A stretch of 64,000 bases of DNA from Nitrospiraceae bacterium (GTDB lineage Bacteria; Nitrospirota; Nitrospiria; Nitrospirales; Nitrospiraceae): NCBI GenBank assembly GCA_050246315.1, contig JBFWWG010000009.1, positions 1 to 64,000 of the forward strand. The letters are read 5' to 3'. The translations under genes were made by a program, and so were the position numbers. This document shows positions 1-64,000 of this stretch, piece after piece; position 1 is the stretch's first letter, and each line of letters starts with the position of its first letter. The notes beneath the pieces are model-generated. The model was given only the letters and a program-made list of their open reading frames with translations, was not told the DNA's origin and ran no database searches.

Positions 1-1
1 C

Positions 2-130
2 GTGAGCCGCGACATGATCCGTCTCTTGTTGCGCGAGCTGAAGGCAGCCGGGCGAATCGAATGCCTTGGCCGTGGGCCAGGTGCCAAATGGCGAAAGAGG
101 GTAGTACCCTTAAAAGAGGGTAATAAATAG
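2..130 (+). CDS. 3' end of a gene truncated by the window edge; winged-HTH-like C-terminus resembling Fic-family proteins
   Basis: Frame 2 reads VSRDMIRLLLRELKAAGRIECLGRGPGAKWRKRVVPLKEGNK, stop TAG at 128-130. Confidence 0.55.
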   Translation: MSRDMIRLLLRELKAAGRIECLGRGPGAKWRKRVVPLKEGNK

Positions 131-141
131 GGTAGTAACTA

Positions 142-267
142 GCAGGATGTTGAAAAAGTCCTCCAGCTTTGTTCTCGCGTCGCTCAGAGGCTCAACGTAC
201 GAAGAAGAGTACGATTCGCCTCCTCGCTCGCTGCGGCCTCGCTGGAAGGCCTTTTTGAACATCCTGC
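142..267. mobile_element. MITE-like repeat family 1, copy 1
   Basis: Terminal inverted repeats GCAGGATGTTGAAAAAG ... CTTTTTGAACATCCTGC, preceded by CTAG; homologous reverse copy at 26809-26930; an extra right-end-like TTTTTCAACAGCCTG at 329-343. Confidence 0.8.
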
Positions 268-374
268 AAGATCTTCTTTCACTGTCCGAAACAATGGAGC
301 AATTGTTCCTGAACAGCCTTCAGAACAGTTTTTCAACAGCCTGATAGGTTGGGCACGAAGTAGGGAGCCAGGGC

Positions 375-2726
375 ATGGCGCGACCGCACGATTCAGAAAA
401 ATACGACCTTTCCGATGCCGAGAAGCGCGACCTCGTCAAGCTGATTGAGCAGGGGAAGCCGCTGCCGGAGAAGTATCGCTTCCTCCTCTTTGCCGACAAG
501 CGCGAAGTCGAGCTGGTGTGGAACGGCAAAAGCCGCGAAGTCTGTACCGCCGTGCTGCCGTTCCAGACCCTCGAACATATCGACGAGCCGCGAAAGGAAC
601 AGCGCGAGAACGGCGAGCTGGATCTCGACATGGGCGGGCGGCAGATCAAGGGCTGGACGAATAAGCTCATCTGGGGCGACAACAAGCTGATTCTCTCGTC
701 GCTCAAGGCCGGGGCGCTCCGCCGCCAGATCGAGGAGGCCGGCGGCTTGAGGCTCATCTATATCGACCCGCCCTTCGACGTGGGTGCGGACTTCAGCATG
801 GATATCGAGATCGGCGGGGAGACCTTCCACAAGGAGCCGAACCTCCTCGAACAGATCGCTTATCGAGACACCTGGGGACGCGGCGCAGATTCCTTCATTG
901 CCATGATCTACGAACGGCTGATCCTCATGCGCGACATGATGCACCCGGAGGGGAGCATCTATGTGCATGTGGAACCAGATGTCGGAAATCTCGTGCGCGT
1001 GATTCTCGACGAAGTTTTCGGGCGCGATTCATTGCGGACCGAGATTTCGTGGAAACGAACCTCGTCGCATGGCAACGTCAGCCGCAACTACGGCGAGATT
1101 TGGGAATCGATTTATTTCTACACAAAGACGAAAGACGGTTGGACGTGGAATCAACTGTTTGTGCCTTTCGATCAAAGCTACATTGATTCGCATTTCGCTC
1201 AAAAAGATCCGGATGGGCGCCGGTTTACGACGTCTGACATGCGTAATCCAGGGTTTCGGCCCAACCTTCGTTACGAATATAAAGGTTACAAGCCACATCC
1301 AAATGGCTGGGCAGTGTCGCTGGAAAAGATGCAAGAACTCGATCGACAAGGACGACTCTACTTCCCAGACGACAAGTCCAAGCGCATTCGCCTAAAACGC
1401 TACCTGGATGACACTCCAGGACAGATAGCACAGAATCTTTGGATCGACATCGCGCCAATCAACTCTCAAGCTCAAGAGGCGCTTGGCTACGCGACACAAA
1501 AACCAGAAGCGCTGATTGAAAGGATCATGAAAGCCTCCAGCAATGAAGGCGATTTGGTGGCGGACTTTTTCTGCGGCAGCGGCACGACCGCGGCAGTGGC
1601 GGAAAAGCTGGGGCGCAAATGGATCGCCACCGACCTGGGCAAGTTCGGGATTCACACGACGCGGAAGCGGCTGATTCAAGTCCAGCGCGAGTTGAAAGCA
1701 TCCGGCAAGTCCTTCCGTGCCTTCGAAGTCCTGAACCTCGGCCGCTACGAACGCCAGGCCTATCTCAATGTATCCGAGCGTCTGACGGGAAAGAAGAAAG
1801 AGGATGCGCTGGCGAAGAAGGAATCAGAGTTCCGCGAGCTGATCCTGAAGGCGTACCGGGCCGAACCCTTGCCGGACGCCGGCTTCTTCCACGGCAAGCT
1901 TGCCAGCCGGCTCGTCGTCGTCGGCCCGATCAACCTGCCGGTCGGGCGGCTGTTTATCGAAGAAGTCATCACGGAATGCCGCAAGCGCGGCGCCTCCCGC
2001 GTGGACGTGCTGGCCTTCGAGTTCGAGATGGGGCTCTTTCCCGCCGTGCTCGATGAAGCGAAGCAGAAGGGCCTCGACTTGGCGCCCAAGACGATCCCGC
2101 CGGAAGTGTTCGACAAACGCGCCGTGGAGAAGGGGCAAGTGCGGTTCCACGACGTGGCCTATATCGAAGTCACGCCGCGGTTCGACAAGAAGGACAAGCT
2201 CACGCTGGCGGTCGAGCTGACGGACTTCTCCGTCTATTACTCCCAAGGACTTGTAGAGTCCATCGCCGCCGAATTGAAGGAAGGCAAGAGCGAAGTGGTC
2301 TGCGACCAGGGCCACCTGTACAAGATCAGCAAGGACAAGCAGGGCGTTGTCCAAAAGGAGAAGCTTACGAAGAAATGGACCGACTGGGTGGACTACTGGG
2401 CGGTCGATTTCAATTACGAAAGCCGGAAGGAAATCATCAAAGTTCCTCGCGGCACCGGCTTAGGCGGCGTGCAGGGTTTTCTGCCAGGACAGGAACCGCC
2501 GCAACGCGAACTGGAATTATCCGCCGACGACTTTGAAGAACGCTGGACCGGGGCCTACATCTTCGAGAACGAATGGCAGAGCTTCCGCACCCGCCAGAAC
2601 CGCGACCTCGAACTGAAATCCGCCACGCACCGCTACGACAAGCCGGGCCGCTACACCATCGCCGTCAAAGTCATCGACATCTTCGGCAACGACACCATGA
2701 CCCTCGTGCGGGTGACGGTCGGTTGA
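375..2726 (+). CDS. Site-specific DNA amino-methyltransferase, type III Mod-like (beta class)
   Basis: 783 aa; catalytic motif IV IYIDPPF before the TRD, motif I DFFCGSGTT after it; YATQKPEAL; C-terminal AVKVIDIFGNDT. Confidence 0.9.
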   Translation: MARPHDSEKYDLSDAEKRDLVKLIEQGKPLPEKYRFLLFADKREVELVWNGKSREVCTAVLPFQTLEHIDEPRKEQRENGELDLDMGGRQIKGWTNKLIWGDNKLILSSLKAGALRRQIEEAGGLRLIYIDPPFDVGADFSMDIEIGGETFHKEPNLLEQIAYRDTWGRGADSFIAMIYERLILMRDMMHPEGSIYVHVEPDVGNLVRVILDEVFGRDSLRTEISWKRTSSHGNVSRNYGEIWESIYFYTKTKDGWTWNQLFVPFDQSYIDSHFAQKDPDGRRFTTSDMRNPGFRPNLRYEYKGYKPHPNGWAVSLEKMQELDRQGRLYFPDDKSKRIRLKRYLDDTPGQIAQNLWIDIAPINSQAQEALGYATQKPEALIERIMKASSNEGDLVADFFCGSGTTAAVAEKLGRKWIATDLGKFGIHTTRKRLIQVQRELKASGKSFRAFEVLNLGRYERQAYLNVSERLTGKKKEDALAKKESEFRELILKAYRAEPLPDAGFFHGKLASRLVVVGPINLPVGRLFIEEVITECRKRGASRVDVLAFEFEMGLFPAVLDEAKQKGLDLAPKTIPPEVFDKRAVEKGQVRFHDVAYIEVTPRFDKKDKLTLAVELTDFSVYYSQGLVESIAAELKEGKSEVVCDQGHLYKISKDKQGVVQKEKLTKKWTDWVDYWAVDFNYESRKEIIKVPRGTGLGGVQGFLPGQEPPQRELELSADDFEERWTGAYIFENEWQSFRTRQNRDLELKSATHRYDKPGRYTIAVKVIDIFGNDTMTLVRVTVG

Positions 2727-2781
2727 CGCCAAGTAGCCCTTGTCATGAAGTCTGGAAACGACGAATACGCAGGGAAGTTCT

Positions 2782-3030
2782 GTGGCGACGGGAATCATAA
2801 CCAGCAAAGGACAAACAACCATCCCCAAGGAGGTCCGGGATCATCTTCATGTGAGCCCCGGAGACAAGCTCGATTTTTTGATCGATGCGGAAGGCCGGGT
2901 GGTGGTGCATCCGGCGACGCTGGATGTCCGCCAGTTAAAGGGAATGCTCAAACGGAAGCGGGCCAAACCGGTCTCGCTTGAGGAGATGGATCGGGCGATC
3001 GCGGAGGGGGCTGCGAGGAAGCGCGCATGA
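2782..3030 (+). CDS. AbrB/MazE/SpoVT-family antitoxin
   Basis: ITSKGQTTIPKEVRDHL signature; stop overlaps the ATG of the downstream PIN gene (ATGA 3027-3030). Confidence 0.9.
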   Translation: MATGIITSKGQTTIPKEVRDHLHVSPGDKLDFLIDAEGRVVVHPATLDVRQLKGMLKRKRAKPVSLEEMDRAIAEGAARKRA

Positions 3031-3421
3031 TCGGCATCGATACGAACCTGCTAGTCCGGTACCTGACGCAGGATGATCCGGTCCAATCCAAAAAGCCAGC
3101 TCGGTGATTGAGAAAGCGCTGGCAGGAGAGGCCGGCGTCTTCATCAATCACATCGTCTTGTGCGAGGTCGTGTGGGTGCTCGACCGTGCGTATGGATTTC
3201 CGCGTGCGACATTGGGGGATGTGGTGGAGAAGATTCTCCAAGGTAAGCAGTTCGAAATCGAAGATAAGCCGACGGCCTGGCAGACGCTGAACGATTTCAA
3301 ATCCAGCAGGGCCGACTATGCCGATTGTCTGATCGGAGCCAAGAACCGGAAGGCCGGCTGCACGACCACATTGACGCTGGATCGCGCCACCTCGGCGTTA
3401 TCGACCTTCTCGCCGTTATAG
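3027..3421 (+). pseudogene. vapC: VapC/PIN toxin split by a frameshift at an A5 run (3090-3094)
   Basis: ATG 3027 reads MIGIDTNLLVRYLTQDDPVQSKKPAR*; the rest of the PIN domain (VLCEVVWVL...DYADCLI...TLTLDR) is in the -1 frame, ORF 3104-3421. Confidence 0.85.
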
Positions 3422-3720
3422 CATCCTTCGATTGTCCAATCGTAGACTGCCACGCATTCGTGCCGACAGTCCCGTCCGCATTGTTGCCGTCGACCTTGGC
3501 TGCCGGCGTCGATACGCCGCTGCCGCGCACCTGCCACAATCGCCTCCGTACGGTTGTCTTCCCGTGTCTCTTGCCGGATCAACCGAAAAGCGAGTCTCGC
3601 CGGCAGGGCCTACGTTCGTGAAGGCCGGGCTGAGTCGGCATCACGGTTGACAGTGCGGGGGCCGCCGTCTAAGCTTTCGCCGCACCAGCTCGAGCTGGTC
3701 CTTCTACGAAAGGCGTCGCC

Positions 3721-4539
3721 ATGCGCGAAGTCATCGACCAGGTCACCGCATCGATTCTCGATGCACGGAAGGGGCTGGAACAGGCCCTGACCGACCTGGA
3801 AAAACTTCCGGCCATCGATCCTCACTCACTCGGCTTTGCCGCGCACGCTCTGCAGAACTATCTCACGATCATCAACGGCACCACCGAACTGCTGTCCCTG
3901 AAGGTCGTCAACCACCCCGAACCGGAGGTTCAGACCTGGGTGGCCTACATGCGGCAGGCCACCGAAATGATGACGCGCATCGTCGCCGACCTCATGAATT
4001 CAGCCACCGTGTCTCGTCCGCCGACGATGAAATTCGCGAAAGTGAACCTGACGAAGCTCCTCCAGCGATTTAGCGACGGGTATCACGTGAAAGCGATCAA
4101 CAAGCAGATCCAGATCAAGTATGACCCGGGACCGGACAAGCTCTTCGTCTGGGCTGATGGCGTGGCCTTGGCGGCGGTCCTCGACAACCTATTCTCCAAC
4201 GCGCTCAAATACTCGTCACCGGGCGGCAAGGTCGAGGTCATGCTCTGGAAAGATTCCGGCACGGTCATCTGTGCCGTGCAGGACCAGGGTCAAGGGTTGA
4301 GTCGGGAGGACCAGGCGAAGTTGTTCCAGCGGGGCGTCAAGCTCAGCGCCGTTCCTACCGGAGGGGAACCCTCCTCCGGCTATGGCCTGGCCGTGGCCAA
4401 AGAGCTGACGACGCTCATGCAGGGAGACATCTGGTGCGAGAGTCAGCTCGGCAAGGGAGCCAGATTTCTCCTGCGCCTGCCTGCCTATGACGACATGAAC
4501 GAGACGAGTGCCGGCCCACAGAAGGCACCCGCTCGATAA
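3721..4539 (+). CDS. Cytoplasmic histidine kinase without an obvious sensor domain
   Basis: H-box-like AAHALQNYLTII, N box DNLFSNALKYS, G1 VQDQGQG, G2 SSGYGLAV. Confidence 0.85.
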   Translation: MREVIDQVTASILDARKGLEQALTDLEKLPAIDPHSLGFAAHALQNYLTIINGTTELLSLKVVNHPEPEVQTWVAYMRQATEMMTRIVADLMNSATVSRPPTMKFAKVNLTKLLQRFSDGYHVKAINKQIQIKYDPGPDKLFVWADGVALAAVLDNLFSNALKYSSPGGKVEVMLWKDSGTVICAVQDQGQGLSREDQAKLFQRGVKLSAVPTGGEPSSGYGLAVAKELTTLMQGDIWCESQLGKGARFLLRLPAYDDMNETSAGPQKAPAR

Positions 4540-4655
4540 CTCCCCGCATCCTCGCTGGCCGGTCACATCTGGTCCTTCACTTCTCTCGGACAGAGCTCCT
4601 CGTCACTGCAGCAATCGATCGCCCTGCTGTTCAGAGGTGGTCCTGAATTACGAGA

Positions 4656-5042
4656 CTACCGGTGTGATCGCACTCCGAACACAATAGGCTCCGGGATGAT
4701 TCGGAAATGACGCGTGTTCCTTGAGGGCAGAGGCAGTTGTTTGACAAGGGCAGTGGCGGCGATAAGGGCATCGCCTTTGGACAGGATGGGAAAGCGTCGG
4801 CGGAGGTCGGACTATTGAACCGTAATGGACTCGGAGAGAGGGATAAGCCGGCATCCGCTCAGTTCGGCCAGAATGGCGTCTCGTGCGGCATCACGGAGTC
4901 CGGGCTTGGTGAGCAATTCCTTCTTGGTGATGACGGAGTAATAGACGATGAAGCGATCGACATCGAAGAGGGAGTGGAAGCGGCCGGTATTGAAATAATC
5001 GATGAAGGTATCAGTATCTACGAGGACCGAGACTTTTGCCAT
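4656..5042 (-). pseudogene. vapC: VapC/PIN toxin with an internal in-frame TAG (4812-4814)
   Basis: [17 protein letters not shown]...ITVQ*SDLRRRFPILSKGDALIAATALVKQLPLPSRNTRHFRIIP...; PIN motifs continue in the same frame after the stop. Confidence 0.85.
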
Positions 5043-5287
5043 GCCTCAATCTCGTCCAGGAATGCGTCATCCGATTGTCTGCGGCTCTGTCTGCGGAGGG
5101 CGGCCACGTAGGCAGCGCTGTCCGCGACATCCGTGTGTCCAAAGGGGTTGAATTTTTCCCGCACGAGATGCTCCAGTACCGTCACAGGGTAGACCCCCTT
5201 ACGCTTAGCCGCCTTGACGACCAGGCTTTTCAGCGCCGGATCGAACGACAGAGTCCAGCTCACTTTTTTCGCCCGCATCCTGCCCAT
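5018..5287 (-). CDS. Putative antitoxin (RHH-like N-terminus)
   Basis: Small basic [26 protein letters not shown]..., overlaps the PIN gene start; AGGAG-like SD upstream. Confidence 0.65.
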
Positions 5288-5334
5288 GTGGACCTTTCTC
5301 TCCTGCGTATGAATGTTGTTATAATCCACCGGCG

Positions 5335-7890
5335 ATGTCCAGCTCCATCATCATCAAGGGTGCGCGGGAGCACAATCTCAAGAATCTCGATGTCGAGATT
5401 CCGCGGGACAAACTCGTCGTCATCACGGGCTTGAGCGGCTCGGGGAAATCCTCGCTGGCCTTCGACACGATCTATGCGGAGGGGCAGCGGCGGTATGTCG
5501 AGTCGCTGTCGGCCTACGCCCGGCAATTCCTCGAACAGATGGGCAAGCCGGACGTCGATTCGATCGAAGGGCTCTCGCCGGCCATCTCCATCGAGCAGAA
5601 GAGCACCAGCCACAATCCCCGCAGCACGGTCGGGACGGTCACGGAGATTTACGACTATCTCCGGTTGCTGTTCGCCAGAGTCGGCCACCCCTATTGCTAC
5701 CAGTGCGGCCAGGAAATCGCCGCGCAAACGGTCCAGCAGATGGTGGATGCGATCCAATCGCTCCCGGAAGGGGCGAAGGTCCAGATTTTGGCTCCCATCG
5801 TCAGAGGTCGAAAGGGCGAATATCGAAAAGAGCTGCTCGACATGCGGCGGGCCGGATACGTCCGCGCGAGGATCGACGGCAAGATCGTGGATCTCGGCGA
5901 CGAGATCACGCTCGACAAGCAGAAAAAACACACGATCGAGGTCGTCGTTGATCGCCTCGTCATCAAGCACGATCAGGCGATGGCGAGGCGGATGGCCGAT
6001 TCGGTCGAAACGGCTCTGAAACTCGCGCGTGGTCTGATCGGCGTGCTCGACCAACAGGACCAGGTCACCCTCTATAGCGACACCTTGGCCTGCATCCGGT
6101 GTGGCGTCAGTTATCCGGAAATCACGCCGCGCGTCTTTTCCTTCAACAGCCCGCACGGGGCCTGTCCTGCCTGCGATGGGATCGGCTATGCCGCGGTTCC
6201 CGATTGTCCTGAGGAGCAGGACTTCACGATGCTCGAACTCTGCCAGACCTGCCAGGGGGCCAGGCTCAGGCCGGAAAGTCTGGCTATTAAAGTAGGCAAG
6301 CGGTCCATTGCGGAGGTCACGCGCTTGTCTGTCCGAGCCGCGGCGGAGTTCTTCTCTCAGCTCACCCTAACCGAGCGCGAGCAGTTCATTGCGCAACGCA
6401 TTCTCAAGGAAGTCCGCGAGCGGCTGGGCTTCCTCGTAAACGTCGGGCTTGATTACCTCACGCTGGACCGAGCTGCCGCAACCCTATCTGGTGGAGAAGG
6501 CCAGCGCATCCGGCTCGCCACTCAGATCGGCTCCGGTCTGGTGGGCGTCCTCTACATTCTGGATGAACCCTCGATCGGCCTCCACCAGCGTGACAATCGG
6601 CGTCTGCTCCAAACATTGCTTCGGCTGCGGGACCTGGGCAACACGGTGGTTGTCGTGGAGCACGATGCAGAGACGATGCTGGCGGCCGACCACATCCTGG
6701 ATCTGGGGCCGGGCGCCGGGGCTCACGGCGGCGAATTGATCGCCCAAGGGACGCCGGCCGAGATCATGGAACATCCGGCGTCGCTGACCGGCCGCTATCT
6801 GAAGGGCGCGCTCAGCGTGGCGCTGCCTCACCGCGAGCGACGCCCCAAACGCACCCTGTCGATCGTGGGCGCCAAGAAACACAATCTCAAGGGCATTACG
6901 GCGAACATTCCCTTGGGACTCCTCACGTGCGTCACGGGCGTGTCCGGGTCCGGCAAAAGTACCCTGGTGCTCGAAGTACTGTTTCATTCGCTATCGCAAC
7001 TACTCAGACAGCACCCCTCACCTCAGTCCCCTCCCCTCAAGGGGAGAGGGAAGGGTGAGGGGACTCCGAAGATCGACGGCTGCAAAGAGATTCAGGGAGT
7101 GGACGCGCTGGATAAGGTCATCGACATCGATCAATCGCCGATCGGCCGGACGCCCCGGTCGAACCCGGCTACCTATACGGGACTCTTCACCTTCATCCGC
7201 GATCTGTTCGCGCAATTGCCGGAATCGCGTGTCCGCGGCTACAAGCCGGGCCGCTACAGTTTCAACGTGAAGGGCGGACGCTGCGAAGCCTGCGAAGGAG
7301 ACGGCCTTATCAAGATCGAGATGCATTTCCTCCCCGACATCTACGTGACCTGCGAGGTGTGCAAAGGACAACGGTACAACCGCGAAACGCTGGATGTGCT
7401 GTTTAAAGGACGCAGCATTGCGGACGTCCTCAACATGACCGTGGACGAAGCCCTTGCCTTCTTCGACGCCGTGCCCTTCATCAAGGCGAAGCTCCAGACT
7501 CTGCACGATGTCGGGCTGCACTATATTAAGCTGGGGCAGTCGGCCACCACGCTCTCCGGCGGCGAAGCGCAGCGGGTGAAACTCTCGCGGGAGCTGTCGA
7601 AGCGGGCCACCGGCAGGACGCTCTATATCCTCGACGAACCGACGACGGGTCTCCACTTCGCCGATACGCAACGGCTCTTGGACGTGTTGAATCGCCTGGT
7701 GGAGGCCGGCAACACGGTTCTCGTGATCGAGCACAACCTCGACATCATCCGCAACGCCGACTGGATCATCGACCTGGGCCCTGAAGGCGGCGACCGAGGC
7801 GGGGAGATCGTGGCGGAGGGCAAGCCGCGCGACATCGCCAAATCCAAGCGGTCGTATACCGGACAAGTACTGAAGGAAGCCGGTTTGTAA
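5335..7890 (+). CDS. uvrA: Excinuclease ABC subunit A
   Basis: GAREHNLKN, two Walker A motifs ([16 protein letters not shown]), two LSGGE signatures, Zn-finger CxxC pairs. Confidence 0.98.
7014..7062. repeat. REP-like palindrome embedded in-frame in uvrA
   Basis: CCCCTCACC-tcagt-CCCCTCCCCT-caa-GGGGAGAGGG-aag-GGTGAGGGG; translates as part of [17 protein letters not shown]. Confidence 0.75.
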
Positions 7891-8159
7891 CCGTCATTCG
7901 GCCAACGTCAATTGTGGAATGAAGGGGCTGGCTCCGCCGTTAGGCGGTCCCAGTTCCCGTATTGTTGCCCGAGCAGTAGGAGAGGGGGATCGGATTCCCG
8001 CACGCTCCGGTGCCTCGGATCGACCGAACGACGCTTCTCCTCTGCTCGGCTGCGCAACTTGTTCCATTCGCTTTTAAAATACGATGTCTCGCCCTTGCAC
8101 ACATGATTCATGACCGCTTCAATGAGTGCTGAGCAGGGCGGCTGCTGTTCCAGATTGGT

Positions 8160-9140
8160 TCAGGTCCGCTTTTTGAAGCGGTCGTAGACCTGCAGGAGGT
8201 CGATCATCAGCGTGGCCCCGAAGGTCGGTCCGTAGTCTCCTCCGCCGATGTCATTCCAGGTTTCCCACTTGAGATACGGAATTCGGATGGCGACAGCGAT
8301 GAAGCGACCCTCGATCCCATTGCCCGAGGGGTCCGTAAAGAGGCCCGAATCGATCGCCAGGCCGATTTCCAGTTCCCATCTCGGCGGCTCCGTTTCCTCG
8401 TTGCGATAGTCGGCGATGCTGACAGAGGCTTGTCCGAGGTAACTGTGGCGGGCCAGGGCATCATAGGCTCCGCTTCGGAATATCCGGCCGTACCGACCCA
8501 TCAGGGAGAAGCGGACGAAATGAGAGAAATCCTCCAGGCCTTTCGAGTGAGCTCCCAGACTCGTTGCGACGTCCGAGAGAGCGAGGCGTCGAAGACCGAC
8601 ATGGGCATAGGGTTCGTAATAAATGGTCCCCATCGCTGCTCCGATGCCGGCGAAGCCCCGATCGGCCGAGCCGAAGAGATTGAACCACTTGGTCACGGCA
8701 CCGTGGATCATGAAGTCGGTTTCTTCCCGTGAGGCACCGACCGGGACAGGCTCGAGGCCCAGCACCTTGTGAATGAGATCGTTCTGGAGGAATCGGGTAA
8801 ACTTGTCGTCCGTCGGCCCTGCTCCGATGGTCAGGTTGGTCGTCCATCCGGGCAAGCGCGCCCAGCGTTCTGTCCACGTGAGGGTCGCGAAGTTGAAGCC
8901 GGCCGTTTCCTCTATCCCGTTGTAGCGGTCTCCATAGCGATTGAACTCCGTGAAGCGGTTCACTGTGAGCCCGAGATCCAGCGTTCGGTCGCGATCCGGA
9001 AACGACAGGGCACCCCAGTGCACGCTGGGAGCGGGGGTTTCGGCGAAGACGGCCGACGAGAGAACGAGCCACGTCACCAGGATGGTGAGGAATCGGACGC
9101 CGACAAAACGAGCTTCCCTCAGAACCTGTCGAGTAATCAT
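8160..9140 (-). CDS. Exported hypothetical protein, probably an outer-membrane beta-barrel (weak LpxR/DUF2219-like resemblance)
   Basis: Signal-peptide-like FLTILVTWLVLSSAVFA; amphipathic beta-strand pattern; start taken at ATG 9140 (MITRQ). Confidence 0.6.
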   Translation of the reverse strand: MITRQVLREARFVGVRFLTILVTWLVLSSAVFAETPAPSVHWGALSFPDRDRTLDLGLTVNRFTEFNRYGDRYNGIEETAGFNFATLTWTERWARLPGWTTNLTIGAGPTDDKFTRFLQNDLIHKVLGLEPVPVGASREETDFMIHGAVTKWFNLFGSADRGFAGIGAAMGTIYYEPYAHVGLRRLALSDVATSLGAHSKGLEDFSHFVRFSLMGRYGRIFRSGAYDALARHSYLGQASVSIADYRNEETEPPRWELEIGLAIDSGLFTDPSGNGIEGRFIAVAIRIPYLKWETWNDIGGGDYGPTFGATLMIDLLQVYDRFKKRT

Positions 9141-9226
9141 GCTATAGTGGAAAGTCGATAAGGGCTGACTGAGTCTCGTGGGAGTGATAGCATGCCCACG
9201 CTCAACGCCGCTACCGTGATTCAGCG

Positions 9227-11239
9227 TTGGACCCTGTGACAACCCCGACCCGGACCTCTTCAAACGTGAAATCGCTTCGGATCGCGCTTTTCGGCGCCGG
9301 GCGCCACGCCCAACACCATGCGCGGGCGATTCTGCGCTGCCCCGGGGCTGAACTGGTGGCCGTGGCCGATCCGTCGGAAGCCGCGCAAACTGCCATGCGT
9401 GGGATTGTGCCGGGGATAACATCCTTCACCACGCCGGAAGCACTGCTTGCCGCTGTCCGCCCCGACATCGTCCATATTATTACCCCTCCGGCATCTCACG
9501 CGACGCTGGCGCGGGCGGCGCTCCATGCCGGGAGCCATATCTATGTAGAGAAGCCGTTTGCCGAACGGGTGGAGGATGCACGACAGATTCTGGACGAGGC
9601 GCGCGCCCAGGACCGGTTGGTCTGCGCCGGCCATCAGTTACTGTACGAGCCTCCGACCAGGGTGCTGGCCCAGTACCTGCCTTCGGTCGGGCAGGTCGCG
9701 CACGTGGAGAGCTATTTCTCGTTTCGCACGGTTCGGCACGCGCCGGGAGGGCGAACGGTGCTTCGCGCGGACCACCAGTTGCTCGATATCCTGCCGCATC
9801 CGGTCTATCTGCTCTTGCAGGTGCTCCAACAGACGAGCGAGGGGGCGATCGAGCTGGTCTCCCTGGAGGTGAGTCATGCGGGAACAGTGCACGCGCTGGT
9901 GCGGCGGGGCGGAGTGACGGGCACGCTGGTGGTCACGCTGGAGGGGCGGCCCGTCGAGAGCTATCTCCGCGTGATCGGTCGGAACGGATCGCTGTTCGCC
10001 GACTATGTTCGGAGTACCGTGCAACGAGCCATCGGACCCGGCTCATCGGGCATCGACAAACTGTTCGCTCCCTATCGACAAGCCTGGCAACTCGTAACCG
10101 GCACCACGGCCGCAATGGCGCGCCGCTTCCTCAAGCGCCAGCAGAGTTATCCCGGCTTGGTAGAGCTGTTTACTGCCTTCTATGACTCGGTGCGGTGCGG
10201 GACTCCATCGCCGCTTTCTCCCGAGAGTCTGTTGGAGACCGTGCGCATCTGCGAGAAGGTCGCCCTGGCGCTTCGCGAGCGGGAAATCAAGGCGCTGGCT
10301 GCGGCTCAGCCGAGACCGGTTGAGAGCCGCGGAGTGGTCGTGACCGGCGGAACCGGATTTCTTGGAAAAGAAATCGTGCGCGCCTTGCTGGCGAGCAACC
10401 GCCCGGTTCGTGTCGTGGCGCGGAGGGAACCGTCGCCGTGGGAACGGATTGCCGGGGCCGAATATGTGGTAGCCGATGTGGCGTCAGGTGCGGACGCCCA
10501 TCTGTTCAAGGGAGTGGAGACGGTCATTCATGCAGCGGCGGAAACCGCGGGCGGGTGGAACGAGCATCAACGCAACTCCCTGGATGCGACCGAGCAGATG
10601 GTTCGCGGGGCGGCGGCGGCCGGGATTACGCGATTTATCCATATCAGCAGTCTGGCGGTGTTGGCACAGGGAACGGGCGCGTCGATCGGCGACGACCATC
10701 CCCTGGAGCCGGACAGCAAGGGGTCCGGTCCCTATGTCTGGGGCAAGCTGGAATCCGAGCGATTGGCGGTGCGAGTGGGAAAGGAACTCGGACTGTCCGT
10801 CAAGGTCATCCGACCGGGGGCGCTTGTGGATTACCGCCACTTCGACCCGCCGGGTCGCCTGGGCAAGCGGCTGGGCAACATCTTTGTGGCGGTCGGTTCG
10901 TCGAGCGACAGGCTGGGCGTGGTCGATGTCGGCTTCTCCGGGCGCTTTCTGGCTTGGACGGTCGATCACTGGGACGACGTGCCGAGTCCGTTGAACCTGC
11001 TTGATCCCGTCTCTCCGACCAAGCGGGAGCTGCTGGATCAACTCCGCCGCGCCAATCCCGATCTCACTGTGATCTGGCTCCCGAGGTTCGTCCTGATCCC
11101 GCTGTCCTGGGCGGCCCTGTTTGCGCAGAAACTCCTCCGACCCGGGATACCTCCCATCAACATCGCCAAGGTCTTCAGCGTGCTGCCCTACGACACCTCG
11201 CTCATCGCCAAACTCGCTTCGAACCTTCCTCCTCGCTAG
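9227..11239 (+). CDS. Fusion of a Gfo/Idh/MocA oxidoreductase and an NAD-dependent epimerase/dehydratase (extended SDR)
   Basis: N-terminal GAGRHA Rossmann motif and YVEKPF; C-terminal TGGTGFLG, HAAA and YVWGK (YxxxK). Confidence 0.88.
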   Translation: MDPVTTPTRTSSNVKSLRIALFGAGRHAQHHARAILRCPGAELVAVADPSEAAQTAMRGIVPGITSFTTPEALLAAVRPDIVHIITPPASHATLARAALHAGSHIYVEKPFAERVEDARQILDEARAQDRLVCAGHQLLYEPPTRVLAQYLPSVGQVAHVESYFSFRTVRHAPGGRTVLRADHQLLDILPHPVYLLLQVLQQTSEGAIELVSLEVSHAGTVHALVRRGGVTGTLVVTLEGRPVESYLRVIGRNGSLFADYVRSTVQRAIGPGSSGIDKLFAPYRQAWQLVTGTTAAMARRFLKRQQSYPGLVELFTAFYDSVRCGTPSPLSPESLLETVRICEKVALALREREIKALAAAQPRPVESRGVVVTGGTGFLGKEIVRALLASNRPVRVVARREPSPWERIAGAEYVVADVASGADAHLFKGVETVIHAAAETAGGWNEHQRNSLDATEQMVRGAAAAGITRFIHISSLAVLAQGTGASIGDDHPLEPDSKGSGPYVWGKLESERLAVRVGKELGLSVKVIRPGALVDYRHFDPPGRLGKRLGNIFVAVGSSSDRLGVVDVGFSGRFLAWTVDHWDDVPSPLNLLDPVSPTKRELLDQLRRANPDLTVIWLPRFVLIPLSWAALFAQKLLRPGIPPINIAKVFSVLPYDTSLIAKLASNLPPR

Positions 11240-11378
11240 ACCATTCATTCGCCGATCGGTTTCGGGTCGCCGGCACTCCCCAATTGTCGCGCTTCGTGCT
11301 GTAGGGATTCAGATCTCGTCGAAACAACACGCGGCTTGATCGTTCTCAAGCGGCTCCATAAAATGGGGCGTCCGATCC

Positions 11379-13928
11379 TTGCAAACGGAGGTCTCTATGC
11401 CCAGGATCAAGAAGAGCGGCATGGCGAAAACAGGCGCAACCGGAACCGTGGCGCCGTCCCTGTCGTCCCCGCCGACCGCGCAGGATTTTGAGAAGCTCGG
11501 CGTCTTCTATCTGGGAAGGCCCTACGATCTGGCCGCCAAGAAGGCTCAGGCCGGATGGCTCCTCTACGATTCTAAGGACCTCGTCACCCACGCCGTCTGC
11601 GTCGGCATGACCGGAAGCGGCAAAACCGGCCTCTGCCTCGCGTTGCTCGAAGAGGCGGCGATCGACGGGATTCCGGCCCTCATCATCGATCCGAAGGGCG
11701 ATCTCGGCAACCTGCTCCTGACCTTCCCCCAGCTTCGGGGAGAGGACTTTGCTCCCTGGATCAACGAAGACGAGGCACGTCAAAAAGGGCTTTCGCCGAC
11801 CGACTATGCAGCCAAACAGGCGGAGATTTGGAAGAACGGATTGGCGCAGTGGGGACAGGATGGCCAACGGATTGTCCGGTTACGGGAGTCGGCGGAGTTT
11901 GCGATCTACACGCCCGGCAGCAATGCCGGCCTGCCGGTCTCGATCCTCAAGTCGTTTGCGGCACCGGATGCGGGTCTTCGCGCGGATGCCGAATTCCTCC
12001 GAGAACGCATCGGCACCACCGCCACCAGCATCCTGGGATTGCTGGGCATCGAGGCCGATCCCATCAAGAGCCGCGAGCACATCTTGCTGTCCACTATTTT
12101 CGATGTGGCCTGGCGGGACGGACAGAATCTGGACCTTGCGGCCTTGATTCAGCAGATCCAGACACCGCCGGTCTCGAAAGTCGGCGTGATGGATCTGGAA
12201 TCGTTCTATCCCTCCAAGGAGCGCTTCGCGCTGGCCATGCAACTGAACAATTTGCTGGCGGCGCCCGGCTTTGCTTCCTGGCTGGAAGGAGAGGCGCTGG
12301 ACATGCAGTCACTCCTGTATACGCCGGAGGGCAAACCGCGAATGGCCATCATGTCGGTCGCGCACTTGAGCGAGGCCGAGCGGATGTTCTTCGTATCGCT
12401 CCTCCTGAATCAAGCGCTCGGCTGGGTCCGAGCCCAGTCCGGCACGACGACCTTGCGTGCCCTGATCTATATGGACGAGATTTTCGGGTACTTCCCGCCG
12501 GTGGCCAATCCTCCATCCAAAGGTCCTTTGCTGACGCTGCTGAAACAGGCCAGAGCCTTCGGTGTCGGCGTGGTCTTGGCGACCCAGAACCCCGTGGATC
12601 TGGATTACAAGGGACTGGCCAATACCGGAACCTGGTTCATCGGTCGGCTCCAGACCGAGCGGGACAAGGCGCGGGTGCTCGAAGGGCTCGAAGGAGCGTC
12701 GGCAGGCACGGGTAAGCGCTTCGATCGCAAACGGATGGAAGAAACGTTGGCCGGGTTGGGCAATCGGATCTTTCTCATGAATAACGTGCATGAGGATGAA
12801 CCGGTGATCTTCGAGACCCGTTGGGCCCTGTCCTATCTCCGCGGGCCGTTGACGCGGGCCCAGATCAAATCCTTGATGGACCCGGTGAGAGGTCAAGCGT
12901 CAAACGTCAAGCGTCAAACGGGTGGAAAGGAGGAATCCGGTTCGTTACGAATGACGAATGACGATTTGCGAATGACGGCTTCGCGCCCCGTTCTCCCTCC
13001 CGAAGTCCCCCAATATTTCGTCCCGGTGCGCGGGGCTCAACCGGAAAGCAGCAGCCTCGTCTATCGCCCGATGGTCCTGGGGCTCTCGCAGATCCGATTC
13101 GTCGATGCCAGGAAGGGACTCGAATCCGTCCGCGACGAGGCTCATGTGATGCCTGTCGATCGCGCCGCAACGATGATCGACTGGGAGCGGAGTTCGGTCG
13201 TCGCTGTCGTACGAGACGACCTTGAACAAGCGCCGAACTCCGAGGCGCGATTTGAGGAGGTCGCTTCAGAGGCAGGCCGTGCGAAAAGTTACGACGGATG
13301 GAAGAAAACCTATGCGAATTGGCTGTTCCGAACCGCCAAGCTCGATCTCTATCGGAGCCCGAGCCTGTCCGAAGTCTCCCAACCGCATGAGACCGAACGA
13401 GACTTCAGGGTGCGGCTGCAACAGGTTGCGCGCGAGCGCCGTGATGCGGCCGTTGAGAAGCTGCGCCAAAAATATGCATCGAAGATCGCGACCCTGCAAG
13501 ATCGCATCCGGCGGGCGGAGCAGGCCGTGGAGCGGGAAAAGGAACAGGCGAAGCAGACGGGGCTCCAAACGGCCCTGTCGGTCGGCGCGACGATACTCGG
13601 TGCGTTCATGGGCCGAAAGACCATCTCCTCGACCACGATCGGGAAAGCAACCACGGCCCTCGGCAAGGCCGGCCGGACGATGAAGGACATGAAAGATGTC
13701 GGGATGGCGCAGGACAACGTGGCGGCGCTGCACCAGCACTTGGCCGACCTTGAGGCCCAGTTCAAGGTCGAAGCGGACAACCTGGCCGGCGTCGATCCGC
13801 AGACGGAACCGCTCGAATCCGTTCCTCTCCGTCCCACCAAGACCAATATCTCCGTGAAACTGGTGGCGCTGGCCTGGCTGCCGTACTGGCGAGATTCGGC
13901 GGAGAACCTCCTCCCAGCCTATCAATAG
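11379..13928 (+). CDS. HerA/FtsK-like P-loop ATPase with C-terminal coiled coil (start may be ATG 11397)
   Basis: Walker A GMTGSGKT, IIDPKGD, Walker B IYMDE, LATQNPVDLDYK. Confidence 0.85.
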   Translation: MQTEVSMPRIKKSGMAKTGATGTVAPSLSSPPTAQDFEKLGVFYLGRPYDLAAKKAQAGWLLYDSKDLVTHAVCVGMTGSGKTGLCLALLEEAAIDGIPALIIDPKGDLGNLLLTFPQLRGEDFAPWINEDEARQKGLSPTDYAAKQAEIWKNGLAQWGQDGQRIVRLRESAEFAIYTPGSNAGLPVSILKSFAAPDAGLRADAEFLRERIGTTATSILGLLGIEADPIKSREHILLSTIFDVAWRDGQNLDLAALIQQIQTPPVSKVGVMDLESFYPSKERFALAMQLNNLLAAPGFASWLEGEALDMQSLLYTPEGKPRMAIMSVAHLSEAERMFFVSLLLNQALGWVRAQSGTTTLRALIYMDEIFGYFPPVANPPSKGPLLTLLKQARAFGVGVVLATQNPVDLDYKGLANTGTWFIGRLQTERDKARVLEGLEGASAGTGKRFDRKRMEETLAGLGNRIFLMNNVHEDEPVIFETRWALSYLRGPLTRAQIKSLMDPVRGQASNVKRQTGGKEESGSLRMTNDDLRMTASRPVLPPEVPQYFVPVRGAQPESSSLVYRPMVLGLSQIRFVDARKGLESVRDEAHVMPVDRAATMIDWERSSVVAVVRDDLEQAPNSEARFEEVASEAGRAKSYDGWKKTYANWLFRTAKLDLYRSPSLSEVSQPHETERDFRVRLQQVARERRDAAVEKLRQKYASKIATLQDRIRRAEQAVEREKEQAKQTGLQTALSVGATILGAFMGRKTISSTTIGKATTALGKAGRTMKDMKDVGMAQDNVAALHQHLADLEAQFKVEADNLAGVDPQTEPLESVPLRPTKTNISVKLVALAWLPYWRDSAENLLPAYQ
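12892..12977. repeat. Inverted heptamer tandem repeat inside the ATPase CDS
   Basis: (GTCAARC)x4, spacer, then several TGACGAA-like units; encodes QASNVKRQ...RMTNDDLRMT. Confidence 0.75.
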
Positions 13929-13973
13929 CACAGACTTGTTCGTGGCCCAGAGGCGGTGTGGATGGCCGTTCCT

Positions 13974-14109
13974 CTGGCAGGGTGAGAGAAAACACTCCGT
14001 TCATCCTTCGAGAGCCTCAGGACGAACGGAGCAGTCATTGAATATCTGGTGTTTTCCGATCGCGCTGAGCCTGTCGAAGCACACAAATCGAATTTTTCGC
14101 AGCCTGCTA
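13974..14109. mobile_element. MITE-like repeat family 2, copy 1
   Basis: Closely similar to 30179-30316; internal TCCTTCGAGAGCCTCAGGA and GCTGAGCCTGTCGAAGC palindromes; right end TTTTTCGCAGCCTGCTA includes the stop of the convergent gene. Confidence 0.8.
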
Positions 14110-15297
14110 CCGGTATCCGTTCTGGAGGACATAAAGCGGATTAAGGACGGTCACGGCAATTTTTTCGGCCGTGGTGAATCCGTTTTTCCGCATGGCCAAT
14201 GTGGCTCTGAAGACCAATTCTCCAAAAATCGAACCCACGATCGGGGTCACGATCAAGTCTTGAATGCTGGGCCGCTCCGCCCAACTTTCAACGAGGTATT
14301 CGAAGGCCGTTGACATGGCAACCGAGAAGAGAAACGACCGGAGCGGGCTCTCTCCGACATTCCGTTGAGTGAGATAGAAACTCATCCCGAAATAAGGGTG
14401 CCCGACGTAATTGACGATCGCACGATCCTTGTCGAACACGGGTGGTTTCGTCCAGGCGTCTTCGAAATGCTCCCACGCCTCCTCGTAGGCGCCTTCCTTC
14501 GTGGTTCCGGTGAAGGAGGAGGGCAAGAAGGCATAGGCCGCAAAGCCGAGAAACACTCCTCCTAAGAGACCCGCTACGGTTTTTGCCGCGTGATGCGGCG
14601 GCGGAGGCCCGATCTCCGGCAAGGTGGAGTCTGTGAAGGGATCGCGGGAGCTGTCACGATGGAGCAGCGGCTGATCCCGAAACCCGCCATAGGCGTTCCG
14701 AAGGGGGCGAGACGACACGCGCTCACGATGCGCAAGCACCGAGCCGTCCGGCAGTTCGAGTTGGCCGAGGTCTCCGAGCGGCACCAGACGCGCATGATGG
14801 AACCACGTTTGTCGAAGGGGCGGGCGCAGTGGCACGTCATGCATGAGTGGACGTTCGATGGGGAGTGTGATGCCCGATGCCTCGCAGGGACGGGTTCCGC
14901 TGGAGTGCGATGCGGAGAGAAACGATGTTCCGCACGAGGCTGTGTCCCCGTGACTGCCCATAGCGAGCGACGTCGGTTCGATCAGAGGCTCGTATTTCGA
15001 CTCGCTGTCCAGGGCAGCCGTCTCGCGGGTCTCGCCCCCGGTTTCCTCCGTATCCGCAACGGCAAGGTTCGTCGAGGCCGGTTTCCGGGTGCTCTGGTCC
15101 TGGAACGAAGAAGCCGGTCCGCTCATGCTCGACGGTTCTCTGGCGGGAGTCGGGTCAAAGGCGGCTACGCAGCCGGTAGCACAACCGGCCAACATGAGGC
15201 AGGCGATCACCCTGGTTACGGAGGCGCAAGCAGTCAGGCGGAGGTCCTCCGTGGCACCATGATCATAAGCTTCCACGTAGGCCCTTTCCGCGGACAA
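14107..15297 (-). CDS. DUF3943-like domain protein (start uncertain)
   Basis: C-terminal NYVGHPYFG...FEYLVESWAERPSIQDLIVTPIVGS motif; low-complexity N-terminus. Confidence 0.7.
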   Translation of the reverse strand: MSAERAYVEAYDHGATEDLRLTACASVTRVIACLMLAGCATGCVAAFDPTPAREPSSMSGPASSFQDQSTRKPASTNLAVADTEETGGETRETAALDSESKYEPLIEPTSLAMGSHGDTASCGTSFLSASHSSGTRPCEASGITLPIERPLMHDVPLRPPLRQTWFHHARLVPLGDLGQLELPDGSVLAHRERVSSRPLRNAYGGFRDQPLLHRDSSRDPFTDSTLPEIGPPPPHHAAKTVAGLLGGVFLGFAAYAFLPSSFTGTTKEGAYEEAWEHFEDAWTKPPVFDKDRAIVNYVGHPYFGMSFYLTQRNVGESPLRSFLFSVAMSTAFEYLVESWAERPSIQDLIVTPIVGSIFGELVFRATLAMRKNGFTTAEKIAVTVLNPLYVLQNGYR

Positions 15298-15399
15298 TCA
15301 GTCTTGTAGATGGTCGGCGATACCGGCAATCGAGCCCGACACGTGGCCATTGCTGGACGGAACGAGTGATTGGGCTCGGCGTGATAACGTGATCCGGCG

Positions 15400-15717
15400 C
15401 TATTTTGGAGGCCTCGCCGGCACCGCCGGGTCGCGGAAGGCTTGGACATAGAGCGAACACTGTTCTTTGGCTTCGGCCAGAGAGCCTTCGTGTTTCTGCA
15501 GACACTCACGATAGTTCTTCATCAATTTGGCCACTTCATCCCGATAGGTCGTTTCCGCCTGGAGCCTGCGGTATTCCTGGCATTGAAGGGCGACGTTTCC
15601 GGACCAAAAGGTGTCGCTGGGGAGTGTGCCGCAGTCTGTCTGGTTGTATTGCACGCTGGTACAGCCGATCAGACCAAACGCGAAGAGCGGAAGGAGGCGA
15701 AATACCGATTGTGTCAT
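15400..15717 (-). CDS. Small hypothetical lipoprotein
   Basis: Lipobox LIGC after a hydrophobic stretch; four further Cys; helical. Confidence 0.65.
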   Translation of the reverse strand: MTQSVFRLLPLFAFGLIGCTSVQYNQTDCGTLPSDTFWSGNVALQCQEYRRLQAETTYRDEVAKLMKNYRECLQKHEGSLAEAKEQCSLYVQAFRDPAVPARPPK

Positions 15718-15920
15718 GGCTACCTGGCTTTGTCCGGGTTAAGGGCGAAACTTGGGGGGCGCAGCCTTATAGCAAGGAACCCAGGACAATTGCAACTGCC
15801 GATATCCTGGAGAGATCTCAGCCCGAACCTTGTGCGTCTTCCCGAGGTCAGGCGGGAACGGGAGGTCGGTTCCCTCCGTGGAATGAGCGAATCTCGAAGG
15901 AAGCGGTCGTGTGGCTTCGT

Positions 15921-17285
15921 TCATCGTTTAGGCCAATATCCAAGCGTAAACATCAACTCATACCCACCGACGCGGCTAGTCGTATTTGGTCCGTAGACGG
16001 CGCTGTCATAGGTTGCCGAGTTGGCCAGGACGTAGGTGAAATTCGAATCGAACCAGAGCGAAGGCGTGAACCGATACAACAGGCCGCCCATGAAATGATG
16101 TTCGGTGATGTTGGCGGTGGTCGGGTCCAGCGTAGTCGAACGGGTCGGGTTGTTGCCGTAATTGTATCCGCCGTGGAAGGTCATGGCGGAGGTGACCTCG
16201 TAGGCGGTACCGATGGCGGTGACGTACTGGTCGCGCCAATTGAACGGCACGACCACCCGGCTGGTCGGCACCAAGGGATTACTCCCGTTCGTGAAGTCGA
16301 TGACCACATTGTTGAGGGCGCCGTCCCAGTTGATCCATTGAAATTTGAATGCCAATAGCCATGCATCGGTGGGACGGTACGATAGCCCCACGGCGAGATC
16401 GTCCGCCCATTTCATCCCGCTGGCGTTCACATCGAAAGTGGCGGTTCCGAGCGGCCCCAGGTTCTGCGTCCCACGCCCGCTGCGAAACGGAAGATTCGTG
16501 CCCATCGTATAGGCCAGGCCGAGGGTCATGCGGTCGGTCACCTGGTACATGATCCCGAACTTGGGCGTGATGCCCAGGGCATAGCCGCAAGTGCCGCCGG
16601 GGGGAGCCAGGCCGCTGTGGTGCGTGCAGGACCCTTCGACGGCAAAACCGGTCGGGGTATTCGGCAACACGGTTAGTGCGACATCGGCGTACGAGAGGCC
16701 GAGCGAGGCACCGATCGACAGGTCCTTCGTCAGTTGGATCGAAATGGACGGCGCCAGTTTGTAATGGCGCAGTTGGCTGCTCGTCCGATCGTTCACCGCG
16801 AACGGCGTGCGCAGGCCTCGATAGTCCGTGGCGATTCCGCCCACCGTGAAGAATCCGAGCCCGAGCGTCACCGGCGTGCCGGAGAGAGTCTTGACGAACC
16901 CGAAGTTCGTATAGAGCAGGGCATCGTCGCTGCCCTCGACGTTATTCGCCACGTTTTGAAACTGGGTATTCGGTTTGATCATCGCGAACGACAAGCCCGC
17001 CGTCCATTCATTGATTCGACTCATGCCTGCCGGGTTGGTATTCATCGTGGTGTAGTCGAGGGCGATGGCGGTGTCGGCGCCGGCCAGGGCGGAGGACCAG
17101 CCTCCCGAGGTTGTGAGGTTCATGCCGTTGAGGGCGTCGGCGGTTTGAGGGGTTCCCATCACGAGCCACAATGTGAACCAGGCAAGGAGTACCTGGCCGG
17201 GCGCCGACTGGCCCGCCCGGGATATCGGGCCCGTCCTCCTAGAACTGATGTGTTGCTGTGGAGAGTGATTCCGAGATTCGTCCAT
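15921..17285 (-). CDS. OmpP1/FadL/TodX-family outer-membrane transporter
   Basis: ALAGADTA...NPAGM hatch motif, NWRDQY, GYNYGNNP, beta-strand pattern. Confidence 0.88.
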   Translation of the reverse strand: MDESRNHSPQQHISSRRTGPISRAGQSAPGQVLLAWFTLWLVMGTPQTADALNGMNLTTSGGWSSALAGADTAIALDYTTMNTNPAGMSRINEWTAGLSFAMIKPNTQFQNVANNVEGSDDALLYTNFGFVKTLSGTPVTLGLGFFTVGGIATDYRGLRTPFAVNDRTSSQLRHYKLAPSISIQLTKDLSIGASLGLSYADVALTVLPNTPTGFAVEGSCTHHSGLAPPGGTCGYALGITPKFGIMYQVTDRMTLGLAYTMGTNLPFRSGRGTQNLGPLGTATFDVNASGMKWADDLAVGLSYRPTDAWLLAFKFQWINWDGALNNVVIDFTNGSNPLVPTSRVVVPFNWRDQYVTAIGTAYEVTSAMTFHGGYNYGNNPTRSTTLDPTTANITEHHFMGGLLYRFTPSLWFDSNFTYVLANSATYDSAVYGPNTTSRVGGYELMFTLGYWPKR

Positions 17286-17297
17286 GAATAACGCGGG

Positions 17298-19688
17298 CTA
17301 ACTCGGCGTTGAGTCCTTGAAGTGCGAGGAGGCGCCGGCGAACAGTTCACGCAGTTTTTCGGTGAGTTCCTGACGAGTGAACGGTTTTGCGAGAATCAAT
17401 CCAACCGGGGTTGCGGGGTTGTGGCGGATCAACCGGTCTTCCTGATAGCCGGAGACGTAGAGGATCCTCACCATCGGGCGAACCTTGAGCAGACGGCGGG
17501 CCAGTTCGGGGCCGCTCATGCCGGGCATGACGACGTCCGTCATGACTGCATGGATCTCCCCGCCATGCTGTTGGGCGGCTGCCAAGGCCTCCTGTCCGTG
17601 GCGGGCGATCAGCACCTGGTAGCCGAATTCCTGCAACAGCGTAGCGGTATATTCCCGCACCACCAAATCGTCTTCTGCGAGCAGGATGGTGCCGGTGAAC
17701 GAATCCGGATGCGCGTGAAAGTCGATCGGGACTTGGGTCGGTGAGTGGGCTTCGGGAAGCAGGATATGGAACGAGGTCCCGATGTTCACTTGGCTGGTGA
17801 CGCTGATCATGCCCCCGGCCTGCGACACGATCCCTTCGACCACGGATAAGCCCAAACCCGAACCATGCCCCACTTCCTTAGTCGTGAAGAACGGTTCGAA
17901 GGCGCGTTGCAGGACCTCGGGCCCCATGCCGGATCCGGTATCGGTGACGGTGAGGCAGATATAGTGCCCCGGCGGCAGCTCAGCCTGGCCTTCGTTCAGC
18001 AGCAGGCTCGCCGTCGCAAAGGTCAGACAGCCGCCGTCCGGCATGGCGTCGCGGGCATTGGCCGCCAGATTGAGGATGACTTGCTGCAACTGAGTCGGGT
18101 CGAGCTTGACAGGCTTGAGATCGGGCGTGAGGTCGAGCAGCAGCTCGATATCCTCCCTCAGCGTCCGCCTGAGAAGGTCCTCGCTCTCGCGAATCTGCCG
18201 GTTGAGATCCAACACGGTCGGGGAGACCGGCTGTTTGCGACCGAAGGCCAGGAGCTGGCGGACGAGCGTGGCGCCGTGCAGGGCCGCGCACCTGATATTC
18301 AGGAGGCGCTTGGCTTCGAGGCTGTCGGGCGGCGCCTTGGTCAGCAGCACCTCCGCATAGCCGAGGATCGGCGTGAGCAGGTTGTTGAAATCGTGCGCCA
18401 CGCCCGCCGCCAGCCGGCCCACGGCCTCCAGCTTTTGGGCCTGCAACAGTTGCTCTTCGAGCGCCTTGCGCTCCGTCACGTCAAGCAGGGAGCCGGACAT
18501 GTGGACGGGCCTTCCCGATTCGTCCCAGATCGCCTGACCTCGTGCCGCGAACCACCGGCAATCCTCATTCTTCGTGAACATGCGAAACTCAATGTCAAAG
18601 CGCGTGTGGTCCTCCAGGTGGCGACGGAGGGCGCCGAACACGCGATCCGTATCGTCCGGATGGATACGAGACATCCAACTGTCCATGACCTCAGGGAACC
18701 CATCCTTGGCATAGCCTAAGAGTTCAGCGAACCGCGGCGAATAATAGACCGGCTGGTCCGCGCGAAACCAATCATCCGAGGTCCAGCGGGCATCCCAGAT
18801 GCCTTCCCGCGATCCGAGCACCGCCCGGTTGAACCGTTCGATGCTTTCCTGAAGCGCCAGCGCGATCTTCTGGCGTTCGAGCACCTCGGCACGCAGCGCC
18901 TCATTGGCCTGGGCCAATTCGGCGGTCCGTTCGCGGACGCGGGCCTCTAGATCATCATGCGCACCCCGCAGGGCGGCTTCCGCCTGGCGACGTTGGGCCA
19001 CCTGTTTGGTCAAGTCGGCGATCAGCAGGTTGTTGTCGTAGCGCAACTCGATCGAGGCGGCAATCGTGCGCGACAGGCGGATGGCGATCGTTGACGCCAC
19101 AATCAGAAAGAGGCCTCCCATCGAGGCCATGGCAAGGGAGATGGGCGTTCCTTGCTGAAGTAACACCACGATCATGGGAACGAGGGTCGGGAGCGCAAAG
19201 CTGAAAAAGGCCTCCTGGCGGGCCGACAAGGCCATGACCGCCCCAGCCGACATGCCTGCCAGCACAAAAATGGCGAACATTTGGTGGAGCGGCTGATCCG
19301 CCGGGGCCAGCCAGATTCCCGTTGCGCCCCAACCCAGGCCGGTCAGCAATGTGCCGGCCAGAAACCATCGCTTCCAGCGGCGGACATCTTGATCGAATTC
19401 CGAATGACGCAGGAAGGCAAAGCCGAGCGCCGTCCGTGCGAGGATCACGACCAACATGTAGCCCGCCCAGAACATCAGGATGTACGGGGCGACGACATGG
19501 CGCTGCACCCAGACGAGGATCAAGGCATTCAACGACGAAGCCATCAGAACGAGCGAGTTGTTGGCGAACAACAACCGGACCTCTTCTCCCTGAATCGCAT
19601 CCTGGCGGTCGCGGGCGGCAGGTGGACGGCTGGATGGGGGGAGAGTGGAGCCGGCTGCCGGCCGAGGCTCAGATGTGAGGGAGGTCAT
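17298..19688 (-). CDS. Membrane hybrid sensor kinase (TM region, PAS, HisKA, HATPase, receiver)
   Basis: [36 protein letters not shown], receiver LLAEDD...[10 protein letters not shown]...KPF. Confidence 0.95.
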
Positions 19689-19884
19689 GGCAAGTCCTCA
19701 TGGGTGGCAGGGACCGCGCCGCGCGCTCGTTCGCCGTTGGGCAGCCGGGGGAAGCGTGATCGGGGATGGGGACATGACGACAGTCGGATCGGAGCGATAC
19801 TCGCCATGTCCCGGCGAACCGGAACGATCGGCAGGCTGCGTGTTCGACCATGGGCGGCCGCAGAATTCGCTCGGCAGCGGCCGA

Positions 19885-20460
19885 TCAGGCCCCGTGTTTG
19901 CGGTCCCGTTGCATGAGCTTGTCGGTCCACGCCAGCAGAATGGCCGATCCAAGAAACGTCATGTGGATGAAGATCTGCCATTGGATATGTTCCGGCGGCA
20001 CGTTGCTCACATTGACGAAGGCTTTCAGCAGGTGGATGCTCGAAATGCCGATCAACGACGCGGCCAGCTTGACTTTGATCGTGCCCGGATCGACGTGGCT
20101 GAGCCAATCCGGACGGTCCGGATGGCCTTCGAGATCCAGCTTGCTGACGAAGGTGGCATAGCCGCCGATCACGACCATGGTCAGCAGATTGGCGACCATC
20201 GTAATGTCGATCAGGGACAGCACGCCCAGCATGAAAACGGTCTCGGAGATGGCTCCGATATGTGACACCATTTCCCAGAGCTCGATCAAAAACTTGTAGG
20301 CATAGAGCAATTCCGCAAGGATCAGGCCGGCATACAGCGGAGCCTGAATCCAGCGGCTCGCAAAGATGACCGTCTCCAGTGCCTGTTCGACTCGCGGCAC
20401 GGCGGCGGCGCGCATACGGGGTTGTACCGGATGTCCGTGGTCGTGGTGCGAGTCAGTCAA
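19885..20460 (-). CDS. UPF0114/YqhA (TIGR00645) membrane protein
   Basis: IFASRWIQAPLY, LSLIDITMVANLL, GGYATFVSKLD, KVKLAASLIGISSIHLLKAF. Confidence 0.9.
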   Translation of the reverse strand: MTDSHHDHGHPVQPRMRAAAVPRVEQALETVIFASRWIQAPLYAGLILAELLYAYKFLIELWEMVSHIGAISETVFMLGVLSLIDITMVANLLTMVVIGGYATFVSKLDLEGHPDRPDWLSHVDPGTIKVKLAASLIGISSIHLLKAFVNVSNVPPEHIQWQIFIHMTFLGSAILLAWTDKLMQRDRKHGA

Positions 20461-20636
20461 CCAAACGCCTCACGAATGATGGATGGATCAATGTGGAAAT
20501 CAACGGGGCGGCGGGAGCCTTGGCTTCGCGCGAGACAGACGCACAATCGACAAGCGGGCGTATCGTAGCCATCTCGCCGGGCTCTGTCAATGCGCATTTC
20601 TGAACAAACGCGCGCGTCATTGCCGTGCAGACCGGA

Positions 20637-21317
20637 TCACTCGAAGCATGGACCGATTTCGTTGCGCCCCTGCTCCACATAGAAGGCCGCCGCCTGGGAG
20701 CGCCGGGTAATACCGAGCTTGTCGTACATGTTCGCGAGATAGTTTTTGACGGTCTTCTCGCTCAAGTTCATCGTGACCGCGATTTCCTTGTTGGTCTTGC
20801 CTTGAGCCACGAGAGGGAGAATACGTTCTTCCTGAGGAGACAGGCGCCGGACGTTGGTGGTCGCTTGTTTGACGGCGCGATTCCGCAACCACGAGAGCGT
20901 TCGCTTGGCTACCGTGGGATCGAGCAGGGATTCTCCCGACGCGACGGACCGGATGGTCTCGACCAACGCAGTGGTCCGGATGTCCTTGAGTACATAGCCG
21001 TGCGCGCCGGCCAGGACGGCGGCGCGCACCGTGTCCTCGTCCGCATAGCTCGTGAGGAATAGCACGTGCGTCTGCGGGCAGGCCGACAGGATCTCCCGGC
21101 AGACGTCGATGCCGCTGCGGTCGGGTAGGCGGATGTCGAGTAAGACGACATCGGGCTGCACGCGCGCGGCTTCAGCCAACCCGCCGGCCGCAGTGTCCGA
21201 TGTTCCGACCACTCGGATGTCCGAGGCCAATTGGAGCACGCTCCGAATCCCGGCCAGGACGACCTCGTGATCATCGACGACGAGGACGGAGATGGCGCGC
21301 GGTTTGCCCTTATTCAT
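20637..21317 (-). CDS. NarL/LuxR-family response regulator (DevR-like)
   Basis: VVDDHEVV, LLDIRLPD, HTH GKTNKEIA...LSEKTVKNY. Confidence 0.95.
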   Translation of the reverse strand: MNKGKPRAISVLVVDDHEVVLAGIRSVLQLASDIRVVGTSDTAAGGLAEAARVQPDVVLLDIRLPDRSGIDVCREILSACPQTHVLFLTSYADEDTVRAAVLAGAHGYVLKDIRTTALVETIRSVASGESLLDPTVAKRTLSWLRNRAVKQATTNVRRLSPQEERILPLVAQGKTNKEIAVTMNLSEKTVKNYLANMYDKLGITRRSQAAAFYVEQGRNEIGPCFE

Positions 21318-24027
21318 GTGGACCTCTCTGCGGGAGTTCGATCACGACCCTGGTCCCGCTCCCGACGCGCGACCGCACGAGAATCCGACCGCCCATCCTC
21401 GACGCGCGCGCCGTCATATTCTTCAGGCCGAAGCCGGAGGGCTTGGTCGTTGCCGGATCGAAGCCCGAGCCGTTGTCTTGTATTTCGAGCCGGACTCCGC
21501 TGCGATGCCGGCGGAGGCCGATGCGCACCTCGCGGGCCCGTCCGTGCCGGATGGAATTACTGACCGCTTCGCGAGCCAGGTTCAACAGGTGCAGGCGTTG
21601 CTGCTGCGTGAGCGGCGCGACCGCCCGGAGAGACACCTGCACGGCAAATTGGGTCTGGCGGGAACTGCCATACACGGCGACCATGGACTTGAGCGCCTCT
21701 TTGAACCGGCCGCCTTCCAGCGAATCGAAGTGTAATCCGGTGATGAATCCACGCACTTCTTCGATCGTGCGGTTGAGTTGCGCGATCGAATGTACGAACT
21801 CTCGCTTGGCCTTGCGCGGAGCGACCTTCAGGAGTCGGCCGGCCGTATCGAGTCCCAGGCCGATGCCGTAGAGGGATTGCAGAATGCCATCATGCAGATC
21901 CTGGCTGAGCCGCTCGCGGTCCTCCAACGCGAGGCGCAGATTTTCTTCGCTCCGGCGGAGCGCCTGCTCACCGGCCCGACGCTCGGTGATGTCGGTGGCG
22001 ATGACAAGGACTTGATCGGCCACCCCGTGTTCGTTGATGAGCGGCCGTTTCACGGTCTGCAACCAGCGGACTTTCCCGGTCGAATCGGTGAGCGGCTCGT
22101 CTCGGATGAAGATCTCCGCTCCGGTGTCGAAGACGCGCAGATCCATGTCTCGGATGTGTGCCAGTTCCGTTCGGTTGAGGGTAAAGTCCGCGTCCGTTCG
22201 GCCCACCAACGATTCGACCGAGGTCCCATAGGCGTCGGCCACTGCTTGGTTGGCCAAGGTGAACCGACCATCCCGATCCTTGGCCAGGACAAAATTGGGA
22301 CTCAGATCGATGACCTGGCGGAGGAAGGCCCGCTGCTTGCGCAGGGAGGCTTCCGCCTCTTTGCGCGATGTAATTTCTTCGAGGATGCCGAAAATGCTCG
22401 TGATCCGGCCGTTCTGATCCCGGGAGACGGCGGGCCACAGGCTGAGATCGATCAGGCGTCCGTCCTTGCGTTGTCGCCGCAGCTCGATGCCCGGTTGAAG
22501 GAGTCCCGCGAGACCCTGCTCCCACATGGCATCGGCCTCATGTTCCATGCCGGACGGTACGTAGGGGAGTTCGCGTCCTAGGACTTCCTGTTCCGACCAT
22601 CCGAATATCCGTTCCGCCGCCGGATTCCATCGTATCACACGGCCCTGCTCATTCAGGCTCACGATGGCCAGGGGAGCGAGACGGACCAACGTTTCGAGTT
22701 GGTCGGTCGTGTTCCGCAATTGATCCTCGGCGCGCCGCCGTTCCGCCTCCGCCTGTTCGAATTCAGTCACGTCCCTGCAGTCGATGAGCGCGACGGGAGC
22801 ACCGGCGGCATCCTTGATGACACGCACCGTTTCCTCGACCCAGAGTTCCGTGCGGTCTTTCCTGATCTTTCGGAGCTTCCAGTGATGGATCTCGTGCGGA
22901 ACCTGAAAGGCTCGGGCCAACGCCGCTCCTGCAGGTCCCTGTTGGTCCTTGGGAAATACCTGGAGTACGGAACGGCCGATCAGCTCCTGCGGCTCGAATC
23001 CCAGTTGGTGGGCTCCGAATCGATTGACCGAGAGAACGGACCCGGTTTGGTCCACGGTGAAGTACATCGACGGCATGTCCTCGTACAGGGTCCGGAGCTG
23101 TTCTTCGCTGAGACGAAGCGCGGCGTTGGCGGACTCCAGTCGCTTGGTACGCTCGACCACTCTGGCTTCGAGTTCACGGTTCGTGCGGCGCAGTTCCTCC
23201 TCCGCGTTCGCGGCTGCCGTGATATCACGGGAGATGACGGCGATCGCCTCGACGGTTCCATCCGGGGCTCGAAGCGGAGAATAGCGCACCGCCATATATT
23301 TCCGGCCGATCGACCGGAAGGCAAACCAGGCATCATAGGCGACTTCTTCTCCCTTCAAGCACCGGTCGAGGTGGGGTTTGACCAGATTCGTAAACGTATC
23401 TTGACCTAGGACGTCGGCAACGTGGGCGCCGAGCACTCGTTCCTCCGGCATCCCATGTGCCAGCAGATACATGGGATTCACCCGCCTGTAGCGATAATCC
23501 GACCCGACGATCGAAATAAGGTCCGGCGCGATCTCCATAAGCCGCTGGGCGAAGCGGTGCTGGTCGTCCTGCTCCTTCCGTCGATGGGTGAGATCGCGGA
23601 AAACGCCGATCGCGCCGGCTCTGGCTCCGTTCCGATCGACGAGGGCGAACATCGAGACGTCGAGAGAAATCGTGCGTCCGCGCTTGGTCCGCGCCACGAT
23701 TTCGCCACGGAACTGATGGTCGTGCGCGAGACGCCGGCCCACGGCGGCGAAGGCCGGTTGGCCCATGAAGAGGGCGGGCGTGCGGCCGGACAGATCCTCA
23801 TCGGAATATTCGAGGAGGTCGGCATGGGCTGGATTCTGTTCCAGATACCGGTCTTGGTCGTCGAGCACGACCATCGGATCGATCGATTGGATGAACAGTG
23901 CACGGTACCGATCTCGGACGTCGGAGGGAGAGGGTTGCGAGAGGCGCTCTTCCAACTCAGCGATGCGGTTGCGGAGCCGGTGGACTTCGACGGCGAGCGG
24001 ATCCTCCACTGGCTGTGAAGGGGCCAT
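21310..24027 (-). CDS. Multi-PAS sensor histidine kinase, HisKA_3 (NarX-like)
   Basis: Several PAS repeats; ERLSQDLHDGILQSL; EAVSNSIRH; DNGSGF; GFGLKNM; ATG 24027 has AAGGGAG SD. Confidence 0.93.
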   Translation of the reverse strand: MAPSQPVEDPLAVEVHRLRNRIAELEERLSQPSPSDVRDRYRALFIQSIDPMVVLDDQDRYLEQNPAHADLLEYSDEDLSGRTPALFMGQPAFAAVGRRLAHDHQFRGEIVARTKRGRTISLDVSMFALVDRNGARAGAIGVFRDLTHRRKEQDDQHRFAQRLMEIAPDLISIVGSDYRYRRVNPMYLLAHGMPEERVLGAHVADVLGQDTFTNLVKPHLDRCLKGEEVAYDAWFAFRSIGRKYMAVRYSPLRAPDGTVEAIAVISRDITAAANAEEELRRTNRELEARVVERTKRLESANAALRLSEEQLRTLYEDMPSMYFTVDQTGSVLSVNRFGAHQLGFEPQELIGRSVLQVFPKDQQGPAGAALARAFQVPHEIHHWKLRKIRKDRTELWVEETVRVIKDAAGAPVALIDCRDVTEFEQAEAERRRAEDQLRNTTDQLETLVRLAPLAIVSLNEQGRVIRWNPAAERIFGWSEQEVLGRELPYVPSGMEHEADAMWEQGLAGLLQPGIELRRQRKDGRLIDLSLWPAVSRDQNGRITSIFGILEEITSRKEAEASLRKQRAFLRQVIDLSPNFVLAKDRDGRFTLANQAVADAYGTSVESLVGRTDADFTLNRTELAHIRDMDLRVFDTGAEIFIRDEPLTDSTGKVRWLQTVKRPLINEHGVADQVLVIATDITERRAGEQALRRSEENLRLALEDRERLSQDLHDGILQSLYGIGLGLDTAGRLLKVAPRKAKREFVHSIAQLNRTIEEVRGFITGLHFDSLEGGRFKEALKSMVAVYGSSRQTQFAVQVSLRAVAPLTQQQRLHLLNLAREAVSNSIRHGRAREVRIGLRRHRSGVRLEIQDNGSGFDPATTKPSGFGLKNMTARASRMGGRILVRSRVGSGTRVVIELPQRGPHE

Positions 24028-24216
24028 GGCTAACTCCCTTGCGATGGACGCTCGGGGCACCATCACGAGCGCCCCGGCGCTGGTTCGGGAACAGGGAGAG
24101 GGTGGACTATACCGGATGCGACGGTCAAGGTCGCCAGAGAGATTTGTCCCCAGCAATCTGTCCGAGCCATGGCGGCTGCTCCTGTCGCGAAGGCGGACCT
24201 GGACGGACTCCCCGGA

Positions 24217-24675
24217 TCAGTTGGAAAGGGGCGTCTCGAACGATTCGAGGATGGAGCTGGATGCCTGCCGGCAGATCCCGTGCCCGTCTTCCGTCGCCTT
24301 GGTGGCATACTCCTGCCGTACCACCTCGACGAATGTTTGGAGCTCGAATGGCTTCGCAATCGTGCGATGAAATCCGTTCGCGCCGTTCAGGTGAGGGGAG
24401 TACTCCGGCTCTGCTCGACCGGGGTCGCCCGAGAGGAGGATAAAACGGGCACGGGTCTGCGGGAATTCATGCTTGAATCGCTGGAGCGTGGTCGGCCCGT
24501 CCCACTCCGGCATGGACAGATCGAGCAAGACGACGTCAACCGCCTCGGTCCGGTAACGCTCGAGCGCCTCCCGTCCGGTCGAGGCCTCGTAGACCTGAAA
24601 TCCTTCCCGCTCCAGTGAGAACCGGATCAACCCTCGAAGTGGCTCCAGATCATCGACGATCAAGACGGAAGGCAT
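24217..24675 (-). CDS. Single-domain response regulator (CheY-like)
   Basis: VLIVDD, LLDLSMPEWDG, AKPF; ATG 24675 has AAGGAG SD. Confidence 0.9.
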   Translation of the reverse strand: MPSVLIVDDLEPLRGLIRFSLEREGFQVYEASTGREALERYRTEAVDVVLLDLSMPEWDGPTTLQRFKHEFPQTRARFILLSGDPGRAEPEYSPHLNGANGFHRTIAKPFELQTFVEVVRQEYATKATEDGHGICRQASSSILESFETPLSN

Positions 24676-24932
24676 CGCGCAATCGCTCCTTCGTCTGCAG
24701 GACCGGCGTGGCAATCCTCGACCACCGGCTTCCCCCGCAATGATGGCACTGTACCATCTTCGCAGGCGATCACGTAGGGAAAGAAGGCGGTGGCCGACGA
24801 AAGAAAATGGTCCTATTCCTTAGGGCACGGATGGAGTCGGGTTTGACTCTTGCGTGGCAAATCCCTAAGCTGCGAGACCAGTCTTTGATGCGCCACCGGC
24901 ACCGGAACGATCAATAAAGACGGGGATGAACG

Positions 24933-25709
24933 ATGATGAGGCTAAGAAAGGCAAAGGTAATTATACCCATGCTGCTCTTGGTTTGTACAGGGGGTTGTTC
25001 AAGCGGGCCGTCTCGAGGACCCTTCGGGCCGGACGACTCCGAGACAGCGATCACGAAAACTCCGTTGCCTGCCGTCGTTCCACCGGTGCATCGGCTTCAG
25101 TTCGACGATGCCGGCAATGGAGAGTTGATGAGGCCGCGTGGGGGAGGCCAACCTGGCGCCTCAATGGTCGCCTCGTCAAGCGCTGGCGCGGCGTCCGACG
25201 AAGAGGTCATCTCTCGCCTTCAGGCTGCGGCGCTGGCCGATCCACGGGTGCAGGCGGCGTTGGGCGACCGGTTCAGATTGATCGAGACCGACACGGTCGA
25301 GCCGAAATCATCGATGTCCGGATGTTGTCCCGCTCCCAGCCGTCCGAGCCGGCTGCTGTTTTACAGCTATGCGGCTAATACGAGCGTCGAGGTGTTGCTG
25401 CGGGAGGATCGAGTCATTGCCGTCACGCCGCAGCCCGGCTATCAGCCGTCTGAAACCGAAGAGGAAGTGGCGGAGGCCGTTTCCCTGGCGAAGCAAGATC
25501 GACGGTTGGCGGGCAAGGTGGACGGATTAGACGGGCATGGTCTCCTGACTCAGCCGGCGCGCGGGTGGTTGTGGGATGATGCCGGGCAAGGCCATCGCGT
25601 GATCTGGGTCACCTTTTCCAAAGGGCGGGAGGGGCGGCCGCTCTATGGGGCGCTCGTCGATCTGAGCGCCCACAAGGTCCTCAGTGCTCGCGAAGAACCA
25701 TCGAATTAA
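24933..25709 (+). CDS. Lipoprotein resembling the N-terminal (D2/D3) domains of copper amine oxidases
   Basis: Lipobox-like TGGC; YQPSETEEEVAEAVSLAKQD resembles the QP-x-T-x-EE helix of CAO D3; C-terminal ALVDLSAHKV. Confidence 0.65.
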   Translation: MMRLRKAKVIIPMLLLVCTGGCSSGPSRGPFGPDDSETAITKTPLPAVVPPVHRLQFDDAGNGELMRPRGGGQPGASMVASSSAGAASDEEVISRLQAAALADPRVQAALGDRFRLIETDTVEPKSSMSGCCPAPSRPSRLLFYSYAANTSVEVLLREDRVIAVTPQPGYQPSETEEEVAEAVSLAKQDRRLAGKVDGLDGHGLLTQPARGWLWDDAGQGHRVIWVTFSKGREGRPLYGALVDLSAHKVLSAREEPSN

Positions 25710-25718
25710 GGTGAACCC

Positions 25719-26705
25719 ATGAAACGAATCAAGATCGGCGTCATGGTCGCCATGGTGCTCGGGTTATCGTTGCTGCCGGGGGCTCAGGTCTCGGCGGAAC
25801 CGTCAAGCGGACATCTGGACTGGGAGTCGTGGGCGCTCGACTGGGAGGTCAACGGTACGACGGGGTTGGCACTGCGCCACGTTGCCTATCGGGGCGATCT
25901 CATTCTCGGCAAGGCCAGCATGCCGGTCCTGCGCGTCAAATACGACAAGGAGCGTGTCTGGTGGAATCCGTTTTCCTGGTTTGGATCGCGCGAGGAAACC
26001 GGCCGCTGCGGACCATTCCAGGACCGGCTCTCCTGGACCAACAGCATTCCGATTGCCGCTTGCGACGGCAAGAAGGTCTGTGCGAGGGAACATACCATCG
26101 ATGGCCTCAAGTGGCTGGAGCTGGGGATCTATGCGCGGATCGGAGAGTACCATATCTATCAAGCCTGGTACGTCTCGGCGGACGGCGAGATTCATCCGAT
26201 TGTGCAGAGCCGAGGCCTGTCCTGCGTCACCAATCATGTGCACCATCCCTATTGGCGTCTCGATTTTGACGTGGCCGGCCGGGGGTTGGACCAGGTCTTT
26301 GTTCGCAATGACGGGGCGCCGGATGAAGGCTGGGGGCCGGGCTGGCACAAGTATACGAATGAACTGAACACGTTCAAACAGGGTGCGACCAACCGTGTCT
26401 GGTTCGTGCGGGATTATCCGACCGGAAAGGGCGTCTGGGTGATGCCCGGATACGGCTATGAACCGATCAAGGATGACGGCGCGCGAGATGAGTTTTCGGA
26501 TCGGGATGTATCGATCAGGCGGGCCCGTGCGGACGAAGATCTACCCTGGATGTTTGGTGCAAGGGGAGATCTCGCTTATGATCAGGATCACGAAGGGGTT
26601 CAGGAGCAGGATATCCTGTTCTGGTATGTGGCGCATCTCGCCCATCCGGCGGCAATGGGTCCCACCGCCTGGCTGGCTGTCGGGCCTGTCATCCGCGTGC
26701 AGTAA
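25719..26705 (+). CDS. Exported copper-amine-oxidase-like catalytic (D4) domain protein
   Basis: Signal peptide; WESW...GLALRHVAY...KASMP; GEYHIYQAWY..DGEI; HVHHPYWRLDFDV; DILFWYVAHLAH. Confidence 0.75.
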   Translation: MKRIKIGVMVAMVLGLSLLPGAQVSAEPSSGHLDWESWALDWEVNGTTGLALRHVAYRGDLILGKASMPVLRVKYDKERVWWNPFSWFGSREETGRCGPFQDRLSWTNSIPIAACDGKKVCAREHTIDGLKWLELGIYARIGEYHIYQAWYVSADGEIHPIVQSRGLSCVTNHVHHPYWRLDFDVAGRGLDQVFVRNDGAPDEGWGPGWHKYTNELNTFKQGATNRVWFVRDYPTGKGVWVMPGYGYEPIKDDGARDEFSDRDVSIRRARADEDLPWMFGARGDLAYDQDHEGVQEQDILFWYVAHLAHPAAMGPTAWLAVGPVIRVQ

Positions 26706-26808
26706 TCACTTGTCCCTGCGGCGAAAAAGTACCGGAGGGGGCAAATGTCGCGTGATCTCTCCTCTTGGCGTCATAGCTCCCGTTCGATTAACGACTTGAA
26801 GTGCCAGG

Positions 26809-26930
26809 AGGACGTTCAAAAAGGCGGTCCAGCGAGGCCGCAGTGAGCGAAGGGTCGAGGCGCACTTGTCTCGGTGCGTTGAGGCCCTGAGCGATGCGAG
26901 AACAAAGCTGGCGGGTTTTTTCAACATCCT
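26809..26930. mobile_element. MITE-like repeat family 1, copy 2 (reverse orientation)
   Basis: AGGACGTTCAAAAAG ... TTTTTTCAACATCCT; reverse complement aligns with 142-267; lies between convergent genes beside CTAG 26933-26936. Confidence 0.8.
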
Positions 26931-26932
26931 CC

Positions 26933-27457
26933 CTAGGCGGCGGCCACCTTCAGCCCCACTTTCAGGGCTACCTTCGTCAGCGCGATCGCACCGTCCAGTA
27001 TGGCCGCTTTGCGTTTCTGCGAGCCTGTGTCCAGGACGGCCCGCTCCAGCAGTCGGTTGTATTCGTCCACATCGGCTTGGCTGAACGAGATCACCCTCTG
27101 CACCGTCGCATCGTAGGTGTTTGCCATGACCTGGTAGAGCTTAGCCCGGTGGGCGTGAAAGAGGCCCACGAGTTCGGGCTCGTCGCTGAACAGCATGATC
27201 TTCTTCCCATTCTCCCCGATTTCTTGCAGGATCTTCTCCTGGGTCGCTCGGATGTCCTCGTCCTTTTCGACGGCAAACTTGGTCTGACCCAAGTTCTTGA
27301 TCAGATCTTCCGTATCGCTGCGGGATACTTCCAGGCGGTTAGCGAGCTTCTGTAGCTCGCTGAAGGAACCCTCGCCGGCCTCCGCCACGTCCTTGATCAG
27401 TTTGTCGTTGCCTCTCATAAAGTTGACCACACCTTCGAGCGAGCGGGTGATGCTCAT
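26933..27457 (-). CDS. Hypothetical alpha-helical protein
   Basis: ORF 26933-27463; ATG 27457 preferred because GGAGG lies 7 nt upstream; no signal peptide, no recognised motif. Confidence 0.75.
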   Translation of the reverse strand: MSITRSLEGVVNFMRGNDKLIKDVAEAGEGSFSELQKLANRLEVSRSDTEDLIKNLGQTKFAVEKDEDIRATQEKILQEIGENGKKIMLFSDEPELVGLFHAHRAKLYQVMANTYDATVQRVISFSQADVDEYNRLLERAVLDTGSQKRKAAILDGAIALTKVALKVGLKVAAA

Positions 27458-27471
27458 GGCCATCCCTCCAT

Positions 27472-27785
27472 ACCAACCTTCGGTTGAACCGGCGGCTCAT
27501 CGGGCGCAGCCCTTCTTGATTAACGCCGCCGGAGACACACCGCCAGTGATTGAGTTGTTTCTGCTTTCACCAACCTTCGGTTGAACCGGCTCATCGGGCG
27601 CAGCCCTTCTTGATTAACGCCGCCGGAGACACACCGCCAGTGATTGAGTTGTTTCTGCTTTCACCAACCTTCGGTTGAACCGGCTCATCGGGCGAAGCCC
27701 CTCTATACCAAGCTACGCTTGTAGCGCGGGCTCTTCAGACCCAGCCTTCTTCATCGACGCCCGCGGAGAACTCCCTCCAGTGATT
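27472..27785 (-). repeat. Array 1 of structured ~78-nt repeat units (units 27707-27785, 27663-27706 half, 27569-27645, 27472-27551)
   Basis: Near-exact 94-97 nt tandem duplication plus a diverged unit; minus-strand consensus AATCACTGG...stem-hairpin-stem...GGTTCAA[CCGAAGG/GCGTAGC]TTGGT. Confidence 0.92.
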
Positions 27786-27795
27786 CGTCTTGTCC

Positions 27796-28497
27796 TCAAT
27801 CTTTCTTCATCCGCTCCAGCAGTTCGACTAAATCCATCGTCAGGGAGCGGGTGGATTCGAGTGTCCGTCCGCGCAGGAATGAGAAGTTCAGAGCTTCGTC
27901 CAGGGCGTCGTTCACGCTGCGGGAGGTTTGCAGCACCCTGGCGATCTGGTCGGACGAACCGGGCGCCTGTTCCGCCAACGCGGCGACGAACTGTGGGTCC
28001 ACGGAGGCGAACACCGATTGCTCGGCATAGCGACGGAGCTGTTGGTGCAGGGTCCCCAAGGATTTCCAGGAGTCGCCGAGCCTGGCCGCCACTTGCTGCA
28101 GGGCGCAAAAGTCCTCGTGGAACTGGTCGTTCACCCGCTTCTGCAGCCCCTCGTACTGAGCGAGATAGAGCGCGCCGAGCAGGTAGGCGGCCGAATGGGC
28201 GTCTTGCCCCCGCTTCTGCTCGATATTCCGATAGGAGGAAAACACGACATGGTGAACGGCTTCCACCTTCTGGAGTTCCTTTCCCGCAGCGTTGAGCTCC
28301 TCGAGCGCTTTCTGGAGATATCCAATCCGCTCGTCCGTCTGCTTCTCGAAGAGATTGATGTTGGTTTGAGCTCGATCGATCGTCGAGCCTTCTTTGTGGA
28401 TCAGCTCACGGACGGCTCCGCTGCGAATGGCCGAGCAGCCGGTGGCCAGGGCCAAGAGCGAAAGAGCCATGATGAGGGTGACGGATCGTGTCGGCAT
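27796..28497 (-). CDS. Hypothetical helical lipoprotein
   Basis: MPTRSVTLIMALSLLALATGC lipobox; AAGGGAG SD; coiled-coil-like composition. Confidence 0.8.
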   Translation of the reverse strand: MPTRSVTLIMALSLLALATGCSAIRSGAVRELIHKEGSTIDRAQTNINLFEKQTDERIGYLQKALEELNAAGKELQKVEAVHHVVFSSYRNIEQKRGQDAHSAAYLLGALYLAQYEGLQKRVNDQFHEDFCALQQVAARLGDSWKSLGTLHQQLRRYAEQSVFASVDPQFVAALAEQAPGSSDQIARVLQTSRSVNDALDEALNFSFLRGRTLESTRSLTMDLVELLERMKKD

Positions 28498-28526
28498 GGC
28501 AGTCTCCCTTCTCGTGATCGGCCTAC

Positions 28527-29168
28527 TCAACGGGCCGCCTTGACGGCTTCAGCCAGTTGTCTGATGTCGTCCGACTTCACGGTGACATCGATGTCCAAGT
28601 ATTCCTTTACCGTGGCGTTGATGCGGCGGAGCGCCGCGATGTTGGTCCGGTAATCGTCATAGGCACCGGTGTCGAGGGGGCGCACTAGGGCCTGGTAACT
28701 CTTTTCGACCGAGGCGTCGATCAAGGCAACCAAGCCGGGTAAGGCCTGCACAAGACCGCTCATCGTGCCCGTGCCTTTCGTGAAGACGGGCTGATTGTTC
28801 GGACCGGACCGTGCCGGCAACTCGGCCAATCGTATGTCGTTCACAAGCTTGACGACCTCAGGTCCCAACTCCTGTGCAGCCGTTTCCGCCCGGAGCTGCT
28901 GCTTCGCGGCCGCATCGGATGGAAAAGGATCGGTCGTGGCCCACTTCAATGCCAGGCTGAGTTTCAGTCGGGTTTCGATCAGTTGATGCCAGGATGCGAA
29001 CCGGTGGTTTACGTTCTCCAGCAGCTCCCGGTACTGCTCCATGAGCCGCGCGTTCTCTTGGTAGGCCTGGTCCTTTGCGACCAAGGCCTGTTTCACTTCG
29101 GGGGGTGTCGCGCATCCGGAGAGCAGGCCCAACAGAAGGCCGGCTGTGAATAGACGAGTGGGTGTCAT
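28527..29168 (-). CDS. Hypothetical helical lipoprotein
   Basis: MTPTRLFTAGLLLGLLSGC lipobox; GGAGG SD 6 nt upstream of ATG 29168. Confidence 0.8.
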   Translation of the reverse strand: MTPTRLFTAGLLLGLLSGCATPPEVKQALVAKDQAYQENARLMEQYRELLENVNHRFASWHQLIETRLKLSLALKWATTDPFPSDAAAKQQLRAETAAQELGPEVVKLVNDIRLAELPARSGPNNQPVFTKGTGTMSGLVQALPGLVALIDASVEKSYQALVRPLDTGAYDDYRTNIAALRRINATVKEYLDIDVTVKSDDIRQLAEAVKAAR

Positions 29169-29181
29169 AGTTGTCCTCCAT

Positions 29182-29502
29182 ACCAACCTTCGGTTGAACC
29201 GGCGGCTCATCGGGCGAAGCCCTTCTTCATTGTTGCCGCCGGGGACACACCGCCAGTGATTGAGTTGTTTCTGCTTTAACCAACCTTCGGTTGAACCGGC
29301 GGCTCATCGGGCGAAGTCCCTCTATACCAAGCTACGCTTGAACCGCGGGCTCTTCAGGCGCAGCCTTCTTCATCGACGCCCGCGGAGAAATTCCTCCAGT
29401 GATTCGCTGCTCTTCGTTTCTTGAAACCAAGCTACGCTTGAACCGCGCGCTCTTCATCGGTGTATCGAATCTGACGCGCGCGGAGAAACGCCACCAGTGA
29501 TT
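29182..29502 (-). repeat. Array 2 of structured ~78-nt repeat units (units 29426-29502, 29326-29404, 29279-29325 half, 29182-29261)
   Basis: Same consensus as array 1; three sequence variants with compensatory stem changes. Confidence 0.92.
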
Positions 29503-29905
29503 CTTCTCCCCCACTTCTCCGAATCGAGCCGCGACCGCCGGAATATCCCGCCTTGCGGTAGAGTCCTTCGGTCAAGATCAGCAAGGCCCGTGCCAATAGG
29601 GTTATGGATGCCAGACTGGAAAAGCCGGAGGAGGCGGCCTGTTCAAATGGCCTGATGACGGCGAACGATGACATAAGCACCTCTCGGCACTCGTTCACTG
29701 TATCCGATTGGATACCGACCGTATCTTTCTGTACCGGACAACATGAGATTCGGCACGTGGTCGCCGGCATGTGGGAGAGGCGATGTTATGCCGGAGGACA
29801 GGAAGCGTCAATCAAAAGTATTGGGAGAGGGGTCAGGAGAAACAGAGGACTGGGTGCTGGTCGATGGAATTGTCGCTCAAAGCAGGGAAACAAGGGGGAA
29901 GGCCG

Positions 29906-30180
29906 AGCCCGCATTATTCATGACGGTTCGTCGCGAAATCGTGAAGTCACCAAGCGAGATGGGCAAGCATGGCCGCGAGGGATCGAAGCGTACTTGAAAT
30001 AGTACGTCGAGGGACTAAGCGGCGAGCACACCCGCCATACCGCACTTCGTGTGAGCAGGTGGCCCGTCGGGCCGAGCCCCTCTTCATTGTCACCGCCGGT
30101 GAAATCGCTTCGACTGGTCAGGCCCTGTCGCAGCGGCGATTTCGCGATTGCAGCTGAGGCGTTCATGAATAATGCGGCCT
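29906..30180. mobile_element. MITE-like element family 3 (275 bp)
   Basis: 18-bp terminal inverted repeats AGCCCGCATTATTCATGA / TCATGAATAATGCGGCCT (1 mismatch); inner IR TCGCGAAATCG (29931-29941) / CGATTTCGCGA (30137-30147); a solo end-like sequence at 17281-17300. Confidence 0.7.
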
Positions 30181-30316
30181 AGTAGGATGCGGAAAAACTC
30201 TCCGTTCATCCTTCGAGGGCCTCAGGACGAACGGAGCAGGCATTGAATATACTGGTATTTTCCGATCATGCTGAGCCTGTCGAAGCACAAAATCGAGTTT
30301 TTCCGCAGCCTGCTAG
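30179..30316. mobile_element. MITE-like repeat family 2, copy 2
   Basis: CTAG-TAGGATGCGGAAAAACTC ... GAGTTTTTCCGCAGCCTG-CTAG; CTAG on both sides. Confidence 0.85.
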
Positions 30317-30318
30317 TG

Positions 30319-32127
30319 TCAGGAACCTTTCGTTGCTTGCCTGAGCGCCTCCACGGTCTTGGAGGCAAGTCCCGCCTCGCGTAATTCCTCGTCCGTGGCC
30401 TGTGTCACCGCGTCGGCGCTGCCGAACTGCCCCAGCAGCCGGTTGCGGGTGATCTCGCCGATGCCGATGACCTGATCAAGCTTCGACGAGGTCAAGGTCT
30501 TGCTGCGGAGTGTCCGGTGGTACTTGACGGCGAAGCGATGGGCCTCATCCCTGATGCGCTGGACCAAGTGCGTGGCGGGCGAGGTCGGGTGGAGGATGAT
30601 CGGATTCTTCCGTCCTGGGAGAAAGATGCGCTCCTCCTTGTCGCCGCGCGCCTTGGCCAAACCGACGATCGGTAGGTGAGACTGGCCGACCTGTCTGAGC
30701 CCGTCAATGGCGGCTGCCAGTTGCGCGAGGCCGCCGTCGATCAGGATCAAGTCCGGTCTCGACAGATCTTCCGCCTGGCTGTACCGGCGCATCACGACCT
30801 CCTGAATGCTGGCAAAGTCGTTCGCGCCCTCGACCGTTTTGATCCGGAACTTGCGGTAGTCCGACTTTTTCATCGCGCCCTGCTCCCAGACCACCATCGA
30901 ACCGACGGACTGGTTGCCGAGGAGGTTGGAAATATCGAACCCTTCGATCCGGTTCGGGATGGAATTCAGCCGGAGCAATCGCTTCAGCTCCGCGGTGGCC
31001 TGCCGGTTGGTCTCCTCATCTCGTAGATGATCGATCAATGCCGCCAGCGCGTTCTCCTCCGCCAATTGGATAAGCTGGTGTTTCGTGCCTCGCTCCGGCG
31101 CCACGATGCAGACGGTGTCCCCTCGCTTCTCCGAGAGCCAGGTCTGAAGCAGCACAGCTTCGGGCAGGGAACAAGGGATCAGCAGTTCCTTCGGAGGTTG
31201 GCCGTCCTTGTTATAGAACTGCTCGATGGTCGAGACCACCAGCTCTTCATCGGCCGTGTCGGCACCGGTCGGCCAATAGAAGTCCTTCCGGCCGATCAAC
31301 AGGCCTCCACGTACGAAGAGCAGTTGCAGGTCCACCGCGGTACCGCGGCGCGCGAATCCGATGACATCCTGATCCACGGATGCGATTTGGGTGATCCGTT
31401 GTTTCTCCAACGTCCGTTGGATCTTGAACAGGCGGTCGCGGAGCCTGGCCGCTTCCTCGAATGCCTCCCACTCGGCGGCCGTCTCCATCTGTGCGCGGAG
31501 ATCATCCAACAGTTCGTGATCCCGGCCCTCGAGAAATTGACGAACCTGCTTTACGATCTTGTGATAGTCATCCTTGGACTGGTTGCCCGTGCAAGGCGCC
31601 ATGCAGCGTTTGATCTCGAACTCGATGCAGGCGCGCTCGGCGGTCCCGTCGATGTCGATCTTGCAGGTCGCCAGCGGAAAGGCCCGTTTGATGATCTTCA
31701 GGGTTTCGCGAAGCGCTCCGGCCGGGGTGTAGGGACCGTAGTAGAGCGCGCCGTCTTTTTGGACGCGTCGGACGATCGAAAAGCGCGGGAAGTCCTCTTT
31801 GATCGGCAGTCGGAGATAGGGATACTGTTTGTCGTCGCGCAGCACGACGTTGAAGCGGGGGCGATGTCGCTTGATCAGATTGCTTTCGAGGATCAGTGCT
31901 TCCAGCTCCGACCGGGTGACGATGGTTTCGACCTCCGCCACCTGATCGATCAGCAGGACGGTCTTCGGGTTGTGGTCGGCGGCGCGTTGGAAATAGGACC
32001 TGACACGATGGGCCAGGACGGCGGCCTTGCCGATGTAGAGGATGTCCCCCTTGGCATTCTTGAACAGATAGACGCCGGGCTGAGCCGGCAGGTGGTCAAG
32101 TTTGGATTGCAGGACATCGGTCGTCAT
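30319..32127 (-). CDS. uvrC: Excinuclease ABC subunit C
   Basis: PGVYLF...YIGKA GIY-YIG domain, UVR domain, RIEGFDISN, LIDGG, RIRDEAHRFA, HhH. Confidence 0.97.
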   Translation of the reverse strand: MTTDVLQSKLDHLPAQPGVYLFKNAKGDILYIGKAAVLAHRVRSYFQRAADHNPKTVLLIDQVAEVETIVTRSELEALILESNLIKRHRPRFNVVLRDDKQYPYLRLPIKEDFPRFSIVRRVQKDGALYYGPYTPAGALRETLKIIKRAFPLATCKIDIDGTAERACIEFEIKRCMAPCTGNQSKDDYHKIVKQVRQFLEGRDHELLDDLRAQMETAAEWEAFEEAARLRDRLFKIQRTLEKQRITQIASVDQDVIGFARRGTAVDLQLLFVRGGLLIGRKDFYWPTGADTADEELVVSTIEQFYNKDGQPPKELLIPCSLPEAVLLQTWLSEKRGDTVCIVAPERGTKHQLIQLAEENALAALIDHLRDEETNRQATAELKRLLRLNSIPNRIEGFDISNLLGNQSVGSMVVWEQGAMKKSDYRKFRIKTVEGANDFASIQEVVMRRYSQAEDLSRPDLILIDGGLAQLAAAIDGLRQVGQSHLPIVGLAKARGDKEERIFLPGRKNPIILHPTSPATHLVQRIRDEAHRFAVKYHRTLRSKTLTSSKLDQVIGIGEITRNRLLGQFGSADAVTQATDEELREAGLASKTVEALRQATKGS

Positions 32128-32128
32128 C

Positions 32129-32215
32129 TGTCAACCGTCATTGGTCAACCGTAAGAATAACAGGAACAGGGCGTCGATTGCTTCGGTTGACGTCTGACGA
32201 ATGACGGTTGACGAC
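32129..32215. repeat. Inverted heptamer tandem repeat (GTCA-N3)n ... (TGAC-N3)n
   Basis: GTCAACC GTCATTG GTCAACC ... TGACGTC TGACGAA TGACGGT TGACGAC. Confidence 0.75.
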
Positions 32216-32219
32216 GGCG

Positions 32220-33089
32220 CTATTTGAGCCCGCGCACGAACGAGGGGCTGAGCGTTCCCCGCGCCACTTCCGCCACGGGGCCCTTCATCGTGAGGGCAAA
32301 ATCCTTGTCCACGTCGATGCGCAGGGTGCCTCCCGGCATGTTCACGGTCACAGGACTTTGAACAAGCCCGAGCTTCACCGCGGCGCTGGCTGCGGCACAG
32401 GAGGACGAGCCGGAGGCTTGCGTCTCGCCGGCGCCTCGTTCCCAGATCAGAATGAAGATCTCGCGCGGACCGGTGGGCACCGCGAGCTGCACGTTGGTCC
32501 GTCGCGGAAACAATGTGTGGTTCTCCAGCGCCGGTCCCAGCGCCAACAGTTCCGCTCGGCTCCATGGTGATCCTGCCGGCTTGAAAACCACGCAGTGGGG
32601 GTTCCCGACGCTGACACCGGTGAAGACGAGACGTTGCCCGGCCGCCTCGATCGGCTGATTCACCAGCTCACTCACGGCTAGAGTGCAAGGCAGGGAGGCA
32701 GGTGAGAAGGTCGCCCGGCCCATCTCGACGGTGACGGAGGTGGCATCGCCTTGTCGATCCACATGCAGGGTACAGGTCACCAGGCCGCCGATGGTGTCGA
32801 CTGTGAATTGGGTCTTGCGCGTCTTCTTCGTGGCGTGGAGGTACCGGGCGAAAATGCGGAGGCCGTTGCCGGACTTTTCCGCTTCGCTGCCGTCGGGATT
32901 GAAAATTCTCAGGCCGAAATCGGCTTTCTTGGATGGGACCAGCGTCAGGATGCCATCGCTGCCGAGTCCCCAGTGCCGATCGCAGATGGCGCGGATGGCC
33001 TTTGAGGTCAGCTTAAAGCCAAGGTCTTTGGGGTCCATCACCAGATAGTCGTTGCCCAGCCCATGCCCGCGGAAAAACCCGTTCTTCAT
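32220..33089 (-). CDS. dapF: Diaminopimelate epimerase-like protein (Ser in place of both catalytic Cys)
   Basis: HGLGNDY, CDRHWGLGSDG, NPDGSEAEKSGNG, VGNPHCV, FPRRTNV, WERGAGETQASGS. Confidence 0.88.
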   Translation of the reverse strand: MKNGFFRGHGLGNDYLVMDPKDLGFKLTSKAIRAICDRHWGLGSDGILTLVPSKKADFGLRIFNPDGSEAEKSGNGLRIFARYLHATKKTRKTQFTVDTIGGLVTCTLHVDRQGDATSVTVEMGRATFSPASLPCTLAVSELVNQPIEAAGQRLVFTGVSVGNPHCVVFKPAGSPWSRAELLALGPALENHTLFPRRTNVQLAVPTGPREIFILIWERGAGETQASGSSSCAAASAAVKLGLVQSPVTVNMPGGTLRIDVDKDFALTMKGPVAEVARGTLSPSFVRGLK

Positions 33090-33102
33090 CTGCGCTCTCC
33101 TT

Positions 33103-33250
33103 GTCAAATAGCGTCAGTCGCCAAACGTCAACCGGGATGAAGAACCTACTTTGTCGATCTACGCAAGGTCAACGGGGAAGATAAGGTGTGGTGCCTCAAT
33201 GCGGGCATTGCGGGGAGTGCACTTGACGAGTGACGGATGACGCGTGACGA
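33103..33250. repeat. Inverted heptamer tandem repeat
   Basis: GTCAGTC GCCAAAC GTCAACC ... TGACGAG TGACGGA TGACGCG TGACGAG. Confidence 0.7.
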
Positions 33251-33254
33251 GGCT

Positions 33255-33653
33255 CTACACCAGCGCGACGCCCGGCGGCCGCTCGATCAGCTCGACTTCG
33301 TAGCCGTCCGGCGCATTGATGAAGATGAAGCGGCTTCCGGAGGAGGTGCGTGTCGGTCCGTCGGTGATGGGGATGCCCATGGAATTGAGTGTGGCGATCG
33401 TGTCGTCCAGATTCTCGACCTGGAAGGCGAGATGGACCAAATCCTCCTGCACGGTCACGGGTCCGCTTGGAGGGAAACTACAGAGTTCGATCAATTCTTC
33501 GCTGTTGGGAACTTTCAAGAACGCCAGGTGAGACCCGCGCGGCGAGACCTTGCGCTCCGACACCTCAAGGCCAAGGACCTTGGTATAGAACGAAATGGTT
33601 TCGTCCATGTCGCTCACTCGCATCCGGGTGTGGAGTAGTTTGGTGACCTTCAT
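33255..33653 (-). CDS. VOC-family protein, lactoylglutathione lyase-like
   Basis: LLHTRMRVSD...FYTKVLG, HLAFQV, APDGYEVELIE. Confidence 0.9.
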   Translation of the reverse strand: MKVTKLLHTRMRVSDMDETISFYTKVLGLEVSERKVSPRGSHLAFLKVPNSEELIELCSFPPSGPVTVQEDLVHLAFQVENLDDTIATLNSMGIPITDGPTRTSSGSRFIFINAPDGYEVELIERPPGVALV

Positions 33654-33669
33654 CGGACCCCCTTCATGA

Positions 33670-33856
33670 GTCACTAGTCAACGGTCATTGGTCATTCGCA
33701 TGGCAGAGGGTCGTCGGTCATGAGTCATCGCTGAAGAGTCCTCCTCCCCAACCAATGGGCGTTCACCAGTAACCAATGACATCCTCTGCTCCATTGACCA
33801 ATGACCAGTGACGAATGACCTGTTGTTGCCACCAATGACGGTTGACGCCTGACGAG
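33670..33856. repeat. Compound inverted heptamer tandem repeats
   Basis: GTCACTA GTCAACG GTCATTG GTCATTC ... TGACCAA TGACCAG TGACGAA TGACC ... TGACGGT TGACGCC TGACGAG. Confidence 0.8.
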
Positions 33857-34348
33857 CTATCTCACTCTGGCCGGTCCCACCGTCTTGCGCACCAGGATTT
33901 CAGCGCTGCCGGGGATGAGGAAATCTTTGATGGCGCCGACCTCCTGGTAGCCGTGCTTCTTGTAGAACTGCCGCGCGCTCAGGTTGAAGTCCGACACGCA
34001 GGCGAACAGATTCGTGCCACGCGAAAAGGTCACCGACTCCAGATGGGTGAGGAGCTGGCTGCCGAGCTGCTGCCCGCGCGCCCAGCCGGCGACGCCGAAC
34101 AGTTCGAGATAGTCGCCGAACAGAAATCGGGGCCGCAGCACGGCGAACCCCGCCACCCTTCCGTCGAGCTCCAGCACATAGCCCTCTCGGCCGTGGGTCA
34201 GGGCGGAGAAATAGGTGTCCCAATCCGCTGCTTCGTAACCCAGGCGCTTCCACGGATCGGAGGACAGGAGGATGTCAAGCACGGCCTGCCGGTCTTGCTC
34301 GGCAAACGGCCGGACGCGGGATCGATCTATCGAGTTGGGTTGTGACAT
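33857..34348 (-). CDS. GNAT-family N-acetyltransferase
   Basis: ARGQQLGSQLL acetyl-CoA motif A; N..ARQFYKKHGY motif B. Confidence 0.88.
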   Translation of the reverse strand: MSQPNSIDRSRVRPFAEQDRQAVLDILLSSDPWKRLGYEAADWDTYFSALTHGREGYVLELDGRVAGFAVLRPRFLFGDYLELFGVAGWARGQQLGSQLLTHLESVTFSRGTNLFACVSDFNLSARQFYKKHGYQEVGAIKDFLIPGSAEILVRKTVGPARVR

Positions 34349-35052
34349 GCCAGCAGGTCCGTGACGGTCACGGGACGCAATTGCGCGTGGGACAGCACGG
34401 TCTCGTCCAAGGCTTGGATGACTTCGCGGGTGTGCTTGCCCTTGCCATTGGCATGGAACACGACGATGCTGCCCGGGCGAAGTCGCCGCACCACGCGGTC
34501 GAGGATGGCGTTGGCGGTGAGCGTGGGATCAGGATCGCCCGAGACAAGGTTCCACAGGATGAACTGGAGTCCCAGCGATTTGACCACCTGCACCGTGACG
34601 TCGTCGTATTCTCCGTATGGAGGCCTGAATAACCCGGCGGAGAGGTGATAGCGAGAGCGCATCAAGGAGACTGCCCGGAAGATTTCCGCTCGCTGGCCCG
34701 ATTCATCCAACAGCGGGAGATGGGCATGGTCCTCGCCATGCGTACCGATCTCGAAGAACGGTACGGCCTGCAGCGCGCGCACATCGTCCTGATGCTGTTC
34801 CGCCCAACGGCCGGACACGAAGAAGGTCGCCGGAATCTCGCGAGCCTGGAGGTAGTCGATCAGGGCCGCATCGAAACCGGGCTTGGCGCGCACCGGACAG
34901 AGGTCGAACGTCAGCGCGATGTTCCGGCAGGCGGAGGGACCGGCCGTGATCACGTCTGCGTGGCCCGCGTGGATTGGACGTACCGCTGGGGGCGCGCCGA
35001 TGAGGATGAGGAGGACGAAGAGACCAAGACGAGCCCAGGTGGCGGATCGCAT
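34327..35052 (-). CDS. Exported polysaccharide deacetylase (NodB/CE4)
   Basis: IALTFD, ATFFVSG, EIGTHGEDH, FRPPYG, GSIVVFH. Confidence 0.9.
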   Translation of the reverse strand: MRSATWARLGLFVLLILIGAPPAVRPIHAGHADVITAGPSACRNIALTFDLCPVRAKPGFDAALIDYLQAREIPATFFVSGRWAEQHQDDVRALQAVPFFEIGTHGEDHAHLPLLDESGQRAEIFRAVSLMRSRYHLSAGLFRPPYGEYDDVTVQVVKSLGLQFILWNLVSGDPDPTLTANAILDRVVRRLRPGSIVVFHANGKGKHTREVIQALDETVLSHAQLRPVTVTDLLACHNPTR

Positions 35053-35201
35053 CAGGCGCAGTATACCTGAAGGTCAGTCCTGCCACACCTGCGGAATCGA
35101 ATCTCGCGGCAATGTCCGATCGGTTGACTGGTCCTTTCGACGCCTGCTAGGTTGATAAGAACGGCCGGTCTCCGGCGGTTCGCAACGGGAGAACAGGACA
35201 G

Positions 35202-36404
35202 ATGTTTCATTTCACGAGCAGGCAGGGTTGGCAGATCGGCCGGATCTTAGGTATCCCCATCGTCATCCACGTGTCCTGGCTGTTGGTCTTTGCGTTCGTG
35301 ACCTGGACATTGGCCACCACGTACCTGCCCGCGGCGCTTCCCGGCCAATCGATCCCTCGCTATTGGGCCATGGGAGGCATGGCCGCTCTGTTACTGTTCC
35401 TCTCGGTCCTGCTGCATGAGTTGGGACACTGTTGGGTCGCGCTGCGTTACCACGTACCGATCGGCCAGATTACGCTCTTCGTGTTCGGCGGCGTCGCGCA
35501 TATGAAGAAGGAACCGCCGACCCCGAAGGCGGAGTTCCTCATCGCTATTGCCGGCCCGATCGTGAGCTTCGGCTTGGGCGCGGCCTGCCTGGGGTTCGGT
35601 ATCGTGAACGATCTTGCCGTCCTTCGTCCAGATCTGCATGGCCTCACGGTTCTGGGGTGGCTCCTCGGCACCGTCAATCTGCAAATCGGATTATTCAACC
35701 TTATTCCCGGCTTCCCGTTGGATGGGGGGCGAGCCCTGCGGGCCGGGCTCTGGGCCTGGTCCAAGGACTTTTACGCCGCGACTCGTCGATCGGCCGTGGC
35801 GGGCCTCGCCTTCGGGGTGCTGCTCAGTTGTCTGGGTGGGTCGCTGATGATCGGCGCGGGGTTGCACCTGTTGGAAGCGTCCTTGATCACGACCGGCATG
35901 TGGGTGGCGATGATCGGGTTGTTTTTGTTTGCCACCGCGAAGGGTACGCGCCAACAGGCCGTGTTCCGCGAAACCCTTGCCCACGTTACCGTGTCTGAGC
36001 TGGTCACGCAGTCGGTGATTTCGGTGCCGGCGACCCTGACGATCGAATCGGCGGTCAAGGGCTATTTCCTCCCGCACGGCTTCTCAGGGTTTCCGGTCGT
36101 CGAACAAGATCAGTTGGTCGGTCTGGTGACTGTGCAAGATCTGCAACGCGTTCCTCAAGGGCTCTGGCCCTGGCGAGAGGTTCGGGAGGTGATGCGGCCT
36201 TGGTCGGCGGAGATGGAGATTTCGTCTGGTGCGACCGTCCTACACGCGCTGGAGCAGATGGGGATCGCGAACCTTGATCGGCTGATCGTCAGACAGGAGG
36301 GACGGATCGTCGGTGTGCTCACCCGTTCGGCCGTGTGGCGCTATCTGAACTTGCGATCGCAAGGCCGTGCTTCGTCCAAGGTTGACCCACCGCAAGCCGC
36401 GTAG
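35202..36404 (+). CDS. Site-2 protease (M50) with tandem CBS domains
   Basis: HELGH, AGP, FNLIPGFPLDGG, C-terminal CBS pair. Confidence 0.93.
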   Translation: MFHFTSRQGWQIGRILGIPIVIHVSWLLVFAFVTWTLATTYLPAALPGQSIPRYWAMGGMAALLLFLSVLLHELGHCWVALRYHVPIGQITLFVFGGVAHMKKEPPTPKAEFLIAIAGPIVSFGLGAACLGFGIVNDLAVLRPDLHGLTVLGWLLGTVNLQIGLFNLIPGFPLDGGRALRAGLWAWSKDFYAATRRSAVAGLAFGVLLSCLGGSLMIGAGLHLLEASLITTGMWVAMIGLFLFATAKGTRQQAVFRETLAHVTVSELVTQSVISVPATLTIESAVKGYFLPHGFSGFPVVEQDQLVGLVTVQDLQRVPQGLWPWREVREVMRPWSAEMEISSGATVLHALEQMGIANLDRLIVRQEGRIVGVLTRSAVWRYLNLRSQGRASSKVDPPQAA

Positions 36405-36469
36405 CGGGGTGTCGAAAAAACCTATCAGTCTGTACTCCCGAGTGGATGGTCGTTGCCTGCCAAATTGCC

Positions 36470-36550
36470 GTCAAGCGTCATGCGTCAAGCGTGTGGGAAG
36501 AGAAAGGTCCGTGGAAGATGTTGCGCATCTTCCCGATTGACGAGTGACGG
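36470..36550. repeat. Inverted heptamer tandem repeat between convergent genes
   Basis: GTCAAGC GTCATGC GTCAAGC ... TGACGAG TGACGG. Confidence 0.65.
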
Positions 36551-36569
36551 ATCACGATCGGCCTTGTTG

Positions 36570-38003
36570 CTAGGCGGCGCTGGCCCGCCGCTTTCCCCGC
36601 CTGGATGCCTGGCCTCGTTCGTCCGCCATGGTCACGAAAAGTATCGCTAGGTTCTGTGCGATGCTGACTCGGATGAGTGTCAAACAGAGGATCGCGCCGT
36701 AGATGACGCAAAAGAAGTTGAACGCCACAGTCGAATATTCGGCCAGGATCAGCGGCATGAACAGCACGAAGATCGAGCTGGCGATCAGGAGGCCGAACAA
36801 CAAGCGTTGGCAGAAATGAAACGCCGGCTGTTCATGGATCGGCGACAGGTCGGCCCGGTACCGGGCGGCGCGGGTTTCCCTCGCCGCCCGGATCGATTCG
36901 TCCGCAGGACCCTTCGCGCGGGTATAGAGGTAGCCGGCCAGCATGACCGCCCAGGGAGCCGACCATAGGGGCCAGTACTCGCGCCCCAGATAGGTCTCGG
37001 AGGAAACCAGCACGGCAAAGGACGGTGCATAGAAGAGCGCCAGCACCAACGGCGCCACGCGATTGTCCTTCGGCGGTCCCTCTTCGTCCTGCCCGAGAAC
37101 CAGTTCCTGTTCGAACAGGGGGTAGCCCCGCTTGACGAGAACTAAGGCGACGGCGGCGCTGACCACCTTGTCGGGAATGTAGAGCAGACAGGTCTGGAGC
37201 CAAGCGAGCACCCCTTCGCCCCAGCGCAGATCCCCCGCGCTTTCGACCAGCGAGTCGAACCGATTCGCGAGGGCGTCTCCCCAGAGGGCCACGCCTTCCT
37301 GAAGCGTGCTGAGCAACATGGCGTTGAGCGTCACGCCGGAGGACTGATCGACCACGGACTGGACGATGGCACCGGGGACGCTCATCACGCAGGCCCCCAA
37401 GACGCCGAACGTCAACAGGAATTGCAGATGGGACAGGACCGACGCATGACCGGTCCGCAGGTACGTCCGGAACTGGTCGGTGCGGGCCAAGGATCCCCAC
37501 ACGAAGGCGCCGGTCATGTTTACCAGCGACCAGGGAAAAATCAGAAGATCGGGATCGTCGTGAGGATACAGCAGCCAGTTGACCAGCGAGTTGGTGAGCA
37601 ACGCCACTCCGGCGCCCCACCAGGGACCAAGCAGGATGGCCGCGAACGCGGTGCCCACCATGTCGAAGAACAGGATGCTTTCCAGTCTCAAGCTGAGAAG
37701 CATCCCCACATAGTTCAAGAGAATCCCCGCGCCGAAGATGAACGCCAATTCTGACGGCACGAGATAGACGGGGGCCGGTCCCAACCAGGTAGGCCACCGG
37801 ATCGTCCAGAACCGGTCGGTGGGGTCCTCCTCCTCCGGTGTGATGGAAGACCGAGGGTCTGCTTTGTCGCCGGCTCGTTCGGCGGCCCTGGCTTTGGCTG
37901 CGGCAGCTCGCTCGGTCCAGCCGATCACTCGCTCGATGATGGTCAGTACCGCGGCGATGAGCCCTGCGAGGGCTCCAGCCATGGCGATCGTTTCTCGTTC
38001 CAT
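36570..38003 (-). CDS. Polytopic membrane protein containing an ECF S-component-like region
   Basis: LFFDMVGTAFAAILLGPWWGAGVALLTN and IPDKVVS motifs; many TM segments. Confidence 0.65.
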   Translation of the reverse strand: MERETIAMAGALAGLIAAVLTIIERVIGWTERAAAAKARAAERAGDKADPRSSITPEEEDPTDRFWTIRWPTWLGPAPVYLVPSELAFIFGAGILLNYVGMLLSLRLESILFFDMVGTAFAAILLGPWWGAGVALLTNSLVNWLLYPHDDPDLLIFPWSLVNMTGAFVWGSLARTDQFRTYLRTGHASVLSHLQFLLTFGVLGACVMSVPGAIVQSVVDQSSGVTLNAMLLSTLQEGVALWGDALANRFDSLVESAGDLRWGEGVLAWLQTCLLYIPDKVVSAAVALVLVKRGYPLFEQELVLGQDEEGPPKDNRVAPLVLALFYAPSFAVLVSSETYLGREYWPLWSAPWAVMLAGYLYTRAKGPADESIRAARETRAARYRADLSPIHEQPAFHFCQRLLFGLLIASSIFVLFMPLILAEYSTVAFNFFCVIYGAILCLTLIRVSIAQNLAILFVTMADERGQASRRGKRRASAA

Positions 38004-38136
38004 GTTGGGTCAGAGGTTCCAGCGACGAGGCTGTCTGGAAAGGCGGAGCCATTCTATCGTGGGATCGAAAGCCCGCCTAGGGAATCGCCAAAACCTGCGC
38101 AGCCGTTCGCCGCACGAAAAGGACGCCCTGAGGAAA

Positions 38137-39612
38137 CTAAGGAAGCGGGAGCAAGGAAGAGGTCGTGAGGGAGATCAAGGGACCGGGGAACAGGCCGAAG
38201 ACAATGACCCCGACGATCGCGCTGACCAAGACGATGGTGAGCGCCGGGGACGGTGCCAGCATGGAAACAGCCGCAATCTGTGGGTCCGATTCGCGCATGT
38301 ACATCACCATGACGACCCGGAGGTAATAATAGGCCGAGATGGCCGCAAAGATCACAGCGGCCACCGCAAGCCACGTCAGTCCGCTATGGACTGCCGCCAT
38401 GAAGAGATAGAATTTGCCGATGAACCCGGCAGTGGGCGGAATTCCGGCGAGGGAGATCATGAACACCAACATGAGCAATGCCGCCGCCGGTTGGCGTTTG
38501 GCCAATCCGGTGAAAGATTCGATCTCCTCGCTTTCCAGTCCATTCCTGCGGAGCAGCGCGACGACCGCAAACGCGCCGATCGTCATGAAGGCATACACCG
38601 CCATATAGAACATCACGCTGGAAAGCCCCTGCGCAGCCTCGGAAGCCCGGCTGGAGCCGGCCGCCACCACGCCGATCAAGGCATAGCCCGCATGGGCGAT
38701 GCTGGAATAGGCCAGCATACGCTTCATGTTCGTTTGAACGATCGCGACCAGATTGCCGATCAGCAGAGTGGCGAGGCAAACCGCGATCAGGAGGCCCGAC
38801 CAGTCGCCCTTGAGGCCTTGAAGTCCTTCCAGAAAAACGCGCAAGAACGCCGCGAAGCTCGCCGCCTTGGAGGCCACCGCCATAAAGGCCGTGACGCTCG
38901 TCGGCGAACCTTCATACACATCGGGCGTCCACATGTGGAACGGCACGACGGCGAGCTTGAAACCGAATCCGACAACGAGGAGCACCATTGCGAACAACGA
39001 CATGGGATTGTCGAGCCCGGTTTGGCCGATCCCGGAGGCGATCGCGTTCAACTTGGTGCTGCCGGTCACGCCGAAGAGCAGAGAGATGCCATAGAGAAGA
39101 ATGCCGGACGAGAAGGCGCCCAGGACAAAATATTTCGCGGCGGCCTCGAGCGAGCGGGTTTCGTATCGCTTGATTCCGGCCAGAATGTACAGGGAGAGCG
39201 ACATCAGTTCCGTGCCCAGATAAATGGTCAGGAGGTCGTTGGCCGAGACCATGACCATCATGCCGAACAGCGAGAGCAAGAGAAAGCCGTAGTATTCGCC
39301 CAGGACCAGACGCTCCTCCTTCATATAAGCGAGGGAGAGCAGGATCGTCAGGCCTGTGACCACATAGAGCAACAGCTTCCAAAACCCTCCATAGGCGTCG
39401 ATGATGACCAGGTCGCTGAACAGGAGTGTTCGTCCTTCCAGGTGGGCCGCCGTGATGCCGCAGCAGATGGCGAGGGCCGCGAGGCTCAGCCAGGCCAAGG
39501 TGTCTTTGCGCGCAGGGGCGGTGATCGGGTCCAGCACTAAAACCAGACAGGCTGCTGCCACGACGATCAATTCAGGAAGCACGCCGAGCAGATCTGCCAT
39601 CGACGGCATCAT
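38137..39612 (-). CDS. nuoN: NADH-quinone oxidoreductase subunit N
   Basis: EAAAKYFVLG, FKLAVVPFHMWTPDVYEG, KRMLAYSSIAHAGY. Confidence 0.96.
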   Translation of the reverse strand: MMPSMADLLGVLPELIVVAAACLVLVLDPITAPARKDTLAWLSLAALAICCGITAAHLEGRTLLFSDLVIIDAYGGFWKLLLYVVTGLTILLSLAYMKEERLVLGEYYGFLLLSLFGMMVMVSANDLLTIYLGTELMSLSLYILAGIKRYETRSLEAAAKYFVLGAFSSGILLYGISLLFGVTGSTKLNAIASGIGQTGLDNPMSLFAMVLLVVGFGFKLAVVPFHMWTPDVYEGSPTSVTAFMAVASKAASFAAFLRVFLEGLQGLKGDWSGLLIAVCLATLLIGNLVAIVQTNMKRMLAYSSIAHAGYALIGVVAAGSSRASEAAQGLSSVMFYMAVYAFMTIGAFAVVALLRRNGLESEEIESFTGLAKRQPAAALLMLVFMISLAGIPPTAGFIGKFYLFMAAVHSGLTWLAVAAVIFAAISAYYYLRVVMVMYMRESDPQIAAVSMLAPSPALTIVLVSAIVGVIVFGLFPGPLISLTTSSLLPLP

Positions 39613-41192
39613 GGGGTGTCATCCTCTGCCAGGGAAGCAAGTTGCCCGGCCGTCTTATCCTCCGCGCCGTCCAAACCGCGGTCCGAACTGCGTCCCGGCC
39701 GGTCCGCGTGGGCCGGCGGCGCGTCGGTCTCGCCCGAAGTGTCGCCGCCGAATTCCAGGAGATGGTTAACGGAACTGTGCATCGGGCTCAAGAGGACGTT
39801 CGGAAAGAAGCCGAGCCAAAACACGAAGACGATCAACGGCACGAAGGTCGCCATCTCGCGCAGGCTCAGGTCGGACAGGTGGCCGTGTCCCGGAGGGGTT
39901 CCGAATACCACCCGCTGCACCATCCAGAGGAGGTAGGCGGCGGCGAGAATCACTCCGAGTGCGGCGATCGCCGTGATGATCTTGCTGACCAGAAAGGTCC
40001 CGACCAGCACCAGAAACTCGCCCACGAAACTGTTGGTGCCGGGCAATCCCAACGAGGATAGAGCGAAGATCACCAGAAAGGTCGCGTAGCGGGGCATCGG
40101 GCCGGCGAGGCCTGTGTTGTCGGCGATCATCCGGCTGTGTGTCCGTTCGTAGATGGCGCCGACGCAGAGAAAGAGTCCGCCGGTGGTGATGCCGTGATTC
40201 ACCATCTGCATGACGGCTCCTTCGATCCCTTGCTGGGTAAACGTGAAGATGCCCAACGTGACGAAGCCCATATGGCTCACGCTGGAATAGGCGATCAATT
40301 TTTTCAAGTCGGCCTGGGCCAGGGCCATGTAGGCGCCATAGATGATGGCGATCACGGACAGGAGAATCATGGCCGGCGCAAACCGTTCGCTGGCGTCCGG
40401 CAGGATCGGCAGGCTCAACCGCAGGAACCCGTAGGTGCCCATTTTCAGCAGAATGCTGGCCAAAATGACGCTTCCGGCCGTCGGTGCCTCCACGTGCGCG
40501 TCGGGCAACCAGGTGTGGAACGGGAACATTGGCACCTTCACCGCGAAGGCGGCGAAGAAGGCCAAGAACAACCAGGTCTGCATGGTCGGGCTCAGGTGCA
40601 GCCGTGTGAGGGCGAGGATGTCGAAGGTTTGCCCTCCCTGGAAATACAACACCAGAATCGCAATCAGCAGCAGGAAGCTCCCGGCCAGGGTGTAGAGAAA
40701 GAACTTGATCGCCGCGTAGAGTCGGTTCGGTCCTCCCCAGACGCCGATCAGGAGGTACATGGGAATCAGCATGGCCTCCCAAAACACGTAGAAGAGGACG
40801 AAATCCAACGCGAGAAACACGCCAACCGTGGCCGCCTCCATGAGCAGCAGCGTGATCATGAAGCTCTTCAGCCGCGTCTGGATCGCATGCCAAGAAATGA
40901 GCACGCAGAAGGGCATGAGAAATGTCGTCATCAGGACCAACGGAAGACTGATGCCGTCGATGCCAAGCCGGTAGACGATCGGCGGTGACGGGATCCAGAC
41001 CGCTTCCTCGACGAACTGCATGCCGGTTGTCATGTGATCGAAACCGAACCAGACGGGGAGCGAGAACACAAACTCCAAAATCGTCACGACGAGCGCGGTG
41101 ATCCTCAAAGACTGCTCGCGCGAGAAGGCGAGTGCGAGCGCCCCTGCGACGGGGAAAAAAATCAAGAGGGTGAGCCAGGGAATGCTCGTCAT
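39609..41192 (-). CDS. nuoM: NADH-quinone oxidoreductase subunit M
   Basis: FYVFWEAMLIP, VKVPMFPFHTWLPDAHVEAPT, LLKMGTYG. Confidence 0.96.
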   Translation of the reverse strand: MTSIPWLTLLIFFPVAGALALAFSREQSLRITALVVTILEFVFSLPVWFGFDHMTTGMQFVEEAVWIPSPPIVYRLGIDGISLPLVLMTTFLMPFCVLISWHAIQTRLKSFMITLLLMEAATVGVFLALDFVLFYVFWEAMLIPMYLLIGVWGGPNRLYAAIKFFLYTLAGSFLLLIAILVLYFQGGQTFDILALTRLHLSPTMQTWLFLAFFAAFAVKVPMFPFHTWLPDAHVEAPTAGSVILASILLKMGTYGFLRLSLPILPDASERFAPAMILLSVIAIIYGAYMALAQADLKKLIAYSSVSHMGFVTLGIFTFTQQGIEGAVMQMVNHGITTGGLFLCVGAIYERTHSRMIADNTGLAGPMPRYATFLVIFALSSLGLPGTNSFVGEFLVLVGTFLVSKIITAIAALGVILAAAYLLWMVQRVVFGTPPGHGHLSDLSLREMATFVPLIVFVFWLGFFPNVLLSPMHSSVNHLLEFGGDTSGETDAPPAHADRPGRSSDRGLDGAEDKTAGQLASLAEDDTP

Positions 41193-41221
41193 GCTAGCTC
41201 CAACCGGATGCTGAAAGGGTC

Positions 41222-41249
41222 CGCCCGCCGGGCACCCGCCCGGCGGGTG
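41222..41249. repeat. GC-rich hairpin between nuoL and nuoM
   Basis: CGCCCGCCGGGC-accc-GCCCGGCGGGTG, 12-bp stem. Confidence 0.6.
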
Positions 41250-41294
41250 AGAATGGTGACCTTGTGGCGCATCCTCCGATGAACCCTCAACTCC

Positions 41295-43190
41295 TTACCA
41301 CCATAAATACAGGGCGGCGATGATCGCCGTGCCCAACGTCATGCCCAAGGCATAATGCTGCGTTTGCCCGCTTTGAATCAGCCGCAGGACGGCGCTAGCC
41401 GCCCCGATCGTCCGGGCGACGCCGTTAACGGCGCCGTCGATCACCGCCACATCGACCCGGCGCCAGAGGGAATCGGCGGCCTCAAACGTCGGACCGACCA
41501 CGGTCCGGTCGTAAATCTCATCCACAAACCATTTGTTCAACGACAGGCGGTAGAGCGTGCGCCATCGCTGCGCCAGACGATCCGGCAACCCGGGCGCCTG
41601 GACGTAGAGGTAGTAGGCCGCAGCGATTCCGATCAGCCCAAGCAGACTCGCAGTCGCCATGATGCCGACCGCTGCGGGCCCGTGATGGGGTGCTGCGGCT
41701 GTCTGCGCAAAGACCGGCGCCAGAAATTCCGGAATGCCGAGATAGCCGGCAGCGATACTGAGAATTGCCAGGACCACGAGTGGAATCGTCATCGTGCCGT
41801 CCGGTTCATGGACGTGTCCGGCGTGATGCGGATCCACATGACTCGATCCCCAAAATGTCACAAAGACCAGACGGAAACTGTAAAAGGCCGTCATCATTGC
41901 GGTCAGAAGGCCGAGGACGGTCAGGAATTGCCCGAGCGGCCCCGAGGCCCAGGCCCCGACCAACAGCTCATCCTTGCTGAAAAATCCCGCGGTCAGCGGA
42001 AAACCCGCGAGCGCCAGCGAGCCGATCACAAAGGTCCAGTAGGTGACCGGCAGCTTGTCGCGCAGGCCGCCCATGCGTCGCATGTCCTGTTCGTGGTGCA
42101 GGGCGATGATGACGGACCCGCACCCGAGGAACAGCAGCGCCTTGAACGCGCCGTGGGTCAGTAGGTGATAGATGCCCGCGCCGAAGGCGCCGAGTCCGCA
42201 GGCCATGATCATGTAGCCCAGTTGACTCATGGTCGAATAGGCCACGACTCGTTTGATGTCGGTCTGAGTCAGCGCGATCGTGGCCCCCATGACCATCGTG
42301 GCGGCCCCGACAAGCGCGACCACCTCCATCGCGGCGGGCGACAGCACGTACAAAGGGGCGAGCCTGGCCACCATGAATACCCCGGCCGTCACCATCGTGG
42401 CGGCATGGATCAGGGCGGAGATCGGCGTCGGACCCTCCATGGCGTCGGGCAGCCAGACGTGCAGCGGCACCTGAGCGGACTTGCCGATCGCGCCGACGAA
42501 GAGAAGCAGGCAGATCAAGGTCATCACCGAGATGTCCCATGTGCCGCCGAAGGGTCCGAGCAGGTTGATCATCTCCGATGCCTTGCTTCCGGCTTCCATC
42601 AGGACCGGTTGATAAGCCATCGTCCCGAAGGTGTACCAGACGAGCAGAACGCCGAGGATGAACCCGAAGTCTCCGATCCGATTGACGATAAAGGCCTTGG
42701 TAGCCGCCGAGCAGGCGGAAGGCCGTTCGTACCAATGGCCGATGAGCAGATAGGAGCAGAGGCCGACGGCTTCCCAGAAGATGAAGAGTTGCAGAAAATT
42801 GTTCGAGAGGACGAGCATCAGCATCGAGAACGTGAAGAGCGCAATGTACGCGAAGAAGCGCGCATAGCCCTTTTCGCCCTTCATGTAGCCGATCGTATAG
42901 ATGTGCACGAGCGAACTGACGATCGTGACCAGCAGCAACATGGCGACCGTCAATCGGTCGAAGTACAGACCCAATTCCACAGTGAGACTGCCGGAGGTCA
43001 TCCAGTTGTACAGCGGGATCTCGATGTTCCGGCCTCCCGCCACCTCGCCGAGGACGAGAAACGAGAGCAGGCAGGACGTCAGGACCGCCGGCACCGCCAC
43101 CAGGTGCGCCCGGTCCTTGAGCCAATGGCCGAAGAGCCCGACCACGAGGAAGGCCAGAAACGGCAGCAGCGGGATCAGGACCAGATACAC
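41295..43190 (-). CDS. nuoL: NADH-quinone oxidoreductase subunit L
   Basis: GKSAQVPLHVWLPDAMEGPTPISALIHAATMV, HGAFKALLFL. Confidence 0.97.
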   Translation of the reverse strand: MYLVLIPLLPFLAFLVVGLFGHWLKDRAHLVAVPAVLTSCLLSFLVLGEVAGGRNIEIPLYNWMTSGSLTVELGLYFDRLTVAMLLLVTIVSSLVHIYTIGYMKGEKGYARFFAYIALFTFSMLMLVLSNNFLQLFIFWEAVGLCSYLLIGHWYERPSACSAATKAFIVNRIGDFGFILGVLLVWYTFGTMAYQPVLMEAGSKASEMINLLGPFGGTWDISVMTLICLLLFVGAIGKSAQVPLHVWLPDAMEGPTPISALIHAATMVTAGVFMVARLAPLYVLSPAAMEVVALVGAATMVMGATIALTQTDIKRVVAYSTMSQLGYMIMACGLGAFGAGIYHLLTHGAFKALLFLGCGSVIIALHHEQDMRRMGGLRDKLPVTYWTFVIGSLALAGFPLTAGFFSKDELLVGAWASGPLGQFLTVLGLLTAMMTAFYSFRLVFVTFWGSSHVDPHHAGHVHEPDGTMTIPLVVLAILSIAAGYLGIPEFLAPVFAQTAAAPHHGPAAVGIMATASLLGLIGIAAAYYLYVQAPGLPDRLAQRWRTLYRLSLNKWFVDEIYDRTVVGPTFEAADSLWRRVDVAVIDGAVNGVARTIGAASAVLRLIQSGQTQHYALGMTLGTAIIAALYLWW

Positions 43191-43194
43191 GAGG

Positions 43195-43497
43195 TCAGCC
43201 TTTCAAGAGGTTGAATTCATCCACGTTGATCGTGGATTTTGCGCGGTAGAGCGCGATGATGATGGCGAGTCCTACCGCCACTTCCGCGGCCGCGACGGTC
43301 AGCGCGAAGAACACGAACACCTGCCCGGCCATGTTGTGGAGGTAATGGGAGAAGGCCACGAAATTGATATTTGTCGCGTTCAGCATCAGCTCGACCGAGA
43401 GCAAAATGATGATGATATTCCGGCGGATCAGGACACCGACCAGCCCGGTCACGAAGACGATCGCGCTCAGCGCGACATAGTAGGAGAGCGGAATCAT
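43195..43497 (-). CDS. nuoK: NADH-quinone oxidoreductase subunit K
   Basis: RRN...[19 protein letters not shown]. Confidence 0.96.
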
Positions 43498-44030
43498 CTC
43501 GGCAGCGACTCCTGCTGAGACCGGTCCGGCGGCGCAACGATCAGATCCCGTTTCGCCAGGATGATGGCGCCGACCATCGCGACCAGCAGCAACAACGAGG
43601 CAATTTCGAACGGATAGAGGTACTGGGTGAACAGCAGTTCTCCCACCGCTTCGGTATTGCCTTCCGTTTGGGACGCCAGGGCGGACGCATCGACGCCGGC
43701 GAAGCGCGGTGCGGCGATGATCAGCAACGCTTCGGTGGCCAGCATCAAGCCAAGAAACGCCGCCAGGGGTCCCTGCGAGTGATATCGCTCCTCCCGTTTC
43801 ACGTTCAAGAGCATGACGACGAAGAGATACAGGACGAGAATGGCCCCTGCGTAGACGATCACCTGCACGGCCGCGAGAAACTCAGCGTGGAGCGTGACAT
43901 AGAGACCGGCGACATGGAAGAACAGGATCAACAGCGACAGCGCGCTATAGACAGGGTTCTTCAGCAGCACGACCAGCACGGACGTCACGACGATGACGCC
44001 CGCGAGATAAAAGAAGACAAACTGGCTCAT
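43494..44030 (-). CDS. nuoJ: NADH-quinone oxidoreductase subunit J
   Basis: [43 protein letters not shown]. Confidence 0.96.
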
Positions 44031-44189
44031 TTCGGCACGGTCCTTCCCACGATCATGCCGCTCGTGGCGGCCCTCGACCCCATGTACGCAGGATGCCCCG
44101 GCGACCGGGGCGCGTCCTGCTCGATGCTCTCCGGTCTGACCTCGGTCGCCGTCTGTCTGGAGTCCACGAGGCGAGGAGGCGCGGACGGA

Positions 44190-44765
44190 TCAACTCGGCT
44201 TCTGCGGAAGACCCTTGAACGACACGTTGAAGAACGCCACGTTCCGGTGTTGCAGCTCCAACCGCTTCTCGCGGACCGGGAACGAACGGTCGCCGATTGC
44301 GAGGAGCTGTTGCTTGTTCAACTGCAAATCGCGCTTGTCGTAGACGGCCCATTCGAACTCGCGGGTCATCCCCAGGGCGTCCACCGGACAAGCGTCTACG
44401 CAGAGGCCGCAAAAAAGGCAGCGCGTCATGTCCATGTAATATTCTTTCGAATACCGTTTGGTCGGCTCCCCGGGCACTTCCGCGCTGACCACTCGGATCA
44501 CCCGAGACGGGCAGGCGGCCTCGCACAGGTCGCAGCCCACGCATTTTTCCGTGCCGTCGTCGTACCGCAGCAGCGCCAACATGCCTCGGTAGCTGTCCGG
44601 CAGCGTCCGCTTTTCGTGCGGATACTGGAGCGTGATCGGGCGATAGCGCAGGAGGTGCGACATCGTCGCCTTCATGCCGACCAGCAGCTCATAGAAGGTG
44701 ATGGTCTTGACCCAACTCTTCAGCCGGTCGAGCGAAGAAGGCGCTGTAGAGCCGGTCGGCTGCAT
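44190..44765 (-). CDS. nuoI: NADH-quinone oxidoreductase subunit I
   Basis: TLQYPHE, two ferredoxin motifs CVGCDLCEAACP and CLFCGLCVDACP; start taken at ATG 44765 with AAGGAG SD. Confidence 0.95.
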   Translation of the reverse strand: MQPTGSTAPSSLDRLKSWVKTITFYELLVGMKATMSHLLRYRPITLQYPHEKRTLPDSYRGMLALLRYDDGTEKCVGCDLCEAACPSRVIRVVSAEVPGEPTKRYSKEYYMDMTRCLFCGLCVDACPVDALGMTREFEWAVYDKRDLQLNKQQLLAIGDRSFPVREKRLELQHRNVAFFNVSFKGLPQKPS

Positions 44766-44773
44766 GGGTCTCC

Positions 44774-45841
44774 TTACGACTTCACACCCGGAAAGAAATA
44801 GGCGGCCAGAGAGGTCACCACGATATTGCCCAGCGCGATTGGCAACATGACCTTCCAGCCGAAGCGCATGAGCTGGTCGTACCGGAGCCTCGGCAGCGTC
44901 GCGCGGAGCCAAAAAAACAGAAACAGGAAGAAATAGACCTTCACCGTAAACCAGGCGATGTTTTCGATCCAGCCGATGTTGGCGGGGAGGATCGTGCCGG
45001 GATAGGGCGCGTTCCAACCGCCAAGAAATAGAATGGCCGCAATGCAGGACACCAGAATCATGTTGGCATATTCGGCAAGGAAGTAGAATGCGAACCGCAT
45101 CCCGCTGTATTCGGTGAAGAAGCCCGCCACCAATTCGCTCTCGGCCTCCGGGAGGTCGAAGGGCACCCGGTTGGTCTCGGCGACCGAGGAGATGACGTAG
45201 ACGACAAAGGCGAAGACCTGCGGAAAGGGCGCCGCCAGCACAAACCAGTTCCAGAACCAGCCGCTCTGCGCCTCCGTGATCTTGACCAGGCTGAGCGAGC
45301 CGGCCAGCAAGACGACGCCGACGATCGCCAATCCGACGTTCAGCTCGTAACTGATGATCTGAGCGGCCGATCGCAAGCCTCCCAACAGCGAATATTTGCT
45401 GTTGGAAGCCCAGCCTCCCAGGATGATCCCGTAGGCGCCGATTGAGGCGAAGGCCAGGATGTAGAGAATGCCGATGTTGATGTCGCTGATGACGAACGGC
45501 TTGAACTGATGGCCGAACAATTCCACCGTCTGGGACGGTCCGAAGGGGATCACCGCGAATCCGATCAGCGCGGGCACCAAGGCAAGGATCGGCGCCATGC
45601 TGAACATCAGCTTGTTGGCGCCGGCCGGCACGATGTCTTCCTTGAAGAAAAGCTTCAGGCCGTCTGCGATCGGTTGCAGCACCCCGTAGGGACCGACTTC
45701 CATGGGTCCCATACGATCCTGCATCCACCCAAGCACTTTCCGCTCAGCCAGGGTCAGAAACATCACGGTCAGCAAGACGACTCCCAGCACGACCGCGATT
45801 TGCCCAAGCGCAAACGCGACTTTCACACCAAGTTCGGTCAC
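44774..45841 (-). CDS. nuoH: NADH-quinone oxidoreductase subunit H
   Basis: [42 protein letters not shown]. Confidence 0.97.
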
Positions 45842-45845
45842 GACG

Positions 45846-48512
45846 TTACTCCTTTACGACCTCCACGGTCGCGCAATGGAACGACGGCACCTTTGTGACG
45901 GGATCGAGGGTACAGTCCAACAGTCCGATCATTTCTTGAGCAAAATGATCCGGGAACCAAGCCGTTCCTTGCGGGATACGCTCCGACAGGTGCACGGTGG
46001 TTCTCGCCTCCCCCCGCTCGTTTCGCACGAGTACCCGGTCACCTTCGGCAAGCGATCGACCGACCGCATCGGTCGGATTGAGCGACAGGGCGCCGGCCGG
46101 TTGAACTTGCAGCAGACCTTTGGAACGAGTCGAGAGTTTCCCGGAATGGAACAAGCTTTGTCCCAGCAGCAGCCGTAGATGCGGCTTGGGCGGTGCGGGC
46201 GATACTGCCGGTGTGTAACGGCTTGACAGATTGGACCGGAATCCCTCCTTCAGGTATTGCTCGACGACGCCGGGGACCGGCTTCGGCGGAATCGGAGTCG
46301 GGCCCAGCAGTCCGTGTCCTGGGATCACCGTGCGGAGTTCCTTGGAGATCTCCTGCGCGTCGTCATATTCGAGCGGATAACCCATCAACGTCGCGATGCC
46401 GCACAGGATTTCCCAGTCGGGCCTACTGTCGCCGACAGGGTTGATGGCTCGGCGGACCTTCTGCACATAGCCTTCCGTATTGGTGAACGATCCGTTCTTC
46501 TCGGCATAGGAGCAGGCGGGAAGCACCACATGGGCCAGCTTGGCCGTTTCGGTCAGGAACAGTTCCTGACAAACCAGCAGATCCAGCCCTTCCAGGGCTT
46601 CGCGGACCTTGACGCTTGGGGGGAGCGTGCCGACAGGATTCTCCCCCACGATAAACATCACTTTGACCGCTCCTTGGCGGGCCTGATCGAGCAACTCCAT
46701 CATCGTGAACGCCTGTCCCTGGGTCAGGTCATCCTTCCAATGGTTGGTCACCGAATCGCGGGCGTTGCGATCTTGAACGGGGAGACTGCCGGGCAAGTAG
46801 CCGGCCACGGCGCCCACGTCGATCGCTCCCTGTTCGTTGTTCTCTTCTGCTAGCGGCGCGAGGCCGCACCCTGGCTGGTCATGCCGTCCGAGGAGAATCA
46901 GCAGATCCAGCAAGGCGAGCGAGGCCGTATGGCCGGAAGGAGAACGGAGGAGGGCTTGTCCGACAAGGATCACGGTCCGCTTGCCCCTGGCGAGCGCCGC
47001 CGCCATGTCTTGCATCGCCTTGGCTCCGGTGCCTGAGGCCGTTTCGAGTGCCGGCCACGTCAGGTTCGCCGTCAATTCGGCGATGGCACGCACATAATCG
47101 GGAGCCTTCTGAGCCAGATTTGCATCGACAGCTCCCTGTTCGATGACCGCCTTGATCAGCCCGAGGATCACGGCTTGGAACTGATCCGGACGCGCGGTGA
47201 TATGAAGGTGGGCCAAGTTGGTAATGTTGCTGATCTTCTCGACGGCCGGTTGGACGGGTTCCACGGTCAACAAGGTGGCGCGACGCTTCTTCACCGCCTC
47301 CTTCACGCGCAACCCGGTGACCGGGTTGGTCTCGGTGATGTTCGTGCCGACAAGCAGCAGTATGTCCGCGGCGACCACGTCTTCCATCGCAACCGTCCAC
47401 CGAGTGACGCCGAGCACCAATCTCAGTGCACGAATCGCGTTGATGTAGCCGTACCGGACGCTACTGTCGAGCTTGTTGGTGCCGATGGCCAGACGCATGA
47501 ATTTTTGGAAAAGATAGAGATCTTCGTTGGTGCAGCGCGTGCCGATCAGGCCGGCGAAAGCATCCGCCCCATGCGAGAGCTTGAGTCGGACCGACGTTTC
47601 CGCCACATATCCCAACGCTTCCTCCCAGGTGGCCGGGACCAGCCGCCCCTCCTGCCGGATCAACGGGGTGGTGAGCCGGTCCGGGTGGGTGGTGACATGG
47701 TAGCCGAAGAACCCGCGTGCGCAGAGATCGCCGTTGTTGCGGCCGGCGCCGTAGGCGGAATTCACTTCGATCGGCTCGTTATTTTTGGCTTGGATCGTGA
47801 TTTGGCAGCCATCGCCGCAGAAGGTGCAGATCGTATCGGCTCGCTTCAGCATCCAAGGGCGGTATTCGTACATGGAGAGTCGGCTCGTGATGGCACCGAC
47901 CGGGCAGATCTGGACGCAGCCACCGCAAAATTCGCAATCGAGCTGATGGGAGGTGAAGTGCTTGATTTCCGTCATCGTGCCGCGCCCGCTGGGGGCCAGG
48001 GCCTTCACGTCCATCACCTCATCGCAGTACCGAACACACCGGAGGCACTGAACGCAGCGGTTCATCTGGGTTTCAATGAGCGGGCTGAAATAGTCTTTCT
48101 GGAAGAGACGCTTGACCTCGATGAACCGGCTGGTCGTGGGGGTGTATTCGTGCGAAAAGTCCTGGAGGTCGCACCGACCGCCCTGGTCGCAGACGGGACA
48201 GTCGAGCGGATGGTTCGCGAGGATGAATTCCAACACGGATTTGTGGGCATTGTTGACGACGGTCGTGGCGGTCCGGACCGTCATGCCCTCGGTCACCGGC
48301 GTGCTGCACGAGGTCTGGAGTTTCGGCATTTTCTCGATCTCGACCAGGCACATCCGGCAATTGGCGTCCGGCTTCAGCTTGGGGTGATAGCAAAAATGCG
48401 GAATCATCACCCCGACACGACGCGCGGCTTCGATCACCAAGGTGCCCTTGGGTACCGTGACGGGGATGCCGTCGATCGTCAGGTGAACCAGCTCGGTTGC
48501 CGTATTGGTCAT
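45846..48512 (-). CDS. nuoG: NADH-quinone oxidoreductase subunit G
   Basis: [40 protein letters not shown]; molybdopterin-oxidoreductase-like C-terminus. Confidence 0.95.
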
Positions 48513-48610
48513 GGGTCAATAGTCATCGGTCAATGGGTAGAGAGCGTTCGCAACGGGCAACGGCTGCATGAATGCATCGTCGGCTCGAATGACGAATGAC
48601 CATTGACGAT
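48508..48610. repeat. Inverted heptamer tandem repeat between nuoF and nuoG
   Basis: GTCATGG GTCAATA GTCATCG GTCAATG ... TGACGAA TGACCAT TGACGAT. Confidence 0.75.
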
Positions 48611-48613
48611 CTC

Positions 48614-49930
48614 TTAATGTCTCGCCGCCGGCATGACCAATTCGGGGATGCCGGAAAGCCCCAGCGATTTCGCCTCCCGGATCAGGTCCTCATACTCCTG
48701 CCGCCAGTACTTCAACGTGCTCAGGATGGGAGACACCTCCGCGTCGCCGAACGCGCAGACTGTTCGCCCGGCGATGTTCTTGCACAGATCCGCCAGGGTT
48801 TCAAGGTCCTCCAGGCGCCCCCGCTTGTCCAGGATGCGGCGCAGGGTCTGGGTGAGCCAGGAGCTGCCCTCTCGACAGGGCGTACACTTGCCGCAGGACT
48901 CGTGATAGAAAAATTCCATCAATCGCAAGGCCGCCCACACCATGCTCGTTCCCTCTTCCATGACCGTGACGCCGCCGGACCCCAGCATCGATCCGGCCTG
49001 GGCGACCGATTCAAAATCCATCTTCACGTCCAGGTGATCAGGGGTCAAAAAGGGCGCCGAGGCCCCGCCGGGGATGAAGGCCTTGAGCGGCTTGTCCGAT
49101 CGCATCCCGCCGGCCTGCCCATAGATCAACTCGCGAAACGTGATGCCCATCGGCACTTCATAGTTGCCTGGCCGCTGGACGTGCCCGCTCACACAGAAAA
49201 TCCTGGTACCGGTGCTTTTGGGCGGAGAACCGATGGAGGCAAACCATTCGGGCCCTCGGGTGATGATATGCGGAAGGTTCGCCAGCGTCTCCACGTTATT
49301 GACCACCGTCGGCTTGCCATAGAGGCCGTGTGTGGCAGGAAAGGGAGGTTTGACGCGGGGCAAGCCGCGCTTGCCTTCCAGGGATTCGAGCAGAGCCGTC
49401 TCCTCCCCGCAGATATAGGCGCCGGCGCCGCGGTGGACGTAGATCTCGATGGTGATGCCGCTCCCCCAGATATTCTTTCCCAGATAACCGGCCGCCCTGG
49501 CTGCTGCGATCGCGCGCTCCAGGATCGAGGCACCCAACGCGAATTCTCCGCGGATATAGATGTAGGAGGTTTCCGATCCGATCGCGTAACTGGCGATGGC
49601 GATGCCTTCCAGAACCTGATGGGGATCTCGCTCCATCAACTGCCGGTCCTTGAAGGTGCCCGGCTCGCTTTCGTCGGCGTTGCAGCAGAGGTAGCGAGGC
49701 CCTTGGTAATCCTTGGGTAGGAACCCCCATTTGATGCCCGTGGGAAACCCGGCGCCGCCCCGTCCCCGCAGGCCGGACTTCGTCACGATCGCCGCGACTT
49801 CGGCTGGGGCGACCTTGCCCAGGACCTGGCGCAGGGCTTGATAGCCTCCGGTCCGCTCGTAGTCCGTTAGGGAGCCGCTATAGCCCGGCTGCATCATGTT
49901 CTTGAGGAGGATCGGTTCGTGTGTATGCAT
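48614..49930 (-). CDS. nuoF: NADH-quinone oxidoreductase subunit F
   Basis: SGLRGRGGAGFPTG, NADESEPGT, GAGAYICGEETAL, ESCGKCTPCREG; start taken at ATG 49930. Confidence 0.97.
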   Translation of the reverse strand: MHTHEPILLKNMMQPGYSGSLTDYERTGGYQALRQVLGKVAPAEVAAIVTKSGLRGRGGAGFPTGIKWGFLPKDYQGPRYLCCNADESEPGTFKDRQLMERDPHQVLEGIAIASYAIGSETSYIYIRGEFALGASILERAIAAARAAGYLGKNIWGSGITIEIYVHRGAGAYICGEETALLESLEGKRGLPRVKPPFPATHGLYGKPTVVNNVETLANLPHIITRGPEWFASIGSPPKSTGTRIFCVSGHVQRPGNYEVPMGITFRELIYGQAGGMRSDKPLKAFIPGGASAPFLTPDHLDVKMDFESVAQAGSMLGSGGVTVMEEGTSMVWAALRLMEFFYHESCGKCTPCREGSSWLTQTLRRILDKRGRLEDLETLADLCKNIAGRTVCAFGDAEVSPILSTLKYWRQEYEDLIREAKSLGLSGIPELVMPAARH

Positions 49931-49942
49931 GCTCGTCGTTTC

Positions 49943-50026
49943 GTCAAACGTCAACGGTCATTCGTCAATCGGAGGCGAGGACGACTTCCCACCATGATCT
50001 TCCGAATGACAAGTGACGATTGACGG
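49943..50026. repeat. Inverted heptamer tandem repeat between nuoE and nuoF
   Basis: GTCAAAC GTCAACG GTCATTC GTCAATC ... TGACAAG TGACGAT TGACG. Confidence 0.75.
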
Positions 50027-50027
50027 G

Positions 50028-50558
50028 TTACGTCTCCTGCTTCGCCGGTTCAGGCCACATGAACGGCCCGCTCTTCAAGGGCGATGTGCCGGCCCGTTTG
50101 AGATCGGCCAGAACCTGATCAAGCTTCTGCTCTGTGAGGTGCTCATAGTAGTCGTCGTTGATCTGCATCATGGGACCGGTACCACAAGCGGCCAGGCATT
50201 CCACCGCGCTCACGGTGAAGAGTTTGTCCGGCGTTGTCTCCCCGGGGCCGATCCCCAGTTTTGCCTTGAGCCAGCCCAGGACGGTGTCCGAGCCCACCAG
50301 GGCGCACATGAGGGATTTGCACACCTGAATGTGAAACTTGCCGACCGGCTTTAAGTTCAACATCGTGTAGAAGGTCACCACCTCGTAGACCTGAGGAGGC
50401 GTCAGGCGTAACAATCCTGCGATCTCGATCATGGCCTGCTCGCTGATGTAGCCCTCTTCTTGCTGCGCCAGGTAGAGCAACGGAATCAGTGCCGAACGTC
50501 GTTCCGGATACCGTCCCAGAATCTCGTCGATCTCTTTTCCGTACTGTTCTCTTAACAT
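50028..50558 (-). CDS. nuoE: NADH-quinone oxidoreductase subunit E
   Basis: VYEVVTFYTM, CKSLMC, ECLAACGTGP; start taken at ATG 50558 (MLREQY). Confidence 0.93.
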   Translation of the reverse strand: MLREQYGKEIDEILGRYPERRSALIPLLYLAQQEEGYISEQAMIEIAGLLRLTPPQVYEVVTFYTMLNLKPVGKFHIQVCKSLMCALVGSDTVLGWLKAKLGIGPGETTPDKLFTVSAVECLAACGTGPMMQINDDYYEHLTEQKLDQVLADLKRAGTSPLKSGPFMWPEPAKQET

Positions 50559-50642
50559 GCAGTCTACTCTTCGATCGAGGCTGTCGAGATCTCCCCAAGT
50601 GCGCGCCTTCTTGTATTCACCCTGGCCCCAGCCACTCGCAGC

Positions 50643-50773
50643 GTGAGGTGCAGATGTGTTAGGCCAATTGCGGCCGTCACGACCCGTTGCGCTAAGGAGG
50701 GCGCAACGGGTCCCCCGGCACATTCTGATTGTGCGCGCTCCGGGAGCACAGGGCTAACACATCTGCGCCTCAC
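50643..50773. repeat. Intergenic inverted-repeat element between nuoCD and nuoE
   Basis: 20-bp IR GTGAGGTGCAGATGTGTTAG / CTAACACATCTGCGCCTCAC; inner 12-bp hairpin GACCCGTTGCGC / GCGCAACGGGTC at 50681-50712. Confidence 0.7.
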
Positions 50774-52521
50774 CGATCACATTCCCCCATGACGATATCG
50801 TACGTGCCGAAAATCGTGATGATGTCCGAGATCAGATAGCCGCGAGCCATATGGTCGAACGCCCCCATGTGGATGAAGGAAGGGGCGCGAATTTTCATTC
50901 GGTACGGGCGTGGGCTCCCGTCGCTGATCAGAAAGAATCCCAGTTCGCCCTTGGGCGCCTCGGTGGCGCAGTAGGTTTCGCCCTTGGGCGGCTTGAATCC
51001 CTGGGTAAAGATAATGAAGTGGTGGATCAGACTTTCCATGTCCCGCATGACCTTTTCCTTGGGCGGAGGAATCACGGTCGGGCTGTCGGCCATGATCGGC
51101 CCTTGAGGCATCTGGTCCAGACATTGGCGGATGATCCGGCAGCTCTGGTGCATCTCCTCCATCCGGATCCAATAGCGGTCGTAGGTATCGCCGTTCTTGC
51201 CGACCGGCACCTCCCAATCCACCTTGTCGTAAGCGCCGTACGGTTCGTACTTGCGGACGTCGTAATCCACGCCTGATCCGCGCAACGTCGGTCCGGTGAG
51301 GCCGAAACTGATCGCGTCCTCTGCCGAAATGACGGCGACCCCCTTCGTGCGGCCGAGCCAGATCCGATTATTCATGATCAAGCTGTCGTATTCGCGGATA
51401 TGCTCGGGAAACGTCTCGAGAAAGGCCTTGAGGCGCGCGATGAGGTCCGGGGTGAGATCGGCGTCCACTCCGCCGATCCGGTAATAGTTCAGCGTCAGGC
51501 GCGCCCCGCAGAGCTTTTCGAACATGTCGAGCAGCACCTCACGCTCCCGGAAGGTCCAGAAAAAAACGGTCATAGCACCGATGTCCAACGCCTGCGTGCC
51601 CAGCCAGAATAGATGACCGATGATGCGCTGCATCTCGGCCACGATCGTGCGGACGTACTCGGCCCGCTCCGGCACGGTGATCCCGACCAGCTTTTCCACC
51701 GCTCGAACATAGGCGTAGTTGTTGGTCATCGAGCAGACGTAGTCCAGCCGGTCGGTATGCGGGATGACCTGCATATAATGGAGACCTTCGGCCAACTTTT
51801 CGACGCCACGATGCAGGTACCCCAGGTCCGGCGTGGCCTTTACGATCCGCTCCCCGTCCAGTTCGAGCACGACGCGCAAGACTCCGTGGGTGCTGGGGTG
51901 CTGAGGGCCCATGTTCAACAGCAGCTCTTCGGTCCGTTGCGAGGAGGCCGGCGGGCCTCCATTCGCAAGAAAAGCCTGCTTGTCCGCGACAGAGATCTCT
52001 CCGGCCAGTTCGGCCGGCGGTTCGTCCAGGCGTGGAATGAACGGGAATGACCCGCGCCATCCACGGCCCTCCGCCGGAAAGTCCTTTCGGAGCGGATAGC
52101 CCTCGTCGTAATCCTCCGGCATGAGGATGCGGCGCAAATCCGGATGTTGTTCGAAGACGATGCCCATGAGGTCGTAGACCTCCCGCTCCATGAACTCGGC
52201 TCCGCGCCAGATCCCTGTCACCGAGGGCAGCGAAGGACGGTCCTCTGTCAGCCGGGCCTTGATGCGGATCCGGTGCCGGTGCGGCAGTGAAAGGAAATGG
52301 TAGATCACCTCGAATCGTTCGGGCGCGTCCGGATAATCCGCGGAGCAGATGTCGGTGATATGATCGAACGACAACGCCGGCTCGTCGTGGAGAAAGTGGC
52401 CGATGTCCAGAAGCCGATCGGCCCGCACGTGCGCCGAGAGATCTCCACGAGACAGATCCTCGTGGAGCTCCAGCACCGTGTCGGGAAACTTGGCCTTGAG
52501 TCGTTCGAGCACCGGATGCAT
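50770..52521 (-). CDS. nuoCD: Fused NADH-quinone oxidoreductase subunit C/D (start may be up to 52545)
   Basis: NuoC EREVYDLMGI..HPDLRRIL..YPLRKDFP followed in frame by NuoD NMGPQHPSTHGVLR, GYLHRGVEK, GECDR. Confidence 0.96.
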   Translation of the reverse strand: MHPVLERLKAKFPDTVLELHEDLSRGDLSAHVRADRLLDIGHFLHDEPALSFDHITDICSADYPDAPERFEVIYHFLSLPHRHRIRIKARLTEDRPSLPSVTGIWRGAEFMEREVYDLMGIVFEQHPDLRRILMPEDYDEGYPLRKDFPAEGRGWRGSFPFIPRLDEPPAELAGEISVADKQAFLANGGPPASSQRTEELLLNMGPQHPSTHGVLRVVLELDGERIVKATPDLGYLHRGVEKLAEGLHYMQVIPHTDRLDYVCSMTNNYAYVRAVEKLVGITVPERAEYVRTIVAEMQRIIGHLFWLGTQALDIGAMTVFFWTFREREVLLDMFEKLCGARLTLNYYRIGGVDADLTPDLIARLKAFLETFPEHIREYDSLIMNNRIWLGRTKGVAVISAEDAISFGLTGPTLRGSGVDYDVRKYEPYGAYDKVDWEVPVGKNGDTYDRYWIRMEEMHQSCRIIRQCLDQMPQGPIMADSPTVIPPPKEKVMRDMESLIHHFIIFTQGFKPPKGETYCATEAPKGELGFFLISDGSPRPYRMKIRAPSFIHMGAFDHMARGYLISDIITIFGTYDIVMGECDR

Positions 52522-52533
52522 CGTCGTCCATGC

Positions 52534-52608
52534 GTCAACCGTCATGGGTCAAGCGTCATGGGAATCCACGATCCCCTCGATTGACGAATGACCATTGACG
52601 AATGACCA
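52534..52608. repeat. Inverted heptamer tandem repeat between nuoB and nuoCD
   Basis: GTCAACC GTCATGG GTCAAGC GTCATGG ... TGACGAA TGACCAT TGACGAA TGACCAC. Confidence 0.8.
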
Positions 52609-52609
52609 C

Positions 52610-53089
52610 CTATTTCACGAACACCTTCTCGCGCTGGATTTTCTCCTGCAATTTCATCAGCCCGTCCAGCAGGGCCTCGGGCCGCGGCGGACAACCGGGG
52701 ATATAGACATCCACCGGCACGATTTGATCCACCCCCTGCACCACACTGTAACTGTTGTAATGGTTGCCTGAGGTGGCGCAGGATCCCATGGAGATCACGT
52801 AGCGCGGCTCGGGCATCTGGTCGTAAATCCGGCGGATGACCGGAGCCATCTTGCGCGTCACCGTGCCCGCGACGATCATGAGGTCGGATTGACGCGGAGA
52901 AGCGCGGAAGACGCCGGCGCCGAACCGGTCGATGTCGTAACGCGACGAGACGGCCGCAATCATTTCGATCGCGCAGCAGGCCAACCCGAACGTCATCGGC
53001 CAGAGCGCGGACTTGCGGGCCCACCCGACCAACGCATCCAGGTTCGTGGTGATGATGTTCGGCTCGAATTGCCGCTCGAGAACGCTCAC
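52610..53089 (-). CDS. nuoB: NADH-quinone oxidoreductase subunit B
   Basis: [32 protein letters not shown]. Confidence 0.97.
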
Positions 53090-53134
53090 GTCATTCGCTC
53101 CAGTGCTGAGTGCTGACCTATTGGAATCATCCTG

Positions 53135-53506
53135 CTAATCCCACTCCAGGGCGCCCTTTTTCCACGCATACCATAAGCCCACGACCAGGATGGCGATGAA
53201 CAGCATCATTTCAAGCAGCCCGACCAGTCCGATCTTCTGAAAGACCACGGCCCAGGGAAACAGAAACACGACTTCGATATCGAAAATCACGAAGAGCATC
53301 GCGATGACGTAATACCGCATCGGGAACTGCACCCGCGCATCCTGAAACAGCGGGCTTCCGCTCTCGTAGGGGACCAGTTTGGCCTTGTAGGGCCGATGTG
53401 GACGTACGATCTTACCGGCTACCAGCGACACCAGCCCGAACGCCAGCGCGATGCCGATGAACAGCAGGATCGGAATATAATTGAGGGGCGTTGCCTCGGT
53501 AGCCAT
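53135..53506 (-). CDS. nuoA: NADH-quinone oxidoreductase subunit A
   Basis: PYESG, FVIFDIEVVFLFPWA, WKKGALEW. Confidence 0.96.
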   Translation of the reverse strand: MATEATPLNYIPILLFIGIALAFGLVSLVAGKIVRPHRPYKAKLVPYESGSPLFQDARVQFPMRYYVIAMLFVIFDIEVVFLFPWAVVFQKIGLVGLLEMMLFIAILVVGLWYAWKKGALEWD

Positions 53507-53510
53507 CGCG

Positions 53511-54764
53511 CTATTGCACCTCGAACCCGGTGGACGGTTGAAGGATGGAGCCGAAGAAGGGCTGGTGGTTCAACCCTTCCAACCCCTGCCCGCTCGTCGC
53601 CGCCAAGCCCTTTTGCTGGATCAGGAGCTTGAAGGTCCGCCCCATGCCTTCTGGCCGCAACAATTGGACGATTGCCTGAAATTCCGGCGAGCCAGGCTCC
53701 AGCGATTCGAGAAACGATTCCACGCCCAAACTGATGAGGAAGCTCATCTGGTTGGTGAAGCCCGTCAGGTCCAGCCCGACTTCCCGACCAACCTGGGCCA
53801 GGGTCGTGAAATCCACGTGGCTGGTCAAGTCCTGTTCACCGACCCGGATCAACGGATTCTCCGCGATCATGTGCCGGTAGTATCCCAGCAATGTGCCTTG
53901 CCGACGATCCGGTCCATAGAGGTCATGGGCGGCATGGCCGTAGTCGATCGTGATCACGTAACCTCGAGCAAGGGTGCGGGCGATCTCCCGCATCCAACCC
54001 ACGGCGGCGAGATTCACCTCGGCGCAGGCGTCTTCCGGCAGTGTGATGCCCGCGCGGGAAAAATAGTCGGACAGGGCCGGTGTGGATAGAGGCCCCGGAG
54101 TTTCTTGAAATTGGTCTTGCGAGAGGCTCACGTAGAGTTCCTCCAGCCGGCCCTGCCTCATCCGGACTCGATGGACTGGAAAGGCATCCACCAATTCATT
54201 GGACAGCAGCACCCCGGTGACGCTCTCCTCGCCCAACGAGGTCAAGTCCTCCGCCCACACCACCTTTCCCGGAATCGAGACCCACTCGGCCAGGTTCTCC
54301 TGTTGGACGCGCCGATGCACCGGACTCCGGTCCACCAACACGTAGCTCCCCCGGGCAAACAGATCTTTGTATCGCTCGGACCAACAGGTCAGGATGTCCC
54401 TAGCCAAGAGGCCCTTCCCGGCCCCCATTTCGACGACGGTGAACGGCGACGGATGGCCAAGGACTTCATCCATTTGAGCCAGTTGCTTGGCGAGCGCCCA
54501 TCCGATGGCTCCATGCACGTCTGAACTGGTGTAGTAGTCTCCGTTCCATCCGATACGCTCGCCGATGTCTCCATGATCCGGGTCGGAAGGTAACCGGGTG
54601 TAGTATCCGTACGTTGGATGATACAGCGCCAAGTCCATGAAATGAGCAAAGGTGATCGGACCGGCCTGCTCGATTTCATCACGGATCAGACAGAGCAACT
54701 CTGGCACACCCTCGCTTGGAGACTCTCGTTTTGTCGAGTGAGTATCAGTCGATGCCAGCTTCAA
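53511..54764 (-). CDS. SAM-dependent methyltransferase, MidA/NDUFAF7 family (start uncertain)
   Basis: GPITFAHFMDLALY..GYY, GDYYTS, VEMGAGKG, SNELVDAFP, IDYG, GEQDLTSHVDF. Confidence 0.92.
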   Translation of the reverse strand: MKLASTDTHSTKRESPSEGVPELLCLIRDEIEQAGPITFAHFMDLALYHPTYGYYTRLPSDPDHGDIGERIGWNGDYYTSSDVHGAIGWALAKQLAQMDEVLGHPSPFTVVEMGAGKGLLARDILTCWSERYKDLFARGSYVLVDRSPVHRRVQQENLAEWVSIPGKVVWAEDLTSLGEESVTGVLLSNELVDAFPVHRVRMRQGRLEELYVSLSQDQFQETPGPLSTPALSDYFSRAGITLPEDACAEVNLAAVGWMREIARTLARGYVITIDYGHAAHDLYGPDRRQGTLLGYYRHMIAENPLIRVGEQDLTSHVDFTTLAQVGREVGLDLTGFTNQMSFLISLGVESFLESLEPGSPEFQAIVQLLRPEGMGRTFKLLIQQKGLAATSGQGLEGLNHQPFFGSILQPSTGFEVQ

Positions 54765-55048
54765 GAGACACCAAGAGCCCCGAGACTTTTGTCCGGAAAA
54801 AGAGGGGCTTAGGGTAGCGGTTCGGCGCGCGCAAAGTCAATCGCGAGAGAGGAAGAAGGAAAACCGAAGAAGGACCTTCTGCGAGGTGTAGCAGCCAGTC
54901 ATAGCTTCCGTGCAGAGGATCTCGTGTAGTAGAGTCCGAAACGTCGCCCAATGATGAGTCTGGCCACCAGAGTGAGTCGAGCGTCGCTTTCGTGGTGATC
55001 GGACCGAGTCGGCCAATGTCCGAAAAATGAAATCCTGAGTATGACACG

Positions 55049-56578
55049 ATGTTCCCACCTCGCTGTAGGCGGTCACGCGCACCGGCTGTGGCCTTGATCG
55101 CCGTTTTAACGTTGAACGGTTGCGGCGGTGGAGACAGCACCGGTACGCCGCCGGTGATACAAGCCCCAACCGGATTATCGTATCCAACGCCTCCGACCTA
55201 TTTTGTGGGGGCGGCGATCGATACGCTGACGCCGACTGTCACGGGCATGCCCACAGCATACAGCGTGTCGCCGGCGCTCCCGCTCGGGCTGACCTTGAAT
55301 CCGACTCACGGCTGGATCACCGGCACGCCAGCCGTGCCGATACCGGCGGCAAGCTATGTCATCCGGGCGGAGAATGCGGGTGGCGCGGCGAGTACATCCC
55401 TTCTCATCACCGTTGATCCGCCCGCTCCGGTGCTCCGACTGGAACCGATCAGCGGGACGACCATCGGCATCGGGCAAGCCCTGGACCTCCACGTGGCCTA
55501 TAGGAGCCTGAGCACGGACCCCTATCCGGCCTATGTCGACAAAGATCAGGTCGCGTGGAATTCCTCGCAGCCTGCGATTGCGACCGTCGGACCAGATGGA
55601 GTGGTGTCTGGGGTGAGTCAGGGGACGACCATGATCACGGCATCGTACCGATCCCTCTCGAAGCAAGTTCCGATTGGAGTCGGTGGCACCTATCTCAACA
55701 GAGAGGTGACCGTACCCGGTCAAGGAAGCCGACGGTACGCCATACTGTCTCCCTCCGGGGTGGCTGCCGGCAAGCCGCTACCGGTGCTGGTGACCATGCA
55801 TGGCGGTGGTGGAACGGCTCGCATCCAAGCATCCACGTCTCTGCTCAGCGCGCTCGCCCAAACGCGGAAGGTACTGGTGGTCTACCTCGAAGGCAGCGGA
55901 GTCATCCAGACGTTTAACGCCGGAAGCTGCTGTGGATATGCCCAAACCAACCAGGTTGACGATGTGACCTACGTGCGTGCCGTGTTGGACGATCTTGCGG
56001 TGCGTGACGTGATCGATCCCGCCCGTATCTATGCTACAGGGTTTTCAAACGGCGGCATGATGGCGCATCGTCTTGCCTGCGCGCTGGCCGATCGACTGGC
56101 GGGCATTGCGGCGATCGCAGGGGCGTCGGGACAGTTTGACAAGGATCTTAACCAGTTCTATGCCTGCAATCCCGCACGTCCCATCCCCGTTCTCCACGTG
56201 CACGCCACGAACGATCGCAATTACCCGTTCACCGGAGGCGTGGGAAGCGGGATCTCCAGTACAAATTTCTATCCCGTCGCCTCGACGGTCTCCGATTGGA
56301 TTGTCCGCAACAATGTTACGGCACAGGCCGTGACAGAATTCCTCGCACCGACCACGATCTGTGTGCGATATGCCAGTCCGGCGGATGCGGCGAAGCCGAG
56401 TGCCCCCGTAACCCTGTGCACCGTCGATCCGCCGGATGTGTACGACCCTACGACCGAAGTCGTATTCGGAGGCGGGCATTCCTGGCCAGGCGGGAACCGC
56501 TCGCCCTCTCCTTCCAGCGATGTGCCGGTGACGGATTTCAGCGCCAATGACTACATGTGGCGCTACTTCGGCAACTGA
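55049..56578 (+). CDS. Lipoprotein with Ig-like domains fused to a PHB-depolymerase/LpqP-family esterase
   Basis: Lipobox LNGC; LPLGLTLNPTHGWITGTP (He_PIG-like); WNSSQPAIATV (Big_2-like); MHGGGG, FNAGSCCG, nucleophile GFSNGG, GGHSWPGG. Confidence 0.85.
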   Translation: MFPPRCRRSRAPAVALIAVLTLNGCGGGDSTGTPPVIQAPTGLSYPTPPTYFVGAAIDTLTPTVTGMPTAYSVSPALPLGLTLNPTHGWITGTPAVPIPAASYVIRAENAGGAASTSLLITVDPPAPVLRLEPISGTTIGIGQALDLHVAYRSLSTDPYPAYVDKDQVAWNSSQPAIATVGPDGVVSGVSQGTTMITASYRSLSKQVPIGVGGTYLNREVTVPGQGSRRYAILSPSGVAAGKPLPVLVTMHGGGGTARIQASTSLLSALAQTRKVLVVYLEGSGVIQTFNAGSCCGYAQTNQVDDVTYVRAVLDDLAVRDVIDPARIYATGFSNGGMMAHRLACALADRLAGIAAIAGASGQFDKDLNQFYACNPARPIPVLHVHATNDRNYPFTGGVGSGISSTNFYPVASTVSDWIVRNNVTAQAVTEFLAPTTICVRYASPADAAKPSAPVTLCTVDPPDVYDPTTEVVFGGGHSWPGGNRSPSPSSDVPVTDFSANDYMWRYFGN

Positions 56579-56757
56579 GATGGCGTCGGGAAGGTGGCGC
56601 CGCGCCTGCCCAGTGCCGGCTCTCGTCATGCATGCGGAACGTTTTTCTCAGGGATCGAGGTGGGGGCGTGCTCTCATCGCGGCCGCCGAGCGAGAGACTT
56701 CTTAAGCGCGGGCTCCGGGAGCACCAGAGTCACGCCCAACCCAGGTCCCCCTCCCCA

Positions 56758-59460
<2,703 letters not shown>

Positions 59461-59625
59461 AGTGGCTCTGTCATCTCGTCGGGGAATTCATCCTGTTTGC
59501 CTCAGGCGGGAGACCAGGCGTAATGGCCGGAGTATACAGCAAACGAAAGAACGAATCATACCAAGAAAGACGATCGGACTGCCAGACTTGACAGGAGGCC
59601 GCCGAAATTCTTAGCATCAGGGCGG

Positions 59626-59982
59626 ATGTTTACGTACCTCTCGTCGAGATCCATTGCGATGGCCGCCAGCCGGTCGATCACCGGTGCGCGCCCTGTGGTT
59701 GCGCTCGTTCTCGTCGTCCTGCTGATCGGGCTCTCCGCAATGCTCTACCCGGCCAGCGTGCCCCATCTGATGCACCACGCGCAGCACCAGACGGGCACGC
59801 ACGGGACGGCTCTCTGTTCCTGGGAGTGTGCCGCGGGGCAGGTGGCGGACCACGGCGCCCTCAATCTGCCTTTTGTATCGCTCGCCTCAGAGCGCGCGTT
59901 TCTCTTGCAGGGCCGCGTCTCCCCCTCTCTGCTTGCGGTCGAAGGATCTTCCCGTTCCCCGCCATCCGTTCATACCGCCTAG
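59626..59982 (+). CDS. DUF2946/CruR/CutF-like small protein (putative leader/arrest peptide)
   Basis: Hydrophobic N-terminus, His cluster HLMHHAQH, CSWEC, C-terminal SSRSPP. Confidence 0.65.
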   Translation: MFTYLSSRSIAMAASRSITGARPVVALVLVVLLIGLSAMLYPASVPHLMHHAQHQTGTHGTALCSWECAAGQVADHGALNLPFVSLASERAFLLQGRVSPSLLAVEGSSRSPPSVHTA

Positions 59983-60099
59983 CTCTCCAAACCTGACATC
60001 CGTCGTTACGTTTCACGCGTAGACATGAAGGATGGTGAGGCGTCCCGCGCCGCCCGAGTGGGCGGGGGAAGGACCCATCCGTAAAGAAGGGAAAGGCAC

Positions 60100-61377
60100 A
60101 TGCGATCCGTCTCGATCGCCCGTTGCGCATTCGCATTATTGGTTGGCGCCATCGGCTCGTTCTTGGAAGCCGGGGCGGTGGATGGGGCGCCGACCCTGGA
60201 TGCGCTGATTCTTGATTCGCCGAAAACGCTGGTGGAAACCCCCGGGCAACTGTCGCCGCCGGCGCTCCAATTCAACCAGGAGGGCCATCTCTACGTGGCG
60301 TGGTTTGAAAAACAGGAGGGGGGAGCGAACGTTAAGGTGGCGCGGGTCGAGGGCGAAGCGGTCTCCAGAGCGATTCAGGTCAACCGCGACGGGGAGGGGC
60401 CTGGCGCCGTGCATCAATCCCCCGGTGTGGCGGTCGGAGCCGGCGGTAGCCTGTACGTGACGTGGTCGTCGGCCAATCAGACGCCGGGAGCGATGTTCGC
60501 GTCGGACCTGCGGCTCGCCCGATCAAGCGACGGCGGCCGCACCTTCGCATCTCCAGTTCCGGTCAATGACGATGGCCTGCCGATCTCGCACTCCTTTGAA
60601 GATATCACGGTCGTTCCCGAAGGAGATGTCTACCTGGCTTGGTTGGACGGACGAAACAAGGAACGGAGCGGAGCGGGAATTCTCTTTGCCCGATCCACGG
60701 ATCATGGCCGCTCGATCGAGCGCAATCTCCAGATCGACGGCATGGCCTGTCCCTGCTGCCGTCCCATGCTGGCGAAGGCCCCGGACGGCCACCTCTGGGT
60801 CGCGTGGCGAAAGGTGTTGGACGGGAACGTGCGCGACATTGTCATTGCCAAATCCGCCGATCGCGGCCGTTCCTTTGATCCCCCGAGGCTTGTGCGGAAG
60901 GACAACTGGGTCTTCACAGCCTGTCCGCACCGAGGGCCCTCGCTGGCGTTCGATCGGTTCGGGCGGATGTATGTCGGATGGTATACGGAAGGGACGGATG
61001 AGCAGCCGCGTCTCTTTGTGGCCACGTCCGACGACCAAGGAAACACGTTTACGGAGCCTGTTCCTCTGCATGTCTCCACGACGTCCGTGCCCGATCAGTT
61101 GCGGATGGCCGTGCATCCCGACGGAGCAATCGTTGCCGTGTGGGAAGAGCTGACCGGGGTCCGAAAGGAAACCGTGATGCGCCTCTCCATGGATCGAGGC
61201 CGATCATTCGGTCCGGTCAAGAAGCTGAGCGCCGCCGCCAAGGCCGAACACCCGACTGTGGCCATCGATCGGAGCGGTCGTGTCGCGCTCAGTTGGTCGG
61301 AACATACATTCCCGATGAACCGACTGTTGGTGCAACAGGGACAACTTGATTTGAACGAGATCACCGGAAAGCCATGA
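60100..61377 (+). CDS. Exported BNR/Asp-box (sialidase-fold) beta-propeller protein
   Basis: Repeated S-x-D-x-G-x-T/S-F boxes (SSDGGRTF, SADRGRSF, SDDQGNTF, SMDRGRSF); ACPCC and ACPHRGP motifs. Confidence 0.85.
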   Translation: MRSVSIARCAFALLVGAIGSFLEAGAVDGAPTLDALILDSPKTLVETPGQLSPPALQFNQEGHLYVAWFEKQEGGANVKVARVEGEAVSRAIQVNRDGEGPGAVHQSPGVAVGAGGSLYVTWSSANQTPGAMFASDLRLARSSDGGRTFASPVPVNDDGLPISHSFEDITVVPEGDVYLAWLDGRNKERSGAGILFARSTDHGRSIERNLQIDGMACPCCRPMLAKAPDGHLWVAWRKVLDGNVRDIVIAKSADRGRSFDPPRLVRKDNWVFTACPHRGPSLAFDRFGRMYVGWYTEGTDEQPRLFVATSDDQGNTFTEPVPLHVSTTSVPDQLRMAVHPDGAIVAVWEELTGVRKETVMRLSMDRGRSFGPVKKLSAAAKAEHPTVAIDRSGRVALSWSEHTFPMNRLLVQQGQLDLNEITGKP

Positions 61378-62648
61378 CTCAAACGGGTGTGCTCATGACC
61401 TATGATGTTCGATGCCGGATATCGGGATGGGTAGCGTCCTCGGTGCTCCATTTGTGCGCCGTCGGCCTGGCCGTCATACTTGTCGAGGAAATGAAGCCTC
61501 CGGCCGATCCCTCTCCCTTTCAGTGGGAGGTCGCGCTGATTGAAGCCGTCAACAGGTCCGATTCTCCGCAAGCGGCGGCATCGCCAGCCGACCCGGCGCC
61601 CTCGCCTCCTAAGGTTGATCAGAGCGTTCCTCCAACACCCACAGTGGTGACCAGGCAGGTCCATACGAGGGTTGAGACAAGGGTGGCGCAGGGCCGGCCA
61701 GATCGAATCGATCGCCAGGTCCAGCCGGTTAAACAGCGAGAAGAAGCCGTTCAGGAACCGACGACGCAGGCCGTCCAACCCGTGATAGAAACCGCGATGG
61801 CCGACGAGCAGCAGCCCATCCAGGAGCGAGCTGCGATCCTGTCGGCGAATGCCGCGAAGACTGCCGTGGAATCCGTTCCGGTGGAGTCGCCTACGACGAT
61901 CGATCGAATCGAATCGACACCGGCCGTCGTCTCGACGGCAACGACTGACGTGGCTCGTACGGTCGCGGCCAATCACGCCGAGGAGTCTGTGAGTGCGCCT
62001 GTCGTTGAGCGCGGCGCACCGGTCGAGAGCGCCGCGCCTATCGTCGAGTCGAGGCAACCGCTGGTCGCCCAGGCCGTGACGAGCGGGGCGGAATCGGTCG
62101 TGCCGAAGGAGGAGCGCACCGCGGTCGTGACGGCACAGGAGATTTACGAGACGCCCGTACCGGCCACCGTGACGCAACAGGTGGCGGCCCTGCCTCCCGC
62201 GGCTGAGGCCGGATCGGTCAAGACGGCGCCGGAATCTCCACCGTCGGATGCGGCGCCGGAGGCCGTTCGGTCGCCCATTAGTGAGCAGAAGGAAGCGGTT
62301 GGACGCGAGACAGATCAGGTCGTTGCCAAATCGTCGAGACAGACACCCGGGACGAAGGCGGATTACCGTTGGTTGGCTGAATCGCTCTACCACCGCATTG
62401 CGGAGTTGAAGCGCTATCCGAGCGCTGCACGGCTGAACGGATGGGAAGGGAAGGTCGTGCTTCGCGCCGTGATCAAAGCCGATGGCAATCTGGCCGATCT
62501 GCGGGTTCAGAAGAGTTCCGGGTTCGATGCCTTGGATCAGGCCGCGCTCGACACGGTCCGCCAAGCCTGTCCGCTGCATCTGAAGCATGAGCTGGGCCGA
62601 CCCGAGGTGGTGGTGAGTTTGCCGATCGTCTACAGCTTGTCGAACTGA
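61374..62648 (+). CDS. TonB-family energy transducer
   Basis: ASSVLH TM anchor, long P/E/V-rich linker, C-terminal KRYPSAAR..WEGKV..KSSGFDALDQAAL. Confidence 0.88.
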   Translation: MTQTGVLMTYDVRCRISGWVASSVLHLCAVGLAVILVEEMKPPADPSPFQWEVALIEAVNRSDSPQAAASPADPAPSPPKVDQSVPPTPTVVTRQVHTRVETRVAQGRPDRIDRQVQPVKQREEAVQEPTTQAVQPVIETAMADEQQPIQERAAILSANAAKTAVESVPVESPTTIDRIESTPAVVSTATTDVARTVAANHAEESVSAPVVERGAPVESAAPIVESRQPLVAQAVTSGAESVVPKEERTAVVTAQEIYETPVPATVTQQVAALPPAAEAGSVKTAPESPPSDAAPEAVRSPISEQKEAVGRETDQVVAKSSRQTPGTKADYRWLAESLYHRIAELKRYPSAARLNGWEGKVVLRAVIKADGNLADLRVQKSSGFDALDQAALDTVRQACPLHLKHELGRPEVVVSLPIVYSLSN

Positions 62649-62664
62649 TGCAACGCGAGGGCTT

Positions 62665-63237
62665 GTGATGCGCGCGAACAGACTGAGCGGCGGAAGGATC
62701 AGAGCCCGGACCCTGTGGGGGCTGTGCCTGGCCGGTCTCATCCTCTGGATGCCGGGATGGCCGGCGCACGCGGATGATCCGATGACGGCCATGAAAATGG
62801 CGCGCGTCCCTCCGGGGACGACCGCGGTGTCATTCGAGCTGCCTTCCTTGGACGGTGGCAGGATGCGGTTGCAAGACTTTGCGGGGAAGGTCGTGCTGCT
62901 CAACTTCTGGGCCACCTGGTGCGGGCCATGCAGGGACGAAATGCCGTCGCTGGGACGATTGCGGGAGCGGCTCGATCCGAAGTCATTTGCGGTCGTCACG
63001 ATGACGACCGATGTGCAGAAGGAAGGGATTCGACAGTTCTTGGCGCAACTTCGAGTGATGTTGCCCGTCCTCTTCGACGAGCAGCAGGACGTGTCGCGCG
63101 CGTTCATGGTGCGTGGGCTGCCGACGACGGTGCTGATCGGGGCGGACGGCGCGCTGCTCGCTCGTGCCGTCGGACCGAGAGAATGGGACAGCGCGCCGGC
63201 CTTGGCAGTCATGCGACAGGCCTTAGCCCGGGAATAA
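62665..63237 (+). CDS. TlpA/ResA-family thioredoxin-like disulfide reductase
   Basis: GKVVLLNFWATWCGPCRDEMP, GLPTT. Confidence 0.93.
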   Translation: MMRANRLSGGRIRARTLWGLCLAGLILWMPGWPAHADDPMTAMKMARVPPGTTAVSFELPSLDGGRMRLQDFAGKVVLLNFWATWCGPCRDEMPSLGRLRERLDPKSFAVVTMTTDVQKEGIRQFLAQLRVMLPVLFDEQQDVSRAFMVRGLPTTVLIGADGALLARAVGPREWDSAPALAVMRQALARE

Positions 63238-63294
63238 AGAGGGAACGGTGATCCGGGAGTGGAGCAGGCTCTCGCGAAGCCGCGCCATAGGTGG

Positions 63295-63431
63295 ATGGAC
63301 GCTATGCACAAGGTTCTCGAGCGCGTCAACGAGGCTGCGGAGGTGTTGAGCGTCAGCCGCTGGACGGTTTCCGGTGGCTGGAAGAAGGGAACCTGAGGGG
63401 AAGCAATCGACAGGGGAAGTCGCGGGTATAG
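63295..63431 (+). pseudogene. Frameshifted excisionase-like HTH (HTH_17/MerR-like) remnant
   Basis: MDAMHKVLERVNEAAEVLSVSRWTV, then a 1-nt shift restores RWLEEGNLRG. Confidence 0.55.
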
Positions 63432-63492
63432 GCATCCGTCGGTCGGCCACCAGGGATGAAGGCGGACACCGCATCGGGCTGACAACACCTCC

Positions 63493-63813
63493 ATGGCACA
63501 GCGCACCTTCCGAATCCACATCTGGACGGCCGGTTACCTGGCGGCGACCTATGCTGTCCTGTTGCTGCTCGTGGCGGTCTGTTCCGCCGAGCCGCATCCG
63601 GCCTTCACCCATGCACACCACGGCCCGCAAGCCGTGCATTCGCTCCTCTGCGTTTGGGCCTGCCAAGCGGCCTCTGGGGAACAGATCGGCGCCGCCGAAG
63701 CGGTCGTGGCATACCAGCCCTTGATCTTCCTCGTCGCTCCATCTCACCTGACCTCTCTCCCTTCAATCGATCCAACCGGCTGTTCCAGCCGGGCTCCGCC
63801 ACAATCCGCGTAA
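63493..63813 (+). CDS. DUF2946/CruR/CutF-like small protein (putative leader/arrest peptide)
   Basis: Hydrophobic N-terminus, HPAFTHAHH, CVWAC, C-terminal SSRAPPQSA. Confidence 0.7.
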   Translation: MAQRTFRIHIWTAGYLAATYAVLLLLVAVCSAEPHPAFTHAHHGPQAVHSLLCVWACQAASGEQIGAAEAVVAYQPLIFLVAPSHLTSLPSIDPTGCSSRAPPQSA

Positions 63814-64000
63814 CAAGCTCGGCGTATCCGGCGTTCGGGGAGTGCCGCATCCTGTCTCTGAAGCAGGCGCCTGGCCATCAACCCGTTGTCATCAGTCGCT
63901 ATTCAACATCCTGGTTTGCCGTGAAGGGCCATTCTGGCGCGTGTGCGTGGCGTCAGTGACAGGGGAACGATTGAGAGTGGGTCCGAGACGCCGGGCTGCC

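Follow-up and report, generated by a model that had tools for sequence, protein, structure and literature searches.

Here, we report that two adjacent genes in a 64,000-nt stretch of DNA from a Nitrospiraceae bacterium, the whole of which is called the window below, probably encode the two subunits of a putative split copper amine oxidase (CAO), i.e., a periplasmic quinone/copper amine oxidase tethered through a lipoprotein. CAOs are single chains of 600-750 aa that make topaquinone (TPQ) from the Tyr of an N-Y-D/E motif and bind copper through H-x-H and a C-terminal His. The CAO fold and the active-site positions are known; what is new is a CAO divided over two adjacent genes, and no description of a split CAO was found in the literature searched. 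Every solved CAO structure among our fold matches is single-chain, with 617-740 residues. In the window, gene 1 carries the D2- and D3-like part and gene 2 a minimal D4 catalytic part (Table 1). Computation gave us both folds, the homologous active-site positions with their degree of conservation, the strict linkage of the two genes and a predicted interface between their products. A sequence-only reading of this DNA had placed the two open reading frames 9 nt apart; we recovered them at the same coordinates, with all the motifs it quoted present in the translations. Judging from the spacer, translational coupling of gene 1 and gene 2 is probable.

Table 1 Features of the gene pair and of the syntenic genes downstream, with positions in the window.
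Feature	Positions	Strand	Basis
Gene 1, 258-aa lipoprotein subunit with D2+D3-like part	24933..25709	+	ORF and fold match
Gene 1 signal peptide and lipobox, Cys22 presumed lipidated	24933..24998	+	read by eye
Gene 1 N-terminal arm, residues 29-80	25017..25172	+	conserved pattern and complex model
Gene 1 D2-like module, residues 86-167, helices then 4-stranded sheet	25188..25433	+	model secondary structure, alignment range
Gene 1 D3-like module, residues 171-258	25443..25706	+	model and alignment to AGAO
9-nt spacer GGTGAACCC after TAA stop, Shine-Dalgarno-like GGTGA	25710..25718	+	read from sequence
Gene 2, 328-aa secreted minimal D4 catalytic subunit	25719..26705	+	ORF and fold match
Tyr75 codon, equivalent to ECAO Tyr369	25941..25943	+	hhalign alignments
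Asp102 codon, candidate catalytic base (ECAO Asp383, AGAO Asp298)	26022..26024	+	alignment of insertion-free clade
Tyr144 codon, topaquinone precursor position (AGAO 382, ECAO 466)	26148..26150	+	several alignments
His173-Val-His175-His176, H-x-H copper-ligand positions and extra His	26235..26246	+	profile alignment to AGAO
His306-Leu-Ala-His309, third copper-ligand position and extra His	26634..26645	+	alignments to AGAO
176-aa protein, syntenic with the pair in Nitrospira	26933..27463	-	synteny, no family
244-aa helical lipoprotein-like protein, syntenic accessory gene	27796..28530	-	synteny
227-aa lipoprotein-like protein, syntenic accessory gene	28527..29210	-	synteny

Gene 2 begins with a hydrophobic helix (residues 2-17 in the model) and then VSA/E, which we read by eye as a putative Sec signal peptide. 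Its AF2 model (pLDDT 83.5, pTM 0.82) was searched with Foldseek, and 50 of the 50 best matches are CAOs (E 1.4e-14). Residues 30-328 align with AGAO 235-614 (VIA) at Z 27.9, with an rmsd of 2.8 Å over 274 residues and 21% identity. At the sequence level, PF01179 hits gene 2 with E 7.7e-6 and 25.5 bits, below the 27-bit cut-off and over residues 32-95 only; a precomputed PF01179 match is present in many gene 2 relatives, and the gene 2 family profile finds AGAO among the PDB sequences at E 3.2e-6 in three collinear stretches. The CAO likeness of gene 2 is far above chance. A six-frame PF01179 search of the same genome gave no match at E <=0.001, i.e., gene 2 itself was missed and no canonical CAO was found. 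The D4 domain of gene 2 is about 80-100 residues shorter than that of AGAO or ECAO. In AGAO, according to the accessible text of PMC12714705, Leu358 from the other monomer closes the substrate channel; the dimer and the channel may therefore differ here.

Conservation was counted over 254 unique gene 2 relatives with 45-100% identity. By alignment, His173, His175 and His309 are the homologous copper-ligand positions and Tyr144 is the homologous TPQ position: His173 and His175 align to AGAO His431 and His433 (kept in 254/254 and 253/254), His309 aligns to AGAO His592 (251/251), and Tyr144, kept in 249/254, aligns to AGAO Tyr382 and to the Tyr of GNYDY in TynA. None of the three refuting outcomes named by the sequence-only reading was observed; the folds and the linkage were checked directly, and the third outcome, His residues that do not cluster near the Tyr, was checked indirectly, through the homologous copper-ligand and TPQ positions that the alignments give. 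The same reading had noted E-Y-H in place of N-Y-D/E with the Tyr and candidate His ligands kept, and the family bears this out. E-Y-H is found in the window and in 156/254 relatives, where it is the commonest form, and N-Y-D occurs in 1/254; the flanks vary freely (E/Q/A/S/K before the Tyr, H/R/D/E/Q after it), and around Tyr144 the N-Y-D/E consensus does not hold in the 254 sequences. Asn381 is shown among the active-site residues of AGAO in the accessible text of PMC12714705.

Two further candidate active-site residues were placed by alignment. Tyr75 is present in at least 90% of the gene 2 alignment (A1). Asp102 is kept in 247/254 sequences and is missing from all of the sequences without Tyr144 (5/5). 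The alignment of the insertion-free clade (A3) pairs Asp102 with the base Asp of TynA (9.4% probability, E 0.0035) and also pairs Tyr75 with the TynA Tyr369 equivalent; A1 places Asp102 elsewhere because of a lineage-specific insertion. Two extra His, His176 (248/254) and His306 (252/252), have no counterpart in AGAO or ECAO, and position 100 holds an aromatic residue in 253/254. Cys97 and Cys169 of gene 2 are invariant.

Gene 1 ends its signal peptide with G21 and C22, each in at least 90% of 32 relatives. The N-terminal arm that follows has a conserved pattern, GPFGPxDxET...K..LP..P..H.L.F, and low pLDDT when gene 1 is modelled alone. In the AF2 model of the protein (pLDDT 73.2) residues 86-254 are well folded, and the best Foldseek matches are all CAOs (E 1.9e-6). 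Residues 86-258 align with AGAO 13-195 and ECAO 100-284 (VIA) at Z 8.2-9.7, over about 163 residues with an rmsd of 3.0-3.5 Å, and unrelated rows reach Z <=6.3. According to the accessible text of PMC12714705, D2, D3 and D4 of AGAO are residues 9-91, 103-203 and 229-623. P172, E174, G201, L205 and P208 of the D3-like module are invariant. Gene 1 belongs to no Pfam family, N2 and N3 included, and to no NCBIfam family; its profile (A2) matches TynA at E 0.052 over 28 columns only, and the N-terminal part of two single-chain paralogues at E 0.0033 (9.6% probability) and E 0.0027, both weak. Because the sequence matches to CAOs are weak, the D2/D3 assignment rests on the fold, and this fold match was obtained without gene 2 in the model. 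Both products are CAO-like, then, and the D2/D3-like part is a separate lipoprotein, its G21-C22 lipobox being read by eye; on both points our analysis agrees with the sequence-only reading.

The two genes travel together. A locus was counted as testable if it holds at least 800 nt upstream of gene 2, which left 132 of the 160 loci examined; gene 1 is immediately upstream of gene 2 on the same strand in 132/132, a distant soil clade included, so the expected linkage in other genomes was found. Among other genomes in the same family, all full-length loci (23/23) show this arrangement; a single genome, G036, has both gene 1 and gene 2 broken. The pair is widespread beyond Nitrospira, and gene 1 forms 480 clusters at 50% identity, nearly all without annotation. 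A fused form was looked for, and none of the 148 gene 1 representatives carries the gene 2 domain on its chain; two longer gene 2 relatives and P0116 have C-terminal Ig-like or FG-GAP extensions, not D2/D3.

The modelled complex of gene 1 and gene 2 has a score of 0.87 (0.86-0.89 in three runs), and the best control has 0.00. The score mark used here is reached by 116/157 solved complexes and by 2/215 mismatched pairs. The runs share at least 63% of contacts, with a partner pLDDT of at least 73. In the model, residues 31-80 of gene 1, i.e., most of the arm, contact gene 2 at 153-159, 194-209, 227-247 and 318-324, and gene 1 169-179 and 202-211 are in the predicted interface beside gene 2 97-103 and 140-147. 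The active site of AGAO is at the boundary of D2, D3 and D4, according to the accessible text of PMC12714705. Please note that part of the complex score may come from solved single-chain CAO structures that the model has memorised.

In the split-CAO reading, gene 2 would be exported to the periplasm by way of its signal peptide and would fold as a trimmed D4 β-sandwich with one copper on His173, His175 and His309; it would probably convert its own Tyr144 to a topaquinone-type cofactor, and Asp102 would be the catalytic base. The D2- and D3-like modules of gene 1 would dock at the mouth of the gene 2 active site, as in single-chain CAOs, while the N-terminal arm would wrap gene 2 and the enzyme would be tethered to a membrane. 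Using O2, such a complex would oxidise a primary amine to an aldehyde and release ammonia and H2O2. What we infer here is that the pair binds copper, forms the quinone, acts as an amine oxidase and is tethered to a membrane; the same applies to the stoichiometry of its subunits. A chain naturally split in the D3-D4 linker shows D2/D3 to be a module separable from D4, and it delimits, in gene 2, a core for catalysis of about 300 residues, useful for quinone-cofactor enzymology, evolution and enzyme engineering. If the reading is true, amines would join urea and cyanate as ammonia sources of nitrifiers, for assimilation or for feeding ammonia oxidisers.

The pair could also be the same two-subunit copper protein with another chemistry, in which Tyr144 does not become topaquinone or is part of another cross-linked cofactor, the substrate is something other than a primary amine, and an altered or second metal site would be made up of His176, His306 and perhaps Cys97 and Cys169; we regard this as possible, if somewhat unlikely. 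It would suit the freely varying flanks of Tyr144, with the canonical Asn in 1/254, the two extra His, which match the copper ligands in conservation and are missing from AGAO and ECAO, and the lack of amine-catabolic genes near the pair. The single-chain paralogues L030 and L031 point the same way: they keep Cys at three positions that we matched by eye to Cys97, Cys121 and Cys169, and they have no visible signal peptide, so the role of these Cys would not be purely that of disulfides if the by-eye placement holds. However, the residues by which TPQ chemistry is defined, Tyr144, Asp102 and Tyr75, are retained, and where the Tyr is lost the Asp goes with it. The title of PDB entry 7wir gives a "holo form" of AGAO N381A, which suggests, as far as a title goes, that the Asn is needless for cofactor formation. 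Since Tyr144, the candidate base Asp102 and Tyr75 are kept, ordinary TPQ chemistry is the simplest reading, and of the two-subunit copper enzyme with a different cofactor or substrate that the sequence-only reading proposed, the split-CAO core is supported and the different cofactor gains no support. A bolder proposal, which we put forward as doubtful, is that the pair founds a widespread class of two-subunit copper enzymes, in which the CAO scaffold serves a new chemistry or acts on substrates of a new kind. In one version of it, His176 and His306 reshape the cofactor or the metal site; in another, amines of envelope macromolecules are the substrate, for example the lysines of the co-encoded helical lipoproteins. 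The three syntenic genes would belong to the function of such an enzyme, and so would the missing dimer arms and, in gene 1, the N-terminal arm and the lipid anchor.

It is very unlikely, in our view, that the pair is a non-catalytic remnant, i.e., a copper-binding, structural or adhesive envelope protein with the CAO fold only. The Pfam score of gene 2 is indeed under the cut-off, and modules of a kind typical for surface proteins (Ig-like, FG-GAP or protease) are present in some relatives; yet the three copper His, the Tyr and the Asp are nearly always kept among the 254 sequences, and such near-total conservation across 45-100% identity is the pattern of a working active site. Hardly any weight is left for the view that there is no complex and that gene 1 is an independent lipoprotein merely sharing an operon with gene 2. 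Its supporters could say that the predicted interface perhaps comes from model memory of single-chain CAOs and that gene 1 resembles CAO N-domains only weakly in sequence, but they would have to set aside the linkage in 132/132 loci, the 9-nt spacer, the joint decay in G036 and a D2/D3 fold match that is independent of gene 2.

Among known systems, AGAO (PDB 1avk, 2cwt, 3wa2) resembles the pair in its D4 fold, in its D2+D3 fold (Z about 8.5), in the three copper His and the TPQ Tyr and in the D2-D3-D4 order. It is one 638-aa chain with N-Y-D, whereas here two chains are split in the D3-D4 linker and the motif is E-Y-H; the pair has, in addition, two invariant His, an N-terminal arm and a presumed lipid anchor, and its D4 is about 80 residues shorter than that of AGAO. 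ECAO/TynA (PDB 1oac, 1dyu), with E. coli K-12 tynA as the comparison locus, is likewise periplasmic. Its collinear alignment with gene 2 over 256-273 columns takes in Tyr369, Asp383, TPQ466 and the His ligands, the Asp383 pairing being found in the insertion-free clade alone, and its D2/D3 fold match to gene 1 has Z 9.7. Unlike the pair, TynA has all its domains, an additional D1 among them, on one chain of 757 aa, and its gene lies beside feaB and feaR; the gene pair is without such neighbours. The closest proteins to gene 2 outside its own family are the single-chain paralogues L030 (554 aa) and L031 (539 aa) in two genomes of the same bacterial family (hhalign E 5e-30), which have HxHH, HxxH and CGP[FY]xD in common with it. 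They differ in being one chain, in the lack of a visible signal peptide and in passing PF01179 with 36 and 43 bits.

Lysyl oxidases (LOX PF01186, LTQ; PPLO) are, like the putative enzyme, copper-quinone amine oxidases acting outside the cytoplasm. The fold of animal-type LOX is unrelated to the CAO fold. Pichia PPLO (PDB 1n9e), which is a CAO, matches at Z 24.1. We rejected a LOX identity for the pair: PF01186 has no match at E up to 1 in gene 1 or gene 2, and the best fold matches are all CAOs. One Atlas cluster of relatives bears the automatic name "lysyl oxidase family protein". The true LOX in Nitrospira nitrosa is of a different family from the gene pair (PMC6452851). A CuAO "tree of life" is limited to plants and animals in the accessible text of PMC12058724.

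Around the pair, a scan of positions 24100-27600 gave two promoter-like sites only, each of them on the minus strand, and two terminator-like sites, where chance alone would give 2.2. A depth spike at 27465-27515, considered as a tRNA or an Rfam RNA, matched neither. In the RNA-labelled runs X1, X2, X6 and X8, from four studies, contigs of 150-430 nt lie over both genes, mostly with at least 99% likeness; none of them spans the gene 1-gene 2 junction with 31 nt on each side, and DNA carry-over is possible. In the accessible part of PMC11327836, an amine oxidase is given as encoded and transcribed, with NOB01_19_62 in Table S3. NOB01_19_62 is on a contig of a close relative and may or may not correspond to gene 2. 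No aldehyde dehydrogenase, amine transporter or peroxidase gene adjoins the pair, and outside Nitrospira the genes neighbouring it have no conserved function. In Nitrospira, three more unannotated genes accompany the pair, a point that the sequence-only reading did not make, nor did it note the spread of the pair beyond this genus; their 176-, 244- and 227-aa products have no significant Pfam or NCBIfam family. The order of the accessory gene cluster was taken from 81 loci: counting upstream from gene 1, the first gene in L038, which is of the N. defluvii lineage, and in L059 and L145 has 33-43% identity to the 176-aa protein, the second in the same three loci 48-50% identity to the 244-aa protein, and the third, in L145 and L059, 47-54% identity to the 227-aa protein.

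Gene 1 and gene 2 are a split member of the copper amine oxidase (CAO) superfamily, tethered by a predicted lipoprotein, gene 1. As the sequence-only reading had noted, the two ORFs lie 9 nt apart (GGTGAACCC, after a TAA stop), and every motif it quoted is found in the translations. The hydrophobic N-terminal segment of gene 1 ends with Gly21-Cys22, each conserved in ≥90% of 32 relatives, and reads by eye as a predicted lipobox; the start of gene 2 is a hydrophobic helix followed by VSA-E, by eye a predicted Sec signal peptide. Each gene is present in one copy in the window's genome (4.39 Mb, 30 contigs, 100% complete).

Coordinates of the features (window positions unless a locus or genome is named) and conserved residues of gene 2
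Feature	Position	Strand	Description
Gene 1	24933..25709	+	258-aa ORF
Gene 2	25719..26705	+	328-aa ORF
176-aa ORF	26933-27463	-	downstream of pair, opposite strand
244-aa ORF	27796-28530	-	downstream of pair, opposite strand
227-aa ORF	28527-29210	-	downstream of pair, opposite strand
CCAACCTTCGGTTGAACCGG element	27465-27700, 29183-29300		short, intergenic
Receiver-domain protein and histidine kinase	21310-24714	-	upstream of gene 1, divergent
LuxR-type regulator	L038:5152-6030, L145:5151-5945		just downstream of pair
Frameshifted pair	G036:C1:439808-443879		L027/L029
L030 single-chain paralogue	L030:1483-3147	-	554 aa, CAO-like
L031 single-chain paralogue	L031:733-2352	+	539 aa, CAO-like
Predicted Cu ligand	His173		kept 254/254
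Predicted Cu ligand	His175		kept 253/254
Predicted Cu ligand	His309		kept 251/251
Predicted TPQ precursor	Tyr144		kept 249/254; Gln in 5
Candidate base	Asp102		kept 247/254
Aromatic	position 100		kept 253/254
No assigned role	His176		kept 248/254
No assigned role	His306		kept 252/252

Gene 2 matches Pfam PF01179 at residues 32-95 only (E 7.7e-6, 25.5 bits, below the cut-off of 27) and has no useful match in NCBIfam; gene 1 matched no family in either collection. Against PDB sequences, gene 2 alone gives three weak collinear stretches to the Arthrobacter globiformis enzyme (AGAO), and with a profile of 35 relatives this match improves to E 3.2e-6, pairing Tyr144 with the topaquinone (TPQ) precursor of AGAO, Tyr382, His173 and His175 with His431 and His433, and His309 with His592. 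The Foldseek top 50 for the gene 2 model (pLDDT 83.5, pTM 0.82) are CAOs only (best E 1.4e-14), and VIA placed residues 30-328 on AGAO 235-614 (Z 27.9, rmsd 2.8 Å, 274 residues, 21% identity). The gene 1 model (pLDDT 73.2) is poor at residues 1-87 and confident at residues 86-254, where two modules are seen, both built of helices and then a four-stranded sheet. Independently, Foldseek returned for it the same CAO entries (E 1.9e-6), and VIA aligned residues 86-258 with AGAO 13-195 and with E. coli TynA (ECAO) 100-284 (Z 8.2-9.7, ~163 residues, rmsd 3.0-3.5 Å), ranking 42 CAO entries before the first unrelated small domains (Z 6.3 or less). In PMC12714705, the AGAO domains are delimited as D2 = 9-91, D3 = 103-203 and D4 = 229-623, so gene 1 corresponds to D2 plus D3 and gene 2 to D4, with the break in the D3-D4 linker. 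Both predicted folds are CAO-like, as the earlier reading required. Compared with TynA, the D4 of gene 2 is shorter by roughly 90-100 residues, with three main deletions.

As judged from alignment, the predicted copper site and quinone-forming Tyr are retained in the split pair, as had been claimed, and the catalytic base probably is as well (table; counts over 254 unique gene 2 sequences). The E-Y-H that was read in place of N-Y-D/E is present in the window, and 156 of the 254 sequences have it; the flanks of Tyr144 are variable, with N-Y-D in a single sequence and many other combinations. Asp102 is also absent in all five sequences that do not have Tyr144; these may be one clade, so the joint loss is perhaps a single evolutionary event. 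With E. coli tynA as the reference, the profile of the insertion-free clade (256 columns, E 0.0035, probability 9.4%) placed the family Asp on the catalytic base of ECAO, Asp383, and matched Tyr75 to Tyr369 and Tyr144 to residue 466, once a one-residue offset in the reference is corrected, whereas the Nitrospira-clade profile (273 columns, E 0.0024), in which the alignment of the base region passes through an insertion specific to the lineage, left the two Asp unpaired. Asp102 is only the likely base because these alignments disagree. With moderate confidence, we take a two-subunit amine oxidase as the most likely function of the pair; the main rival, the same scaffold with altered chemistry, seems clearly less likely to us.

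The linkage of the pair, expected of a two-subunit Cu enzyme by the earlier reading, is found in other genomes. Gene 2 relatives occur in 26 of 301 sampled phylum genomes, the window's own included, and are confined to one family (25 of 50 genomes there, 0 in the other sampled families); gene 1 immediately precedes gene 2, with the same orientation, in 23/23 full-length loci of other genomes in this sample. Please note that in G036, a genome of the same family, gene 1 and gene 2 both carry frameshifts and match in two frames apiece, as if the pair had decayed together, and in another genome (G162, locus L028) gene 2 is reduced to its last ~95 residues. Two locus sets were pooled: the best 80 of 500 relatives in one-genome-per-species contigs, all with Nitrospir-type titles except L044, titled Nitrosospira, and the 80 best of 171 metagenome loci, where a distant short clade served as the seed. 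At least 800 nt precede gene 2 in 132 of the 160 loci, and the other 28 end at a contig edge; a gene 1 homologue is directly upstream, same strand, in 132/132, with a median gap of 18 nt between HMM envelopes in the pooled loci, which are not independent samples since the sets partly overlap and were picked by gene 2 similarity.

The complex model scored 0.87 (three runs, 0.86-0.89; best control 0.00), with contact agreement between runs of at least 63% and partner pLDDT of at least 73; the mark used is reached by 116/157 solved complexes and 2/215 mismatched pairs. This pass may reflect likeness and is no proof of binding, because single-chain CAO structures have been solved. The model packs gene 1 residues 169-179 and 202-211 against gene 2 97-103 and 140-147, beside Asp102 and Tyr144, and wraps the conserved N-terminal arm of gene 1 (residues 31-80) around gene 2. 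By rough linear mapping the gene 1 segments fall near AGAO Phe105 and Ala135/Pro136; PMC12714705 describes the AGAO active site as located where the three domains meet, and its channel entrance as D3 Phe105, Ala135 and Pro136 plus Leu358 of the other monomer.

The split pair is widespread, and its partner subunit (gene 1) carries no annotation. An exhaustive gene 1 profile search gave 480 clusters at E ≤1e-3 (330 at ≤1e-10), mostly of 230-260 aa. The best 148 inspected contain no gene 2 domain; their D2/D3 module is always at the C-terminus, sometimes after Ig-like repeats or a subtilisin-like domain, as in the larger proteins P0299 (1071 aa), P0266, P0298 and P0226, the last with the module in tandem duplicate. 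The search for longer gene 2 relatives, weak evidence as a search among long proteins, gave two, P0358 (642 aa) and P0359 (627 aa); in both and in P0116 (474 aa), D4 comes first, then C-terminal Ig-like or FG-GAP/VCBS repeats, which points to display on the surface in other lineages. More distant single-chain paralogues exist in two same-family genomes (L030, L031); they exceed the PF01179 cut-off (36 and 43 bits), match gene 2 at E 5e-30 and lack a visible signal peptide, and the match of their N-terminal part to gene 1 is only weak (E 0.0033, 9.6% probability). Both show four consecutive His (HHHH) at the copper site and W-Y-R as the Tyr motif; the next gene after the L031 paralogue encodes a DUF2278 plus lamin-tail-domain protein.

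Four RNA-labelled runs, each from a different study, contain short contigs over both genes; by the criterion applied none bridges the junction of the two, and DNA carry-over is possible. The literature searched, with most subscription journals outside it, describes neither a split or two-subunit CAO nor this gene pair. The abstract of PMC11327836 reports an amine oxidase encoded and transcribed in Nitrospira MAGs, and its Table S3 lists NOB01_19_62; this gene lies on the contig that bears the 98%-identical copy (L033) and may be the same gene.

The window's 176-, 244- and 227-aa ORFs share 33-54% identity with three genes that, in N. defluvii-type loci, are directly upstream of gene 1 and co-oriented with it; no Pfam or NCBIfam family matches them, and their tie to the enzyme is one of synteny only. 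In 81/160 loci the genes run 227, 244, 176, gene 1, gene 2; 6/160 have the inverted arrangement of the window, and in 52/160 the pair is alone, including L105, L108, L112, L114 and L118 with 4 kb upstream. A single inversion of the gene pair explains the window's arrangement. The element containing CCAACCTTCGGTTGAACCGG has 5 copies in the window vs 0 expected by chance: three stand in tandem in the gap that separates the 176-aa from the 244-aa gene, and the other two lie at the distal end of the 227-aa gene. It may have mediated this local inversion. Contigs from the RNA libraries accumulate on it (depth 568 in run X2; loose ends in 4/4 runs), and it is neither a tRNA nor a member of an Rfam family.

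The remaining neighbours vary from lineage to lineage. The histidine kinase upstream of gene 1 is a 948-aa multi-PAS protein; the receiver gene is beside the pair in only 8 of ~190 loci, including three (L001, L002, L022) that come from the window's stretch itself, so it does not belong to the conserved system. In two N. defluvii-type loci, the LuxR-type regulator has an autoinducer-binding domain and is followed by a 430-aa gene of no assigned family, then a ketoacyl synthase.

Follow-up and report, generated by a model that had tools for sequence, protein, structure and literature searches.

The two arrays of structured repeats at positions 27472-27785 and 29182-29502 of the window (the whole 64,000-nt stretch of Nitrospiraceae DNA that was analysed) belong to a family that numbers 147 units, spread over 91 loci of this genome, as detected by iterated nhmmer searches. 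At nearly all non-degenerate loci the 3' GGT of the unit was followed, in fixed orientation, by one base and then TGG. On balance, the arrays are probably local copies of a Nitrospiraceae-wide interspersed repeat, non-autonomous and target-specific, that has multiplied locally in tandem. A mobile or recombinogenic DNA element would insert in fixed orientation, its GGT end one base before TGG, and this TGG would lie either within ATGGAGG before a start codon or opposite the terminal CCA of a gene for tRNA, tmRNA or tRNA-Sec. The arrays described here would be passengers in the 5' leader and intercistronic spacer of a three-gene cluster. One of two readings offered in an earlier note on this DNA was a hairpin-forming mobile or recombination repeat linked to this cluster; a mobile repeat fits the data much better, whereas the link to the cluster does not hold across 91 loci.

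The two arrays and the structure of the unit

Re-reading of the sequence reproduced the arrangement given in the earlier note: two minus-strand arrays, each made up of three full units plus a half unit, both ending GGTTGGT-AT-GGAGG before genes with ATG codons at 29168 and 27457. Full units measured 77-80 nt in both arrays, as had been reported. The features were:

26933..27457, minus strand: gene 3, 174 aa
27465..27471, minus strand: ATGGAGG, Shine-Dalgarno (SD) sequence of gene 3 (ATG 27457), immediately 3' of the last array B unit
27472..27785, minus strand: array B, full units at 27785-27707, 27645-27569 and 27551-27472
27706-27663, minus strand: half unit of array B
27796..28497, minus strand: gene 2, 233 aa, predicted lipoprotein
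28527..29168, minus strand: gene 1, 213 aa, predicted lipoprotein (LLSGC motif)
29175..29181, minus strand: ATGGAGG, SD sequence of gene 1 (ATG 29168), immediately 3' of the last array A unit
29182..29502, minus strand: array A, full units at 29502-29426, 29404-29326 and 29261-29182, scored by HMM and covariance model R1
about 29326-29279, minus strand: 3' half unit of array A, from the sequence as read and the HMM/covariance model R1
29907..30179, minus strand: MITE "c", about 273 nt, inverted ends GCCGCATTATTCATGAAC... / ...GTCATGAATAATGCGGGC
30039..30105, minus strand: ninth unit of the repeat family, embedded in MITE "c" with its terminal inverted repeats

Array B occupied the spacer between genes 2 and 3, from 10 nt past the gene 2 stop codon to the SD sequence, and its last two units (B3/B4) were a period-94 tandem duplicate, 96% identical (TRF array at 27472-27704). 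The two arrays were linked by repeat search at 93-94% identity and were 91% alike across 217 nt. Unit periods were 94-100 nt and not multiples of 3; an ATG within the unit was in frame with gene 1 (227-aa ORF) but not with gene 3 (53-aa ORF). The leader sequence AATCACTGG, previously presented as part of the full unit, proved to be a local variant (23 occurrences genome-wide vs. 23 expected by chance). No Pfam or NCBIfam family was matched by genes 1, 2 or 3, and atlas matches to the three proteins were hypothetical proteins and lipoproteins only; orthologues of gene 2 were present in 3/3 congeners (88-96% identity).

The unit consisted of a purine-rich leader and a core of about 70 nt (about 95 nt in all), the core being formed by an 8-bp G+C-rich stem around a purine-rich loop, a 5-bp hairpin capped by a GNA triloop, and GGT. 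The claim that pairing survives sequence change was borne out in 45 units of this genome, in which structure pairs were counted against shuffled and slid controls: 91.2% of the alignment cells paired, vs. 78.0 +/- 0.8 in shuffles (0/500 shuffles reached 91.2%) and 22-42% with slid partners, and 10 of the 17 pairs had changes on both sides. RNAalifold independently recovered the long stem and the terminal hairpin. Unpaired positions (TCTCC, GA, GAG and GGT) were also nearly invariant. Among the 84 full-length units the terminal triloop was GAA in 56, AAA in 10 and GTA in 7, and it was closed by C-G in 81; the C-GNA-G triloop hairpin is of a very stable single-stranded DNA type. Stem mismatches were 42 G-T (G-U) vs. 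55 A-C overall, so neither strand was favoured. By class the G-U/A-C counts were 13/8 in SD arrays, 14/17 in tRNA arrays and 15/30 in others, a difference that was not significant. A repeat family with strand-neutral mismatches can yield clear covariation, which is a caution for the discovery of RNA motifs.

These data bear directly on the other reading of the earlier note, a cis-regulatory or processed ncRNA of the three-gene cluster. A dedicated tandem riboswitch, ribozyme or kink-turn RNA controlling the cluster would account for the docking of units on the SD sequences of two of its three genes and for the covarying structure. As the earlier note had found no known riboswitch or ribozyme, so Rfam 15 gave no match inside the arrays (E up to 10, positions 26500-30500) and none at gathering scores in the whole window; such an RNA, if real, would therefore be new. 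It is nevertheless a most improbable explanation, contradicted by the 91 loci, by the unrelated genes and opposite-orientation tRNA genes that they adjoin, by the strand-neutral mismatches, by SD accessibility equal to that of controls (below), and by the number of units at the cluster itself, which is anywhere from 2 to 5 depending on the congener. Nor was the kink-turn signature conserved: in a sequence-level test, the arrangement stem-NNN-GA ... GA-stem was found in 5/84 full-length units, the commonest 5' strands being GACAA (17) and GTCAA (15).

At the one locus looked at, RNA-library contigs (which carry neither transcript ends nor strand, and in which DNA carry-over is possible) extended from genes into arrays, stopped within or at the borders of arrays, and broke at 29906, beside MITE "c". 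A scan for promoters and terminators was at chance level. The arrays are probably transcribed together with the cluster genes, and by analogy may have a REP/BIME-like effect on mRNA stability or translation. Masking of the SD sequence by the conserved UCUCC was considered and rejected: the mean predicted unpaired probability was 0.38 in 22 docked genes and 0.36 in 80 controls (p = 0.56).

The junction rule and the spread of the unit

Fifty-eight of the 91 loci were single units; arrays held 2 to 6 units, all head to tail, with mixed strands in 0 of 33 multi-unit arrays. By a crude gene caller made for this analysis, 87 loci lay outside genes. The earlier note had held that many copies in random orientation to genes would argue for a plain repeat; the copies were indeed many, but their orientation followed a strict junction rule.

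At 24 SD-type loci the order was GGT-ATGGAGG-N(1-8)-start codon on the same strand. The genes behind them were unrelated, and included GYD, LemA, TolC-like, MscS-like, isoamylase, OmpA, PepSY, UDP-glucose dehydrogenase, FlgC, SPFH, response regulator and L25 genes. At 17 tRNA-type loci the unit abutted, on the opposite strand, the 3' CCA of a gene for tRNA, tmRNA or tRNA-Sec; the gap was exactly 1 nt in 13 of these, and in the other 4 the HMM match ended early. The remaining 32 of 49 tRNA-type genes were without a unit. One further unit lay 2 nt upstream of the GGAGGGG 5' end of a tRNA-Ser gene, 39 loci lay within two MITE families, and units also preceded a similar motif, ATRGAGG, inside other units. 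Of 160 intergenic ATGGAGG sites, 21 were occupied, whereas AAGGAGG, ACGGAGG, AGGGAGG, CTGGAGG and TTGGAGG had 0 occupied sites and GTGGAGG had 1. All 21 occupied sites had a called start codon no more than 15 nt away, whereas just 53 of the 695 called genes whose SD sequence contains GGAGG had the ATGGAGG form; the motif alone is an insufficient explanation.

Covariance model R1 detected the unit in 19 of 24 other Nitrospiraceae genomes and in 0 of 16 genomes from three sister families of the same order; an exact 29-nt pattern was found in Nitrospira/Nitrospiraceae records only (28 stretches). Unit counts were high in this genus, in G007 (69), in G016 and in the complete genome G004 (22). The junction rule GGT-N-TGG was kept in four other genera, where flanks were read for 29 hits with loci, out of 68: 18 adjoined tRNA/tmRNA-like DNA on the opposite strand, 9 were SD-type and 2 MITE-type. 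Aragorn called 12 of the 18 tRNA/tmRNA-like neighbours, with a gap of 1 nt in 12/12. The tmRNA gene was occupied in four genera, tRNA-Cys, -Met, -Pro, -Ala and -Arg were each occupied in several, and an MscS-like gene was docked in two. A full-text literature search, in the texts that it reached, returned no published description of such a TGG/CCA placement rule.

Units were 80-90% identical between genera whose L25 proteins were 61-75% identical. Within-genome identity (0.66) was not above between-genome identity (0.60-0.65), so that there was no sign of recent genome-specific bursts, and within-genome homogenisation of units was not seen. The cross-genus identity, as a sequence pattern, is also consistent with selection for a host function. 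A host-selected functional module at tRNA/tmRNA 3' ends and before ribosome-binding sites is thus a possible explanation, though one that we hold to be less than probable. Such a module would function at the RNA level in either orientation, in transcript-end protection or as a processing signal, or as DNA bound by a conserved host protein, with arrays as a by-product of slippage. Consistent with it are the constancy of the unit between genera in which the DNA of the prs-ctc spacer is unalignable, its presence in most genomes of the family, the occupation of the same tRNA/tmRNA genes in several genera, the nearly invariant unpaired positions, the contigs that run from genes into arrays, and the absence of any transposase, reverse transcriptase or CsrA that tracks the unit. 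The mismatches by class also lean as transcription would predict in SD and tRNA arrays, although not significantly. It leaves unexplained, however, the base-exact junctions, as well as nesting at one fixed internal position, carriage by MITEs, and rapid copy-number change and presence/absence among congeners. Furthermore, tmRNA-adjacent units of different genera were not mutual nearest relatives, docked SD sequences were predicted to be as accessible as those of controls, and most tRNA-type genes lacked a unit.

Turnover, nesting and candidate enzymes

The three-gene cluster carried arrays at both positions in 3/3 congeners, with 2 to 5 units per array across four congeners. Upstream of ctc (L25), units were present in G000, G002 and G003 only, among 29 loci examined, and their number among congeners was 0, 1, 1-2, 3 or more. 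Nineteen units were truncated on the 5' side, with starts confined to model positions 23-29, and 17 of these directly followed the GGT of another unit; only 4 were 3'-truncated. At C13:28429 the halves of a host unit flanked an inserted leader and unit, the junctions being TCA|...GGT|ATAGAGG, without duplication. The carriers "c" and "d" were classical MITEs, "c" accounting for 22 of the 91 loci. The unit itself had no terminal inverted repeats, its ends (purine-rich leader ... GCTTGGT) not being inverted copies, and no target-site duplication was visible at unit junctions.

Insertion with the GGT end before TGG would leave the target intact, and repeated insertion together with unequal recombination is therefore proposed to build the head-to-tail arrays, whose copy number would thereby shift fast between related genomes. 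Array growth would be polar; the gradient along arrays was weak, the target-proximal unit scoring best in 19 of 33 arrays, vs. 13.5 expected (p = 0.035).

A clean empty site with alignable flanks was found at none of the tRNA-Thr(tgt), tRNA-Ser(gga) and ctc loci. At tRNA-Thr(tgt), the G001 unit was internally deleted and the G003 flank was unalignable. At tRNA-Ser(gga), G001 and G003 had a unique 122-nt sequence replacing the unit, yet retained GCTTGGT-A-TGG. At ctc, G001 had no unit and the spacer difference exceeded a simple insertion. The leader motif CTGGNGG was considered as a duplicate of the 3' flank TGGNSS and rejected, with a full match by eye in 1 of about 10 tRNA-adjacent units.

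Several points were counted against the preferred reading: no enzyme, no clean empty site, no duplication and no strand bias, and also the cross-genus unit identity, the shared targets, the start-codon restriction and the weak polarity.

The search for an enzyme covered Y1_Tnp, RVT_1 and CsrA co-occurrence, and none was found to go with the unit. The genome had 8 Y1_Tnp matches, 4 of them full length (about 310 aa), and units (E below 0.01) were absent from the 1.5 kb on either side of all 8. Y1_Tnp and unit presence/absence did not track across 41 genomes: G007 had 69 units and 0 Y1_Tnp, and G009, G011, G013, G019 and G020 had Y1_Tnp and, by model R1, 0 units. CsrA likewise did not track the repeat. 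By GC skew, replication-strand bias was absent in non-SD loci (36 leading vs. 28 lagging), and SD loci (19 leading vs. 8 lagging) were distributed like genes overall (2324 vs. 1237), following gene orientation. It is on these results that a REP/BIME-type element moved by a RAYT (a Y1 HUH transposase), or a palindrome element derived from IS200/IS605 and acting on single-stranded DNA, becomes improbable. Such an element would agree with a high-copy extragenic hairpin with a fixed motif on one side and neither inverted ends nor visible duplications, with a stable C-GNA-G triloop on one strand and with the Y1_Tnp genes of the genome, but not with the distance of units from those genes, the phyletic mismatch, the even distribution over the replication strands, or the finding of REPIN-like inverted pairs in 0/33 arrays.

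The antisense order tRNA-CCA-N-(unit complement) would follow from spread through RNA, in which the CCA terminus of a mature tRNA or tmRNA would pair with UGG after the unit and prime a cDNA that becomes fixed at the tRNA gene. The 17 tRNA-type loci of this genome and the 12 called by aragorn elsewhere are ordered and oriented like a primer-extension product, a single variable base separates CCA from the unit, and 5'-truncated units outnumber 3'-truncated ones. We consider this route very improbable all the same, because G003, G004 and G007 gave no RVT_1 match, the latter two having 22 (in a complete genome) and 69 units, the sense orientation of SD-docked copies is left unexplained, the truncated units all begin at one position rather than being scattered, and we know of no route from a tRNA-primed cDNA into the chromosome.

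More tentatively, and with a rather low probability, either of two further readings might apply. A conserved Nitrospiraceae machinery, distinct from Y1 transposases and from known reverse transcriptases, may add a module of about 95 nt, 80-90% constant across genera, by the TGG/CCA of RNA landmarks (tRNA/tmRNA/tRNA-Sec 3' ends and SD sites), in an addition that would be base-exact, polar and repeated. Alternatively, a two-orientation RNA element may cap mRNA leaders and tRNA trailers. If true, the one would be a new kind of targeting, the other a new class of RNA element.

Comparison with known systems

If the junction rule reflects an insertion mechanism, the enzyme of the interspersed repeat could also represent a novel type. 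In this genome at least 24 genes have leaders filled by arrays, which are thus likely to bear on expression. Since copy number varies between close relatives, the arrays could also serve as markers to distinguish Nitrospira strains in wastewater and soil.

REP/BIME sequences of enterobacteria and pseudomonads (with REPINs and RAYT) resemble the Nitrospira unit in being high-copy, extragenic, G+C-rich hairpins, often clustered, transcribed within operons, and with stems kept through compensatory changes. The Nitrospira unit differs in its lack of inverted pairs and of RAYT association, in its larger size, with two helices and a conserved loop, and in its strictly head-to-tail arrays. To our knowledge, a base-exact TGG junction is not a REP property.

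MIRUs, the intergenic tandem repeats (VNTR loci) reportedly found in mycobacteria by Supply and colleagues in 1997, are likewise 40-100 bp tandem units in operon spacers, oriented with genes and abutting gene starts, with copy numbers that differ between close relatives. They are described, however, with small ORFs overlapping stop/start codons and not as hairpin modules, and the Nitrospira unit does not maintain a constant reading frame with respect to the adjoining gene. We know of no described link between MIRUs and tRNA 3' ends.

Palindrome-associated elements derived from IS200/IS605 share with the unit the absence of inverted ends and visible duplications, a subterminal hairpin, and a constant short motif on one flank in fixed orientation. 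IS200/IS605 elements are known for replication-strand bias, which the unit lacks; the unit is also uncorrelated with the Y1 transposase, and it occupies a much narrower set of sites than would be expected from a 3-4-nt motif.

Finally, elements that target tRNA genes, such as the integrases that use tRNA/tmRNA 3' ends and Ty3, which goes to Pol III start sites, are also placed precisely relative to many kinds of tRNA/tmRNA genes. An integrase is specific for a single tRNA sequence, whose 3' end it restores, whereas the Nitrospira unit, a non-coding insert of about 95 nt, uses 17 different tRNA-type genes plus SD sites. One base-exact rule joins two landmarks that share only TGG/CCA, across a family of nitrite-oxidising bacteria.

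Arrays in the three-gene cluster

Both arrays lying on the minus strand of a three-gene cluster belong to an interspersed repeat (the "unit") that forms hairpins, is found Nitrospiraceae-wide and has a base-exact, oriented junction to TGG: the unit's 3' end GGT is followed by one base and then by TGG, belonging to a Shine-Dalgarno (SD) sequence on the same strand or to the complement of a tRNA CCA end.

29907-30179, minus: type c MITE, about 273 nt, roughly 20-nt terminal inverted repeats, one unit inside
29502-29182, minus: array A, three full units and one 3' half unit, head to tail
29168-28527, minus: gene 1
28497-27796, minus: gene 2
27785-27472, minus: array B, three full units and one 3' half unit, head to tail
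27457-26933, minus: gene 3

Minus-strand reading, TRF and a repeat search agreed with the coordinates and anatomy given for both arrays in the earlier note. Full units measured 77-80 nt in both; TRF detected a period-94 array at 27472-27704, and blocks of arrays A and B were 93-94% identical in the repeat search (91% over 217 nt by BLAST). The two units nearest gene 3 formed a 96% tandem duplicate which, with the 91% likeness of A and B, indicates that whole blocks duplicate and move. Both arrays terminated in ...GGTTGGT-AT-GGAGG followed by ATG (29168 for A, 27457 for B), and array B occupied the whole spacer between genes 2 and 3, from 10 nt past the stop codon up to the SD.

Of the proteins encoded by the cluster (26933-29168), two were predicted lipoproteins and the third measured 174 aa, and none of the three had a Pfam/NCBIfam family; gene 2 was present in 3 of 3 congeners and, as a query, had no match in G004 or G007, two other genomes of the family. 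Type I units (29210 and 27500, minus) carried an SD-like GAGGGG with an ATG 9 nt on (CGATGAGCC), in frame with gene 1 at 29210 (227-aa ORF, 28527-29210) and out of frame with gene 3 at 27500 (53-aa ORF, 27339-27500). RNA-library contigs broke at the edge of the type c MITE (29906). A second dispersed element, about 136 nt in length and containing a long hairpin (CTCCGTTCATCC...GGATGAACGGAG), was found at 30179-30315 and 13974-14109 (88% and 83% identity between copies), and similar sequence lay beside other arrays (C6:37565, C1:537270). Short clusters of 7-nt-period repeats (GTCAANC / ACGAATG types) were present in at least eight intergenic places of the window (12892-12971, 32125-32214, 33113-33250, 33672-33855, 36465-36557, 48508-48609, 49943-50026 and 52529-52608).

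Genome-wide copies and their junctions

The unit had been linked to this cluster in the earlier note, a link dissolved by its distribution: array B gave 44 BLAST matches in its own genome (4.39 Mb, 30 contigs), and iterated nhmmer converged at 147 units in 91 loci (58 with one unit, 19 with two, 7 with three, 6 with four and one with six), with no mixed-strand arrays among the multi-unit ones. Eighty-seven loci lay outside genes called with a simple caller of our own making; orientation to the next downstream gene was the same in 50, opposite in 40 and cut by a contig end in 1. Many copies in random orientation had been proposed as the mark of a plain REP/MITE repeat; the many copies were there, but their flanks followed the oriented junction rule, ATGG nearly always succeeding GGT genome-wide.

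Loci were classified from HMM matches, regular expressions and aragorn. Twenty-four read GGT-ATGGAGG and, 1-8 nt further along that strand, a start codon; 17 adjoined a tRNA-type gene at its 3' end, with the unit on the opposite strand; 39 were units carried by MITEs of two families, 22 by type c, whose terminal inverted repeats are clear, and 17 by type d; ten were partial or odd; and one held a unit in sense orientation, 2 nt ahead of tRNA-Ser(tga), whose 5' end reads GGAGGGG.

The 19 referenced genes at SD-type loci included L25/Ctc and both docked window genes (no family), and 12 of the 16 scanned fell in unrelated families (GYD, LemA, TolC-like, MscS-type helix, isoamylase, OmpA, PepSY, UDP-glucose dehydrogenase, FlgC, Ig-like domain, SPFH and response regulator). 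Intergenic ATGGAGG sites were occupied in 21 of 160 cases; among the other NNGGAGG heptamers counted, five had no occupied site and GTGGAGG had one.

The tRNA-type neighbours (17 of 49 such genes in this genome) were 14 aragorn tRNAs, the tmRNA, a tRNA-Sec and a tRNA truncated at the edge of its contig; a gap of exactly one base separated unit and gene at 13 of 17, the HMM match stopping early at the other four. CCA was encoded by 45 of 46 aragorn tRNAs. T followed CCA in 32 of the 44 tRNAs with a readable flank, and a 95-nt "tRNA-Gln" without CCA (C2:78212-78306) may be a false call. The tRNA-Sec-like gene (C2, about 515380-515478; anticodon TCA, long extra arm), whose CCA end adjoins a three-unit array, was missed by aragorn at default settings; it and several tRNA fragments were identified by eye.

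Structure and transcription

RNAalifold recovered the long stem and terminal hairpin from 45 aligned units, all from the window's genome. In the 17-pair structure 91.2% of pairing cells were paired, vs. 78.0 +/- 0.8% in shuffled alignments (0 of 500 reached 91.2%) and 22-42% with partners slid, and 10 of 17 pairs changed on both sides; the claim that stem pairing survives sequence change thus held. The terminal loop was GAA in 56 of 84 full-length units, with C-G closure in 81. The kink-turn signature, put forward as a feature of the unit, was seen in two window units but in only 5 of the 84, and was abandoned as such. The Rfam scan suggested in the earlier note matched no family in the arrays.

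Stem mismatches (42 G-U vs. 55 A-C) favoured neither strand; by class they leaned weakly, not significantly, toward the prediction for transcription. Predicted SD accessibility of docked genes did not differ from controls. RNA-library contigs from four studies covered the array region: in X1, error-free contigs entered array B from both sides, out of gene 3 (27179-27491) and out of gene 2 (27692-28339); gene 1 was joined to array A by a contig with a single difference (28836-29204), and the first unit of array A was spanned with its upstream flank by a further contig (29394-29640). These contigs, which mark neither strand nor transcript ends and may stem from DNA carry-over, fit co-transcription of the arrays with the genes. 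Set beside 91 loci genome-wide, a regulatory RNA specific to this cluster was the least probable explanation considered.

Relatives, turnover and origin

An exact 29-nt pattern was found in Nitrospira/Nitrospiraceae records only (28 stretches). R1, the covariance model of the unit, matched 19 of 24 further genomes from the family (the unpublished G009 was among the five it did not match) and 0 of 16 from three sister families, with at least about 100 units in each of three congeners, 69 in G007, 30 in G016 and 22 in G004. In four other genera, flanks were read for the 29 of 68 matches listed with loci (E up to 1e-6): 18 adjoined tRNA-/tmRNA-like DNA on the other strand, 9 were SD-type and 2 MITE-type. 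Aragorn confirmed 12 of the 18, all 12 with a one-base gap; the gap base was A, C, G or T in these genera, so the unit ends at GGT.

Several features point to insertion and turnover. Nineteen units were 5'-truncated, every one starting at model positions 23-29 (ATRGAGGGGC...) and 17 directly after another unit's GGT; only 4 were 3'-truncated. At C13:28429 an inserted leader and unit were flanked by halves of one host unit with matching stem strands, so the junction rule extends to a ATGAAGAGG-like motif inside the unit. All three congeners had the three-gene cluster, with arrays of 2 to 5 units at both positions. Upstream of ctc (L25), the model search over 29 loci found units only in the window's genome and the congeners G002 and G003; the third congener, G001, read ...AAAGGAGAACGGTC-ATG, and ATGGAGG was absent from all 26 unit-less loci (G001 and 25 other genera). 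At tRNA-Ser(gga), the window's genome and G002 had a unit, and G001 (L163, C1:411806-411930) and G003 (C216:2027-2147) a unique 122-nt sequence, partly palindromic, A+T-rich and single-copy in both, beside which the last 7 nt GCTTGGT, gap base A and TGG were retained next to the tRNA. Neither a clean empty site nor a target duplication was found at the loci compared.

On balance we lean toward a non-autonomous element that would insert beside its target, leaving it undestroyed, and then be amplified in tandem. A RAYT/IS200-type element seems improbable, and spread as tRNA-primed cDNA still more so. Several results tell against a simple mobile element: none of the 8 Y1_Tnp matches in the window's genome had a unit nearby, Y1_Tnp, RVT_1 and CsrA did not co-occur with the repeat across genomes, and G007, with its 69 units, matched none of the three. 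Units showed no replication-strand bias. Their identity between genera was 80-90%, set against 61-75% for the L25 proteins of those genera; they were no more alike within a genome than between genomes, and they occupied the same tRNA-type genes in several genera. The lack of an enzyme partner, strand bias, empty site or duplication, together with the cross-genus likeness and shared targets, keeps a host function in play, and a host-selected module ranks second, as a possible but less probable account than the non-autonomous element.

A search of published full text found no description of the unit, nor was it described in a tabulated repeat count for N. moscoviensis (PMC12306157), a figure legend (PMC6006769) or MITE predictions on unrelated contigs (PMC12542641).

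The closest known kinds are REP/BIME and MIRU-type repeats, from which the unit family is set apart by its junction rule and its tRNA/SD duality.
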